42,223 nt of DNA. It comes from a virus (lineage: Duplodnaviria; Caudoviricetes). Each line of letters begins with the position of its first letter. The stretch's first letter is position 1. The notes below the pieces were generated by a model. The model was given only the letters and a program-made list of their open reading frames with translations. It was not told where the DNA came from and made no database searches. A program made the translations under genes and the position numbers. Below are positions 1 through 42,223 of the stretch, piece by piece. Where the stretch lies: positions 1 to 42,223 of the IMG/VR virus record IMGVR_UViG_3300009678_000088. The stretch is one strand, 5' to 3'.

Positions 1-76
1 ATAGTGGTTGCACGTTTACAACCAAATAGAGCGATGGGCACGGGAGGTGTTCGCTTAGCGAATTGGAGTTACTCCT

Positions 77-355
77 ATGAGCAACGTGAACGATTTCCCC
101 ATTATCCGGGCGGAAGCACTAGGCAAGCTGGCAAAAGGCGACGTCATAGGTGTTCTTACGAACGTAGTAGATGGTGAGCCAACTGCGGCAGGAACGCGTA
201 CAATCGTGGCTGACAGTCTTGTGATAGGCAAGGCACAGTTTCACCGGGAAAAGATTGTCCTGTTCTCGCAAGTGGACCAAGACGCGGCCAAGGCAAAGTC
301 CGGTAACGGACGAGTCAAGAGCACCAAGAGCAAAAAGCTAAGCGCCCACATCTAG
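77..355 (+). CDS. hypothetical protein (92 aa, basic C-terminus), apparently its own transcription unit
   Basis: ATG preceded by GGAG; followed by a hairpin and T-tract at 420-452. Confidence 0.65.
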   Translation: MSNVNDFPIIRAEALGKLAKGDVIGVLTNVVDGEPTAAGTRTIVADSLVIGKAQFHREKIVLFSQVDQDAAKAKSGNGRVKSTKSKKLSAHI

Positions 356-418
356 GGGTCGCCTAGCGGACAATCGGTAAGACGCGAGCGTCCCCCGTTC
401 CCCCAAACGTGAAGTTAA

Positions 419-452
419 GAACCCTGTTAGAGATAGCAGGGTTCTTTTCTTA
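419..452 (+). terminator. Rho-independent terminator
   Basis: GAACCCTGTTA-GAGA-TAGCAGGGTTC hairpin followed by TTTTCTT. Confidence 0.75.
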
Positions 453-472
453 TGCCCGTCGCTACCCATGTT

Positions 473-500
473 GACGCCAGAGCGAGCGCCAGAGCGCCAG
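473..500. repeat. short tandem direct repeats (CGCCAG/AGCGCCAG x3)
   Basis: gacgccagagcgagcgccagagcgccagc in the left-end non-coding region. Confidence 0.4.
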
Positions 501-580
501 CACTAGGGCAAAACATGGCAAGACTGCGCCATACCCTACCGATGCCAGCTTGACCGGCGTAGATACGCTTACAATGCGAC

Positions 581-630
581 GTGTGAAATCTGTCACAAGC
601 TACACATTAGGATTGTGAAACTATTCACAA
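581..630. promoter_or_regulatory. two Rex/CRP-type palindromic operator sites
   Basis: GTGTGAA-ATCT-GTCACAA (581-598) and a perfect TTGTGAA-ACTA-TTCACAA (613-630); both also fit TGTGA-N6-TCACA. Confidence 0.6.
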
Positions 631-810
631 TACCAAATGGAGATACAAAGAAGAAACAAGATACCAGAAATACAATTCAGGTATTCCTTATACTAGTGCA
701 GGGGGTCTTAGCAATAGCTAGGTTTACTACGACAGTTGGCTTAGCTAGTTACGGATAAGCCGCGACAGCTAACATAGTAGCACTAACTGCGCGTTATGCC
801 CTTATAGGAG

Positions 811-839
811 TTGACAGACTGGCTGCCAGTTGATACGAT
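811..839 (+). promoter_or_regulatory. sigma70-type early promoter with extended -10
   Basis: TTGACA(811-816)-17 bp-TACGAT(834-839), TG at 831-832; the spacer holds the inverted repeat ACTGGC-T-GCCAGT. Confidence 0.7.
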
Positions 840-871
840 GGTGTCACCACTCGGAAAAGGAGTTGCTCTTA

Positions 872-1117
872 ATGCTAAACATACAGCCACTAGTCGGCGC
901 TCTTATAGATAAACATGGCAGTATACAAGCCGCTGCTAATGCGGCTGGCGTACATGCTAACCTAATCTACGGCGCTGATAAACACTACATGAGAATAGAT
1001 AACTTCATAAAACTAAGCAGAGCCGCAGGACAATCGCCTTCGGATATGCTAGAAAGGTGTCTTATAACAGAATATACCACAATAGAATATGATACGGAGG
1101 TAGAAGCATGGAACTAG
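872..1117 (+). CDS. putative Cro/C1-like helix-turn-helix transcriptional regulator
   Basis: AAGGAG SD then ATG at 872; SIQAAANAAGVHANLIYG...IDNFIKLSRAAG resembles an XRE/Cro HTH. Confidence 0.55.
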   Translation: MLNIQPLVGALIDKHGSIQAAANAAGVHANLIYGADKHYMRIDNFIKLSRAAGQSPSDMLERCLITEYTTIEYDTEVEAWN

Positions 1118-1392
1118 CAGAGCTACACCGGATGTTCCCTACTAGGGCGGTCGGCACTAGGAAGCGCCGTGTTAGTAAGAACGGCCGGGTTACTACACGT
1201 AAGGCAAGTCCAGTGGATTTGCTATTCTTCGGCGGGGCTAGCATAGGTGATACGCTTAGCGTTAAGCCAGTGACGCCGGATAACCCCGCTATTCCCGTAG
1301 TTAAGAGCCGCTGGTGGCCGGGTATGCTAGACCAAGAGGGAGAAAACAGTTGGGCCTTTATTAATAACACTGGAGGAACAACTAAACTATGA
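1108..1392 (+). CDS. hypothetical protein
   Basis: GGAGG SD; coupled to neighbouring ORFs. Confidence 0.65.
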   Translation: MELAELHRMFPTRAVGTRKRRVSKNGRVTTRKASPVDLLFFGGASIGDTLSVKPVTPDNPAIPVVKSRWWPGMLDQEGENSWAFINNTGGTTKL

Positions 1393-1817
1393 CTTATCTA
1401 CTTGCTTTCATCTACGCTACTGTTATGTTCTACGTAGCAGTCGTGGCAGCTTCGGCTGCACCCTCGGATAAGGTAACAATATGCCACGCTGCTGGACTTG
1501 CTGGCACTACGCACTACGTAGAGCTTACAATTTCATACAACGCTGCATTTGGACAAGCCGGACACTTCTACGAGAACGGTACACCTCGCGCAGGGCACGA
1601 ACAGGACTACCTAGGACAGTGTGCCGCCGCATCCACGCCTACTCCAAGTGCGGCGCCGACTCCTAGCCCGACCCCTGAAGCTACACCCGTAGTACCAACC
1701 GAAACAGCTACACCTACACCTAGCATACAGGAGGTGCCGACACCAACGCCGCAAATCGTAGGAACTTCGATAAGCCGTGGCCCTATTCAGCTACCGAACA
1801 CGGGAGGAACACGCTAA
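1389..1817 (+). CDS. secreted/surface protein: signal peptide, KVTICH Cys/His domain, Pro/Thr linker, terminal LPNTG
   Basis: Hydrophobic N-terminus with AxA cleavage-like site; DKVTICHAAG...GH...GHEQDYLGQC; TPTP-rich linker; ends LPNTGGTR*. Confidence 0.75.
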   Translation: MTYLLAFIYATVMFYVAVVAASAAPSDKVTICHAAGLAGTTHYVELTISYNAAFGQAGHFYENGTPRAGHEQDYLGQCAAASTPTPSAAPTPSPTPEATPVVPTETATPTPSIQEVPTPTPQIVGTSISRGPIQLPNTGGTR

Positions 1818-1818
1818 T

Positions 1819-1995
1819 ATGAAAGTACGGTTCGTAAACTATTGGCTTACGCACTGGACAGGACAAGTTGAAAACGTTCATATACACGGTATGAAACTCG
1901 TAACTATCTATGAGGGAGAACTGTTTATCGTAGTCTCCGAAGTAGTAGGGGTAGTCGTAGTTGACAATACCTTAGTTATACTCGGAAAGGGGTAA
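1819..1995 (+). CDS. small hypothetical protein (58 aa)
   Basis: GGGAGG SD at ~1802-1807, ATG at 1819. Confidence 0.55.
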   Translation: MKVRFVNYWLTHWTGQVENVHIHGMKLVTIYEGELFIVVSEVVGVVVVDNTLVILGKG

Positions 1996-2016
1996 CGCAT
2001 AAGGTCGTTATAGCAC

Positions 2017-2046
2017 TTGACACCGGCTGGTTCGGTGTGGTAAGCT
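2017..2046 (+). promoter_or_regulatory. sigma70-type promoter driving the PEP-domain operon
   Basis: TTGACA(2017-2022)-18 bp-TAAGCT(2041-2046) with TGTGG extended -10; CACCG-N7-CGGTG inverted repeat in the spacer. Confidence 0.65.
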
Positions 2047-2095
2047 GTTGCAGCATCGAACCAATCCATCCAGATACTATATAAGGAGAGTAAAC

Positions 2096-2431
2096 ATGGA
2101 AAAGAATATCTTGTGCCGCGGTAGTTCAGCTAGCCTCGGTAAAGGTAAAGGGCCAGTCCGTCTCTACCCCGAAGGGACTACGGACTTCTCGGACTTTCGT
2201 AAGGGTGACGTACTCGTTACCCCCATGACTAACCCTGACTTCGTATCCGTTATGAAGATGGCCGAGGCTATCGTTACGGACATCGGCGGTATCACCTGCC
2301 ACGCTGCTATCATAGCGCGCGAGTTCGGCGTTCCTTGTATCGTAGGTACTGGCAATGCAACCAAAGTGCTAAAGATAGGCGACGTTGTAATCGTAAATGC
2401 TACAGATGGGGAGGTTTACACTGTCAACTAA
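2096..2431 (+). CDS. stand-alone PEP-utilising enzyme mobile (swivelling phosphohistidine) domain, PEP-synthase-like
   Basis: AAGGAG SD, ATG 2096; GDVLVTPMTNPDF...AIVTDIGGITCHAAIIAREFGVPCIVGTGNAT matches the PEP synthase/PPDK phospho-His signature; no ATP-grasp or pyruvate-binding domain. Confidence 0.92.
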   Translation: MEKNILCRGSSASLGKGKGPVRLYPEGTTDFSDFRKGDVLVTPMTNPDFVSVMKMAEAIVTDIGGITCHAAIIAREFGVPCIVGTGNATKVLKIGDVVIVNATDGEVYTVN

Positions 2432-2477
2432 TCCCAAGCCAGAAGATAAACCCTTTATCTATGGAGGAAAAATATAT

Positions 2478-3881
2478 ATGGATGGGGAAGCACACGGAAC
2501 ATTCAACAAGGGCGTATTTCAAAACTATCTTAATTCGCTCTCCGGATGGGATAAGCCAGAGCCAAAGATAGCAGAAACTACTTCTCCTAAGTGCACCCAT
2601 TGTAGCGCCTATGCCGTGATGAAGGTAAGCGGCGTCTCCTACTGTGCACACTGTAAGTCAGTGCCCGGCGATACTACAAATACGCAAGACCCCTCGGTAG
2701 AAGTAATACCACCGAATAAACTATACGTAATCCAGTGGGGTAAGAAGGGCGGAGAATACTACGAATACTACTCACATACTTTTAAGAAGGAGTACAAATA
2801 CATAGCTAACGGTTATAACCCTGAACCGCACAAGGTACTTAACCAAGAGCCGAGACTCTTTGGTAAGTGTGTCGTATGTGCTGGCACTTACTGTGAGAAG
2901 TGCGATGGGTGTGCTGCTAACTGCGAATGTCCATTCGTATGCCAAGGGTGTAACGAACAAAAGAGCAAGCGTGTTCGGGCAAAGAACAGTAACAGCTATT
3001 GCAATAGTTGCCTGTGTAAATTCTGCCAGAGGCCGATGGCTGAACACGCGAAGCTCAACCTTCTATGCCCTGTGTGTACTACCAAGCAGTGTATACACGG
3101 CTGTCCTCATAATGACCAGCGGGTAGTAGCGAGCGAAGTATGGCGCATGTCTGATATTAACGTATCAGAGATGGCAGCTAAGTTCTACTTCGAGATGTAC
3201 CGCTCGCTTAAGACACCAGATAAGTACCTTCGCGGGTACGAAGACCATAAGCACACACTAGCACCGATACTGGCTTCCTACCTAGACATGGTAGTTGGTG
3301 GTGAACTAAGACACGCTGGTTCACAGCTACCGGGCGTTGCGGTTAACGACTTCACACTAGCACGTAGGTTCATTAAGAAGTCCGGTGGTATAGGTAGGAA
3401 CGGTGGTTGGGCACACTGGTACAAGTATCGGAAGAAGTACGGGCTGCAAATACTAGAGGAAGCTGCGGCTCTGATGCACTCATATGAATGGCGTGGTAGC
3501 TACGGCGGTGAGTCATGGGGTAGCTGTGCTGACACACTGCTACGCTTCTACCGGGGAGAGATTTCATCCGAGCTTTTCATTGACCTAGCCTTTGCATTGG
3601 AACACAACAACGGCTGCATCTTTGATAAGTTCTTCGGCGGTACTAGAAAGATACGCCGGGTACTGGACGCTAACCTCGCCAGTGACTACCAAAAGCTGGC
3701 CGGATATCTACCTATGAATGAGCGGGAGAACGGATACCAATATCTACTGGAACTTAACGGCATAGATGCAGAGGAGGCTAACAGAATAGCAAAGAATCAA
3801 GCAAACGAGTATAAATATGATTATGAAGATGATGAAGAAAATTACTGCACTTGCTCAGAGTGTAATAGGCGGGAGGACTGA
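2478..3881 (+). CDS. Cys-rich (multi-CxxC) protein with a conserved-looking helical C-terminal domain of unknown function
   Basis: ORF open from 2397; GGAGG SD favours ATG 2478; many CxxC pairs in the N-half; C-half has GGELRH, SYGGESW and FIDLAFALEHNNGCIFDK motifs. Confidence 0.8.
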   Translation: MDGEAHGTFNKGVFQNYLNSLSGWDKPEPKIAETTSPKCTHCSAYAVMKVSGVSYCAHCKSVPGDTTNTQDPSVEVIPPNKLYVIQWGKKGGEYYEYYSHTFKKEYKYIANGYNPEPHKVLNQEPRLFGKCVVCAGTYCEKCDGCAANCECPFVCQGCNEQKSKRVRAKNSNSYCNSCLCKFCQRPMAEHAKLNLLCPVCTTKQCIHGCPHNDQRVVASEVWRMSDINVSEMAAKFYFEMYRSLKTPDKYLRGYEDHKHTLAPILASYLDMVVGGELRHAGSQLPGVAVNDFTLARRFIKKSGGIGRNGGWAHWYKYRKKYGLQILEEAAALMHSYEWRGSYGGESWGSCADTLLRFYRGEISSELFIDLAFALEHNNGCIFDKFFGGTRKIRRVLDANLASDYQKLAGYLPMNERENGYQYLLELNGIDAEEANRIAKNQANEYKYDYEDDEENYCTCSECNRRED

Positions 3882-3882
3882 C

Positions 3883-5385
3883 ATGACATACAACTACTAC
3901 CCTGCCTGTGCTTCATGCGGCGAGCCGCGGATGATTTCAGTAAGGTGTCATACCTGTACCCGTTATGTATGCGACGTCTGCATATGGTCGGGAGACATCT
4001 GCAATACCTGTCATATGGAAGGACTATACGGTAAGACAGAAGAAGAAACAACAAGAGAAACTACAGACGATGGTACTCCTATCATCCCGCTTTGGTGTGG
4101 TAACTGCATGGACATTAGACAGTTCGTTGGTTACACTTCGGAGTCGGGTGAACTATACCCGTGGTGCGTAACCTGCTACAGTACATGGTCACCCCATGAT
4201 ATTACTAAGGAACAGGTGGTTGCTCCGGGCGTAGACATCAACTGGCTACACGCTAACTGGACACAGCTAGCCGGAGAGGGTGATACAGTAGCCACTGTAG
4301 ATACTGCGGAGAAGTTGTCAGACCAAGAACTATACTGCATCAACTGTAAGCGTATAACTAAGCACATAGATACGCACAGTAAGGTAGTTACTGAGGAATG
4401 GGAGTGCGTCTCCTGTAAGCGTAGGCGTTGTGACTACGGTAAGCAGACTAACAACCACTTTAGGGACTGCCACCACTGGCGGGACACGATACAAGTAGGA
4501 CAGTATACAGTCACCGTGTCTGCTAGTTCCGATGGGGTATGGGGCAGGGCACATAAGGCAGATGCACTCGAACCGGACTACGGACTCTACCTAGCCAACA
4601 CATGGGCAGGTAAGGTCGTAGTTACGCCGGACTTCCCTCGTGCTAGTAACCTTATACCCCTGAACCACAGCTACCCTAAGATTATCTTCGATTGGGTAGA
4701 CTACTCGACGCCACGACCAACGGACTTGCTAGCCGTATTCGAGTGGGTTAAGGAACAGATACGTGACGGCGCCCGCATAGACCTCGGCTGCTTTGGTGGA
4801 CACGGTAGAACGGGAACGTTCCTAGCCCTGCTAATCATGGAGTTCGAGGGTCTTAGTCCCGCAGATGCTACTCAAGCTGTGTGGGATAGGCACTGTAAGG
4901 AAGCCATCGAAACGGTAGGACAAGAGAACTTCATCTACACATGGGCAGGGCAAGAGCCACCGGTAAGGACACCGACCAAGGTATGGACAGCATACAAGTC
5001 TAAGGCTAACGGGCAGGCTAATGGTAACAGCGGCAGTTTCAAGTATGCATCACGCGCAGAGAAGCGACAAGCTAAGGCCAGCCGTAAGCGTAACCGCAGA
5101 AACTTCCGTGACTTTGCCGAGGCCATGCGTGACCAAGCAGATAAGCAGAGTATAAAGTGGGAGGTATACCTTAAGACCACGGTAGAAAACAAGTCAACCT
5201 ACTGGCACTGTGAGGCATGCTGGCACTGGATGGGCGAGTCTAGCATTAAGGAGGCAGGCAAGAGTGCAAAGATAAAAAGAGAATGTTCCGAGTGTCAAGA
5301 GACACGAGAGTTTCAGCGCCCGTTCTACCTATACGAGGACACACGGACTAGTGGAAAGGAAAAGCTTAATGACTGCTCCGTATGA
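3883..5385 (+). CDS. Cys-rich protein containing a dual-specificity/tyrosine phosphatase (CX5R) domain
   Basis: GGGAGG SD; WVDYSTP (acid loop), DLGCFGGHGRTGT (C-x5-R P-loop), AIETVGQ; flanking Zn-ribbon CxxC pairs and a basic helix. Confidence 0.85.
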   Translation: MTYNYYPACASCGEPRMISVRCHTCTRYVCDVCIWSGDICNTCHMEGLYGKTEEETTRETTDDGTPIIPLWCGNCMDIRQFVGYTSESGELYPWCVTCYSTWSPHDITKEQVVAPGVDINWLHANWTQLAGEGDTVATVDTAEKLSDQELYCINCKRITKHIDTHSKVVTEEWECVSCKRRRCDYGKQTNNHFRDCHHWRDTIQVGQYTVTVSASSDGVWGRAHKADALEPDYGLYLANTWAGKVVVTPDFPRASNLIPLNHSYPKIIFDWVDYSTPRPTDLLAVFEWVKEQIRDGARIDLGCFGGHGRTGTFLALLIMEFEGLSPADATQAVWDRHCKEAIETVGQENFIYTWAGQEPPVRTPTKVWTAYKSKANGQANGNSGSFKYASRAEKRQAKASRKRNRRNFRDFAEAMRDQADKQSIKWEVYLKTTVENKSTYWHCEACWHWMGESSIKEAGKSAKIKRECSECQETREFQRPFYLYEDTRTSGKEKLNDCSV

Positions 5386-5665
5386 ACTGGAAGACCTGCT
5401 AGAGTACGAGGCGTACGCAAAGAAGCATATTGCTAAACTTAATGAAGAAAATAGGAAGCTTATTGAGCAACGCGAGGGGCTAAAGAGGGCACTAGCTACC
5501 GCCAAGGAAAACCTAGATGTCATACATACTAGGATTGCTAAGGATAGGAGTGCTGAGTCCCGCCTTGCCGAAGCAGAGGGGCTGCTGTACGAAGGCTCGG
5601 CTGATGGCGACTCGTTGGAGTACGATGCCGCAGACCCACTAGCAGACGTGATAGCGAGCTACTAA
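5369..5665 (+). CDS. hypothetical coiled-coil protein
   Basis: AAAGGA SD; heptad Leu/Glu/Lys pattern; acidic tail. Confidence 0.65.
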   Translation: MTAPYELEDLLEYEAYAKKHIAKLNEENRKLIEQREGLKRALATAKENLDVIHTRIAKDRSAESRLAEAEGLLYEGSADGDSLEYDAADPLADVIASY

Positions 5666-5691
5666 ATATATTTTTGGAAGGGGCTTTACTT

Positions 5692-5883
5692 ATGAGTGAT
5701 GAAGAGAGCCGGAGAGAGGATGCTAAGCGTGAAGAATGGGAAGATGCACATTACTACGGACGATGCGAAAGCTGCGGTTGTCCAGTATTTATTGAAGAGT
5801 CGTGGGCGGAGACGCTTATTGACCCTGCTAGCGGTAGGGCACTCTGCTCCAACCGAGAGTGCAGAGAAGAAGTAGAATGGTGA
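5692..5883 (+). CDS. small acidic Zn-finger protein
   Basis: CESCGC...CSNREC; ATG 5692. Confidence 0.6.
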   Translation: MSDEESRREDAKREEWEDAHYYGRCESCGCPVFIEESWAETLIDPASGRALCSNRECREEVEW

Positions 5884-5886
5884 TAC

Positions 5887-7371
5887 ATGACTGTTGACTT
5901 GACACAGCTAGGCGGTAAGTTCTCTGAGCTACGTGGTACACAGGCTGACATACTAGCTAGCCTGATAAGCACCGACAATAAGGTGATGATGGCCGAAGCA
6001 CCTACGGGTATCGGTAAGTCTCTGATTGCGCTAGGTCTGCACCAACTGCTGCGTTCTAAGTTTACCGTCGTGTCAACAGGTACTATCTCACTGCAAGAGC
6101 AGTATACTAGGGACTTCCCTACCGCTACTGCACTACTAGGCCGTCGCAATTTCGTGTGTGAACGCAACGGGTTGTCGGCAGCAGAGGCACCTTGCACTAT
6201 AGATAACAGCCTCGACTGCGCTTCTGCGTACCATGAACAGGAGCGTGCGTACTGGAAATCAGCGTGTGTTATTACTAACTATGCGCTGTTCGCCAGCGAG
6301 CTACTGCACGGTAGCAGGTGGATTAACAGGCGCCCGGAACTACTGGTATGTGACGAGGGACACCGACTACTGGACTACCTCACTGAGGCGGAGGCAGTGG
6401 AGATTGACTGCACGTTAGCAGAGAAGCTAGGTCTTAAAGTGGGAGAGCTAGTCTCCCTCGCACAGGCTAAGGGATGGGCAAAGGTAAACATCAAAGGGAT
6501 TAAGGGTAGGGCAACGGCCGAGATTATGGCAGGTAGTAAACGCGCAGGTATGTGGATGTCTATGCTGCGACAGGTTACCTCAGTCATTGAGGCTGACCCT
6601 AACCTAATCGTTACACGTAAGGGGAAATACTTCAAGGCCGTGCCCCTGTGGCCGAAGAGTAGTGCCACCGCCATGACTGAATCAGCGGACAAGATACTTA
6701 TTATGTCGGCTACCCTGTACGGGGGAGAGTTTCTGGCGGGACTACTAGGCATCGACGACTACTACTACACGAGTGCCGAGTCACCCTTCCCCACTGATAG
6801 CTGGCCCGTATACTATCGACCCGTAGCCACGATGAACAAACGTGCAGGGGCACAGGCATGGGTTACTATGGGCGACGAGTGCCACCGCTATATGCACGAC
6901 GAACCGGAGAGCGGCGCCATACATGTAGCCTCGTTCAAGCAGGCGGAGTTGATAGCCCGCCGCATCCTAATGTGTGCTCAATGTCGGCGGCGCCTGATAG
7001 TACAGAAGATGGGAGAGACACGCAATGACACACTGAAACAGTTCCGAGCGCAGGAAGGTGCATGGATAGTACACCCTTCGATTGGAGAGGGGGAATCATT
7101 TGACGACGAGCTTTGCCGCGTCCAGCTTATAGCTAAGATACCCTTCCCTGACCTAGGTGATGCACTGGTCAAGCTACGTGCAGCGGACTCCGAGTTAGGC
7201 CAACGCTTCTACTTCCACTCGACCGCGGCTAAGGTAGTGCAGATTGTAGGCAGGGGCATGCGCCATCAGGACGACCACTGCCGGACATACATACTTGACA
7301 ACAGCTTCGGCATGCTGTATGATAAGAACCGCACGGCCTTCCCGCCGTGGTTCCAACGACAGTTAAGATAG
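5887..7371 (+). CDS. dinG: DinG/YoaA/XPD-family SF2 DNA helicase
   Basis: APTGIGKS Walker A, LQEQY, VITNY, CDEGH Walker B, MSATL, IAKIPFP, QIVGRGMRHQDD motif VI; Cys cluster in the Fe-S region. Confidence 0.9.
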   Translation: MTVDLTQLGGKFSELRGTQADILASLISTDNKVMMAEAPTGIGKSLIALGLHQLLRSKFTVVSTGTISLQEQYTRDFPTATALLGRRNFVCERNGLSAAEAPCTIDNSLDCASAYHEQERAYWKSACVITNYALFASELLHGSRWINRRPELLVCDEGHRLLDYLTEAEAVEIDCTLAEKLGLKVGELVSLAQAKGWAKVNIKGIKGRATAEIMAGSKRAGMWMSMLRQVTSVIEADPNLIVTRKGKYFKAVPLWPKSSATAMTESADKILIMSATLYGGEFLAGLLGIDDYYYTSAESPFPTDSWPVYYRPVATMNKRAGAQAWVTMGDECHRYMHDEPESGAIHVASFKQAELIARRILMCAQCRRRLIVQKMGETRNDTLKQFRAQEGAWIVHPSIGEGESFDDELCRVQLIAKIPFPDLGDALVKLRAADSELGQRFYFHSTAAKVVQIVGRGMRHQDDHCRTYILDNSFGMLYDKNRTAFPPWFQRQLR

Positions 7372-7378
7372 GAGTGAA

Positions 7379-7528
7379 ATGCAAGACATGATAACGACTA
7401 GAGAAAGAAGAGAACATCACATGACAGACTTCTTAATAGCCCTTAACATAATAATTTTTCTTGTATTGTACACTTTACTCGTTTTCCTACTTGGTTTCGC
7501 AGTAGGTGTATTAATAGAGGGAGAATGA
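7379..7528 (+). CDS. small single-TM membrane protein
   Basis: AGGAG SD; FLIALNIIIFLVLYTLLVFLLGFAVGVLI hydrophobic run (own translation). Confidence 0.55.
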   Translation: MQDMITTRERREHHMTDFLIALNIIIFLVLYTLLVFLLGFAVGVLIEGE

Positions 7529-7674
7529 TGTTAGGACTTACTAACTATCTGACAACAGCGCAGAGCCTACGCCTAACACATGCCTATCTCAGTGCATGGG
7601 CTATCGTACTGGCACCGTGGCTCTTGCTGTGGGAACAGCCTGCGGTAGAGGATAAGACATTACAGTGGGACTAA
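7525..7674 (+). CDS. small hypothetical protein (49 aa)
   Basis: ATGA overlap with the upstream stop; GAGGG SD. Confidence 0.45.
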   Translation: MMLGLTNYLTTAQSLRLTHAYLSAWAIVLAPWLLLWEQPAVEDKTLQWD

Positions 7675-7841
7675 TAACCTCAAAGTACTGTCACACTAAT
7701 TGGGGTACGAATGTACACATTACTAATGATGAGCGGACTACCCTATGTAACCGACGTGTACATAAGACACTGTGGCAGATAACAGGACGAAAGGTGTGTT
7801 ACCTCTGTGACGCCAGAAGCAGACAAAGTAACGACGTGTAG
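7665..7841 (+). CDS. small Cys/His hypothetical protein
   Basis: GTG start; VH...LC...CYLC pattern; fills a gap in a dense operon. Confidence 0.4.
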   Translation: MGLITSKYCHTNWGTNVHITNDERTTLCNRRVHKTLWQITGRKVCYLCDARSRQSNDV

Positions 7842-7932
7842 TAGCTGCGGGGTCTATCGACTGTGCCGCCAGCACAGAGACCAATGGCTCTGCCTTAAGG
7901 GTAAGTACCGATGCTACAGGAAGAGAGTATAG
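7807..7932 (+). CDS. small Zn-finger-like protein
   Basis: CSSCGVYRLC...WLC...RC; stop abuts the polymerase ATG. Confidence 0.4.
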   Translation: MTPEADKVTTCSSCGVYRLCRQHRDQWLCLKGKYRCYRKRV

Positions 7933-10077
7933 ATGAATGAGATAGGACAGACAGTTGTAGCAGAGGGTGGAGTTCCGGGTGAGTACCGAGGGCCGGGGCC
8001 GTACGATATTATGTTCGTCGGTGAGGCACCGGGGCCAGAAGAAGTAAAGGCAGGCCGTCCATTTATTGGGCCGGCAGGCCGTGTCTTCGAGGCCATGCGG
8101 AATGAAGCAGGTATAGACTCATGCTACGTCACTAACATATGCAAGGTATTCCCCGGTAGGGATGCCAAAGGTAAGATTAAGGCGCCCACAAAAGAACAAT
8201 CAACACAGTGGCGTCCATATCTAGAAGCCGAGATTCGAGAAGTCCAGCCGAAAAAGGTAATCCTATTAGGGATTCCAGCATGTAAGCACGTATTCGGTGG
8301 GCAGTGGAAGCTCGGTGATATAGTCGGCACAACACAGGTAGTCGATGGGGTTGAGTACGTAGCTGCGTATCACCCCGCCTCGTTTATCTATAACCAAGGC
8401 ACGGTATACGGCAGCCGCATCGCTAATACACAGCGCCGCATTTTACGTGACGCCTTGGGTATGGAGCCAGTGAGCTACGACTACCTTGTGTTACCGCCGA
8501 ACAGAGAAGAAGGCATGGCCTTTATAGACCTAGAGACTTCGGGCAAGACAGACCCGCGCGTGGCTAAGGTAGAAGAGTGGTCGCTCCTACGGGAACAAGA
8601 CCAACAGGCTACACTGAGCTTCGAGTCGGGGACACTACCGCCACGGTTTGACACCGCCGTATTTCACAATGCAATGTATGATTACCCACTCCTAGTAAGG
8701 GAGAACCGTGAATGGTTATCGGTGGAGGACATACATGACACGATGATTATGGCATACGTGTTAGGCTACGAAGACCTGAGTCTTAAGGGGCTGTCGTCTG
8801 AACTGTTCGGGATACAAGTATTTGACTACAAGAACCGGGACAAATGCGGCCGTGAAACATACAATGCACAGGACGTGTTCTTAACACGCCGGTTGTATGA
8901 TACACTCGGCCCCCGTCTAGTAGACAACGAGGCTTATCAGATAGACCGCTCGATTGTACGTGTCCTTACACGGGCAGAACTATTCGGCGGGTACATGGTA
9001 AACCAGAAGAAACTACAGTCCCTGATTGGGGATAAGCAAGCGGAAAGAGAACGGCTAGAACAGACATTCGCCAAGTGGTATCCGGGTATTAACATGGGTT
9101 CCCCGGCGCAGTTGCTAGAAGTCTTCCCGACTAAGGACACCAACGCTGCTACTCTCAAAGACCTAGGGACACCGGAGGCTATGGTCATACTGGCATGGCG
9201 CTCCGTGAACAAAGACCTAACAACATACCTACTCCCTGCATCAGGACTCGAAAGATTCTCCGGCCTCTACCGGCTAACGATGTCCGCGGGTGATGAGAAA
9301 GACCCATCCGAAAAGGGAGGAGCAGGCACTGGTAGGCTTTCAAGCTACAGTTTTAATATGCAAAATCTAGACCCTGAGCTTTACCAGTGCTTCTCTGCCC
9401 CCACTAACATGATGCTACTGCGCGCCGACTACTCGCAGATTGAACTCCGCTTCATGGCACAGCTTAGTCAAGACGAGCGCATGATTGAAACACTCCGCGC
9501 AAATGGTGACATTCACCAAGATACCGCAGACGCGCTCGGTATACCTAGACAGCTAGCTAAGACGTGGAACTTCAACCGCTGGTATTGGGGCGCCGTCGAG
9601 CCGCAGCACATAGCTAAGTTCTTTGCTTACAAGTATCAGATACCGGAAGACAAGTGCTTAGAGATGTTGCTTAAGCAGGACGAACTCTACCCCGCATGGA
9701 AAGAATACTCGCAGTCACACTGGCAGCACGTACTAGCAACGGGCATGAGCACGACTCCGATGGGGCACTCACGTAAGATACACCTGTTCAAGGAAGCAGA
9801 GGCTAAGAGACAGGCAGGTAACCACCCGCCGCAGTCTATGGCCTCGTACACTACTAAGGCTGCAATGGGTGCGCTTGACGAGGCATATGCGGAAGGCGAG
9901 TTCGAGTTCATTAACCAAGTCCATGACGAGGTACACTACTTCGTATCTAAAGATAAGGTTAAGACAGCTAAGGGTTATGTTAAGGATGTGATGCAAGAAG
10001 TAGGAAACAGATACCTACCCGACGTTGGCATTGATGTTGACGTTAAGGTAGCCAAGTATTGGGAGATGAAAGGATAA
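7933..10077 (+). CDS. polA: family A DNA polymerase with N-terminal family-4-like uracil-DNA glycosylase domain and 3'-5' exonuclease
   Basis: UDG: MFVGEAPGPEE..GRPFIGPAG, YVTNICK, YHPAS; exonuclease: IDLETSG, FHNAMYD, YNAQD; polymerase: TGRLSS, ADYSQIELR, RQLAKTWNF, QVHDEV. Confidence 0.95.
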   Translation: MNEIGQTVVAEGGVPGEYRGPGPYDIMFVGEAPGPEEVKAGRPFIGPAGRVFEAMRNEAGIDSCYVTNICKVFPGRDAKGKIKAPTKEQSTQWRPYLEAEIREVQPKKVILLGIPACKHVFGGQWKLGDIVGTTQVVDGVEYVAAYHPASFIYNQGTVYGSRIANTQRRILRDALGMEPVSYDYLVLPPNREEGMAFIDLETSGKTDPRVAKVEEWSLLREQDQQATLSFESGTLPPRFDTAVFHNAMYDYPLLVRENREWLSVEDIHDTMIMAYVLGYEDLSLKGLSSELFGIQVFDYKNRDKCGRETYNAQDVFLTRRLYDTLGPRLVDNEAYQIDRSIVRVLTRAELFGGYMVNQKKLQSLIGDKQAERERLEQTFAKWYPGINMGSPAQLLEVFPTKDTNAATLKDLGTPEAMVILAWRSVNKDLTTYLLPASGLERFSGLYRLTMSAGDEKDPSEKGGAGTGRLSSYSFNMQNLDPELYQCFSAPTNMMLLRADYSQIELRFMAQLSQDERMIETLRANGDIHQDTADALGIPRQLAKTWNFNRWYWGAVEPQHIAKFFAYKYQIPEDKCLEMLLKQDELYPAWKEYSQSHWQHVLATGMSTTPMGHSRKIHLFKEAEAKRQAGNHPPQSMASYTTKAAMGALDEAYAEGEFEFINQVHDEVHYFVSKDKVKTAKGYVKDVMQEVGNRYLPDVGIDVDVKVAKYWEMKG

Positions 10078-10079
10078 AT

Positions 10080-10280
10080 ATGCAACCATGTAATAACTGG
10101 TGCTGTGTGGAGGAAGAAAAAACAAAGGAAGTAAAGCAGGTAGAGCTAGAGCTTACGGGTGACCAAATGGCTAAGGCACTACGCGATATGTACATGTACG
10201 TTACTAGCCATAAGCTACAAGCTAACATACATGAACTAACAGACCGTTGGCGCAAGGTGCGCGAGTTTGGCTACCTCTAG
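10080..10280 (+). CDS. hypothetical protein
   Basis: AAAGGA SD; ATG 10080. Confidence 0.55.
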   Translation: MQPCNNWCCVEEEKTKEVKQVELELTGDQMAKALRDMYMYVTSHKLQANIHELTDRWRKVREFGYL

Positions 10281-10297
10281 CCGCCGCAACCAGCGAC

Positions 10298-10326
10298 TTG
10301 ACAAATGCGGCGTCGTGTGGTACAAT
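10298..10326 (+). promoter_or_regulatory. sigma70-type promoter for the recombination/replication operon
   Basis: TTGACA(10298-10303)-17 bp-TACAAT(10321-10326), TGTGG extended -10; CGCCGCA/TGCGGCG inverted repeat straddles the -35. Confidence 0.8.
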
Positions 10327-10374
10327 GTGTGCAGGCCGCTGCATTGGCCGAGAGTTTCACAGAAAGGAGAGCGA

Positions 10375-10494
10375 ATGCATATACGTTATGGTTTAACGGG
10401 ATATTCATTTATCCCTGACCCCGGAACTGTAGCAGGACGGAAGGCAATCCTTAAACAGTACCCGAATAGAAAAGCAGTAAAGCTAGGAGAGTAA
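10375..10494 (+). CDS. small hypothetical protein (39 aa)
   Basis: AAAGGAG SD, ATG 10375. Confidence 0.5.
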   Translation: MHIRYGLTGYSFIPDPGTVAGRKAILKQYPNRKAVKLGE

Positions 10495-10497
10495 ACT

Positions 10498-11220
10498 ATG
10501 AGCGAAGCAAATAACTTCAACCCCCTGACCTCAGCCGGTGCCCCGAAGCAATTCGAGCGCCGCAACGTAGTCCGTGCGGTGCGTAATGAGATTGTCGATA
10601 TGCCGACGCAGCTTAAGGCCGCATCGAATATTGCACAGAATGATTACGTCCCGTTTTGGGAAATCGAATACGAGGCACTCGATGTTAAGTGGAACGACGG
10701 CAACCCCTACAAGGTATCGTTCGGTTCTCGTCTCGTTGACAAGAATGGGGCCACGCTGGATAACACGCAGAGGCCATTCGTTAACGCCAAGGCGTTCGCA
10801 GGACTCGGCATCATTGCCTACCCTGACGACCCTAACTACGATGAGGACGCTGTTATCGGCAACGTGTTCGAGCTAGTCGGTGTTGAGTTCTCCGTTGGTA
10901 AGCCTGCTATGGTGCCGACTGCGGTTCTCGGACAGGACTTCCAGTTCGGCGGCGAGGTACGTGTTGTTACACCGAAGGGTGAACAGGGCGCCACCGCAGT
11001 TCCCGCAGTCATTTCTGCGGCGGCTAATGCCATCGAGCTTACTACCGATGCGGCGCAGCTTTCAGCAATCCGCACTCTGCTTACCGGAGTCTCGGAAGAG
11101 GATGCACTCGACACCCTCCGGGACAACAACGCCGGTCAGAACCTCACGGTCAACGGTAAGGGTGTGCTCGGACTGGCAATCAACGGTAAGCTCATCCAAG
11201 AACTGTCAAGCGTCAGCTAG
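10498..11220 (+). CDS. putative single-stranded DNA-binding/recombination protein
   Basis: AGGAG SD; acidic, beta-rich; capsid-like codon usage; position at the head of the recombination operon. Function is inferred from context only. Confidence 0.45.
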   Translation: MSEANNFNPLTSAGAPKQFERRNVVRAVRNEIVDMPTQLKAASNIAQNDYVPFWEIEYEALDVKWNDGNPYKVSFGSRLVDKNGATLDNTQRPFVNAKAFAGLGIIAYPDDPNYDEDAVIGNVFELVGVEFSVGKPAMVPTAVLGQDFQFGGEVRVVTPKGEQGATAVPAVISAAANAIELTTDAAQLSAIRTLLTGVSEEDALDTLRDNNAGQNLTVNGKGVLGLAINGKLIQELSSVS

Positions 11221-11238
11221 ATAGGAGCCATGTAACAT

Positions 11239-12099
11239 ATGAACGAAGGCGCACTTTCAAGGGAACATCTTGAAAAAACACACAATACTTTTCTTTACCC
11301 TGTCGTGCGCGTTGTGGCGCCAAGCAAACAGGGCATCGCTGGTGGTAGCGGGGTACTAGTCTACTCCGCACCACTAGACAAAGAATCTAGTAAGTATGAA
11401 TCTTATCTGATTACTAACCACCACGTTATTGCTAACCTCATTGACATCGAGGATAGCTGGAATACACTGGCGGGTAAGAGCATTAAGAAAGAGACTAAGG
11501 CCGAGGCCATCGCTGAGTTCTTCGAGTACGAGAATCTTTCCCGTATCGTGGAGAACGCAGGTAAGAGGGCCGAGGTCGTAGCTTGGGACGAAGCGCGTGA
11601 CCTTGCGCTGTTGAAGCTCCGTGCTACTACCCAAATCCAGAACGTGGCACCAATCGTAACGCCCGAAGAGTTTGACGAGACAGTGTTCATCACTACCCCT
11701 GTCTACACAGTAGGCTGCGGTCTTGGTGTTCCCCCTCTTATTACTTCGGGGCACGTTGGGGGATTCAACTTCCTTATTGATAACCACCCGTACACGCTAA
11801 CTACAGCACCTTCCATCTTCGGTAACTCCGGTGGTGGGGTGTTCGACGCTAGCACGGGCAAGGTTATTGGTATCACTGCTCGTATCTCTGTAGTCTTGAT
11901 GGGACTCGGTGCTTCTCCGATTACTCACATGTCATGGTGCATCTCACCGCAGACAGTGCATGACTTCCTCACGGATAACTACTATGACTTTATCATTGAC
12001 CCAACGAAGACAGCGGCTGAATGCCACGCTAAGCGGGAAGAGATTAAGCGCAAGGCCGAAGAAAAGATGCTCGGTGGCGGAGACAGCGACGATGAATAA
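11239..12099 (+). CDS. trypsin-like (S1) serine protease, no signal peptide
   Basis: GGSGVLV, ITNHHVI (His), RDLALLKL (Asp), IFGNSGGGVF (Ser). Confidence 0.9.
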   Translation: MNEGALSREHLEKTHNTFLYPVVRVVAPSKQGIAGGSGVLVYSAPLDKESSKYESYLITNHHVIANLIDIEDSWNTLAGKSIKKETKAEAIAEFFEYENLSRIVENAGKRAEVVAWDEARDLALLKLRATTQIQNVAPIVTPEEFDETVFITTPVYTVGCGLGVPPLITSGHVGGFNFLIDNHPYTLTTAPSIFGNSGGGVFDASTGKVIGITARISVVLMGLGASPITHMSWCISPQTVHDFLTDNYYDFIIDPTKTAAECHAKREEIKRKAEEKMLGGGDSDDE

Positions 12100-12307
12100 A
12101 TACTTCTGGCCTCTGTCTTACAACGGCTATCCCCCGTCTAACGAACAGGCGCAGATAGTTGTACCGACAGCACCGGCTACGGCTGGTGGGCCTCTGTGCC
12201 CTTCATGCAACGGTCAGTTTGCCCTAGGACAGAGGGCGATGCTCACTGTCTCTATGGTAGAGGACGGACGTACTGACTTCGTTGCTGTGCATGAGGTGTG
12301 CTTCTAA
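12092..12307 (+). CDS. small Zn-finger protein
   Basis: CPSC...HEVC; overlaps both neighbours. Confidence 0.55.
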   Translation: MNKYFWPLSYNGYPPSNEQAQIVVPTAPATAGGPLCPSCNGQFALGQRAMLTVSMVEDGRTDFVAVHEVCF

Positions 12308-13095
12308 TGATTGACACCGGGGCGCTTTACGGTAAGCTGATAAGCACCATCGAAGGGATGGAGTCGGAAGAGTTTACTGTCCTGCTAAGTAATCTCGCTG
12401 CTGTGACACCGGATTACTTGCGCGCTCACATGGAAATGGAGCACTCCACCCCTTCCCCTTCGGGGGTTACAGCGTGTCGGCTACAGCAGTACCTAAAGAA
12501 GACCGATGAGGAAGTAACGAGTAAGATTCCTGCCTCGTGGTCTTTACGAGCAGCAGCAGGTACAATCGGCGAGCCACTCTGGCTTGCCCTTCTACGCATG
12601 GCCGACGTGAATGTAAGCTTCCCCGAAGAGGGGGGCTATCCCTGTGGCCCACTAATGAGGGCGCATCCTGACGGTTTGATAGACCAAGATGGTCTGCTTG
12701 AATTAAAGAGCACTACCGGCTGGACATACAAGCGCCTTATCGAGGGCATAGGTGTAGCCTACGAAGAGCCGAAGCACTACATGCAGGCACAGCTTTACAT
12801 GTACGCAACGGGCCGTGACTGGTGCCTCTACCTAGCCTCGACGCCTGACCCTGCACTGTTGCAGTCGATGATGCGGAACTATAAGAAGTACGGTAAAGAG
12901 TATGAGCTTCCGTTCTGCTACCTCGAAGTGATTAAGCGCCGAGAACAGGACATAGAGGCAGGATTAGCAAGAGCGGAAATGATAGTAGCGGACAGAGAAT
13001 CAGGGATACTACCCCCTCGTGACTTCGACGGCCGGAAGAACTGGCCCTGTAACTACTGTCCTTACCAAGTTAAATGTCAGGAGACATACGGATGA
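12307..13095 (+). CDS. Cas4-like PD-(D/E)XK exonuclease
   Basis: SPSGVTAC, HPDGLID...LELKS, QAQLYM, C-terminal CNYCPYQVKC Fe-S motif. Confidence 0.85.
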   Translation: MIDTGALYGKLISTIEGMESEEFTVLLSNLAAVTPDYLRAHMEMEHSTPSPSGVTACRLQQYLKKTDEEVTSKIPASWSLRAAAGTIGEPLWLALLRMADVNVSFPEEGGYPCGPLMRAHPDGLIDQDGLLELKSTTGWTYKRLIEGIGVAYEEPKHYMQAQLYMYATGRDWCLYLASTPDPALLQSMMRNYKKYGKEYELPFCYLEVIKRREQDIEAGLARAEMIVADRESGILPPRDFDGRKNWPCNYCPYQVKCQETYG

Positions 13096-13253
13096 AAAAG
13101 TATTACTACCTAACCCTGTTTGTTACAGCTTTCACTACTGGCTTAGCAGCCACGTTTGTTGGGGAACACTATAATGCAGCAGCGGGGATACTCGTAGCAG
13201 GATTTAGCATGTTCGTGCTAGGTGCTTGGTCAGTACAAAATGACGACGTTTAA
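13092..13253 (+). CDS. small two-TM membrane protein
   Basis: ATGA coupling; MKKYYYLTLFVTAFTTGLAATFVG...AAAGILVAGFSMFVLGAW. Confidence 0.55.
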   Translation: MKKYYYLTLFVTAFTTGLAATFVGEHYNAAAGILVAGFSMFVLGAWSVQNDDV

Positions 13254-14001
13254 GATACATAAACCAGAAGAGATAAAGCCTACTACTGGTGGGCGAATCA
13301 TTCTGGCATGGGGACTAGGCGGTGCCGGTAAGACTACACTCGGCGTCGAGTCCGCAGATGTATCACAGCCGCTGTACTATGCGCGGTTCGACACTCGTAA
13401 CAGTGACCACATGCTCGCCAGCTACAAGGGAAAGGCACTCTACTCAGAGTACTTCCCGCCGCAGACCGACTCTGCTATGGCTAGCTTCCAGATGAATCGC
13501 TACAAGCAGTTCATCTCTATGGCTAAGGCTAATGGCGATGGTGTGTTCATCGAGGATAACATGGCGACAAAGTGGGACATGTACAAGATTGCTTGTCTAC
13601 CCGCTGGCACTGCTAAGCCATCGCCAAAGGACTATGCAATTGGTAACAACGCCATGCGGGAGGATTACGGTGCTCTGGAAGAAAGTCAACTATGGACGGT
13701 TGTTACTACACCGGCTGTCCCTCTATGGGACATGGTTCCTAACCCGAACACGGGTAAGAACTCCCTGCAAGATACGGGGCTTTACCAGCCTGATGGATGG
13801 AAGCACTTTGACTATCACTCAGTTGCCTCTGTGTACCTGTTTAGAACGGGTAAGCTTATGGCGGTGCCTATGGTGCCACAAGAAGCACTGTCGTCTGGTA
13901 CGTTTAAGGCGCTGATTACAGAGTCGAAGCTCCGTCCTACTGTAGTAGGCGGCATCCTCGACGAGCCACGACTTGCGGACGTCATTAAGGCGGTGACATG
14001 A
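13240..14001 (+). CDS. P-loop ATPase (AAA_24/Sak4-like recombination ATPase)
   Basis: WGLGGAGKTT Walker A, FIED Walker B-like; next to the Cas4-like nuclease. Confidence 0.7.
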   Translation: MTTFKIHKPEEIKPTTGGRIILAWGLGGAGKTTLGVESADVSQPLYYARFDTRNSDHMLASYKGKALYSEYFPPQTDSAMASFQMNRYKQFISMAKANGDGVFIEDNMATKWDMYKIACLPAGTAKPSPKDYAIGNNAMREDYGALEESQLWTVVTTPAVPLWDMVPNPNTGKNSLQDTGLYQPDGWKHFDYHSVASVYLFRTGKLMAVPMVPQEALSSGTFKALITESKLRPTVVGGILDEPRLADVIKAVT

Positions 14002-14498
14002 ATGACCGCCGACAAGAAATTATAAAGGCGCTTGACTTTGTTGGGCGCGCGAAGAGACAGAGAAAGGTACGCTTAATTGAAATCGACGATAGGGAGGATT
14101 TGGACGGTCTTACGGACACCCTGCTTACAGGGGCTGGATTTACTGTCATACGCAGGCGGCTACCACTTGGGGATTTCCAGTGGGACAGCAAACTCGGAAG
14201 AGTTATTGTCGAGCGTAAAACACCGAGCGATGCTAAAGATATACCGAGACTCCTCCGTCAAACTATTCGTCTAAGAGATGCACGAACGGGCGCCGGATGC
14301 TTCCCCATCCTACTGCTGGACTACCGAGACGACAAGCCTGAACATGCATGGTCTGACTCTTCGTTGGACAATCTGCTAATGGCTGTGTCGGGCCGGGTGA
14401 GGATAGCACGGTGCTTGCAAGGGCAACTAGCAGACAGGCTAGAGAGCCTGTACTACTGGACAAACAAGAGCAAACATGATATACTTGATGAAGTATAG
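13998..14498 (+). CDS. ERCC4-domain nuclease (putative Holliday junction resolvase)
   Basis: IEIDDRE, RLPLGDF, VIVERKT..D. Confidence 0.85.
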   Translation: MNDRRQEIIKALDFVGRAKRQRKVRLIEIDDREDLDGLTDTLLTGAGFTVIRRRLPLGDFQWDSKLGRVIVERKTPSDAKDIPRLLRQTIRLRDARTGAGCFPILLLDYRDDKPEHAWSDSSLDNLLMAVSGRVRIARCLQGQLADRLESLYYWTNKSKHDILDEV

Positions 14499-14510
14499 AG
14501 AGGAATAATT

Positions 14511-14594
14511 ATGTACCCTAAGACACCGATTAGTTATGCCGCGGCGTTTTGTTATTTTCTTATAGGCTTTGGATTGGGCAGCTTAATTCTCTAA
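14511..14594 (+). CDS. 27-aa membrane micropeptide
   Basis: GAGG SD; hydrophobic C-half; TAATG coupling to the next gene. Confidence 0.45.
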   Translation: MYPKTPISYAAAFCYFLIGFGLGSLIL

Positions 14595-15010
14595 TGAATA
14601 CTGAAGAGTTCATAACACTAAGGAATAGCCTGCATACAGAAGCAGAGAAGGTGCTAGAGTCTAAGGGCTGGGATTATCCCACGAGCGACGACAGACTCAG
14701 TAACTTTAAGTCTATTGCTTCTATTGTTAATGAGATACTCGGACGCAACGACATCACACCGGGGCTTGTCTGGTTTATCTATGAGATGAAGCACATCATC
14801 CCTTTCACTAAGTGGGTTGTTGAGGGTAAGCAGATGGAGAGCGAGTCTCCCTTTAGTAGGGCTGTTGACATTGCTAACTACAATGAACTCGGACTTGCTA
14901 TTGGAGCAGAGCAGGATGCACCTGCTACACCTAAGTTTACAGACCCTGAGTTTGCTAAAGCCACTGCTACACAGCTATATGATGCTAAAAGGCAGGCGTT
15001 CGGTGCGTAA
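14594..15010 (+). CDS. DUF1599/Nmad1-like all-alpha nucleotide pyrophosphohydrolase-type protein
   Basis: KGWDY....DRLSNF...K....DIANY motif pattern. Confidence 0.6.
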   Translation: MNTEEFITLRNSLHTEAEKVLESKGWDYPTSDDRLSNFKSIASIVNEILGRNDITPGLVWFIYEMKHIIPFTKWVVEGKQMESESPFSRAVDIANYNELGLAIGAEQDAPATPKFTDPEFAKATATQLYDAKRQAFGA

Positions 15011-15617
15011 GGCCATTGGCATAGACATGGATGGCTGTGTCACTAACTTCGTGCACGGCTTTACTAAGCTAGCTAATAAAGTTAGCCACTCTGCACCTGT
15101 ACTCGGTAGCCACTACGATATGCCAGAGTGGGAGTTCCGCGGATGGTATATTCCAGATGATAATCACCTAGAAAACATAGTCCTTGAGGACACATGGCGT
15201 CTTATTAAAGGCAGTGATAGCTTCTGGAAGTACCTTACGCCGCAGTTCCCACACGACCTAGACGCTCTGGTCGATACGGCACGGACACAGCCACTGGTGT
15301 TCATTACAAGAAGGGACGGAGTTGATGCGTACGGCCAGACGCTAAGCTGGCTACGAAACCATGGAATTAACGAACCACTACTAGTGCGGGTGACGGGTGG
15401 AGAGGAAAAGAGTTCGGTATGTAAAGCACTAGGGATAGAGGTGATGGTCGAAGACAGTCCGAAGTACGGCGCAGAACTCATACGCGCCGGTGTTACACTG
15501 ATGATGCCGGAGTATGACTACAACCGCCAGTTCATCGAGGAAAACTATGGCGCTGCTCGACCAGTACAATCACTTCGGGAAGGAATTCACAAGGCAATAA
15601 TGTATGTCAACCACTAA
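15003..15617 (+). CDS. HAD-superfamily 5'(3')-deoxyribonucleotidase
   Basis: GTG 15003; IGIDMDGCV (DxD), FITRR, K, MVEDSP, YN motifs. Confidence 0.85.
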   Translation: MRKAIGIDMDGCVTNFVHGFTKLANKVSHSAPVLGSHYDMPEWEFRGWYIPDDNHLENIVLEDTWRLIKGSDSFWKYLTPQFPHDLDALVDTARTQPLVFITRRDGVDAYGQTLSWLRNHGINEPLLVRVTGGEEKSSVCKALGIEVMVEDSPKYGAELIRAGVTLMMPEYDYNRQFIEENYGAARPVQSLREGIHKAIMYVNH

Positions 15618-16362
15618 AGTATGTCACTATGATGGCTGTCACCCTATCGAGTCCGCGGTAGCTAACAAGCTCTACTGCTCCGAGTGTGGGTGTAAGCGCA
15701 AGGCAGAGAACAAAGTACGTCGAATAGACCGACCGCTGGTCTACGACGACGGGCTTTGGCAGGCCGAAGAGGATAGGAAACGCCAGCTAGCACAGAAGGT
15801 AGCGGAGAAGAACAAGTGGATTCTGGATAACAAGTCCTTTGCTGTCTTCGACATTGAATCTACTAACCTCGATGCCAACTTTGGCGAGATGCTTGCGGCC
15901 TGTATTCTACCGCTTAACCCCGACGGCGAGGTGAAAATCTACCGTGATACCAAGTCGGACGAGAAGATTGTTCAGGAGGTACGAGATGAACTAGCTAACT
16001 ACGACTACGTAGTTACGTACTACGGTACGGGATTTGACATTCCGTTCTTGCAGACTCGGCTCATTAACTACGACTTGGAACCACTGCGCGAGATTCGCCA
16101 CGTAGACATGTACTACACAGCACGGACAGTGCTAAAGCTGCACTCTAACCGGCTGGCTGTAGTCTCTGAACTGCTGTTCGGCAAGAACAAGAAGACTAAC
16201 ATCTCGTTCGAGCGTTGGAATAGGGCCATGCGTGGCGACGAGGAAGCAATGGACTACATCGTAGAGCACTGTGTCAAGGACGTAGAGGTTCTGCGCGACG
16301 TGTTCTATGAACTGGTGCGCTTCAAGAATCTGTCACAGACACCACTCAGACTAATAGGATAG
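15604..16362 (+). CDS. DEDD/RNase_H_2 (YprB/PolB-exonuclease-like) nuclease with N-terminal Zn ribbon
   Basis: FDIES, TYYGTGFDIPFL, HVDMY, HCVKDV; N-terminal C..C..C..C.C. Confidence 0.85.
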   Translation: MSTTKVCHYDGCHPIESAVANKLYCSECGCKRKAENKVRRIDRPLVYDDGLWQAEEDRKRQLAQKVAEKNKWILDNKSFAVFDIESTNLDANFGEMLAACILPLNPDGEVKIYRDTKSDEKIVQEVRDELANYDYVVTYYGTGFDIPFLQTRLINYDLEPLREIRHVDMYYTARTVLKLHSNRLAVVSELLFGKNKKTNISFERWNRAMRGDEEAMDYIVEHCVKDVEVLRDVFYELVRFKNLSQTPLRLIG

Positions 16363-16377
16363 AAAGGAAGAACTAAC

Positions 16378-16461
16378 ATGGACGGCAATAACATTTGGCT
16401 GGTGCTAATCATCATCTTCATTGTTATTGTGCTGCTCGGCGGCGTAACAATCACCAACTAA
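16378..16461 (+). CDS. 27-aa single-TM micropeptide
   Basis: AAAGGAAG SD; IWLVLIIIFIVIVLLGGV. Confidence 0.55.
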   Translation: MDGNNIWLVLIIIFIVIVLLGGVTITN

Positions 16462-16476
16462 CGACAACTAGTAAGT

Positions 16477-16568
16477 GGGGGCGACGGGTTAGCAGTTAGT
16501 ACGGTGGTTATCGGAGTCCGGTAATAGCCCAAAGCTGAACGTGGGTTCAACTCCCACCGCCCCCACCA
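16477..16568 (+). ncRNA. tRNA/tmRNA-TLD-like RNA, 92 nt, with encoded CCA but non-canonical D and anticodon regions
   Basis: Acceptor stem GGGGGCG/CGCCCCC, discriminator A, CCA; T-arm GTGGG-TTCAACT-CCCAC; the central 57 nt lack a canonical D-stem and a U33 anticodon loop. Confidence 0.75.
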
Positions 16569-16586
16569 AATACGAAAGGATACACG

Positions 16587-16790
16587 GTGCCACTATCACA
16601 GGGAGAAGCAAACCAAGCAGCAACGGTAATACGTAAGCAGGTTGGTGAGCTAATTGATATTGCCGCACTGCTCGCACTCATCCCGCAGGGGAAGGCAGGC
16701 AGTAACTCAGCGGTGCTTGTGCGCTTGCAGAATACAATCAATTTGTTGCAGGGAACGGCAGCAAATATTATGAATGACGTGGAGGATTAA
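16587..16790 (+). CDS. hypothetical helical protein
   Basis: AAAGGA SD, GTG start. Confidence 0.6.
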   Translation: MPLSQGEANQAATVIRKQVGELIDIAALLALIPQGKAGSNSAVLVRLQNTINLLQGTAANIMNDVED

Positions 16791-16791
16791 C

Positions 16792-16887
16792 ATGCAGAAA
16801 TTTCTTACGAAAGAGAACCTAATCGCAGTAACTGCTCTTATTGCTGCGGTTTCCGGTGCTCTACTCGTTTTCCTAGAAGCCGTTTAA
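16792..16887 (+). CDS. 31-aa single-TM micropeptide
   Basis: GGAGG SD; LIAVTALIAAVSGALLVFL. Confidence 0.6.
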   Translation: MQKFLTKENLIAVTALIAAVSGALLVFLEAV

Positions 16888-17054
16888 TGAACGCACGTAG
16901 GTTTTCCTTCGACGTGCCGACGCATGTGCTTAAGTGTCAGCGCAAGAACAAACGACACGTCAAGAACTGTGTTGACCAGCAGGAGAAGCAGTATCTAACG
17001 CGATTTGGGTGGTACGTTAACCCAACTGGAGTAAAAAATGCCAAAGCCACATGA
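16887..17054 (+). CDS. small basic hypothetical protein (55 aa)
   Basis: TAATG coupling; own translation. Confidence 0.45.
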   Translation: MNARRFSFDVPTHVLKCQRKNKRHVKNCVDQQEKQYLTRFGWYVNPTGVKNAKAT

Positions 17055-17244
17055 GCATAAGCAGTGTAACCATACGGTTAAGTTCTGTTCCACATGCAAT
17101 GAGTGCTTTTGTATAAAGTGCAGCGAAGTATGGGGTAAACCAAGGCCATGTTACTTACAGCATACTCCGTATCTACCTTGGCGAAATCCACAATACCCGT
17201 GGATAACCTACACAACAAGCCATACTAACCATGTCACTGTTTAA
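17038..17244 (+). CDS. small Cys/His-rich protein
   Basis: GGAG SD; CNH..FCSTCNECFCIKC. Confidence 0.6.
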   Translation: MPKPHEHKQCNHTVKFCSTCNECFCIKCSEVWGKPRPCYLQHTPYLPWRNPQYPWITYTTSHTNHVTV

Positions 17245-17446
17245 GACTGTATGGTCACGGGTACACGGCTTCTTCGTCGGGCCACGGCTGTACGCTGGCC
17301 GGTATAGGCACGGAGACGGCTGGCATTTCCAGTTAGGTGGCACAGTCTATTGGGATTCGGCGCCGGGATTCCACTTCGATTGCCTCGGCATTGAGATAAG
17401 CATAATCAGGTGGACATTCTTTCTCCACTATCAGGATAATAACTGA
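17231..17446 (+). CDS. hypothetical aromatic-rich protein
   Basis: Overlaps its neighbours in the operon. Confidence 0.45.
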   Translation: MSLFKTVWSRVHGFFVGPRLYAGRYRHGDGWHFQLGGTVYWDSAPGFHFDCLGIEISIIRWTFFLHYQDNN

Positions 17447-17553
17447 TGGCCGGGGATTGGGAAGAAGAGACATGCGATTACTGTATGTGCCTTATGTCCG
17501 AGCACGACTGCACCGGCTGTCTTAATTGTCTCTGCCAAAATCCAGCTTGTTAA
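17446..17553 (+). CDS. 35-aa metallothionein-like Cys-rich peptide
   Basis: TGATG coupling; MAGDWEEETCDYCMCLMSEHDCTGCLNCLCQNPAC (8 Cys). Confidence 0.5.
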   Translation: MAGDWEEETCDYCMCLMSEHDCTGCLNCLCQNPAC

Positions 17554-17614
17554 CAAAACGTTTACAATCTTTTGTGAAATACCCCTTGACAAGCAGCTAC
17601 CGGTGTGGTATAAT
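17547..17614 (+). promoter_or_regulatory. consensus promoter with tandem TTGTNAA-N7-TTNACAA palindromes
   Basis: TTGACA(17586-17591)-17 bp-TATAAT(17609-17614), TGTGG; palindromes at 17547-17567 and 17572-17592. Confidence 0.75.
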
Positions 17615-17627
17615 ATAATAAAGGGCT

Positions 17628-17672
17628 AAAAAAAAAAGTCCCCCCTTCCTTAATTGGTCGGGGGGTTTTTTG
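17628..17672. terminator. bidirectional Rho-independent terminator between the convergent gene blocks
   Basis: A10 tract, CCCCCC...GGGGGG stem, T7 tract. Confidence 0.85.
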
Positions 17673-17689
17673 TTGCCTCTCGTCGCGCG

Positions 17690-18232
17690 TTAGTTAGGGG
17701 TAATTAGGTATCCCCACATGTGCGTTATTGTATTCTCTAGTCCCTCGTTACCACCACTGTTCTGGTAGACACGGCCTTCTATCGTATCACCTATACCTAG
17801 GCTTACGAGGCTGGATGGTGCAGCGCCGGGGATAGTAGTCACGGCTGCATATCGCTCGTCCCTACATATTAGGTCGGTTAGTGCAGTTCCAACCCCATTG
17901 AACACGGAAGTTAGTACCCGTGTTGCTATACCGCTGAACTCTGTCCAGTAAGCCGAAAGTCCTACATGCCAGAGTCCGGCTGTCCTTACGGTTACATAGG
18001 TACTAGTGGCCAGATTCCACATAGAGTCAGTATCAACGACCTTCGAGTCCCAAGGTATAGTCAAGATATTGCCGGAGGTAACTGTTTCCGTGTTATCTAG
18101 CTGCACAAGAAAGGCTGGTCGGCTTATCGTCGTGTCAATATCCTGTAGCCTAATGTTAGGGAACCTTGTTCGGCTTGCGGTAGCCTCTAGGTTATCTACT
18201 GCTTCACTTATCCGCGTACTCTTATCACCCAA
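17690..18232 (-). CDS. tail fibre/spike protein with C1q-like beta domain
   Basis: IPWDSKVVDTDSMW...VTVRTAGLWHV...LGIGDTIEGRVYQ C1q-like pattern; last late gene. Confidence 0.65.
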   Translation of the reverse strand: MGDKSTRISEAVDNLEATASRTRFPNIRLQDIDTTISRPAFLVQLDNTETVTSGNILTIPWDSKVVDTDSMWNLATSTYVTVRTAGLWHVGLSAYWTEFSGIATRVLTSVFNGVGTALTDLICRDERYAAVTTIPGAAPSSLVSLGIGDTIEGRVYQNSGGNEGLENTITHMWGYLITPN

Positions 18233-18235
18233 CTG

Positions 18236-19855
18236 CTAGCCCCACAATTCTATGCGCCTAATGCGTGGCGCTATACGACTAGCGGTACTTGTCGAGGCCC
18301 AGTTTATGTGTAGGATGCTCGTCTGTACACTACGCAGCCCCAGCTCACGTACATGGCGCCCGTTACCAATTATAGGAGCACCACAGTTAATGTCTGCGCC
18401 GCTGTCGTTTACGAAGGACAGTTGCCATTCATCCCCACTTACCATATTATCGGTGTATACTACCAAGTGACTAGGGTCTTTCGTGTCCGGCCAGAACTCT
18501 TCGCTGAGCCATGCATCACCGGAGGTAGTAATACGATGTGTATTTCCACCACTACGGAATGGACTACCAGTAGGGTCAAGAATCATATATGATAGGTGTG
18601 TGGTTCCCGGCTCTTCATCCGTGAACAGCACAATCGGGCTGTACCTAGTTGTTGATTCGGGGCGGCTAACTGTACTAACACCGACACCATGTGGGTAGAC
18701 ATAGAATTGATCACCCGTCGGACTCTTAAGGCTCAAGTCATTTATTACCTGCCAAGCAATGTCATTCGTTAGGTCATTGAAGTAGCCTACCATGAGGTAA
18801 GCAGTAGCGACTCCGGATACAGGCTGATAGATAGTGAATAGGTAGTCACCCACCGAAGCGACACCGTGATATATACCGAAGCTAAGTTCTGTTACTGCGG
18901 CTGGAACAATGTTTCCACCTGAACGCAGACGTGACTCTGGCCCGATATAAATAGGCTCATTCCCTACACGGTAGTAACGCAATCCACCCCGGTCAGGGTA
19001 TACGACACCGCCACGCCATGCGGCTGTAAAGATGTAGCTAAATGTAGAAGCAAAACGGTTGTAGTCATTGTTAACTACACCGATGCGGCCAGACTTGTTG
19101 AATGATAGAAGCCCATCCGTCGAGAGCATAAACAGGGAGTTATCCAGAGAGAACAGTGCTTTTATGTAGGAGAACTCGTTAGTTACATCTGCCGTAGGCA
19201 GGAATGAAGAACCCCAGTTAGCTTCCTGTAGTACATCTTCGCCCGGAACCGACATCCTAATCCTACCAAAGCGTGTGCATCTGACTAGCTGGTTGCCAGT
19301 AGGAATGAGCAGGTCACGCGTTCCGCCTGAGTCTACATCTCCCTCTGACCAAGTATCGCCGCCGCCAGAAGTACCTACTGTTGAAAGCCTTCGTATAATA
19401 GGGCTGGTGCCAATACCCTGAGGGTCACTGCCAATATGCCAGTCTCCAGCGTAGAAAGCTGGTTGTCCATAAGCAGAGTCGGCATCATTTTCTTGGATTA
19501 GAGTGCCGAAGGTAGCATTACGATAGTCCAGTTTTAAGACGTTACCATTGAATACCGTAGTTATGTCACGCATAACTGGATAACCATAGCTACCAAGGGT
19601 ATTGCTTACGTTACCACCACCCGAAGTCTGCACATCAAAGTAGTAACCCATTACTAGATTACTGGCGCTAGTAGCAGCGGAAATATTCATACTATACTTA
19701 TGCATGGCGGGACGAAGTTCGCCTCGGCCACCAAGAATGCCTATAGCATTATACATTCCGGGTCTATTCTCGTCAGCAGTAGAGTAGCCAATACCGGCCG
19801 ACCAGTCATTCCAGACGCGAATAAGTTCACCGGCGCCTTCTGTTTTTTTACGCAT
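18236..19855 (-). CDS. putative tail nozzle/tubular protein (beta-propeller-like)
   Basis: 539 aa, beta-rich; follows the adaptor gene; WNDWSAGIG N-terminal motif. Confidence 0.55.
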   Translation of the reverse strand: MRKKTEGAGELIRVWNDWSAGIGYSTADENRPGMYNAIGILGGRGELRPAMHKYSMNISAATSASNLVMGYYFDVQTSGGGNVSNTLGSYGYPVMRDITTVFNGNVLKLDYRNATFGTLIQENDADSAYGQPAFYAGDWHIGSDPQGIGTSPIIRRLSTVGTSGGGDTWSEGDVDSGGTRDLLIPTGNQLVRCTRFGRIRMSVPGEDVLQEANWGSSFLPTADVTNEFSYIKALFSLDNSLFMLSTDGLLSFNKSGRIGVVNNDYNRFASTFSYIFTAAWRGGVVYPDRGGLRYYRVGNEPIYIGPESRLRSGGNIVPAAVTELSFGIYHGVASVGDYLFTIYQPVSGVATAYLMVGYFNDLTNDIAWQVINDLSLKSPTGDQFYVYPHGVGVSTVSRPESTTRYSPIVLFTDEEPGTTHLSYMILDPTGSPFRSGGNTHRITTSGDAWLSEEFWPDTKDPSHLVVYTDNMVSGDEWQLSFVNDSGADINCGAPIIGNGRHVRELGLRSVQTSILHINWASTSTASRIAPRIRRIELWG

Positions 19856-21162
19856 TAACGATTAGCTCCTACTACCTTCCCTGTCAGTGGTGAGAATTCA
19901 ATCATCCGTGGGAGTAGTTTGCGCCGTACCTGTGCAGCCCTGTTGATGGCCGAAATTGCACGTACTTGGTCACCGTTTTCTTCGTACATCTGTGCCGTTT
20001 CATCTAGCAGAGAGGCATAAACGAGGTCAGTCACAATGTCCTTCGGTGCTGTAGTCGTAGTAGTGTCGTCGGACAATGTTGCGAAGTCCACTCGGCCCTT
20101 AACAAAGAGCGGGTTTCTAATGGTATAGTTCTCAGGGAGGACAATCTTGTACTGGTCTAAGGCCGTGTCGTCACGAATGAACTTGACTCCCGGCACGGGA
20201 ACCAGAGCCTGCTCGTTCACCTTGTATGCGTACTCGCTACTACCTACGGAGATTCCAGTCCCCGGTGGTAGTTCGTATACGGCCGACAAGTCCTCGTGGT
20301 ACTCCAATGTAGCAGGGTACTCAAAGATTTTCTGGTCTATTGGCAGCACAATAGCTGCTGTCCAGTTAGACTCGGTGCCGCTCGTCACGGTAATTAGCCG
20401 GACGGTGACCGACTCACAAGTCGGAGGTGTAGTAAAGATTCCCTGTAGCTGAGTGTATCCACCGAAGTTAGTAATCAGGGAGTCAATCTCCGCTGAGTTG
20501 GTCATGTCTCGGAACTGTAGCTGTGCCTCGAACGTCGATGCAGCATTACCATAAACGATTCCTGCAACGAGAACCTGTGTGTTCGGTGGTATGTCTAGAC
20601 TAGGGTTACCTTGTGCGTAGCCGTTGCCTGCAGTTGCGATTACACTAAGGGAGCGACGTCCCCACTGTGCATTACCGGCCTCGTTAGCTAGTGTAGCATT
20701 CGAGGAGCTAAAGCTCGTAGCCGGTGCGGACTCCATATCCCCATCGTTTACCAGCGTAAGTGGAACCAAGACCGGCCGCTTTAGGTTCTCCATAATCATG
20801 GCGATACGGTCTTCAACCATCGTAGGATGGAACTGATAGTGTACTTCACCTTCGGCTGAGCCGGAGTCTGGCGCTGCGGAGAATGCAGGGGCTACAATAA
20901 GGTAGCTGCTGCTGCCAGAGAACTCCGTGTTAGTCACGCGCGCAACCTCACCTACTGCAGGGTCACCCGAACCTTGTGTTGAGATACGTATCCATGCCCG
21001 GATAAAGTCTTCTGACTGTCCGGCAGGGGCAAATACAGTGTTTACAATATTTGTGGTTGTGCTTGTTGCAGCAGGCGTGAAGATAATTGGATAGCGCCCA
21101 CTATACAGGCGCTTAATAATACCCTGTCGTAGTTCTTTTCTGGTTGTAGTAGGTGCTGCCAT
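19855..21162 (-). CDS. putative head-tail adaptor/tail tubular protein with carbohydrate-binding-like insertion
   Basis: N-terminal TRKELRQ helix, C-terminal helical YASLL segment, internal LVNDGDME CBM-like region. Confidence 0.55.
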   Translation of the reverse strand: MAAPTTTRKELRQGIIKRLYSGRYPIIFTPAATSTTTNIVNTVFAPAGQSEDFIRAWIRISTQGSGDPAVGEVARVTNTEFSGSSSYLIVAPAFSAAPDSGSAEGEVHYQFHPTMVEDRIAMIMENLKRPVLVPLTLVNDGDMESAPATSFSSSNATLANEAGNAQWGRRSLSVIATAGNGYAQGNPSLDIPPNTQVLVAGIVYGNAASTFEAQLQFRDMTNSAEIDSLITNFGGYTQLQGIFTTPPTCESVTVRLITVTSGTESNWTAAIVLPIDQKIFEYPATLEYHEDLSAVYELPPGTGISVGSSEYAYKVNEQALVPVPGVKFIRDDTALDQYKIVLPENYTIRNPLFVKGRVDFATLSDDTTTTTAPKDIVTDLVYASLLDETAQMYEENGDQVRAISAINRAAQVRRKLLPRMIEFSPLTGKVVGANR

Positions 21163-21169
21163 TTATCTC

Positions 21170-22021
21170 CTATGCTGCTAGTCGGGCTGCAAGCTGGTTA
21201 GCAACCTTCACCGCGATAGAATCACCAACCTTAGATGAAACCGCATCGGCAATTTGCGTAAGCTGTGTAGCTGTAAGTGTTGGAGCCGGGGCACTCCTTT
21301 TAATAACTGACTCTAGGTCTTCGATAACGTCCATCTCCGCCTGATAACAGTTTTCTGCCGCAGTCTGCTTAGCAGCACGAAGCATCATCCCAACTTCCAT
21401 CACATCATTAATGTGTCTCTTATACCCTGCACCTACAGAGTAGTAGTTAGATGTCCTTCCGGCGTCGATGGTCTTGAATACTCTCATATAGTTATCCTCC
21501 TCTGGTATTACTGGTGTAGTTGAAGTAGCTGCCAGTACCATTGTCCACGGGATTCTTCCCGATGGGCATGATGTTCCTGAAATCCAGCCGTGCTCCCAAT
21601 GCGAGGAACGCAGAGCTGGCTGTTTTATTGTTGGTAGCACCGAGTAACACCAGCGTTGTACTGCCACTGATGCGTTGAACTGTGCTGTCGTTAGCGGTTC
21701 ACCGACACGGCCTTCGTGCTCGATACCAATGAGTGCTACGTTTCCTATTGCGGCCGATAGCGGGTTACTGTCTCCCGGCCCTCCACAGTGCCATGCTACA
21801 GCGCGTGGGTCATAATGCTGGTACACTCGACCGTCCTTGTTGACAGAGAAGTGCCAGCTAGCTTGTCGTGTGGGATTGAACATCTCGCCGTAAGCAGACG
21901 AGTAGCTGCCTTCCATCGAGTGCAGGACAAAGCCTTCCTTGTTCTGCGGTGAGGGGTAGGCGCCGTAACCTTGTCGGTCAGCAGGGCCGGGAGCTTGAAT
22001 TGCGCCGGGATACTGCAACAC
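21170..22021 (-). CDS. endolysin, N-acetylmuramoyl-L-alanine amidase (Amidase_2)
   Basis: FVLHSMEG, ASWHFSV, AWHCG, IGIEHEG, H...TSCPS Zn ligands. Confidence 0.9.
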   Translation of the reverse strand: MLQYPGAIQAPGPADRQGYGAYPSPQNKEGFVLHSMEGSYSSAYGEMFNPTRQASWHFSVNKDGRVYQHYDPRAVAWHCGGPGDSNPLSAAIGNVALIGIEHEGRVGEPLTTAQFNASVAVQRWCYSVLPTIKQPALRSSHWEHGWISGTSCPSGRIPWTMVLAATSTTPVIPEEDNYMRVFKTIDAGRTSNYYSVGAGYKRHINDVMEVGMMLRAAKQTAAENCYQAEMDVIEDLESVIKRSAPAPTLTATQLTQIADAVSSKVGDSIAVKVANQLAARLAA

Positions 22022-22048
22022 TAGTATGGCTTACCTTTCTTCTTTTTC

Positions 22049-22258
22049 TTAGTCATTGTTACCACCAAACTTTCCCTGCAACCAGCCGAAGAACTCTCGC
22101 TGCATTGCAGTGTTCTCTTGTGTTGCATCTCTAAGATGGTTAATAGCGTCTCTTACATCATGCATATGATTGCTAGAGAGCTTGTACATGTAAAATATAG
22201 CTAGTGATGCCAGCGGCACCCCGGCCAGAGCGGTTACTGTTTCAGGCGCTGGAAACAT
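22049..22258 (-). CDS. putative holin
   Basis: One N-terminal TM (ALAGVPLASLAIFYMY) plus a coiled segment; immediately upstream of the endolysin. Confidence 0.65.
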   Translation of the reverse strand: MFPAPETVTALAGVPLASLAIFYMYKLSSNHMHDVRDAINHLRDATQENTAMQREFFGWLQGKFGGNND

Positions 22259-22268
22259 TAGTTCCTTC

Positions 22269-22547
22269 CTATGGCACGGGCCAAGTATTCGTATTGTAAT
22301 CAGCGCGAACCACTGGCTCTGCGGCTACCTGTGCTGCTGTGTGGGTGTTGCGGTCTAGCTGAACCACATGTTCTCGTATCTCTGAACGTACTATCATTAC
22401 TAGATGTGCGAGCAGATTGTTAGCCGTCTCGGCGTTCGTCGCTCCACCATACTTTAGACGAATGGCGGGAATAGCCGAGTCCGGTATTGATACTGCATCA
22501 CCGATGAAGTTGCTGTTGTTGTTAGGTATAATAACCAATCTTGCCAT
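22269..22547 (-). CDS. hypothetical protein (possible fibre chaperone)
   Basis: TAATG-coupled to the fibre gene. Confidence 0.6.
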   Translation of the reverse strand: MARLVIIPNNNSNFIGDAVSIPDSAIPAIRLKYGGATNAETANNLLAHLVMIVRSEIREHVVQLDRNTHTAAQVAAEPVVRADYNTNTWPVP

Positions 22548-23860
22548 TATTGAATCTCACTTCTCATATCGAGCACTCGACGAGTAGTCGTTGTCGTATT
22601 CGTCTCGCGCATAGTAGGGTTTCCTCCGAAGGTGTCTGACCACTCTACACCGTAGCATACCTCTGCGACGGCCTGTGTGCAGCGAACGGTAGCAGTACCA
22701 CTAAGCACACCTACAATTACACCAAACTCAATAGCCCCAATGGTTGCACTTGTCCAAGGAGAACCAGAGTCACCTCCTATTCCTACACCTACATCAACAT
22801 TAATTCCCGAAGATGGGAGACGCGGGTGTAGCCACCAAACGTAGACGTAGGAGTTAGAAGCTACAACACTAAGACCAGAGCCATTATCATTCGTTCCCCC
22901 CTCCCGTATATAACACTGGATTAGCCTATTGCCTGTTCCACTTGACCGCTTCATTCTACCCCATATATTAACAGCAAAGAACTCTTCCGCCCCCGCTGTT
23001 GGGTCTGCCCATGTGCTGTCTGTACAGGTTTCAGTTGCGTTTCCCGTTGCACTTATATAAGAAGTGTCGTCGTCCGGGGCTGCATCGTTGTAGTCGTCAT
23101 AGTCTCCACCGCCACCTCCGCCGCCGTTACCCGTCCAGCCAGTGTCAGTACCATTGGCATTACCGCGCATAACCTTATGCTTTACCGTGTTCGGTGCAAA
23201 GACGCCGCCGAGTACGACCGCTATATCATCTACTTGGTATTCAAGTGCATCATTGAGAGAGGCTGAACCACTCTTACATATTGCCCCAAAACCAAAACCA
23301 CTTATGTTAGAGACAGGCACACTATGCGCCACCGAAACAACAGGGGAACGTTCTAGTTCTGTTCCGCTGCTGTTACGTACAACTAACATGGTTTGCCACT
23401 GAGAGCGTTCTATCCACATGATAGTCTGAAAGTAGTACCATGTATTGTCCGCGAGTGTTGTAGTGCCTGTCCACGCTGCGACATTATTATGTTGAAGAAT
23501 ATGTGGCTTAGTATTACCACTACCATCGGAGTAGATACCAAACGCCTCTCCTAGGTGTGTGCCACCGAAAATGTAGGATAGCGTCATAATTCCAATACCC
23601 CCATTATTAACAGGAGGAGTCACCACACGTAATGCAAAGGTCATAGCACGGCATGGGATGTTCGGTAGGGCCAGCAGCCCCCGGCAATGGAATTGGTTAT
23701 CCCCCGCCGCCTTCGAGAACTTCATGGATGCGGCGCCGGAATTGAAGTTTGTAGTGTCTATTGTAAAGTTGGCAGCAGTACCGGTAAGTGTTCGTAGCTG
23801 CTCAACAGACTGCGCCTCGAAGCCGCAAGAGAAATATAAGGAACCGTTAGACCAACCCAT
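22547..23860 (-). CDS. receptor-binding/tail fibre protein (lectin/LamG-like plus second beta-sandwich domain)
   Basis: GFE..., DNTWYY, YQVDDIAV ConA-like pattern; Gly-rich; ATG at 23860 overlaps the upstream TAA. Confidence 0.65.
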   Translation of the reverse strand: MGWSNGSLYFSCGFEAQSVEQLRTLTGTAANFTIDTTNFNSGAASMKFSKAAGDNQFHCRGLLALPNIPCRAMTFALRVVTPPVNNGGIGIMTLSYIFGGTHLGEAFGIYSDGSGNTKPHILQHNNVAAWTGTTTLADNTWYYFQTIMWIERSQWQTMLVVRNSSGTELERSPVVSVAHSVPVSNISGFGFGAICKSGSASLNDALEYQVDDIAVVLGGVFAPNTVKHKVMRGNANGTDTGWTGNGGGGGGGDYDDYNDAAPDDDTSYISATGNATETCTDSTWADPTAGAEEFFAVNIWGRMKRSSGTGNRLIQCYIREGGTNDNGSGLSVVASNSYVYVWWLHPRLPSSGINVDVGVGIGGDSGSPWTSATIGAIEFGVIVGVLSGTATVRCTQAVAEVCYGVEWSDTFGGNPTMRETNTTTTTRRVLDMRSEIQ

Positions 23861-24732
23861 TAGAATATGCTGGCCCAAATACGTAAACCCTCATTAGTAT
23901 GAGAAGCAGACTCGTCGCCATCCTGTGCGTTTGTGTCGTGTCTTACCGATAGAACATCTGCGTTTGTGTCGTTCATGTCGAATGCCGCAACTGTTGTAGT
24001 CCAGTATGGTAGGGAACTGGTTCCAGAAGTAGTGCAAGTCACAGCACCAACGGATATACCATTCTTAAAGAACGTGAATGAGTGTGGTACCGAAGGCAGT
24101 ATACCAAAATCGATTCGCAGCGTAGTATAGTTAGCACCTACCTGCTTAGGGAAAGGAACTACGCACTTGTCTGACCCCTGCGCTAGGTCAACCAACTCTT
24201 GCTGTAGCCACGGGGTTTCCCATGCAGCAGTAGTACCGGTGGAAATCCATGCCTGTCCGTCAGTACCAATTGCTACACGGCCACCAGTGTTGGCGCCTGT
24301 GCCTACGAGCATATCACCTGCGGCATCCCACAGTGTATCGTGTGCTATATGCGCTGCCTCGTGTGCATGTACGTGGTCACTCCGGGCTACAGTTAGCGCG
24401 ATGCCATCCGACTCCGCCGTCGCAATGTCGAGTGGGTAACCTGCGGCGCCATATGATAGGTCTACCTCAGTCTGGTCACCACCTGCATCATCGGCTAGGA
24501 CGAAACCGTCTTGGAACGACAGCTTAGTGCGGGTTGCCATGTCCGCGTTGTCATCCTGAATCGTATGCCCACCACCGCTGGCGTGTGAGTGTAACGCAGT
24601 AGCGCCGCCATCCGTAAGGTCGATGTAGTTAGCATCGGTTGTCTTAACATGGACAGCAGCGTCTGAGTGCGAGCTATCGCTGTGTGTGGCCGGGGCCGCT
24701 AAGTAGCTAGGAAGTCTTCCGAGTGCTACCAA
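23860..24732 (-). CDS. tail fibre protein
   Basis: HxH repeats (LHSH, ARSDHVHAH); GDMLVGTG..GRVAIGTDGQ fibre-shaft motif. Confidence 0.7.
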   Translation of the reverse strand: MVALGRLPSYLAAPATHSDSSHSDAAVHVKTTDANYIDLTDGGATALHSHASGGGHTIQDDNADMATRTKLSFQDGFVLADDAGGDQTEVDLSYGAAGYPLDIATAESDGIALTVARSDHVHAHEAAHIAHDTLWDAAGDMLVGTGANTGGRVAIGTDGQAWISTGTTAAWETPWLQQELVDLAQGSDKCVVPFPKQVGANYTTLRIDFGILPSVPHSFTFFKNGISVGAVTCTTSGTSSLPYWTTTVAAFDMNDTNADVLSVRHDTNAQDGDESASHTNEGLRIWASIF

Positions 24733-24958
24733 GTTCTGCCTCTAGCTCTCGTATACGCCACTTCAAGTCATTGTTCTCATTCCTCAGCGAGTCTTCGGTC
24801 AGTGCTACGCGTGTAACTGCAAGCTCATTGGCTTTGCCGAGTCGCTTGCGCTGGAACCAGCCGAGTGGGCCACGAGCACGTAGCCTTTGTACAACGCGCG
24901 CCTGCTCGTCCACTAGATTCTCTAGGTGACGTATCTGAATGTAACAGTCTTCGTGCAT
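24707..24958 (-). CDS. small coiled-coil protein
   Basis: TAATG coupling; heptad pattern. Confidence 0.55.
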   Translation of the reverse strand: MHEDCYIQIRHLENLVDEQARVVQRLRARGPLGWFQRKRLGKANELAVTRVALTEDSLRNENNDLKWRIRELEAELGSTRKTS

Positions 24959-25269
24959 TAGCCAATCTTCGGAGCAGCGACAATCCTATATGAACTGTCG
25001 GTGCCTGTGTGTGTGATACGAATTTGTCCTACACGAGAGCCGCCGAGGGTAATAACCTCACCTGCCTTTATCGTAAACTGGTCACCAAAAAGGTTAGGGT
25101 ATTGAGCTACCTCGACCAATAGGTTTCCAGTCCCGTCACAAGCGATGTAGCCCTCGACGAGCGGGAACTCATGTAGAGTATCTGTATAAATTGTGATGGT
25201 TACCGGCGAGTCACCCGAAACAAAGTTCGTGTCCTCTTGCTTGAACCAGCCATTCTGTCCTATAGCCAT
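24958..25269 (-). CDS. virion structural/decoration-like protein
   Basis: Small beta-rich protein, coupled within the structural operon. Confidence 0.55.
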   Translation of the reverse strand: MAIGQNGWFKQEDTNFVSGDSPVTITIYTDTLHEFPLVEGYIACDGTGNLLVEVAQYPNLFGDQFTIKAGEVITLGGSRVGQIRITHTGTDSSYRIVAAPKIG

Positions 25270-25727
25270 TAGCTAATAGTTGCGCCGTCTGTGACGGGTG
25301 TGTACCAAACGTCGAAGACAACAACACCAGCGGTTACGGCCGCAGTTGCTACAGTCACGTTGATGGTGGTGCCATTGGCAACCTTGTTTATCTGTTGTGT
25401 AGTAGCGCCACCAGTAGCTGCCTGTCCTAAGCTAAGCAATGTACCGGGAGCACCGCTAGCCCACATCATACCGGAGTCAATGCTAGTAGCAGTTGAAGCT
25501 ACAATAAAGCCGTCAACGTCTGAGGCATCTCCGAGTGTGATTATTCCACCACCCGCGCTCTCAAGGCTAGTAGTACAGCGAGCCGTTAGCTTGTCTATAT
25601 GAACAGCACCCGTGACTGTGTATACAGCCACTGTGCCTACTGCACCCTGTCCAGCGACGTCAGCGAATGTAATAGTTTTGCGGACACGCACTGGAACGGA
25701 GCCATTTCCTCGTGTAATCTGTGTCAT
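25269..25727 (-). CDS. virion structural (cement/decoration-like) protein
   Basis: Gly/Ala/Thr-rich; ITLGDASDVDGFI...AGVVVFDVWY pattern. Confidence 0.55.
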   Translation of the reverse strand: MTQITRGNGSVPVRVRKTITFADVAGQGAVGTVAVYTVTGAVHIDKLTARCTTSLESAGGGIITLGDASDVDGFIVASTATSIDSGMMWASGAPGTLLSLGQAATGGATTQQINKVANGTTINVTVATAAVTAGVVVFDVWYTPVTDGATIS

Positions 25728-25729
25728 GC

Positions 25730-26038
25730 CTAGCTCCCGTAACTTACTTGAATAGTGGCCGAAATACCATCGCGCCGAATTACCTTGAAGCCATCCATCT
25801 GCTCTTGACTAGTAAGCGTGAGTATGTCTCCCGGTTCTAGTACATGTCCCACCGTGGCTGTAGGGTTAGTGCCGTCGAGACGGAAGCGGACGGCCGCGGT
25901 CTCCACAGTAATTAGTATCCATACTGCTGCGTTGGCCGGTATGGTAGCTACAGTCTGTGGAAGTCCGAGGGCCGTATCTGCTACGGTAATTGTTTCAAAT
26001 GCATGATACGCCGTAGGCGTAAAGCTCATTAATGCCAT
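25730..26038 (-). CDS. virion structural protein
   Basis: VRFRLDGTNPTATVGH motif; structural context. Confidence 0.55.
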   Translation of the reverse strand: MALMSFTPTAYHAFETITVADTALGLPQTVATIPANAAVWILITVETAAVRFRLDGTNPTATVGHVLEPGDILTLTSQEQMDGFKVIRRDGISATIQVSYGS

Positions 26039-26668
26039 TTACTTGCCCTTCTTCTCTGTGTCCCCGACTAGCTTTGTCAGTAGTTTACGCTGGAACTCTC
26101 GGTCTTCCTTGCGGTCAGCGGTTTCCTGTTTGCGCTCGGCGTCTAGCTTTTCAGAGATTATAGTCTTGTTCTCCATCTGATGCCGCTTCTCCATGTGAAT
26201 GTCCCGGTCAAGTGTAGTCTTAAGATACTTCCCGCACCTAGAAAAACCGTACCTGTCCCAGCGCTCGCGCTCAGGGTCAGACGGGTGCAGTCGGCACGGG
26301 ACGTTAGCAACACTCTGCGGTCGGAAGCCGGGGTCTGTTAGCGTAAAGACACGTTCCCTTTCATGCGTACACTTCTTCATGTTGCACGCAATAACACATT
26401 TAGCCTTCTTCATCTGTGTTGGAAGATTATTCTTGTTCACCAACACCGGTTCCCCGGTCTTCCTATAGAAGACGTACACGTAGCCAGCGTCTGCCGGTTG
26501 GCCTAGCAAGGTTTCAGCGTCACCTACTACGACAGGGACTGGGGAATCAGCGTCCGAAAGGACGTCCCCCACTTTGACTTGACCTTCTGGCCTCTTCTGT
26601 CCTTCGCCGCTCATCATGTATTCGATAAGCTCCGCGGACTCTGATGCCATGATACTGTCGTTATCCAT
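26039..26668 (-). CDS. hypothetical protein with C2H2-like zinc finger and coiled-coil
   Basis: PCRLHP...RCGKYLKTTLDRDIHMEKRH followed by an E/K/R helix. Confidence 0.7.
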   Translation of the reverse strand: MDNDSIMASESAELIEYMMSGEGQKRPEGQVKVGDVLSDADSPVPVVVGDAETLLGQPADAGYVYVFYRKTGEPVLVNKNNLPTQMKKAKCVIACNMKKCTHERERVFTLTDPGFRPQSVANVPCRLHPSDPERERWDRYGFSRCGKYLKTTLDRDIHMEKRHQMENKTIISEKLDAERKQETADRKEDREFQRKLLTKLVGDTEKKGK

Positions 26669-27102
26669 TATTTACCTCCGTATATCGTTCGTCCCCGCGA
26701 AAGCCACTGTCGCTTCTCCTGTTCTTGATGTATACCGTCAAGGTACTCGTCACCAGTCTTGGGCTTCGGCAAATTCTGAAACCTTTCATTAGACTGAGCG
26801 CGCATCTCGTCGGCCATATCTAGAAGCTCTGCGACTGTGTGCTCCCACAGTGCGGGAATCCTAAACTGCATAGACTCGAAGGACTCTTTTGGCCCCATAT
26901 CTCGCCTGAATTCAGCTAGTCTATCTTCCCGATTAACATAGATTATTTGATAGCGGCGCCACCCTGCTCCCGGCTTCGGAGATACTAGATTAATCTCCAC
27001 GAGAGCCATCGCGTTCTCGTCAGGTTCGACGTAGGTTGTGCCTACGGTTACGTAAGACTTTTCTGCGGGGCTGCGCTCGTTGTCGTTCTCTGATGTAATC
27101 AT
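26668..27102 (-). CDS. hypothetical protein
   Basis: TAATG-coupled to the next gene. Confidence 0.65.
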   Translation of the reverse strand: MITSENDNERSPAEKSYVTVGTTYVEPDENAMALVEINLVSPKPGAGWRRYQIIYVNREDRLAEFRRDMGPKESFESMQFRIPALWEHTVAELLDMADEMRAQSNERFQNLPKPKTGDEYLDGIHQEQEKRQWLSRGRTIYGGK

Positions 27103-27208
27103 TGATTGTTGCTCTCGCTAATACTAGGCTACGCTCGTTCTCTTCTATGCCTAGTTCGTATAGCTTTTGTAGCTCCTGTTCTAGTGTATCTACAGATTCC
27201 TGTAGCAT
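27020..27208 (-). CDS. hypothetical protein (62 aa)
   Basis: ATG 3 nt after the upstream stop; overlaps the next gene by 83 nt. Confidence 0.4.
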   Translation of the reverse strand: MLQESVDTLEQELQKLYELGIEENERSLVLARATINDYIRERQRAQPRRKVLRNRRHNLRRT

Positions 27209-27211
27209 TGG

Positions 27212-27370
27212 CTATTGGCTACGTCGCCCCATTACCTTGCGGCGTTTCGGCGCCTGACTTCGGCTTGAGGCTGCGGTTCTTGGCCCCCGCGACATACTAG
27301 ATGCAACAGGCTTACGCTTTCGCGCAGCAGCAATAGCAGCCAGTTTAGTTCTTGGTTTACTCAGTGCCAT
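27212..27370 (-). CDS. 52-aa protamine-like basic protein (not in the ORF track)
   Basis: TAAGGAG SD; MALSKPRTKLAAIAAARKRKPVASSMSRGPRTAASSRSQAPKRRKVMGRRSQ: 16 K/R, no D/E. Confidence 0.7.
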   Translation of the reverse strand: MALSKPRTKLAAIAAARKRKPVASSMSRGPRTAASSRSQAPKRRKVMGRRSQ

Positions 27371-27385
27371 TAGTTTCTCCTTAGT

Positions 27386-27417
27386 AAAAATGGGGGTTGA
27401 TTAGTGGCTCAACCCCC
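27386..27417 (-). terminator. Rho-independent terminator after the capsid genes
   Basis: On the - strand GGGGGTTGA-N8-TCAACCCCC then ATTTTT. Confidence 0.8.
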
Positions 27418-27430
27418 GAAAGCCTATTCG

Positions 27431-28099
27431 CTATGCCCTACCGGCGCAGAGGTAGAGGTAGTCGATGTCAACCGATGCGGCTGTACCGTTAGCAAGTTGT
27501 GCCACGGCCGGGGCCAGCAAGACGGATGCGGTTACTGCATTCTCCCTCGTACCGACGAAGTTACCGTCGATGAAGAAGTCTGCATCCCCGTCCGAGTTCA
27601 GGACGATACGGAACGTCTGGAAGGTGTCCAGCCTAGGAGCGAAAGCAGCGTTAACGCTGGTCTGTGCTCCGTCTGCATCACCCTTGACGGATACCATATC
27701 CCACAGGTCAGAGCCAGCGGAGTCGTAAACGAATCCCACTGCATCCGAGGCCGTAGTGGTAAGAGTACCACCGTCGTCGTTAATCGGAACCTCGTCAGCG
27801 TCGTTGTCATCGGTAAGCCCGATGTAAACGCCCTGTGCCAGCGAGGTCTGGAGGGCAACACGAGTCTCAAAGATAAGGAATCCCTGAGTGCTAACCTTCC
27901 AGTTTTCGGCGCCGAAGAGGTTCTGAATGTCCCCGTCGGTTCCGTCTGTAGTCATACGCACAACGCCATTGGCGGCTTCGGAAACAGCGGCTGCTGTACC
28001 ACCGGTGTCGGTGTTGACAATGTAAAGGTCTAGGTTGATAGTGTCTCCGAGGAAATCATCGAAGAACTTTACCTTCCCAAAACCAGTATCTGTAGCCAT
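27431..28099 (-). CDS. capsid-associated (decoration/minor capsid) protein, ConA-like
   Basis: FFDDFLGD...FFIDG...IDY pattern; directly after the capsid gene, before a terminator; high-expression codon usage. Confidence 0.65.
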   Translation of the reverse strand: MATDTGFGKVKFFDDFLGDTINLDLYIVNTDTGGTAAAVSEAANGVVRMTTDGTDGDIQNLFGAENWKVSTQGFLIFETRVALQTSLAQGVYIGLTDDNDADEVPINDDGGTLTTTASDAVGFVYDSAGSDLWDMVSVKGDADGAQTSVNAAFAPRLDTFQTFRIVLNSDGDADFFIDGNFVGTRENAVTASVLLAPAVAQLANGTAASVDIDYLYLCAGRA

Positions 28100-28134
28100 T
28101 TATCTATCCTTTCCTACTATAACTATAGTTCGGA

Positions 28135-29037
28135 TTATGTGGTTGGTTCGGTTGCGTCTGAGGTCACGTCCACAATCCACGCGCCAGCAGAACGTTCGCC
28201 ATAAGCGTACTCATCGTAGATGATGAGTTCGTCAGCGCCACCACCGAGCTTCTCGTTACGCAATGTAACTACTCGCGGTGAGCGGCCCTGAACGAGGACA
28301 ACACCTTCTTGCGCGAAGACACCACCATGAGCATCCAAGTCGGAGTCAATGCTGATGTTGTTGTTCTCGAAGATTTCCACGCCGTTAATCTTCCCCATAA
28401 AGCCTTCCTGATACACACGGGCTTGGAAGTCACCGAGCGTAACAGCGAAGGGGGAGGTCGTCCATGCGGCTGTCGGGCCGTAGTTGATAATCTCCGAGTA
28501 GATGTCCTTAATCTGGTAAGCGTGGAGGACGGCACGTACGGGCGAACTCGTGGGTTCGATACCGTGACCGTAGCGGACACGGGCACCTGCGGCTCCGATA
28601 TGTCCAGCCGTAAGGGCTGCGTTTCCACCGGCTACGGTTTCGGAAGCAGCGTCGAGAATGGCAAGGCCGTCCTCGTCTTTCTTCCGCTCAATAGCGTTCT
28701 GTGCAAGCGAGCCTACCTTAGCCAGCGCGTTCTTAGAGATTCGCGCCTTCACCCTGTCGGTGATAACCGTGTGGATAGCCGACACGGAAGGCGTGACAGT
28801 AAACATACTGTCGCTCAACTGCTGCGGGTTATCGAGATATGTAGTCTCGGTAATATCCTGACCGTTAAGCTGTGCGAAGGAGACTTCACGCCACGAGAGA
28901 CCGGTTCCCTCACCGAGGGTAATGTTCTCCGCTAGGCGCTGCATGTTCCCTTCGTACTCACGAACGATACGGGCGCTGGCGACGATAGAGGGTAGAGAAT
29001 CTTGAAGTTCAAGAGTCGTAGTGTCACCACTAGCCAT
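28135..29037 (-). CDS. major capsid protein (HK97 fold)
   Basis: 300 aa, follows the scaffold; AIERKKDED, AVLHAYQ, GKINGVEIFENNNI patterns. Confidence 0.85.
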   Translation of the reverse strand: MASGDTTTLELQDSLPSIVASARIVREYEGNMQRLAENITLGEGTGLSWREVSFAQLNGQDITETTYLDNPQQLSDSMFTVTPSVSAIHTVITDRVKARISKNALAKVGSLAQNAIERKKDEDGLAILDAASETVAGGNAALTAGHIGAAGARVRYGHGIEPTSSPVRAVLHAYQIKDIYSEIINYGPTAAWTTSPFAVTLGDFQARVYQEGFMGKINGVEIFENNNISIDSDLDAHGGVFAQEGVVLVQGRSPRVVTLRNEKLGGGADELIIYDEYAYGERSAGAWIVDVTSDATEPTT

Positions 29038-29050
29038 TTCTTATTTTCTC

Positions 29051-29815
29051 CTATTTCCTAGGGATTTTAACCCCAAGGTCAATGCCTTGTTTTCTTAGGA
29101 TTTCGAGCACTGTTGCCATAGGCACGTCCTCGCCGCGGTTGAACGCATCCAACAGTTGTGTGTCCGAAGTACCAGCGGTATTACTACCAGCCTGCCTCGA
29201 TACACCTTCCGAAGGAGCATCACCTTCCGCGACTGCGGCCGAGCGTTTAGCCAAACCATGCTCTGCAAGTACGGACTCTAGTTCCTTTCGGCTATCCTCC
29301 CGAATCTTCTCAGAGAGAGACGAGACACTATGCTCTACCTTGGCGTTAGTGAGGGCGGTCATTAGGTCGAATACCGAACCACCCTTTCCTTTGACGTCAG
29401 CGTAAAGCTCCTGCACTTTGTCTTCTCCAATCACCCGGAACTCCGGGTTTTCTAGAAGGAAAGTCTCCACTTGTCCTGAGACTTGCTCCACAGCACCTTT
29501 ATAGGTTTCCTCTACCGCCATTGTATTGGCGACTTTCTCCCCAAGCGCGGTAAAATTGCCTTCGCTTCTCAGCGCCTGCAACTCTGCCTGCTCGGCCTGC
29601 CGCTTCAAGTCCTCAGCCCTAGTAACCGCTTCACGCTGCATACGCTTTTCAATCGTATTGACACGCTTGTCAGCCTCTGACTGAATCATCCGTTGAATTT
29701 CGGCACGGACGGATTCATTAGCGAGGATTTCCTCGATGTTGGGTTGTGCCTGCTGTTCCCCGCCAGCGGGCGGTGCGGTAGCTGCGTTGTCCTGCGGCTG
29801 ACTTTCATCAGTCAT
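29051..29815 (-). CDS. capsid scaffolding protein
   Basis: Acidic, helical, low-complexity N-terminus; directly upstream of the capsid gene; AAAGGAG SD. Confidence 0.75.
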   Translation of the reverse strand: MTDESQPQDNAATAPPAGGEQQAQPNIEEILANESVRAEIQRMIQSEADKRVNTIEKRMQREAVTRAEDLKRQAEQAELQALRSEGNFTALGEKVANTMAVEETYKGAVEQVSGQVETFLLENPEFRVIGEDKVQELYADVKGKGGSVFDLMTALTNAKVEHSVSSLSEKIREDSRKELESVLAEHGLAKRSAAVAEGDAPSEGVSRQAGSNTAGTSDTQLLDAFNRGEDVPMATVLEILRKQGIDLGVKIPRK

Positions 29816-29834
29816 GCTGAACTCCTTTCACGCG

Positions 29835-29866
29835 AAAAAGCACGTAACCAATGAAGGTTCGTGCTC
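29835..29866 (-). terminator. terminator-like hairpin in the leader of the scaffold/capsid operon
   Basis: - strand AGCACG-AACC-TTCATT-GGTT-A-CGTGCT then TTTT, between the promoter and the scaffold SD. Confidence 0.55.
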
Positions 29867-29962
29867 TCTCTTTGCTATAGATATAACCGTAGTTTTATCT
29901 TCTATGTTTATTATACCATACGGCGAACGGTTTGTCAAGGGGTAATTCACAATATTTTGTAA
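29862..29962 (-). promoter_or_regulatory. late promoter cassette, copy A
   Basis: - strand TTGACA(29938-29933)-17 bp-TATAAT(29915-29910); TTGTCAA-N7-TTCACAA palindrome; near-duplicate of 41781-41881. Confidence 0.85.
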
Positions 29963-32900
29963 TTATTCCCCAAACAAGGACGTTAGCGCTGTATAAATAT
30001 CATCTTCTTCCGTCTCCTCTTCCTCTTTTGTAGGGCCGGGAGGCGTCTTATCGGGATTCTGCTCAATCCATTCTAGCTGAGCAGCCATGTCCATCTTATC
30101 CCACATGGACTTGTACATGAATGCAATGTCGGGGTTAGCCAGTACCTTAGCTTCAATGTCATCCTTATGGTCTTCGAGCATCTGGTCGCGCTCGCTGTTC
30201 CACACTAGCTTATCTAAGCCCGCAGTAGCGCGGAAGAATGCCACTACGCCGACGTTTTGGGTAACGGCGCCGGAAGCCATGAGCATGGCGATTACCTCGT
30301 TCTTAGCAATAGACTCACCACTCAGCCGTACCAGCGCGGAGATAACACCCGCTGTGTCTACTATCTGGTCTACTTGTTCAACCTCTTCGACTGATGTTAG
30401 ACCGACATATTTCGGCGTTGCTTCCATCTTCGCAGCTACCTCTTCGCTGCTCTTAGTAATCACATTGCGCGATTCTTTAGCAGTACGATAGCGGTCGTCG
30501 AAGTCGTTAATCTCCTGCGAGATAAAGCGGTCTCGTTCCTTTACAGCGTCGATGTCCTCTGCGGTAATGTCGCCACGAGCCAGACCCGCAGAGAGTATTG
30601 CCTCTCGTGCCTTCTCGTAGCGTTCAATGTCCGGCTCTCCGCCCACGATGTAGTCAAGTGGGTCGAGTGTCCAGTATTCGTTCATCACTGCACCTGCGGG
30701 AGTCTTGGCGTCTCCGAACTCGGTGTCCTGATAGAACTCGTGCTTTGCACCATTGGCCTGCTTAAGGTAGTCAGCGCGCCATCGGCCGTACTGTGAAGCC
30801 GCAGCGGAGTCTCCGCCTGCTGCTTTCTGTACAACTTCGAGTAGTCCTGATTCTTCCTCTAGCTCGGCCAGAGTGTTATCCAGTTTGGCTTTCTTAACCT
30901 CATAGTCCGTTGGCTGCATAAGGTCACCGGCCTGTCGGTTAGCACCTACGGTTAGCAGTACGTTACCAAATCCGGGTATGTCTGATAGAGCACTTAGAAG
31001 TGTTTCGTCTCCGCTCTCACGGATAGCTTGCAGCGTCTCGTCCTCTTTCATAACTCGGCGGTCGGCTGGAGATTCAGGATTGTATGGGCGATTGTACTTA
31101 ATCTCGAACATCGCTTCGGCTTTCTCAACCGGAGTCCCCGCTGAGGTACGCATGCCGAGTAGTCCGGCGAGGATAGTCTCCGTGCGTTCGCCTTCGAGTG
31201 CCCCTTGCACTGCGAAAGGCAGGGCCGAGGTTCCAATGTGGTCGATGTAGTCAGAGGGAGAACTAATCTCCGTGTAGGGGAGGAAGTCTTCTCCCGTAAT
31301 TCCTTCGAGTCCACCACCTACGACGGACATACCCGTAGCGCCACGAGAGGCGTAGAACTGTAGGAGTGGGTTATCATAGAGAGAAGCATCACCGAACTTA
31401 GAGTAGTCGGCGAGTCCCTTGCCCTCTACTAGTCCAGTCTCTGAGAGAGCAGGTTGGGCAATAGCGCCCATCAGTTGCGCGATAGAGCGCACCTGCCCCC
31501 CCACACCAATCCAGTCCCCGTTCACGTTGTAAGACATGAAACGTTTACCGTTTAGCGGATTAAGTCCCTGTTCAATCTCCTCCCAGTCACGGCCATCCGC
31601 AAGACCAGCCGCGATGTATATTCCCGCAGCGCCTGCGGCAAGTGTACCCAGCGAGCGGAATGCCCTGCGGCCTGACTTGGTTTGTAGCTGTGTGGCGCGG
31701 AATGTAAGTCCGATTGTTGACCGGAGCAGCTTCGGGGAGAACGCTAGGAAGACTGACTCTAGTCCGCGCTGCGTCCCCTTAATGCCCAACTCCGCAGAGT
31801 CAAGGCCACCCGTTAGGTTCTTAATATAGCCTGCAAGCTCGGACTTGTTCGGGTACTGTTCCTTAAGAGCTTCCCATATCAGTGCACGAGAGTAGCCGAG
31901 GTAGACATTGTACTGCGACTGGAAGCGGCCCACGGTCTGTCGTCCTACCTCTTGGCCTACTCGCCTCGTGGTTCCTCCTGCGACTTGCTCGATGCGGTCA
32001 CCGAAGAACTTAGGAATACGACCGGCTTCAATCTCTGTGAAGAACTCCGAGTCGCCAATCGGGATACCATATCGTGCCATTTCCTTATAGGTTGGCAAGT
32101 GGTCTCGGATAAGGCGGGCACGAACCTTCGGGTCAGCGAATGCGGCGAAAGAGTTAGCAGCAGCGCGGCCCCATGCAACGGGGTTGTCTGCCAGCGTCGG
32201 AAGTCCGTGAATGAACATGACACCGAAGTCAGCGAATGAGGACAGGAAACGAGTCATGTTACCAACCTCCTCGACAACCTGAGCGCCCTTCCACACTGAT
32301 TCCTCTGGAATTCCTAGTGTTCCTTCCATCGCGCGCAGTTCATCCGCAACCTCCTGTGGGAAGTAGCGGTTCTGCCACGACTTGAACACCATTGTCTCGC
32401 CGTCGGCCTCGTAGATAATCTGTGGCTGCTTGGCCTTCTTCAACTGTGCTGAGTAGTCCTGAGCAACAGCCTTTAGTTCTGTACGTGCGGCGTCTAGTTC
32501 ATCCGCTGCTGCTAGCCTGTTAGACCTCCACTTCTCCCGAAGCTTCATCTCCACGCGCGGTTCACCAGCACGAGGTACTGACCAGCGAGCTAGGTTCTCC
32601 CGCGCCTTGCGGTAGACGTCCTTAGCATCTTCCAGCCGGTCGAGCATGCCGGGGTTTTTCATCTCTACAATCTGCCGGGGCTTAATAGCGTACTCGGCCA
32701 GAGCATCGGAGTATTGTTTCTGTGCTACTTCATAGTAGTTACTGGCTAGGTTAGAGCGCAGTACCTCTCGCATGTTAGTGCTGTAGTCAATACCGTGTTC
32801 ACGTCCTGCAAGCTGTGACTCATATGAACGAGCGAGGTTGGGGTTAGAGGGACGGGCCGGTGTAATACCGTGGACATTAGTAGCCTGCCGCGGTACATAG

Positions 32901-35900
32901 TATAGAGCCTCGTCGCCCTCGCCTAGCCACTGTCCTGTAAGTGAACGAACTGGAAGTCCCGCCTCACCACGAAGTTCTTCTGCTTCACCCATTAGTGAAT
33001 GAACAGCACGAACATAGTCTTCTTGTTTCTTGTTAAGTTTGTACATTCCCGGCTGTGAGAGAATGTCTCCCAACTCCATGGAGGCGCCGGGGTTTAAGGA
33101 ACGAACATTCTTGACACGGCCATCTACCACCCGCCATAGGGGGTTACGGCCTGTGAATGCCTGTGTAAAGCCATCGAGCTTTGCGGTAAGAGCGACGTCC
33201 ACCATATTATCAATACGGGAAATACGCTGCTGGTGTGCCGCTTTCAACTGCGCCGGACGACCAGCGGTAAGGAAGTTCGAGTTGACTAGGCCAAAGCCTA
33301 CGTCATGGAGAAGTGTCCGCATTCCGCGGCCCTTCACCTGTTTCACTTCGTCAGCCATTTCGTCTAGGTCTACGAAGCGAGCAAGGGCACCGTCTTCCGG
33401 CTGTCGTACCGCAGCTACATCGTCTATAGTCTGTGGCGGTGTGTCCTCTACCATTATAAAGTTAGGCCCATGCCCCGAAGGGAACTGCCTAGTCGGAGTC
33501 TGGTCGTAGGGAACGATGGCGCGGTTAGAGGAAACGGGAGAACGTGTAAGTGGAATCGTAGAGTTCTTGACTAACAGTTTGTTAGTCTTTTCCCGTAGCT
33601 TCCGCTGTACCATCTCGCTGGCCTTCTGGTCGTCTAGCCTGCCCGCAGCTTCTTCTATTCGGTTAACAAGTGTTCCCTTACCCCACGAGGGGGAGACTTC
33701 AACGCCTAGCTCTGCGGCTATTTCCCGCAGTTCCTGCGCTGAGTAGCGGTCGGCGCCAAGAGAAACAGACTCCTGCACTGGCCGCTCGTAGTCCTCAATC
33801 TCCTGTCTAAGCAGGGCCGTGGACTTACGAGTCTTCTCGCGTGTCTTAACGGCAGAAGAGATACTCTTGTTGTAGTCTTCCACCGATTCGATGAAGTCGT
33901 CTAGGCCAGACTTGAATTCGTCTAGTTCGGACTGTCTTTCTTCCAGCTTAGCAAATGCGCTGTCGGATTCCGTCTCGTCCATCTTCTCTGCGATGTTGTC
34001 GAGTTCATCATCTACTCTGTCGTTTAGTGCCTTAGCCTCTTCGATGTTCTTAGGCTGCTTTATACTAGCACCGCCGACTTTTCGGTTCGGGATTTCGGGG
34101 AATTGGTGCTTCTCTAGCGTGTCCTCGTCAAAGGCCTTGATAGGCTTTCCAGCCTCTTCGGCCTCTAGCTTTGCCAGCTTCCGCTCGGCCTTGGTCAGTA
34201 GCTCACGGTCAGGTGACGTGCGAGCAATTGGAGGCGGGGCTTTCCTAGGACTTGTCTGTACGTGTGCCAGCATCGAAGCTGTGCGGTCGGAGAGTCCGTT
34301 CTTGCGGTGCCGGTTCTTGATACTAAGGTAGTTCAGTACGTCGTCCTTAGTAGTCTTCTTGCCTGTCCGCATGCCCTCGCTGGCGGCTGTAGCCTTTAGC
34401 ACATTGAAGTCAACCTGCTCACCCTTCTCTAGGGAGCGCATGACTCGCTGTGTGTCCTTGCTGAGACGGCCGCTAATGTTACGGGAACCGCCACGTTCTG
34501 TATTCTTAAACTGCCACTTATGTCGAGCGGAGAGAAGCTGGTCAAGCTCATCGTCGTTCACATTTAGCCGCAGCTTAGTCCATACCTTCTTGCCCTTGGG
34601 GTCACCGCCCTTGCGGTAGGCCGTCAGGAATTCCTGATACCTAGCTTGTGCCAGTTGCTCTGCCTTGTAAGCAGGAACTTCAACCGGGTGAGCGACATAA
34701 TCATCAAACTTTAGCCCTTCCGGTACGGCCATATTAGCTAATTCGGGCTTTTTAGTTATGTCACGAACATGCTCTAGCTCGTGCATAATCGTACCTACAT
34801 AGTTATGTACGCTACGGAAGTCGTCCGTTGCAATGAAGACCGTTCCCGGTGCGGCAGGCTCAAGGCTTGGGTCATTAAACTTTGACTCTTTTGTAAAGGT
34901 AACACCCTTGTTACCAAGAAGTCGCGGGTCGTTAGCATCTACTAGTTCAACCTTTGTAGCGCGCTTAAGGAAGTTGGGATACTTACTCTCGACGAATGCA
35001 AGCGCGGCGTCGAACTTATCTTCGGCCATTGCATTAGCATCAAGCCCACGGTCAAGGCGGCGAGCAAGGTCTGAACGTTCTTCGGTTGTGATAATCTCTA
35101 GGGCATCACGACCAGTGTGTCTTTCAGCCGACAGTAGAATCTCGTCCACTAGCTGCGGAGAGATGTCAGCATACTTAGTGCGGAGAGTCTCATAGGACTC
35201 GTCGCCCTGTACTAGGTCTTTAATAATGCGTCGCCACTGCTGCAACTCCTGCGGATTCATATCCACCTGTGTTGCCTTAGCTCCATTGGCTAGGTCAGTT
35301 ACCACGTTGGAGAACGCCTGCCGGAAGTGGGGGCTAGCACGGATTACATCAGGGACGGAGGTAATCGCTCGCGGCCCATACTTTCCGATGTTACCAACGG
35401 AGCGCAGGAAACCACGCACCATCGTAGGTTCCATGCCTGTACCGATAAGCTCGGACGTGAAACGTGCAGCAATGGCGGCTTTAGAAGCGCCCTTAGCGGC
35501 TACACTTCCGGCGCCCATAAAGGCGAACGGCAAGGCGATGGTAAGGTCAACCGGGTTAAGAAGCTCAGTCGCAATGTCCTCGGCCACCTCTGACGTGATA
35601 GTATTGTATATGTCGTCGGAGACTAGGCCACGGGTATCAGCACCGGTCAATGCCAGTGTCTGCTCCGCCGCATATGGAACAGCGGCTGCTGTGGCGGCGA
35701 GAGAGGGGAGAATGACTTGACTTACTACCTTGCGGGTAACAGGTTCGTAAATCTGCCGCGTCTCTTCATGTCGGCGTAGTCCATCTGCGACTGTCGTAAT
35801 ACCAATGGGGGACTTACCCTCATACTCTAGTGTCGGGATGATGGGTAATCCGCCGATTAGCTTAGCAGCGGGTGCCAGTGATTCAATAGTGGAAAGGCCC

Positions 35901-36709
35901 ATGCCCTTAAGGCCACCGGGGCGATTCCCTAGCTCAGTAGCTGCTTGCTGTAGTGCAGACTCTATTTCTTCTTGTTCATTGCCCGGACGTGTCTTTACCG
36001 GGTAACCCTTCTCGGCGCTTGCTTCCTCATCAGCGAGGCGAATCTTTTCTTTGTTCTCTTCCAGAATCTCGGAGGTGCGGAAGGCAATGTGTACCTGCCG
36101 CTTGGCCTCTTCCTCGGTCATTCGGTAACCGACTACGTACTCTTTAACCGCGTCCTTGTATGCCTTGTCGAGTTCCTTCTCGGCAAAAGCCTGCGCCGTT
36201 TCGGGGCTAAGGTGGTATTCCTGTATTGCATCTTTAACAATACTGTCTCGCAGCTTGTTGAACGTAAGGGCATGGCCCACGCCAAACTCTTCTAGCTGCT
36301 TTGCTTCCTTCTCATCAACGTAAGGCACGGTGCTGTTACGTATAATAGTCTTGTTCTTTGGGCTAGTAGGCTGTGATAGACGAGCGTACCGCTTTTCTTC
36401 TTCTGTCCGCAGTATGTTCTTGCGGTACATAGTTACCCACTTGTCTACCTTCTCGGCAGGGGGCTTGTCATTGAAAGCAGCTAGCGTGTCTATACGGTTA
36501 GTCTCGCGCGCTATGGTCATGCGCTCGGCATCCTTACGCATCTGGACTAGAGAGAGCTTATCCTCTAGCTCTTGCCGTTTACGCGCCTCTTCTCGCTGGC
36601 GCTTGACAACATCAGCTTCCCGGTTATAACCAGAAACCCATGAGGGTCGGCGTATTTTCTTGTCAGTGAAGAACCGTTGCGTGCTTCCGGGGTCGTCTAT
36701 AAGAGCCAT
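29963..36709 (-). CDS. giant internal virion/DNA-ejection (polyvalent-like) protein with HExxH zincin motif
   Basis: 2248 aa, helical, Ala/Glu-rich; GTIMHELEH...HPVEVPAY; two short HeH/Rho-N-like segments; Gly-rich hydrophobic helices typical of ejection proteins. Confidence 0.75.
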   Translation of the reverse strand: MALIDDPGSTQRFFTDKKIRRPSWVSGYNREADVVKRQREEARKRQELEDKLSLVQMRKDAERMTIARETNRIDTLAAFNDKPPAEKVDKWVTMYRKNILRTEEEKRYARLSQPTSPKNKTIIRNSTVPYVDEKEAKQLEEFGVGHALTFNKLRDSIVKDAIQEYHLSPETAQAFAEKELDKAYKDAVKEYVVGYRMTEEEAKRQVHIAFRTSEILEENKEKIRLADEEASAEKGYPVKTRPGNEQEEIESALQQAATELGNRPGGLKGMGLSTIESLAPAAKLIGGLPIIPTLEYEGKSPIGITTVADGLRRHEETRQIYEPVTRKVVSQVILPSLAATAAAVPYAAEQTLALTGADTRGLVSDDIYNTITSEVAEDIATELLNPVDLTIALPFAFMGAGSVAAKGASKAAIAARFTSELIGTGMEPTMVRGFLRSVGNIGKYGPRAITSVPDVIRASPHFRQAFSNVVTDLANGAKATQVDMNPQELQQWRRIIKDLVQGDESYETLRTKYADISPQLVDEILLSAERHTGRDALEIITTEERSDLARRLDRGLDANAMAEDKFDAALAFVESKYPNFLKRATKVELVDANDPRLLGNKGVTFTKESKFNDPSLEPAAPGTVFIATDDFRSVHNYVGTIMHELEHVRDITKKPELANMAVPEGLKFDDYVAHPVEVPAYKAEQLAQARYQEFLTAYRKGGDPKGKKVWTKLRLNVNDDELDQLLSARHKWQFKNTERGGSRNISGRLSKDTQRVMRSLEKGEQVDFNVLKATAASEGMRTGKKTTKDDVLNYLSIKNRHRKNGLSDRTASMLAHVQTSPRKAPPPIARTSPDRELLTKAERKLAKLEAEEAGKPIKAFDEDTLEKHQFPEIPNRKVGGASIKQPKNIEEAKALNDRVDDELDNIAEKMDETESDSAFAKLEERQSELDEFKSGLDDFIESVEDYNKSISSAVKTREKTRKSTALLRQEIEDYERPVQESVSLGADRYSAQELREIAAELGVEVSPSWGKGTLVNRIEEAAGRLDDQKASEMVQRKLREKTNKLLVKNSTIPLTRSPVSSNRAIVPYDQTPTRQFPSGHGPNFIMVEDTPPQTIDDVAAVRQPEDGALARFVDLDEMADEVKQVKGRGMRTLLHDVGFGLVNSNFLTAGRPAQLKAAHQQRISRIDNMVDVALTAKLDGFTQAFTGRNPLWRVVDGRVKNVRSLNPGASMELGDILSQPGMYKLNKKQEDYVRAVHSLMGEAEELRGEAGLPVRSLTGQWLGEGDEALYYVPRQATNVHGITPARPSNPNLARSYESQLAGREHGIDYSTNMREVLRSNLASNYYEVAQKQYSDALAEYAIKPRQIVEMKNPGMLDRLEDAKDVYRKARENLARWSVPRAGEPRVEMKLREKWRSNRLAAADELDAARTELKAVAQDYSAQLKKAKQPQIIYEADGETMVFKSWQNRYFPQEVADELRAMEGTLGIPEESVWKGAQVVEEVGNMTRFLSSFADFGVMFIHGLPTLADNPVAWGRAAANSFAAFADPKVRARLIRDHLPTYKEMARYGIPIGDSEFFTEIEAGRIPKFFGDRIEQVAGGTTRRVGQEVGRQTVGRFQSQYNVYLGYSRALIWEALKEQYPNKSELAGYIKNLTGGLDSAELGIKGTQRGLESVFLAFSPKLLRSTIGLTFRATQLQTKSGRRAFRSLGTLAAGAAGIYIAAGLADGRDWEEIEQGLNPLNGKRFMSYNVNGDWIGVGGQVRSIAQLMGAIAQPALSETGLVEGKGLADYSKFGDASLYDNPLLQFYASRGATGMSVVGGGLEGITGEDFLPYTEISSPSDYIDHIGTSALPFAVQGALEGERTETILAGLLGMRTSAGTPVEKAEAMFEIKYNRPYNPESPADRRVMKEDETLQAIRESGDETLLSALSDIPGFGNVLLTVGANRQAGDLMQPTDYEVKKAKLDNTLAELEEESGLLEVVQKAAGGDSAAASQYGRWRADYLKQANGAKHEFYQDTEFGDAKTPAGAVMNEYWTLDPLDYIVGGEPDIERYEKAREAILSAGLARGDITAEDIDAVKERDRFISQEINDFDDRYRTAKESRNVITKSSEEVAAKMEATPKYVGLTSVEEVEQVDQIVDTAGVISALVRLSGESIAKNEVIAMLMASGAVTQNVGVVAFFRATAGLDKLVWNSERDQMLEDHKDDIEAKVLANPDIAFMYKSMWDKMDMAAQLEWIEQNPDKTPPGPTKEEEETEEDDIYTALTSLFGE

Positions 36710-36720
36710 TTAACCTCAGT

Positions 36721-36764
36721 AAAAAAAATAGGGGGCAGGGTGGAGAGCGCTACCCCACCCCCTG
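36721..36764 (-). terminator. Rho-independent terminator inside the late operon
   Basis: GC-rich stem (AGGGGG..GGGTGG/CTACCC..CCCCCT) followed on the - strand by T8. Confidence 0.75.
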
Positions 36765-36774
36765 TAGGAAATGT

Positions 36775-37533
36775 CTAAAGGATTCCAGTCGGAGTTACCT
36801 CTTGAATTTTTTTCAGGAAAGCGTCGGGTGAAAGACCACCGCCCTTCTGCGAGTCACCTACACCGTAGGCACTGGTCAATAGTGTCTGTCCAGACTCTTC
36901 CCCCTGCATGAATTGTCGTGCTACCTGATGTGCTCCTTTAAGGCCCACGACTCCGCGGTCGCCCTGAATATCAATACGTCCGTTTACACCAGTAAGGCCG
37001 GTTAGGGCATTCTCTAGACGCCCTTCCTGAATCTGTGCTTCGCGTAATGGAGCCATACCGCCAAACTTCTCCGAGCCGGGGACTAGGCTTCCGCCCTTAC
37101 CAAGACCGAACAAGACAGCGGTAACGGGGTCTTTGCCCATCATCTCTGCGAAAATCTTTTGCTGCTCAAACTTAAGCTGCTCCTGCTCACGAATGCGCCG
37201 GAGTCTTTCTTCTTCCTGCAACATAGCCATCTGCGACTCACGCTGTAGCCGCGCGGCTTCCTGTGCGGAAATCATACCTAGCTGGTGCTGTAGGCGAATC
37301 TGCTCCATCTCGGAGTTGTGTGCTTGGGCTAGTCCGGCGCTGGTGGTAGAGAAGGATTCAGCCTGACCTGAGTTACCAGCCATGAACTGCTTAATCATCT
37401 CCAGCATATCATCCATAGAAAGAGCACTACCGCTTCCGGTTCCGGCCGTGTATGTTCTGCTGGTGCCTGTTCCACCCAACCCGACGCCACCACGTCTTGG
37501 CGGATTAGAACTAGGCGGGGCTGGAATTGCCAT
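36775..37533 (-). CDS. putative internal virion/ejection protein
   Basis: Gly/Gln/Ala-rich with a coiled coil; GGAGG SD. Confidence 0.55.
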   Translation of the reverse strand: MAIPAPPSSNPPRRGGVGLGGTGTSRTYTAGTGSGSALSMDDMLEMIKQFMAGNSGQAESFSTTSAGLAQAHNSEMEQIRLQHQLGMISAQEAARLQRESQMAMLQEEERLRRIREQEQLKFEQQKIFAEMMGKDPVTAVLFGLGKGGSLVPGSEKFGGMAPLREAQIQEGRLENALTGLTGVNGRIDIQGDRGVVGLKGAHQVARQFMQGEESGQTLLTSAYGVGDSQKGGGLSPDAFLKKIQEVTPTGIL

Positions 37534-37885
37534 CGGTTACCTCCTGTAGAAGCGCATGCATATCCTGCATCTGTCCCTTTTTCAATTTGTGTTCCTGTGC
37601 TTTAATACTTTCTAAGAAGTCTTTGCGAATCAGGACTCGTCCGTCATTAGTCGTCTTAACCGCGTCGGCTAGCACACCTTTCCATCCCTCCACATTGTCT
37701 CGAACTGCTAGATAGTCCTCTTGCATCTGCTCGTCGCTGGCTTTCTTTGCACGGTAAGGTGCTTCGCCTAGGGCGCCGAACAAGTCTTTTCTCTTACTGT
37801 ACAGGCGCTGGGCAACCGCTTCTACACGGGTGTCCCAACGCTCGGTAATATTCTTTGGCGTCTTCTGTATACGCTTCTCTATCAT
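37511..37885 (-). CDS. hypothetical protein
   Basis: ATGA-coupled to the portal gene. Confidence 0.65.
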   Translation of the reverse strand: MIEKRIQKTPKNITERWDTRVEAVAQRLYSKRKDLFGALGEAPYRAKKASDEQMQEDYLAVRDNVEGWKGVLADAVKTTNDGRVLIRKDFLESIKAQEHKLKKGQMQDMHALLQEVTDGNSSPA

Positions 37886-39777
37886 TCGGACTCCGCTAGT
37901 GGTGTTCCGGGCTGCGGCTGCTCTTTAGGCGTAAGCAGTCCTCGCGGAGCTAGGGTCTGTGGTGCTCCGCCTTCGGGGAAGGGGCCACGGCCTAATCCTT
38001 CCCCTTCCATACCCGCTGGTGGTGCCATACCCGGTTGGACGCCTGCCATCGCCTGCAAGGCTTGTAGTGCCGCAGGGGAAACCGTATTCGGGTCGAGGTT
38101 TGCAATCTCTTGGTATTCATCTTCGTCAATCAGAACGTCCAGCCGCTGTAGTGCTTCTTTCATAAATCGTTCCTTCACGACGGGCAAGTTCTCAAGTTCT
38201 TCAATCTCTTTCTGCAGCTTCAACGTCGCAGGGTCTTCGATGTCCACAAGGTTCTCCATCCACCACACGTCGGGCAATCCGAGTTCCTTAGCCATCTTCG
38301 CAGTACCCAAGTCCTGTGCCCTATCGACGGGAGACTTCGGCTCGATACTGGCGCTGATACGGCCGCGGGCTACCTTAGCCTGTGCGGGTGTAATAGAAAC
38401 GCCGTCAATCATTACTTCCTCACCAAGTTGTTCCACTCCACGGAGGAAGCAGTCCATCACGTCTACGGCGCCCATTGCCATGTGCTGGCTAATCGGGGTC
38501 AGCTTCGACCGCGCTACGTTAATACGTAGGTTCACTTGGAACGCTGGTGCGCTACCCTGTACCCGGCCAAATAGCACGTCCTCTAGGGTGTGGCGCTGGA
38601 TGATGTCGTCTAGTTCAGTGATTAGGCGCTCGGCGTCAAAGAACTGCTGGGGCATTGGCAGAGGCTGTAGGTCTTCATCTGCAAACTTACTAGTAACACC
38701 TCCCAAGTTAACGCGGAGCTTGGGCCGGTCTCGACCCTCGTACGCCGCGGCAGACTCTGAACTAGTCCATACGTAGCTAGGCATGTAGTAAGTCCATACC
38801 ATTGTCGCAAGCCGCGAAATGAGAAAATCGTAGCCGACTAGGGCATCCTTTGCGTCTGCGAGGAAGGACTTAAACTTCTCCGCGTAGTTAGACAATTCGG
38901 TCTTCATGCCCGGAATCATTACGACGGGGCATCTACCCAGCCCGTGCTTCCAGACGCGGAGCTTTCGGTAATCGTTGAAAACCACTGGTGAACTGGCCTC
39001 GGTGTTGTGGTCACTAGGACTCGTGCTTACGAGGAAATAACCTACGTACTCCGTGTCCGTGTACTCAACGACGGAAAGCTCGTCGAACCAGTTAATGGCG
39101 TTCTGTGAAATCAGTTCCTGCACCACCGCCGAGTTCATATCCTCAGCGAGAATCTTAGCCATTACTTTCTTGACCTCGATACTAGCGATGCACTTGTCGG
39201 AATTGTCTAGGAGTGCAAGCACGTCCATTGCAGGAATGTGCTGTATAACAAAGGGGAACTTCCCTTCGTCCTCTTTCCACTTGCGGATGCGCTTCATGTA
39301 AGTGGCGCTGCCTTCGTTCTCTTTGCGGACGGGGTATCCTGCCTGAATCGTCCATACGTTAGGAAGCGGCAGTGCCTTAAGGAAGGCATATCCGACACCG
39401 AGAAGGTCACGGCCAACGCGGGGCCAGAAGTCGTTACGCATTAGCTGCTGCTCGAAAATCTTAGCGCATGCGTGTTCTACTTGGTCTGACTCTAGTCCGG
39501 CCTCAGTCGTTAGCTCTGATGGTTCCATATGGAACGACGGCATTGCCATTAGCAAGCCGTTAGCATGTTCGATGATTCCACCCGCACGGCCTGAGTGAAT
39601 TACCAGTGGCTCAATGTCACGGGCATCATTCGGGTCTAGCGTCTCAATGTCGTTACGCTGGTGGATAATATCACTAATCTCTTGTGCTACACCGTGGGCC
39701 TCTGACCAGTCTTTGGTCAGCTTAAGGTGCAGCGCCTGTACGGTCGCGGCCGTAGGTTCTGGTAAGAATGTTGCCAT
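37882..39777 (-). CDS. portal protein
   Basis: 631 aa, immediately after TerL; WKHGLGRCPVV motif; Pro/Gly/Gln-rich C-tail. Confidence 0.85.
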   Translation of the reverse strand: MATFLPEPTAATVQALHLKLTKDWSEAHGVAQEISDIIHQRNDIETLDPNDARDIEPLVIHSGRAGGIIEHANGLLMAMPSFHMEPSELTTEAGLESDQVEHACAKIFEQQLMRNDFWPRVGRDLLGVGYAFLKALPLPNVWTIQAGYPVRKENEGSATYMKRIRKWKEDEGKFPFVIQHIPAMDVLALLDNSDKCIASIEVKKVMAKILAEDMNSAVVQELISQNAINWFDELSVVEYTDTEYVGYFLVSTSPSDHNTEASSPVVFNDYRKLRVWKHGLGRCPVVMIPGMKTELSNYAEKFKSFLADAKDALVGYDFLISRLATMVWTYYMPSYVWTSSESAAAYEGRDRPKLRVNLGGVTSKFADEDLQPLPMPQQFFDAERLITELDDIIQRHTLEDVLFGRVQGSAPAFQVNLRINVARSKLTPISQHMAMGAVDVMDCFLRGVEQLGEEVMIDGVSITPAQAKVARGRISASIEPKSPVDRAQDLGTAKMAKELGLPDVWWMENLVDIEDPATLKLQKEIEELENLPVVKERFMKEALQRLDVLIDEDEYQEIANLDPNTVSPAALQALQAMAGVQPGMAPPAGMEGEGLGRGPFPEGGAPQTLAPRGLLTPKEQPQPGTPLAESE

Positions 39778-41186
39778 TAGCGCATCTCCAATCGGTACTC
39801 CGGCCGATTAATGTACCGGTCGGGGTGCCTCATCTTAGTAAGATTATCCACTAGTATAAATAGTGCGTCTATGTCGTCGTCGTGTCCTGTGTATCCAAAG
39901 TGTGTCAATTCGTATTCAGCGTCGGGGAACCACTCTGCGAACTTGGGGAAGATAAGGTGCCCTGACTGTAGGAAGGTGGCAATTACATTTGCCCTTGGGT
40001 TTTTTCCGCCACCCGTTGGTGAGACGGTAGTAATCGGAAGATGTGGGTTAGTTTGCTTTAGCGTTTCCACAGCAGGTGTACCAGCAGCCGAGTCTTCTAC
40101 CCATATGCCAGCACAGTGCCAGTCTATGGATGAGTCATTGACGTTTATCATTAGCTCTGGTAAGAGCCAGCGTCCTTTCTTCCGTTCTAGTACGAAGATG
40201 CGGCCGAACCTGTCCATCCCGCCTATATAGCCTACGGAGAAGTCGTTCTGCTGTTTATCCTTAAGGGCGGTGTCCCAGCCGGCGCCTACGAGTAGCTTGC
40301 GGGCTTCACGGACGTAGCGAGGGTCATCATCATACGTCGGCACCTTGCTAATCATCTGTGCCTCACCGCCTGTAGTATCCCCCTGATACTGCGTTGCGAA
40401 CATGGCGGGGTGCTGGTTCTTACGTTCTACTAGCAGGGAAATCGGGTATTCTTCGGGCCAGTACGACTCACCCTTCTCATTAATAGCCGGGATATGTATC
40501 TTCTTCCAGCCTTTTTGCAGCAGAAGACGGCCAATAAAGTCCTTGTCTGACCAGCGGGTGCCAATAACTAGCTGCCACGAGTCCGAGGTCATGCGTGTAA
40601 GGATGGCGTCGGCATAGTTTTTCCAAACTTTGTCGAGGAAAGCCCCAGTTGCGCTGTTCTTCTGGTCGTGCGCGTCGTCAATCAGTAGTCCGTTCAGTCT
40701 ATAAGCAACGACGGCCGACATGGTTCCCCCGGCGCGAAGCGTCGGGTGTGGGTCTGTAGGGTCTGGACGCTGAACTTGCCATACTGCTACTCCCCACTTC
40801 TTCTTTTCGGGGCGAATCTTCGGAAAAACTAGCTGATACGGGAGGGATTCGGTGATAATGCGCTTAATGGCGCCTGACCTATCCCAGCCTACGGCATCCG
40901 AATAGCTAAGAAGTCCAGTATGTCGTTCAGGATAGCGGCCCACCATCCACGATATGAATAAAACACCGATTAATGTCGTCTTTCCTGACCCCGGTGGGGC
41001 TATAATGATGTACTTCTTGCCTGCGGGGGCGTCCCCAATCTTTTGTGCAGCTTCTAACCACAGTTCTTGGTGCTGCGGGGGGTCAATGTTGCCTACGAAA
41101 CGCACAAATTCCTGGAAATTAGTCCGGGCAAGTGCGGCGCGGGCTAGAATCTCCTGCCCACGCAAAGTCTTTTCGATATTCGCCAA
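39777..41186 (-). CDS. terL: terminase large subunit
   Basis: IAPPGSGKTT Walker A, LLIDD Walker B, IGTRWS, QYQG, GWDTA..DFSV, HDDDIDA nuclease motifs. Confidence 0.95.
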   Translation of the reverse strand: MANIEKTLRGQEILARAALARTNFQEFVRFVGNIDPPQHQELWLEAAQKIGDAPAGKKYIIIAPPGSGKTTLIGVLFISWMVGRYPERHTGLLSYSDAVGWDRSGAIKRIITESLPYQLVFPKIRPEKKKWGVAVWQVQRPDPTDPHPTLRAGGTMSAVVAYRLNGLLIDDAHDQKNSATGAFLDKVWKNYADAILTRMTSDSWQLVIGTRWSDKDFIGRLLLQKGWKKIHIPAINEKGESYWPEEYPISLLVERKNQHPAMFATQYQGDTTGGEAQMISKVPTYDDDPRYVREARKLLVGAGWDTALKDKQQNDFSVGYIGGMDRFGRIFVLERKKGRWLLPELMINVNDSSIDWHCAGIWVEDSAAGTPAVETLKQTNPHLPITTVSPTGGGKNPRANVIATFLQSGHLIFPKFAEWFPDAEYELTHFGYTGHDDDIDALFILVDNLTKMRHPDRYINRPEYRLEMR

Positions 41187-41618
41187 CTAGAATCCCCTAG
41201 CTAGTAAATGCTGCTGCTCCTCTGACGTCAGGTTATCTACCTGAGCCGCCATTGTGCTGGCCTCTCGGTCGCTGGCAATCTGTCCGGCCTTAAGAATCTG
41301 CTCAGCCGCCCAAATCGCAGCCTTAAGCTGGGACGAGACGACTCCCGGTTCTCCACCGTGGTCAGCGATGCTCTGAATATTTCCAATATTTTGTACTAAG
41401 TTTGTCCTTAGTAATTCTACCGCCTGCTCAGTCACGGATGCGCGAAGTTCTTGGAGTCGGGCTTGGAACGCGGGCTGCTTCTTCCAAACACAGATGGTTT
41501 TCTCGGTCTTATCAAGACTGCGAGCAATGTCAGCCCCTGTTCGGCCCTCCACCATCATTAGCGCGGCTCGCTCCTGTGCTGGCGACAGTTCTCGGTATTC
41601 TGTTTCTAGTACGGCCAA
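41187..41618 (-). CDS. terS: terminase small subunit (N-terminal HTH)
   Basis: LSPAQERAALMM..GADIARSLDKTEKTICVWKKQPAF HTH; directly upstream of TerL. Confidence 0.75.
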   Translation of the reverse strand: MAVLETEYRELSPAQERAALMMVEGRTGADIARSLDKTEKTICVWKKQPAFQARLQELRASVTEQAVELLRTNLVQNIGNIQSIADHGGEPGVVSSQLKAAIWAAEQILKAGQIASDREASTMAAQVDNLTSEEQQHLLARGF

Positions 41619-41780
41619 GTTAGTTAATTACAATCGCGGGTGCAGTGTAGCTTCTGCGCCCTGTGGTATGACAACGTGGACAAGTCTCCCGCTTTTCTAC
41701 CTCTAGGTGGGACTTGTTAATGTCGAATGTCTTCCCGCAGTGGGGATTGACGCATTGATATTCATAAATAGCGATTTCAT

Positions 41781-41881
41781 TGCCCTCTCTTTCTAGATGT
41801 AGGGGGAGGTTTTATATATCTATTTTTATTATACCACACCGGCGCGAGTTTGTCAACCCCTATTTCACAATATTTTGTGAA
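41781..41881 (-). promoter_or_regulatory. late promoter cassette, copy B
   Basis: - strand TTGACA(41856-41851)-17 bp-TATAAT(41833-41828), TGTGG; TTGTCAA-N7-TTCACAA-N4-TTGTGAA. Confidence 0.85.
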
Positions 41882-42223
41882 TTCTCAAATCTTTCTACAA
41901 ATTAACCTAATCTGGTAATGAACTTCCGTCTTCGGTGCACTGATGTTAATTGCTTATACAGCAAAAAACCGCCGAAAGTGGAGGTCAGCGCCGCCTAAAA
42001 CCCTGCTATACCGCTTACTAGGGCTACTATTTACTGCGAATTATCTTTTGAAAATGTGGGCATACCTCCCCTTAACTCTCTGACTGCGCGCGCGAAGGGG
42101 TCTGACTTTCCCAACTCCCGGCGTGTCGGGGCGAAATGAGGAAAAACGAGCATTTACTAGTAAATTGGAGGTGGATTGACATTTGTGTATCCACTAACAA
42201 GTGCAATACCCGCAGTAGATTGA

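Follow-up and report, generated by a model that had tools for sequence, protein, structure and literature searches.

A putative G3-C70 variant of the DS6A-type tmRNA, reduced to its tRNA-like domain, in the genome of an uncultivated tailed phage

Known tmRNAs without an mRNA-like domain

A tmRNA consisting of the tRNA-like domain (TLD) alone has been published from mycobacteriophage DS6A (Mao et al., 2009, as related in passages of PMC4131195 and PMC11915505); its gene (JN698994.1:28478-28560) is entered in the tmRNA Website as tmID 11587. According to the relevant passage of PMC4131195, a molecule like that of DS6A is a strong inhibitor of tmRNA, be it chargeable or not, perhaps through titration of SmpB, and a passage of PMC11915505 restates the inhibition for Escherichia coli. 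The mRNA-like domain has also been lost from certain organellar tmRNAs, such as the mitochondrial mt-tmRNA (RF02544) and the plastid forms of ~65 bp in Mallomonadaceae, which, as outlined in PMC11915505, are the organelle's own tmRNAs; the mitochondrial ones co-occur with an SmpB that is imported, and as a rule they are permuted. In the 2025 tmRNA database, only 9 of 97,179 sequences are in standard order and lack a tag frame (PMC11915505, Table 3), and a search for phage entries in one supplementary file of that paper gave no match. Judging by the portion relevant here, PMC9004378 is a survey of phages for full-length and two-piece tmRNAs by ARAGORN. The passages of the open-access literature considered here contain no description of a phage-wide TLD-only family or of a copy with a G3-C70 pair.

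The gene described here lies in the genome of an uncultivated virus of the class Caudoviricetes. The window, i.e. the whole stretch of DNA that was analysed, is the entire 42,223-base virus record (CheckV completeness 89%), and the gene occupies positions 16477..16568 of its + strand (92 nt including an encoded CCA). Like the DS6A RNA, this copy is phage-encoded, has the standard order of parts, no tag frame and a stemless D-loop, and its P2 arm is closed by a hairpin and followed by a 3-nt linker with a central A, a T-arm and A73. The DS6A RNA differs in having G3·U70, the canonical UCGAC joint, a length of 83 nt and a 3' end in CUA, whereas the window copy has G3-C70, a 9-nt loop that ends in UUAG, a longer arm (hence 92 nt) and an encoded CCA. 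Judged by its sequence, the window copy is thus a variant of the DS6A-type TLD-only tmRNA and not a plain member, G3·U70 being absent.

The other known forms are more distant. Full-length tmRNA (RF00023) has pseudoknots, a resume codon, a tag frame and G3·U70, all of which are missing in the window copy. The organellar forms differ in that the window gene is an accessory phage gene whose host presumably has a full tmRNA of its own. The permuted tmRNAs of Pseudomonas phage SM1 and Xanthomonas phage Rb1 share with the window gene the 3' acceptor piece and the T-arm, but in them the CCA is followed downstream by the 5' strand and the tag frame, neither of which is present there at the window locus. 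Such permuted two-piece tmRNAs are unannotated in SM1, Rb1, vB_Sm_QDWS359 and CcrPW (L415, L417, L419 and L423).

Structure and identity of the phage gene

The acceptor stem (P1) is formed by a 5' strand GGGGGCG (16477..16483, with G3 at 16479) and a 3' strand CGCCCCC at the start of the segment 16558..16568, which also includes the discriminator A73 (16565) and the CCA (16566-16568); all seven pairs (16477-16483 with 16558-16564) are of the Watson-Crick type, including G3-C70 (C70 at 16562). The 5' strand is followed by a stemless D-loop analogue, ACGGGTTAG (16484..16492), of 9 nt, in which the GG is kept. An arm at 16493..16537 stands in place of helix 2 and the entire mRNA-like domain: it starts from a helix, P2a (CAGTT, 16493-16497, with AGCTG, 16533-16537), continues in an irregular extension and ends in an apical hairpin, TTATCGG-AGT-CCGGTAA (16508..16525), which includes a motif, CCGRTAAT, at 16518-16525. 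The linker AAC (16538..16540), whose middle A is the counterpart of A334 of E. coli tmRNA, leads to a T-arm, GTGGG-TTCAACT-CCCAC (16541..16557), recognized from its sequence and in the Rfam alignment. The preliminary description of this locus had listed the acceptor, A73, CCA, the T-arm and a middle region of 57 nt, and all of these are present.

It had also proposed a fold made up of an open loop, a long irregular helix and the AAC linker. This fold, with CAGTT/AGCTG and the apical hairpin formed, has a predicted energy of -38.3 kcal/mol, within 0.1 kcal/mol of the optimum (-38.4 kcal/mol), and ranks second. In the predicted ensemble, the acceptor (pair probabilities of 0.99-1.0) and the apical hairpin (0.97-1.0) are firm, whereas the T-stem reaches 0.54-0.55 and P2a only 0.32-0.41; the five base pairs of P2a, taken alone, are not significant against shuffles (p=0.22). 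The folding of the arm of this copy has a z-score of -2.5 against shuffles, and when the whole window was shuffled 200 times with its dinucleotides preserved, the combination of acceptor, T-arm and CCA never arose.

In a search of 1.6 kb, the Rfam tmRNA model RF00023 matched exactly 16477-16568 (41.1 bits, E 1.4e-14). The acceptor, the D-loop analogue, the start of helix 2, the linker and the T-arm align to the two ends of the model, and 28 nt stand in place of ~300 model positions. Although the score is below the model cut-off of 47 bits, and nothing in the window reaches an Rfam gathering score, a model trained on other phage copies (R1, see below) found the gene as its sole match in the window (47.2 bits, E 8e-9). 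Together with the recovery of the DS6A RNA by the same model, these matches bear out the proposed layout of a TLD without mRNA-like domain and make it nearly certain, as far as sequence comparison goes, that the gene is a homologue of the TLD, i.e. a tmRNA cut down to that domain.

ARAGORN and Rfam, both recommended as checks in the preliminary description, gave no canonical tRNA with a normal anticodon; ARAGORN called neither a tRNA nor a tmRNA for the window gene (its figure was 89 under relaxed scoring). A full-length tmRNA was rejected for want of pseudoknots, a resume codon, a tag frame and an ARAGORN tmRNA call, and a canonical or class-II tRNA (RF00005) for want of a D-stem, an anticodon arm with U33 in a 7-nt loop and an ARAGORN call. 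A Y RNA or YrlA mimic was discarded as well, the family being absent among the Rfam matches listed to E=10 at 16300-17900. That the locus is not a TLD-only gene at all but a pseudo-tRNA, a piece of a permuted tmRNA or an att scar left by integration at a host ssrA is very improbable and largely refuted: the score does fall short of the Rfam cut-off, and pattern scans do yield many ssrA tails and permuted phage tmRNAs, but here the two acceptor strands follow each other in standard order within 92 nt, no second candidate for the acceptor 5' strand occurs in the region 200-520 nt upstream or in the 160 nt downstream, the permuted model (RF04321) gives only 13.3 bits, and the contig (89% complete) encodes no tyrosine integrase.

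The phage mini-tmRNA family and its genomic setting

TLD-only genes of this kind, which we refer to as mini-tmRNAs, are common in phages; the preliminary description, which implied an unknown kind of RNA, was not borne out on this point. A pattern scan of 60 of the 64 parts of IMG/VR, with either C or T permitted at position 70, returned 120 loci with 100 distinct sequences. Inspection by eye kept 66 of these as TLD-only genes (four with marginal ARAGORN tRNA calls) and dropped 34, comprising seven ordinary tRNAs, 20 ssrA tails or unclear cases, four near-duplicates and three others. To these were added the window copy and two others found in related phages, for a set of 69 members. Narrow pattern and model searches taken together gave 81 distinct phage copies other than the window copy. 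A pattern scan of 12 of the 64 parts of GTDB produced 120 matches, of which 115 proved to be the 3' termini of complete ssrA genes and five were unresolved or broken.

At least six contiguous pairs closing onto the linker can be formed in 43 of the 69 members, with a mean of 6.3 pairs vs 3.3 in shuffles. When 31 copies picked for similar length were aligned by plain MAFFT, two-sided changes were seen at all eight pairs of P2a, and the covariation score was reached by none of 500 shuffles. Paired cells make up 90.5% of this alignment, vs 42-55% in slid controls, and RNAalifold recovers the same acceptor, P2a and T-arm. Evidence comes from the variable pairs alone, since the structure was read from the same sequences and the search pattern itself had prescribed several of the invariant pairs in the acceptor and T-stem. 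Random decay of the central region among homologues, which the preliminary description had named as the mark of a pseudo-tRNA, does not hold for the family, whose central helix covaries; decay of the window copy itself is a separate matter and is possible.

The model R1 was trained on 31 other phage copies, with both the window copy and DS6A left out. It scores the published DS6A RNA at 64.4 bits, vs 47.2 bits for the window copy; scores of ordinary tRNAs in these searches were about 35 bits or less. ARAGORN misses most copies of the family. Among cultivated phages, R1 pointed to unannotated candidate TLD-only genes in Streptomyces phage Alone3 (L418:772-851), Microbacterium phage Franklin22 (L421:740-830) and Pectobacterium phage Bobbio (L424:754-831), all with G3·U70. 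Five other BLAST leads turned out to be permuted or full-length tmRNAs, and BLAST of the window RNA against 50,697 phage records gave 3'-end matches only, none covering 80% of it.

The form and location of the copies vary widely. In one group of phages (L006, L026, L035, L040 and L061; L035 and L040 by their like ORF layout), the mini-tmRNA belongs to a late operon, where it lies between the gene for the head-maturation protease, which ends ~10 nt before it, and that for the major capsid protein. The extremes among exonuclease-related phages are two almost armless copies of 57 and 60 nt (L535, G052:42372-42428, - strand; L267:1097-1156) and, at L532:72-273, a copy of 102 nt that may be accompanied by a second one of 95 nt in tandem. 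L439, L474, L506 and L517 carry near-identical, AT-rich 92-nt elements that combine an acceptor containing G3·U70, a T-loop and CCA with a weak T-stem and, on the 5' side, a long hairpin.

In the window, the + strand carries a replication block with a helicase, a family A polymerase and Cas4-like and DnaQ-like exonucleases, and the - strand a virion block that includes terminase and an amidase. The DnaQ-like (RNase_H_2) exonuclease gene (15604..16362, +), near the end of the replication block, is followed by a hydrophobic 27-aa ORF (16378..16461, +) that ends 15 nt before the RNA gene. This ORF and a hydrophobic 31-aa ORF on the other side (16792-16887, +) both have strong Shine-Dalgarno sequences, and their translations suggest that they probably encode single-pass membrane peptides. 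No sigma-70-like promoter was found just upstream of the RNA gene and no terminator near it. At the convergent junction of the two blocks (17586-17675, +) there is a perfect sigma-70 match (TTGACA-17-TATAAT with an extended TG), after which, within ~20 nt, come a run of A, a strong GC hairpin and a run of T; such a promoter may drive a short RNA or antisense transcription of the virion genes. Elsewhere on the + strand, the family A polymerase (7933-10077) has an N-terminal domain of the uracil-DNA-glycosylase superfamily, and 2048-5385 encodes a stand-alone PEP-utilising mobile-domain protein followed by proteins of 494 aa and 522 aa, the latter with a weak phosphatase-like match. This set recurs in G063 and its two large proteins in G041, G056, G058 and G060; it is possibly a base-modification or phosphotransfer module.

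Sequencing runs that contain at least half of the sampled words of the window come from groundwater, possibly the source, and from freshwater sediment; no RNA dataset is listed as containing the locus, which tells nothing about its expression. Terminase matches in cultivated phages are at about 30% or less, and a single-protein scan of IMG/VR found no close relatives. The closest relatives are the contigs of P0002 and P0050, with a protein identity of 71-74%. In six distinct relatives identified by exonuclease alignment, R1 copies lie 0.2-2.8 kb downstream of the exonuclease gene, and searches of the whole contigs of eight IMG/VR relatives found a mini-tmRNA in five; many of the exonuclease-related phages share just 3-9 of the 32 window proteins. 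The portal-related G041, with 19 of the 32 shared, has a canonical copy of 82 nt. In two other portal-related phages, the complete G056 (21 of 32 shared) and G064 (10 of 32), the region is covered and the mini-tmRNA absent; the gene is thus an accessory module. G060 at first resembled a possible provirus, but it is apparently made up of two phage sequences joined together, and the region is missing from it.

No smpB gene was found in the window genome or in any of 50 mini-bearing records, most of which are fragments. A phage-encoded partner was accordingly rejected, and any SmpB partner would be that of the host.

The G3-C70 pair and possible roles of the RNA

All 81 other distinct copies have G3·U70, including the nine distinct copies from exonuclease-related phages; the window copy has G3-C70, as the preliminary description had pointed out. 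The C is present in run X1, possibly the source run, which spans the stretch with no differences, and, again with no differences, in record 10 of run X3 (16498-16756) and record 5 of run X2 (16557-16713, with C70 near its end). C70 is therefore genuine and no assembly error. The letters of X1-X3 resemble a single strain, so the matching runs, although from two other studies, give no time depth; in the low-share runs X4, X6, X7 and X8 the window gene is not covered. A scan of IMG/VR targeted at G3-C70 returned 14 loci, of which ten are tRNAs called by ARAGORN and at most one (L123) is a doubtful mini-tmRNA.

A G3-C70 swap eliminates alanylation of tRNA-Ala, the exceptions in the passages concerned being mitochondrial enzymes (PMC6451123; PMC9976931). 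The window RNA is therefore predicted to be uncharged and not to be delivered by EF-Tu. An EF-Tu sponge, one of the roles proposed earlier, is consequently unlikely for this copy, since EF-Tu binds aminoacylated RNA.

The SmpB sponge, proposed at the same time, fares best. We give a probability of about 0.45 to the reading that, by analogy with DS6A (PMC4131195; PMC11915505, in the passages cited above), the window RNA would be an uncharged decoy that binds host SmpB and dampens the tmRNA tagging of stalled proteins. The proposal starts from the TLD homology, the missing mRNA-like domain, the family-wide structure, the genuine C70 and the lack of a phage smpB; we infer the steps from transcription and processing to SmpB binding and benefit. 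The RNA would be co-transcribed with the + strand replication block, its 5' end would be matured by RNase P, as is textbook knowledge for such RNAs, and its 3' end would be trimmed back to the encoded CCA. Escaping alanylation owing to G3-C70, it would bind SmpB through the D-loop and the AAC linker and would not be brought to the ribosome by EF-Tu. As a net result, fewer SmpB-tmRNA complexes would form, and fewer phage proteins made from broken mRNAs would be tagged and destroyed.

The main rival to the uncharged decoy, which we regard as unlikely though less so than the other alternatives, is that the window copy is decaying, i.e. that a formerly functional, alanine-accepting mini-tmRNA, now without its determinant for charging and without part of the joint for SmpB, has ceased to serve any use. 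Since G3·U70 is kept in all 81 other copies, charging appears to be selected in the family, and its loss may equal loss of function; the window copy is the lone off-type copy. The SmpB contacts of tmRNA given in the pertinent part of PMC8363625 are G19 and A334. The A equivalent to A334 is present in the linker of all 69 aligned members, including the window copy. The G19 equivalent is displaced: the G before P2a is at position -2 in 53 of 61 members but at -1 in the window copy, which may reflect a one-base deletion, and the D-loop has 9 nt vs a family mode of 12. These changes speak against the decoy as well, as do the predicted occupancy of P2a (~40%) and of the T-stem (~55%) and the dispensability of the gene in the clade, seen in G056 and G064, which also fits decay. 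On the other side, the acceptor, the T-stem and T-loop, the GG, the counterpart of A334 and the CCA are all free of lesions, and the strong apical hairpin is retained. The intact acceptor, T-arm, GG and CCA, and a U-to-C change at position 70 that preserves pairing, favour the decoy, and the same letters in runs of two other studies, though seemingly from one strain, argue against decay.

The long arm of the window copy bears on two further readings. It shares an exact match of 11 nt with L048, a value that none of 2000 shuffles reached, and the 8-mer CCGRTAAT occurs in four of 82 copies, namely the window copy (CCGGUAAU), L048, L427/L529 and L458. In sequence, the 8-mer is identical to the anticodon loop found in certain tRNA-Ile(GAU) genes of phages that have C33; tRNA-Ile(GAU) with C33 instead of U33 was seen at the phage loci L448, L449, L456, L477, L501, L510 and L524. 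A scan for a long-arm subfamily with this motif gave 97 loci, mostly tRNAs or ssrA tails, with L048, the L427 group and L458 as the only mini-tmRNAs, and a tighter scan returned the contig of L048 alone. An anticodon-like loop exposed in the window copy was rejected, the motif being predicted as paired (unpaired probability 0.0-0.25); it is mostly paired in L458 and partly open in L048, and L427 alone has it largely open. In L048 and L427 the shared loop is presented by a stem that is disrupted in the window copy, another point in favour of decay.

It is doubtful that the window copy belongs to a distinct long-arm class of mini-tmRNAs, split off from the alanine-accepting family and marked by a conserved tip motif similar to the anticodon loop of tRNA-Ile/Thr, whose charging was deliberately shed in the window lineage to yield a pure counter-defence decoy for SmpB or SmpB-like nucleases. 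Slightly less probable still is a decoy for RNA-targeting defence in general, which would soak up nucleases with SmpB-like OB folds or tRNA-cutting toxins, possibly via the anticodon-like tip of the arm. Such a role would not need charging, and CoCoNuT systems have SmpB-like domains that are predicted to bind tmRNA (PMC11090510, in the relevant portion). Against the recurrence of the 8-mer in four copies stand its predicted pairing and the register of the surrounding stem, which is one base off from that of a true anticodon loop. The genes adjoining family copies are varied, and no recurring counter-defence partner was found among the 90 proteins scanned. The earlier suggestions of a decoy for anticodon nucleases and of interference with the stringent response or T-box sensing likewise found no support, there being no anticodon arm and the anticodon-like 8-mer being predicted as paired.

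The least probable role is that of a tag-free ribosome rescuer: if a tolerant AlaRS of the host, or some other synthetase, charged it after all, the RNA would move with SmpB into stalled ribosomes and accept the peptide there, and no degradation tag would be added. This would suit the family at large, in which G3·U70 is otherwise invariant; peptidyl transfer to a TLD-only tmRNA has been reported (PMC3895274, in the passage concerned), mitochondrial tmRNAs without a tag frame are described in the cited portion of PMC11915505, and the window copy retains A73. However, apart from the mitochondrial enzymes, the loss of alanylation with G3-C70 stands against it, and most other identities with A73 require an anticodon (PMC9976931).

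The TLD-only form as such was already known from DS6A and the organelles, and the window locus alone is a variant that may be a pseudogene. Narrow searches have nevertheless brought up 81 other phage copies, vs nine standard-order sequences without a tag frame in the 2025 database. The invariance of G3·U70 among them implies that charging matters for the family and points to entry into the ribosome, not to sponging alone. A natural G3-C70 copy is thus a ready-made control for the role of charging: if the window RNA still blocks tagging, sponging suffices, and if it does not, the copy is dead. A long-arm uncharged class, if it is true, would offer a natural separation-of-function test between sponges and tag-free rescuers. 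The question on which a G3-C70 copy bears is why phages carry pieces of tmRNA.
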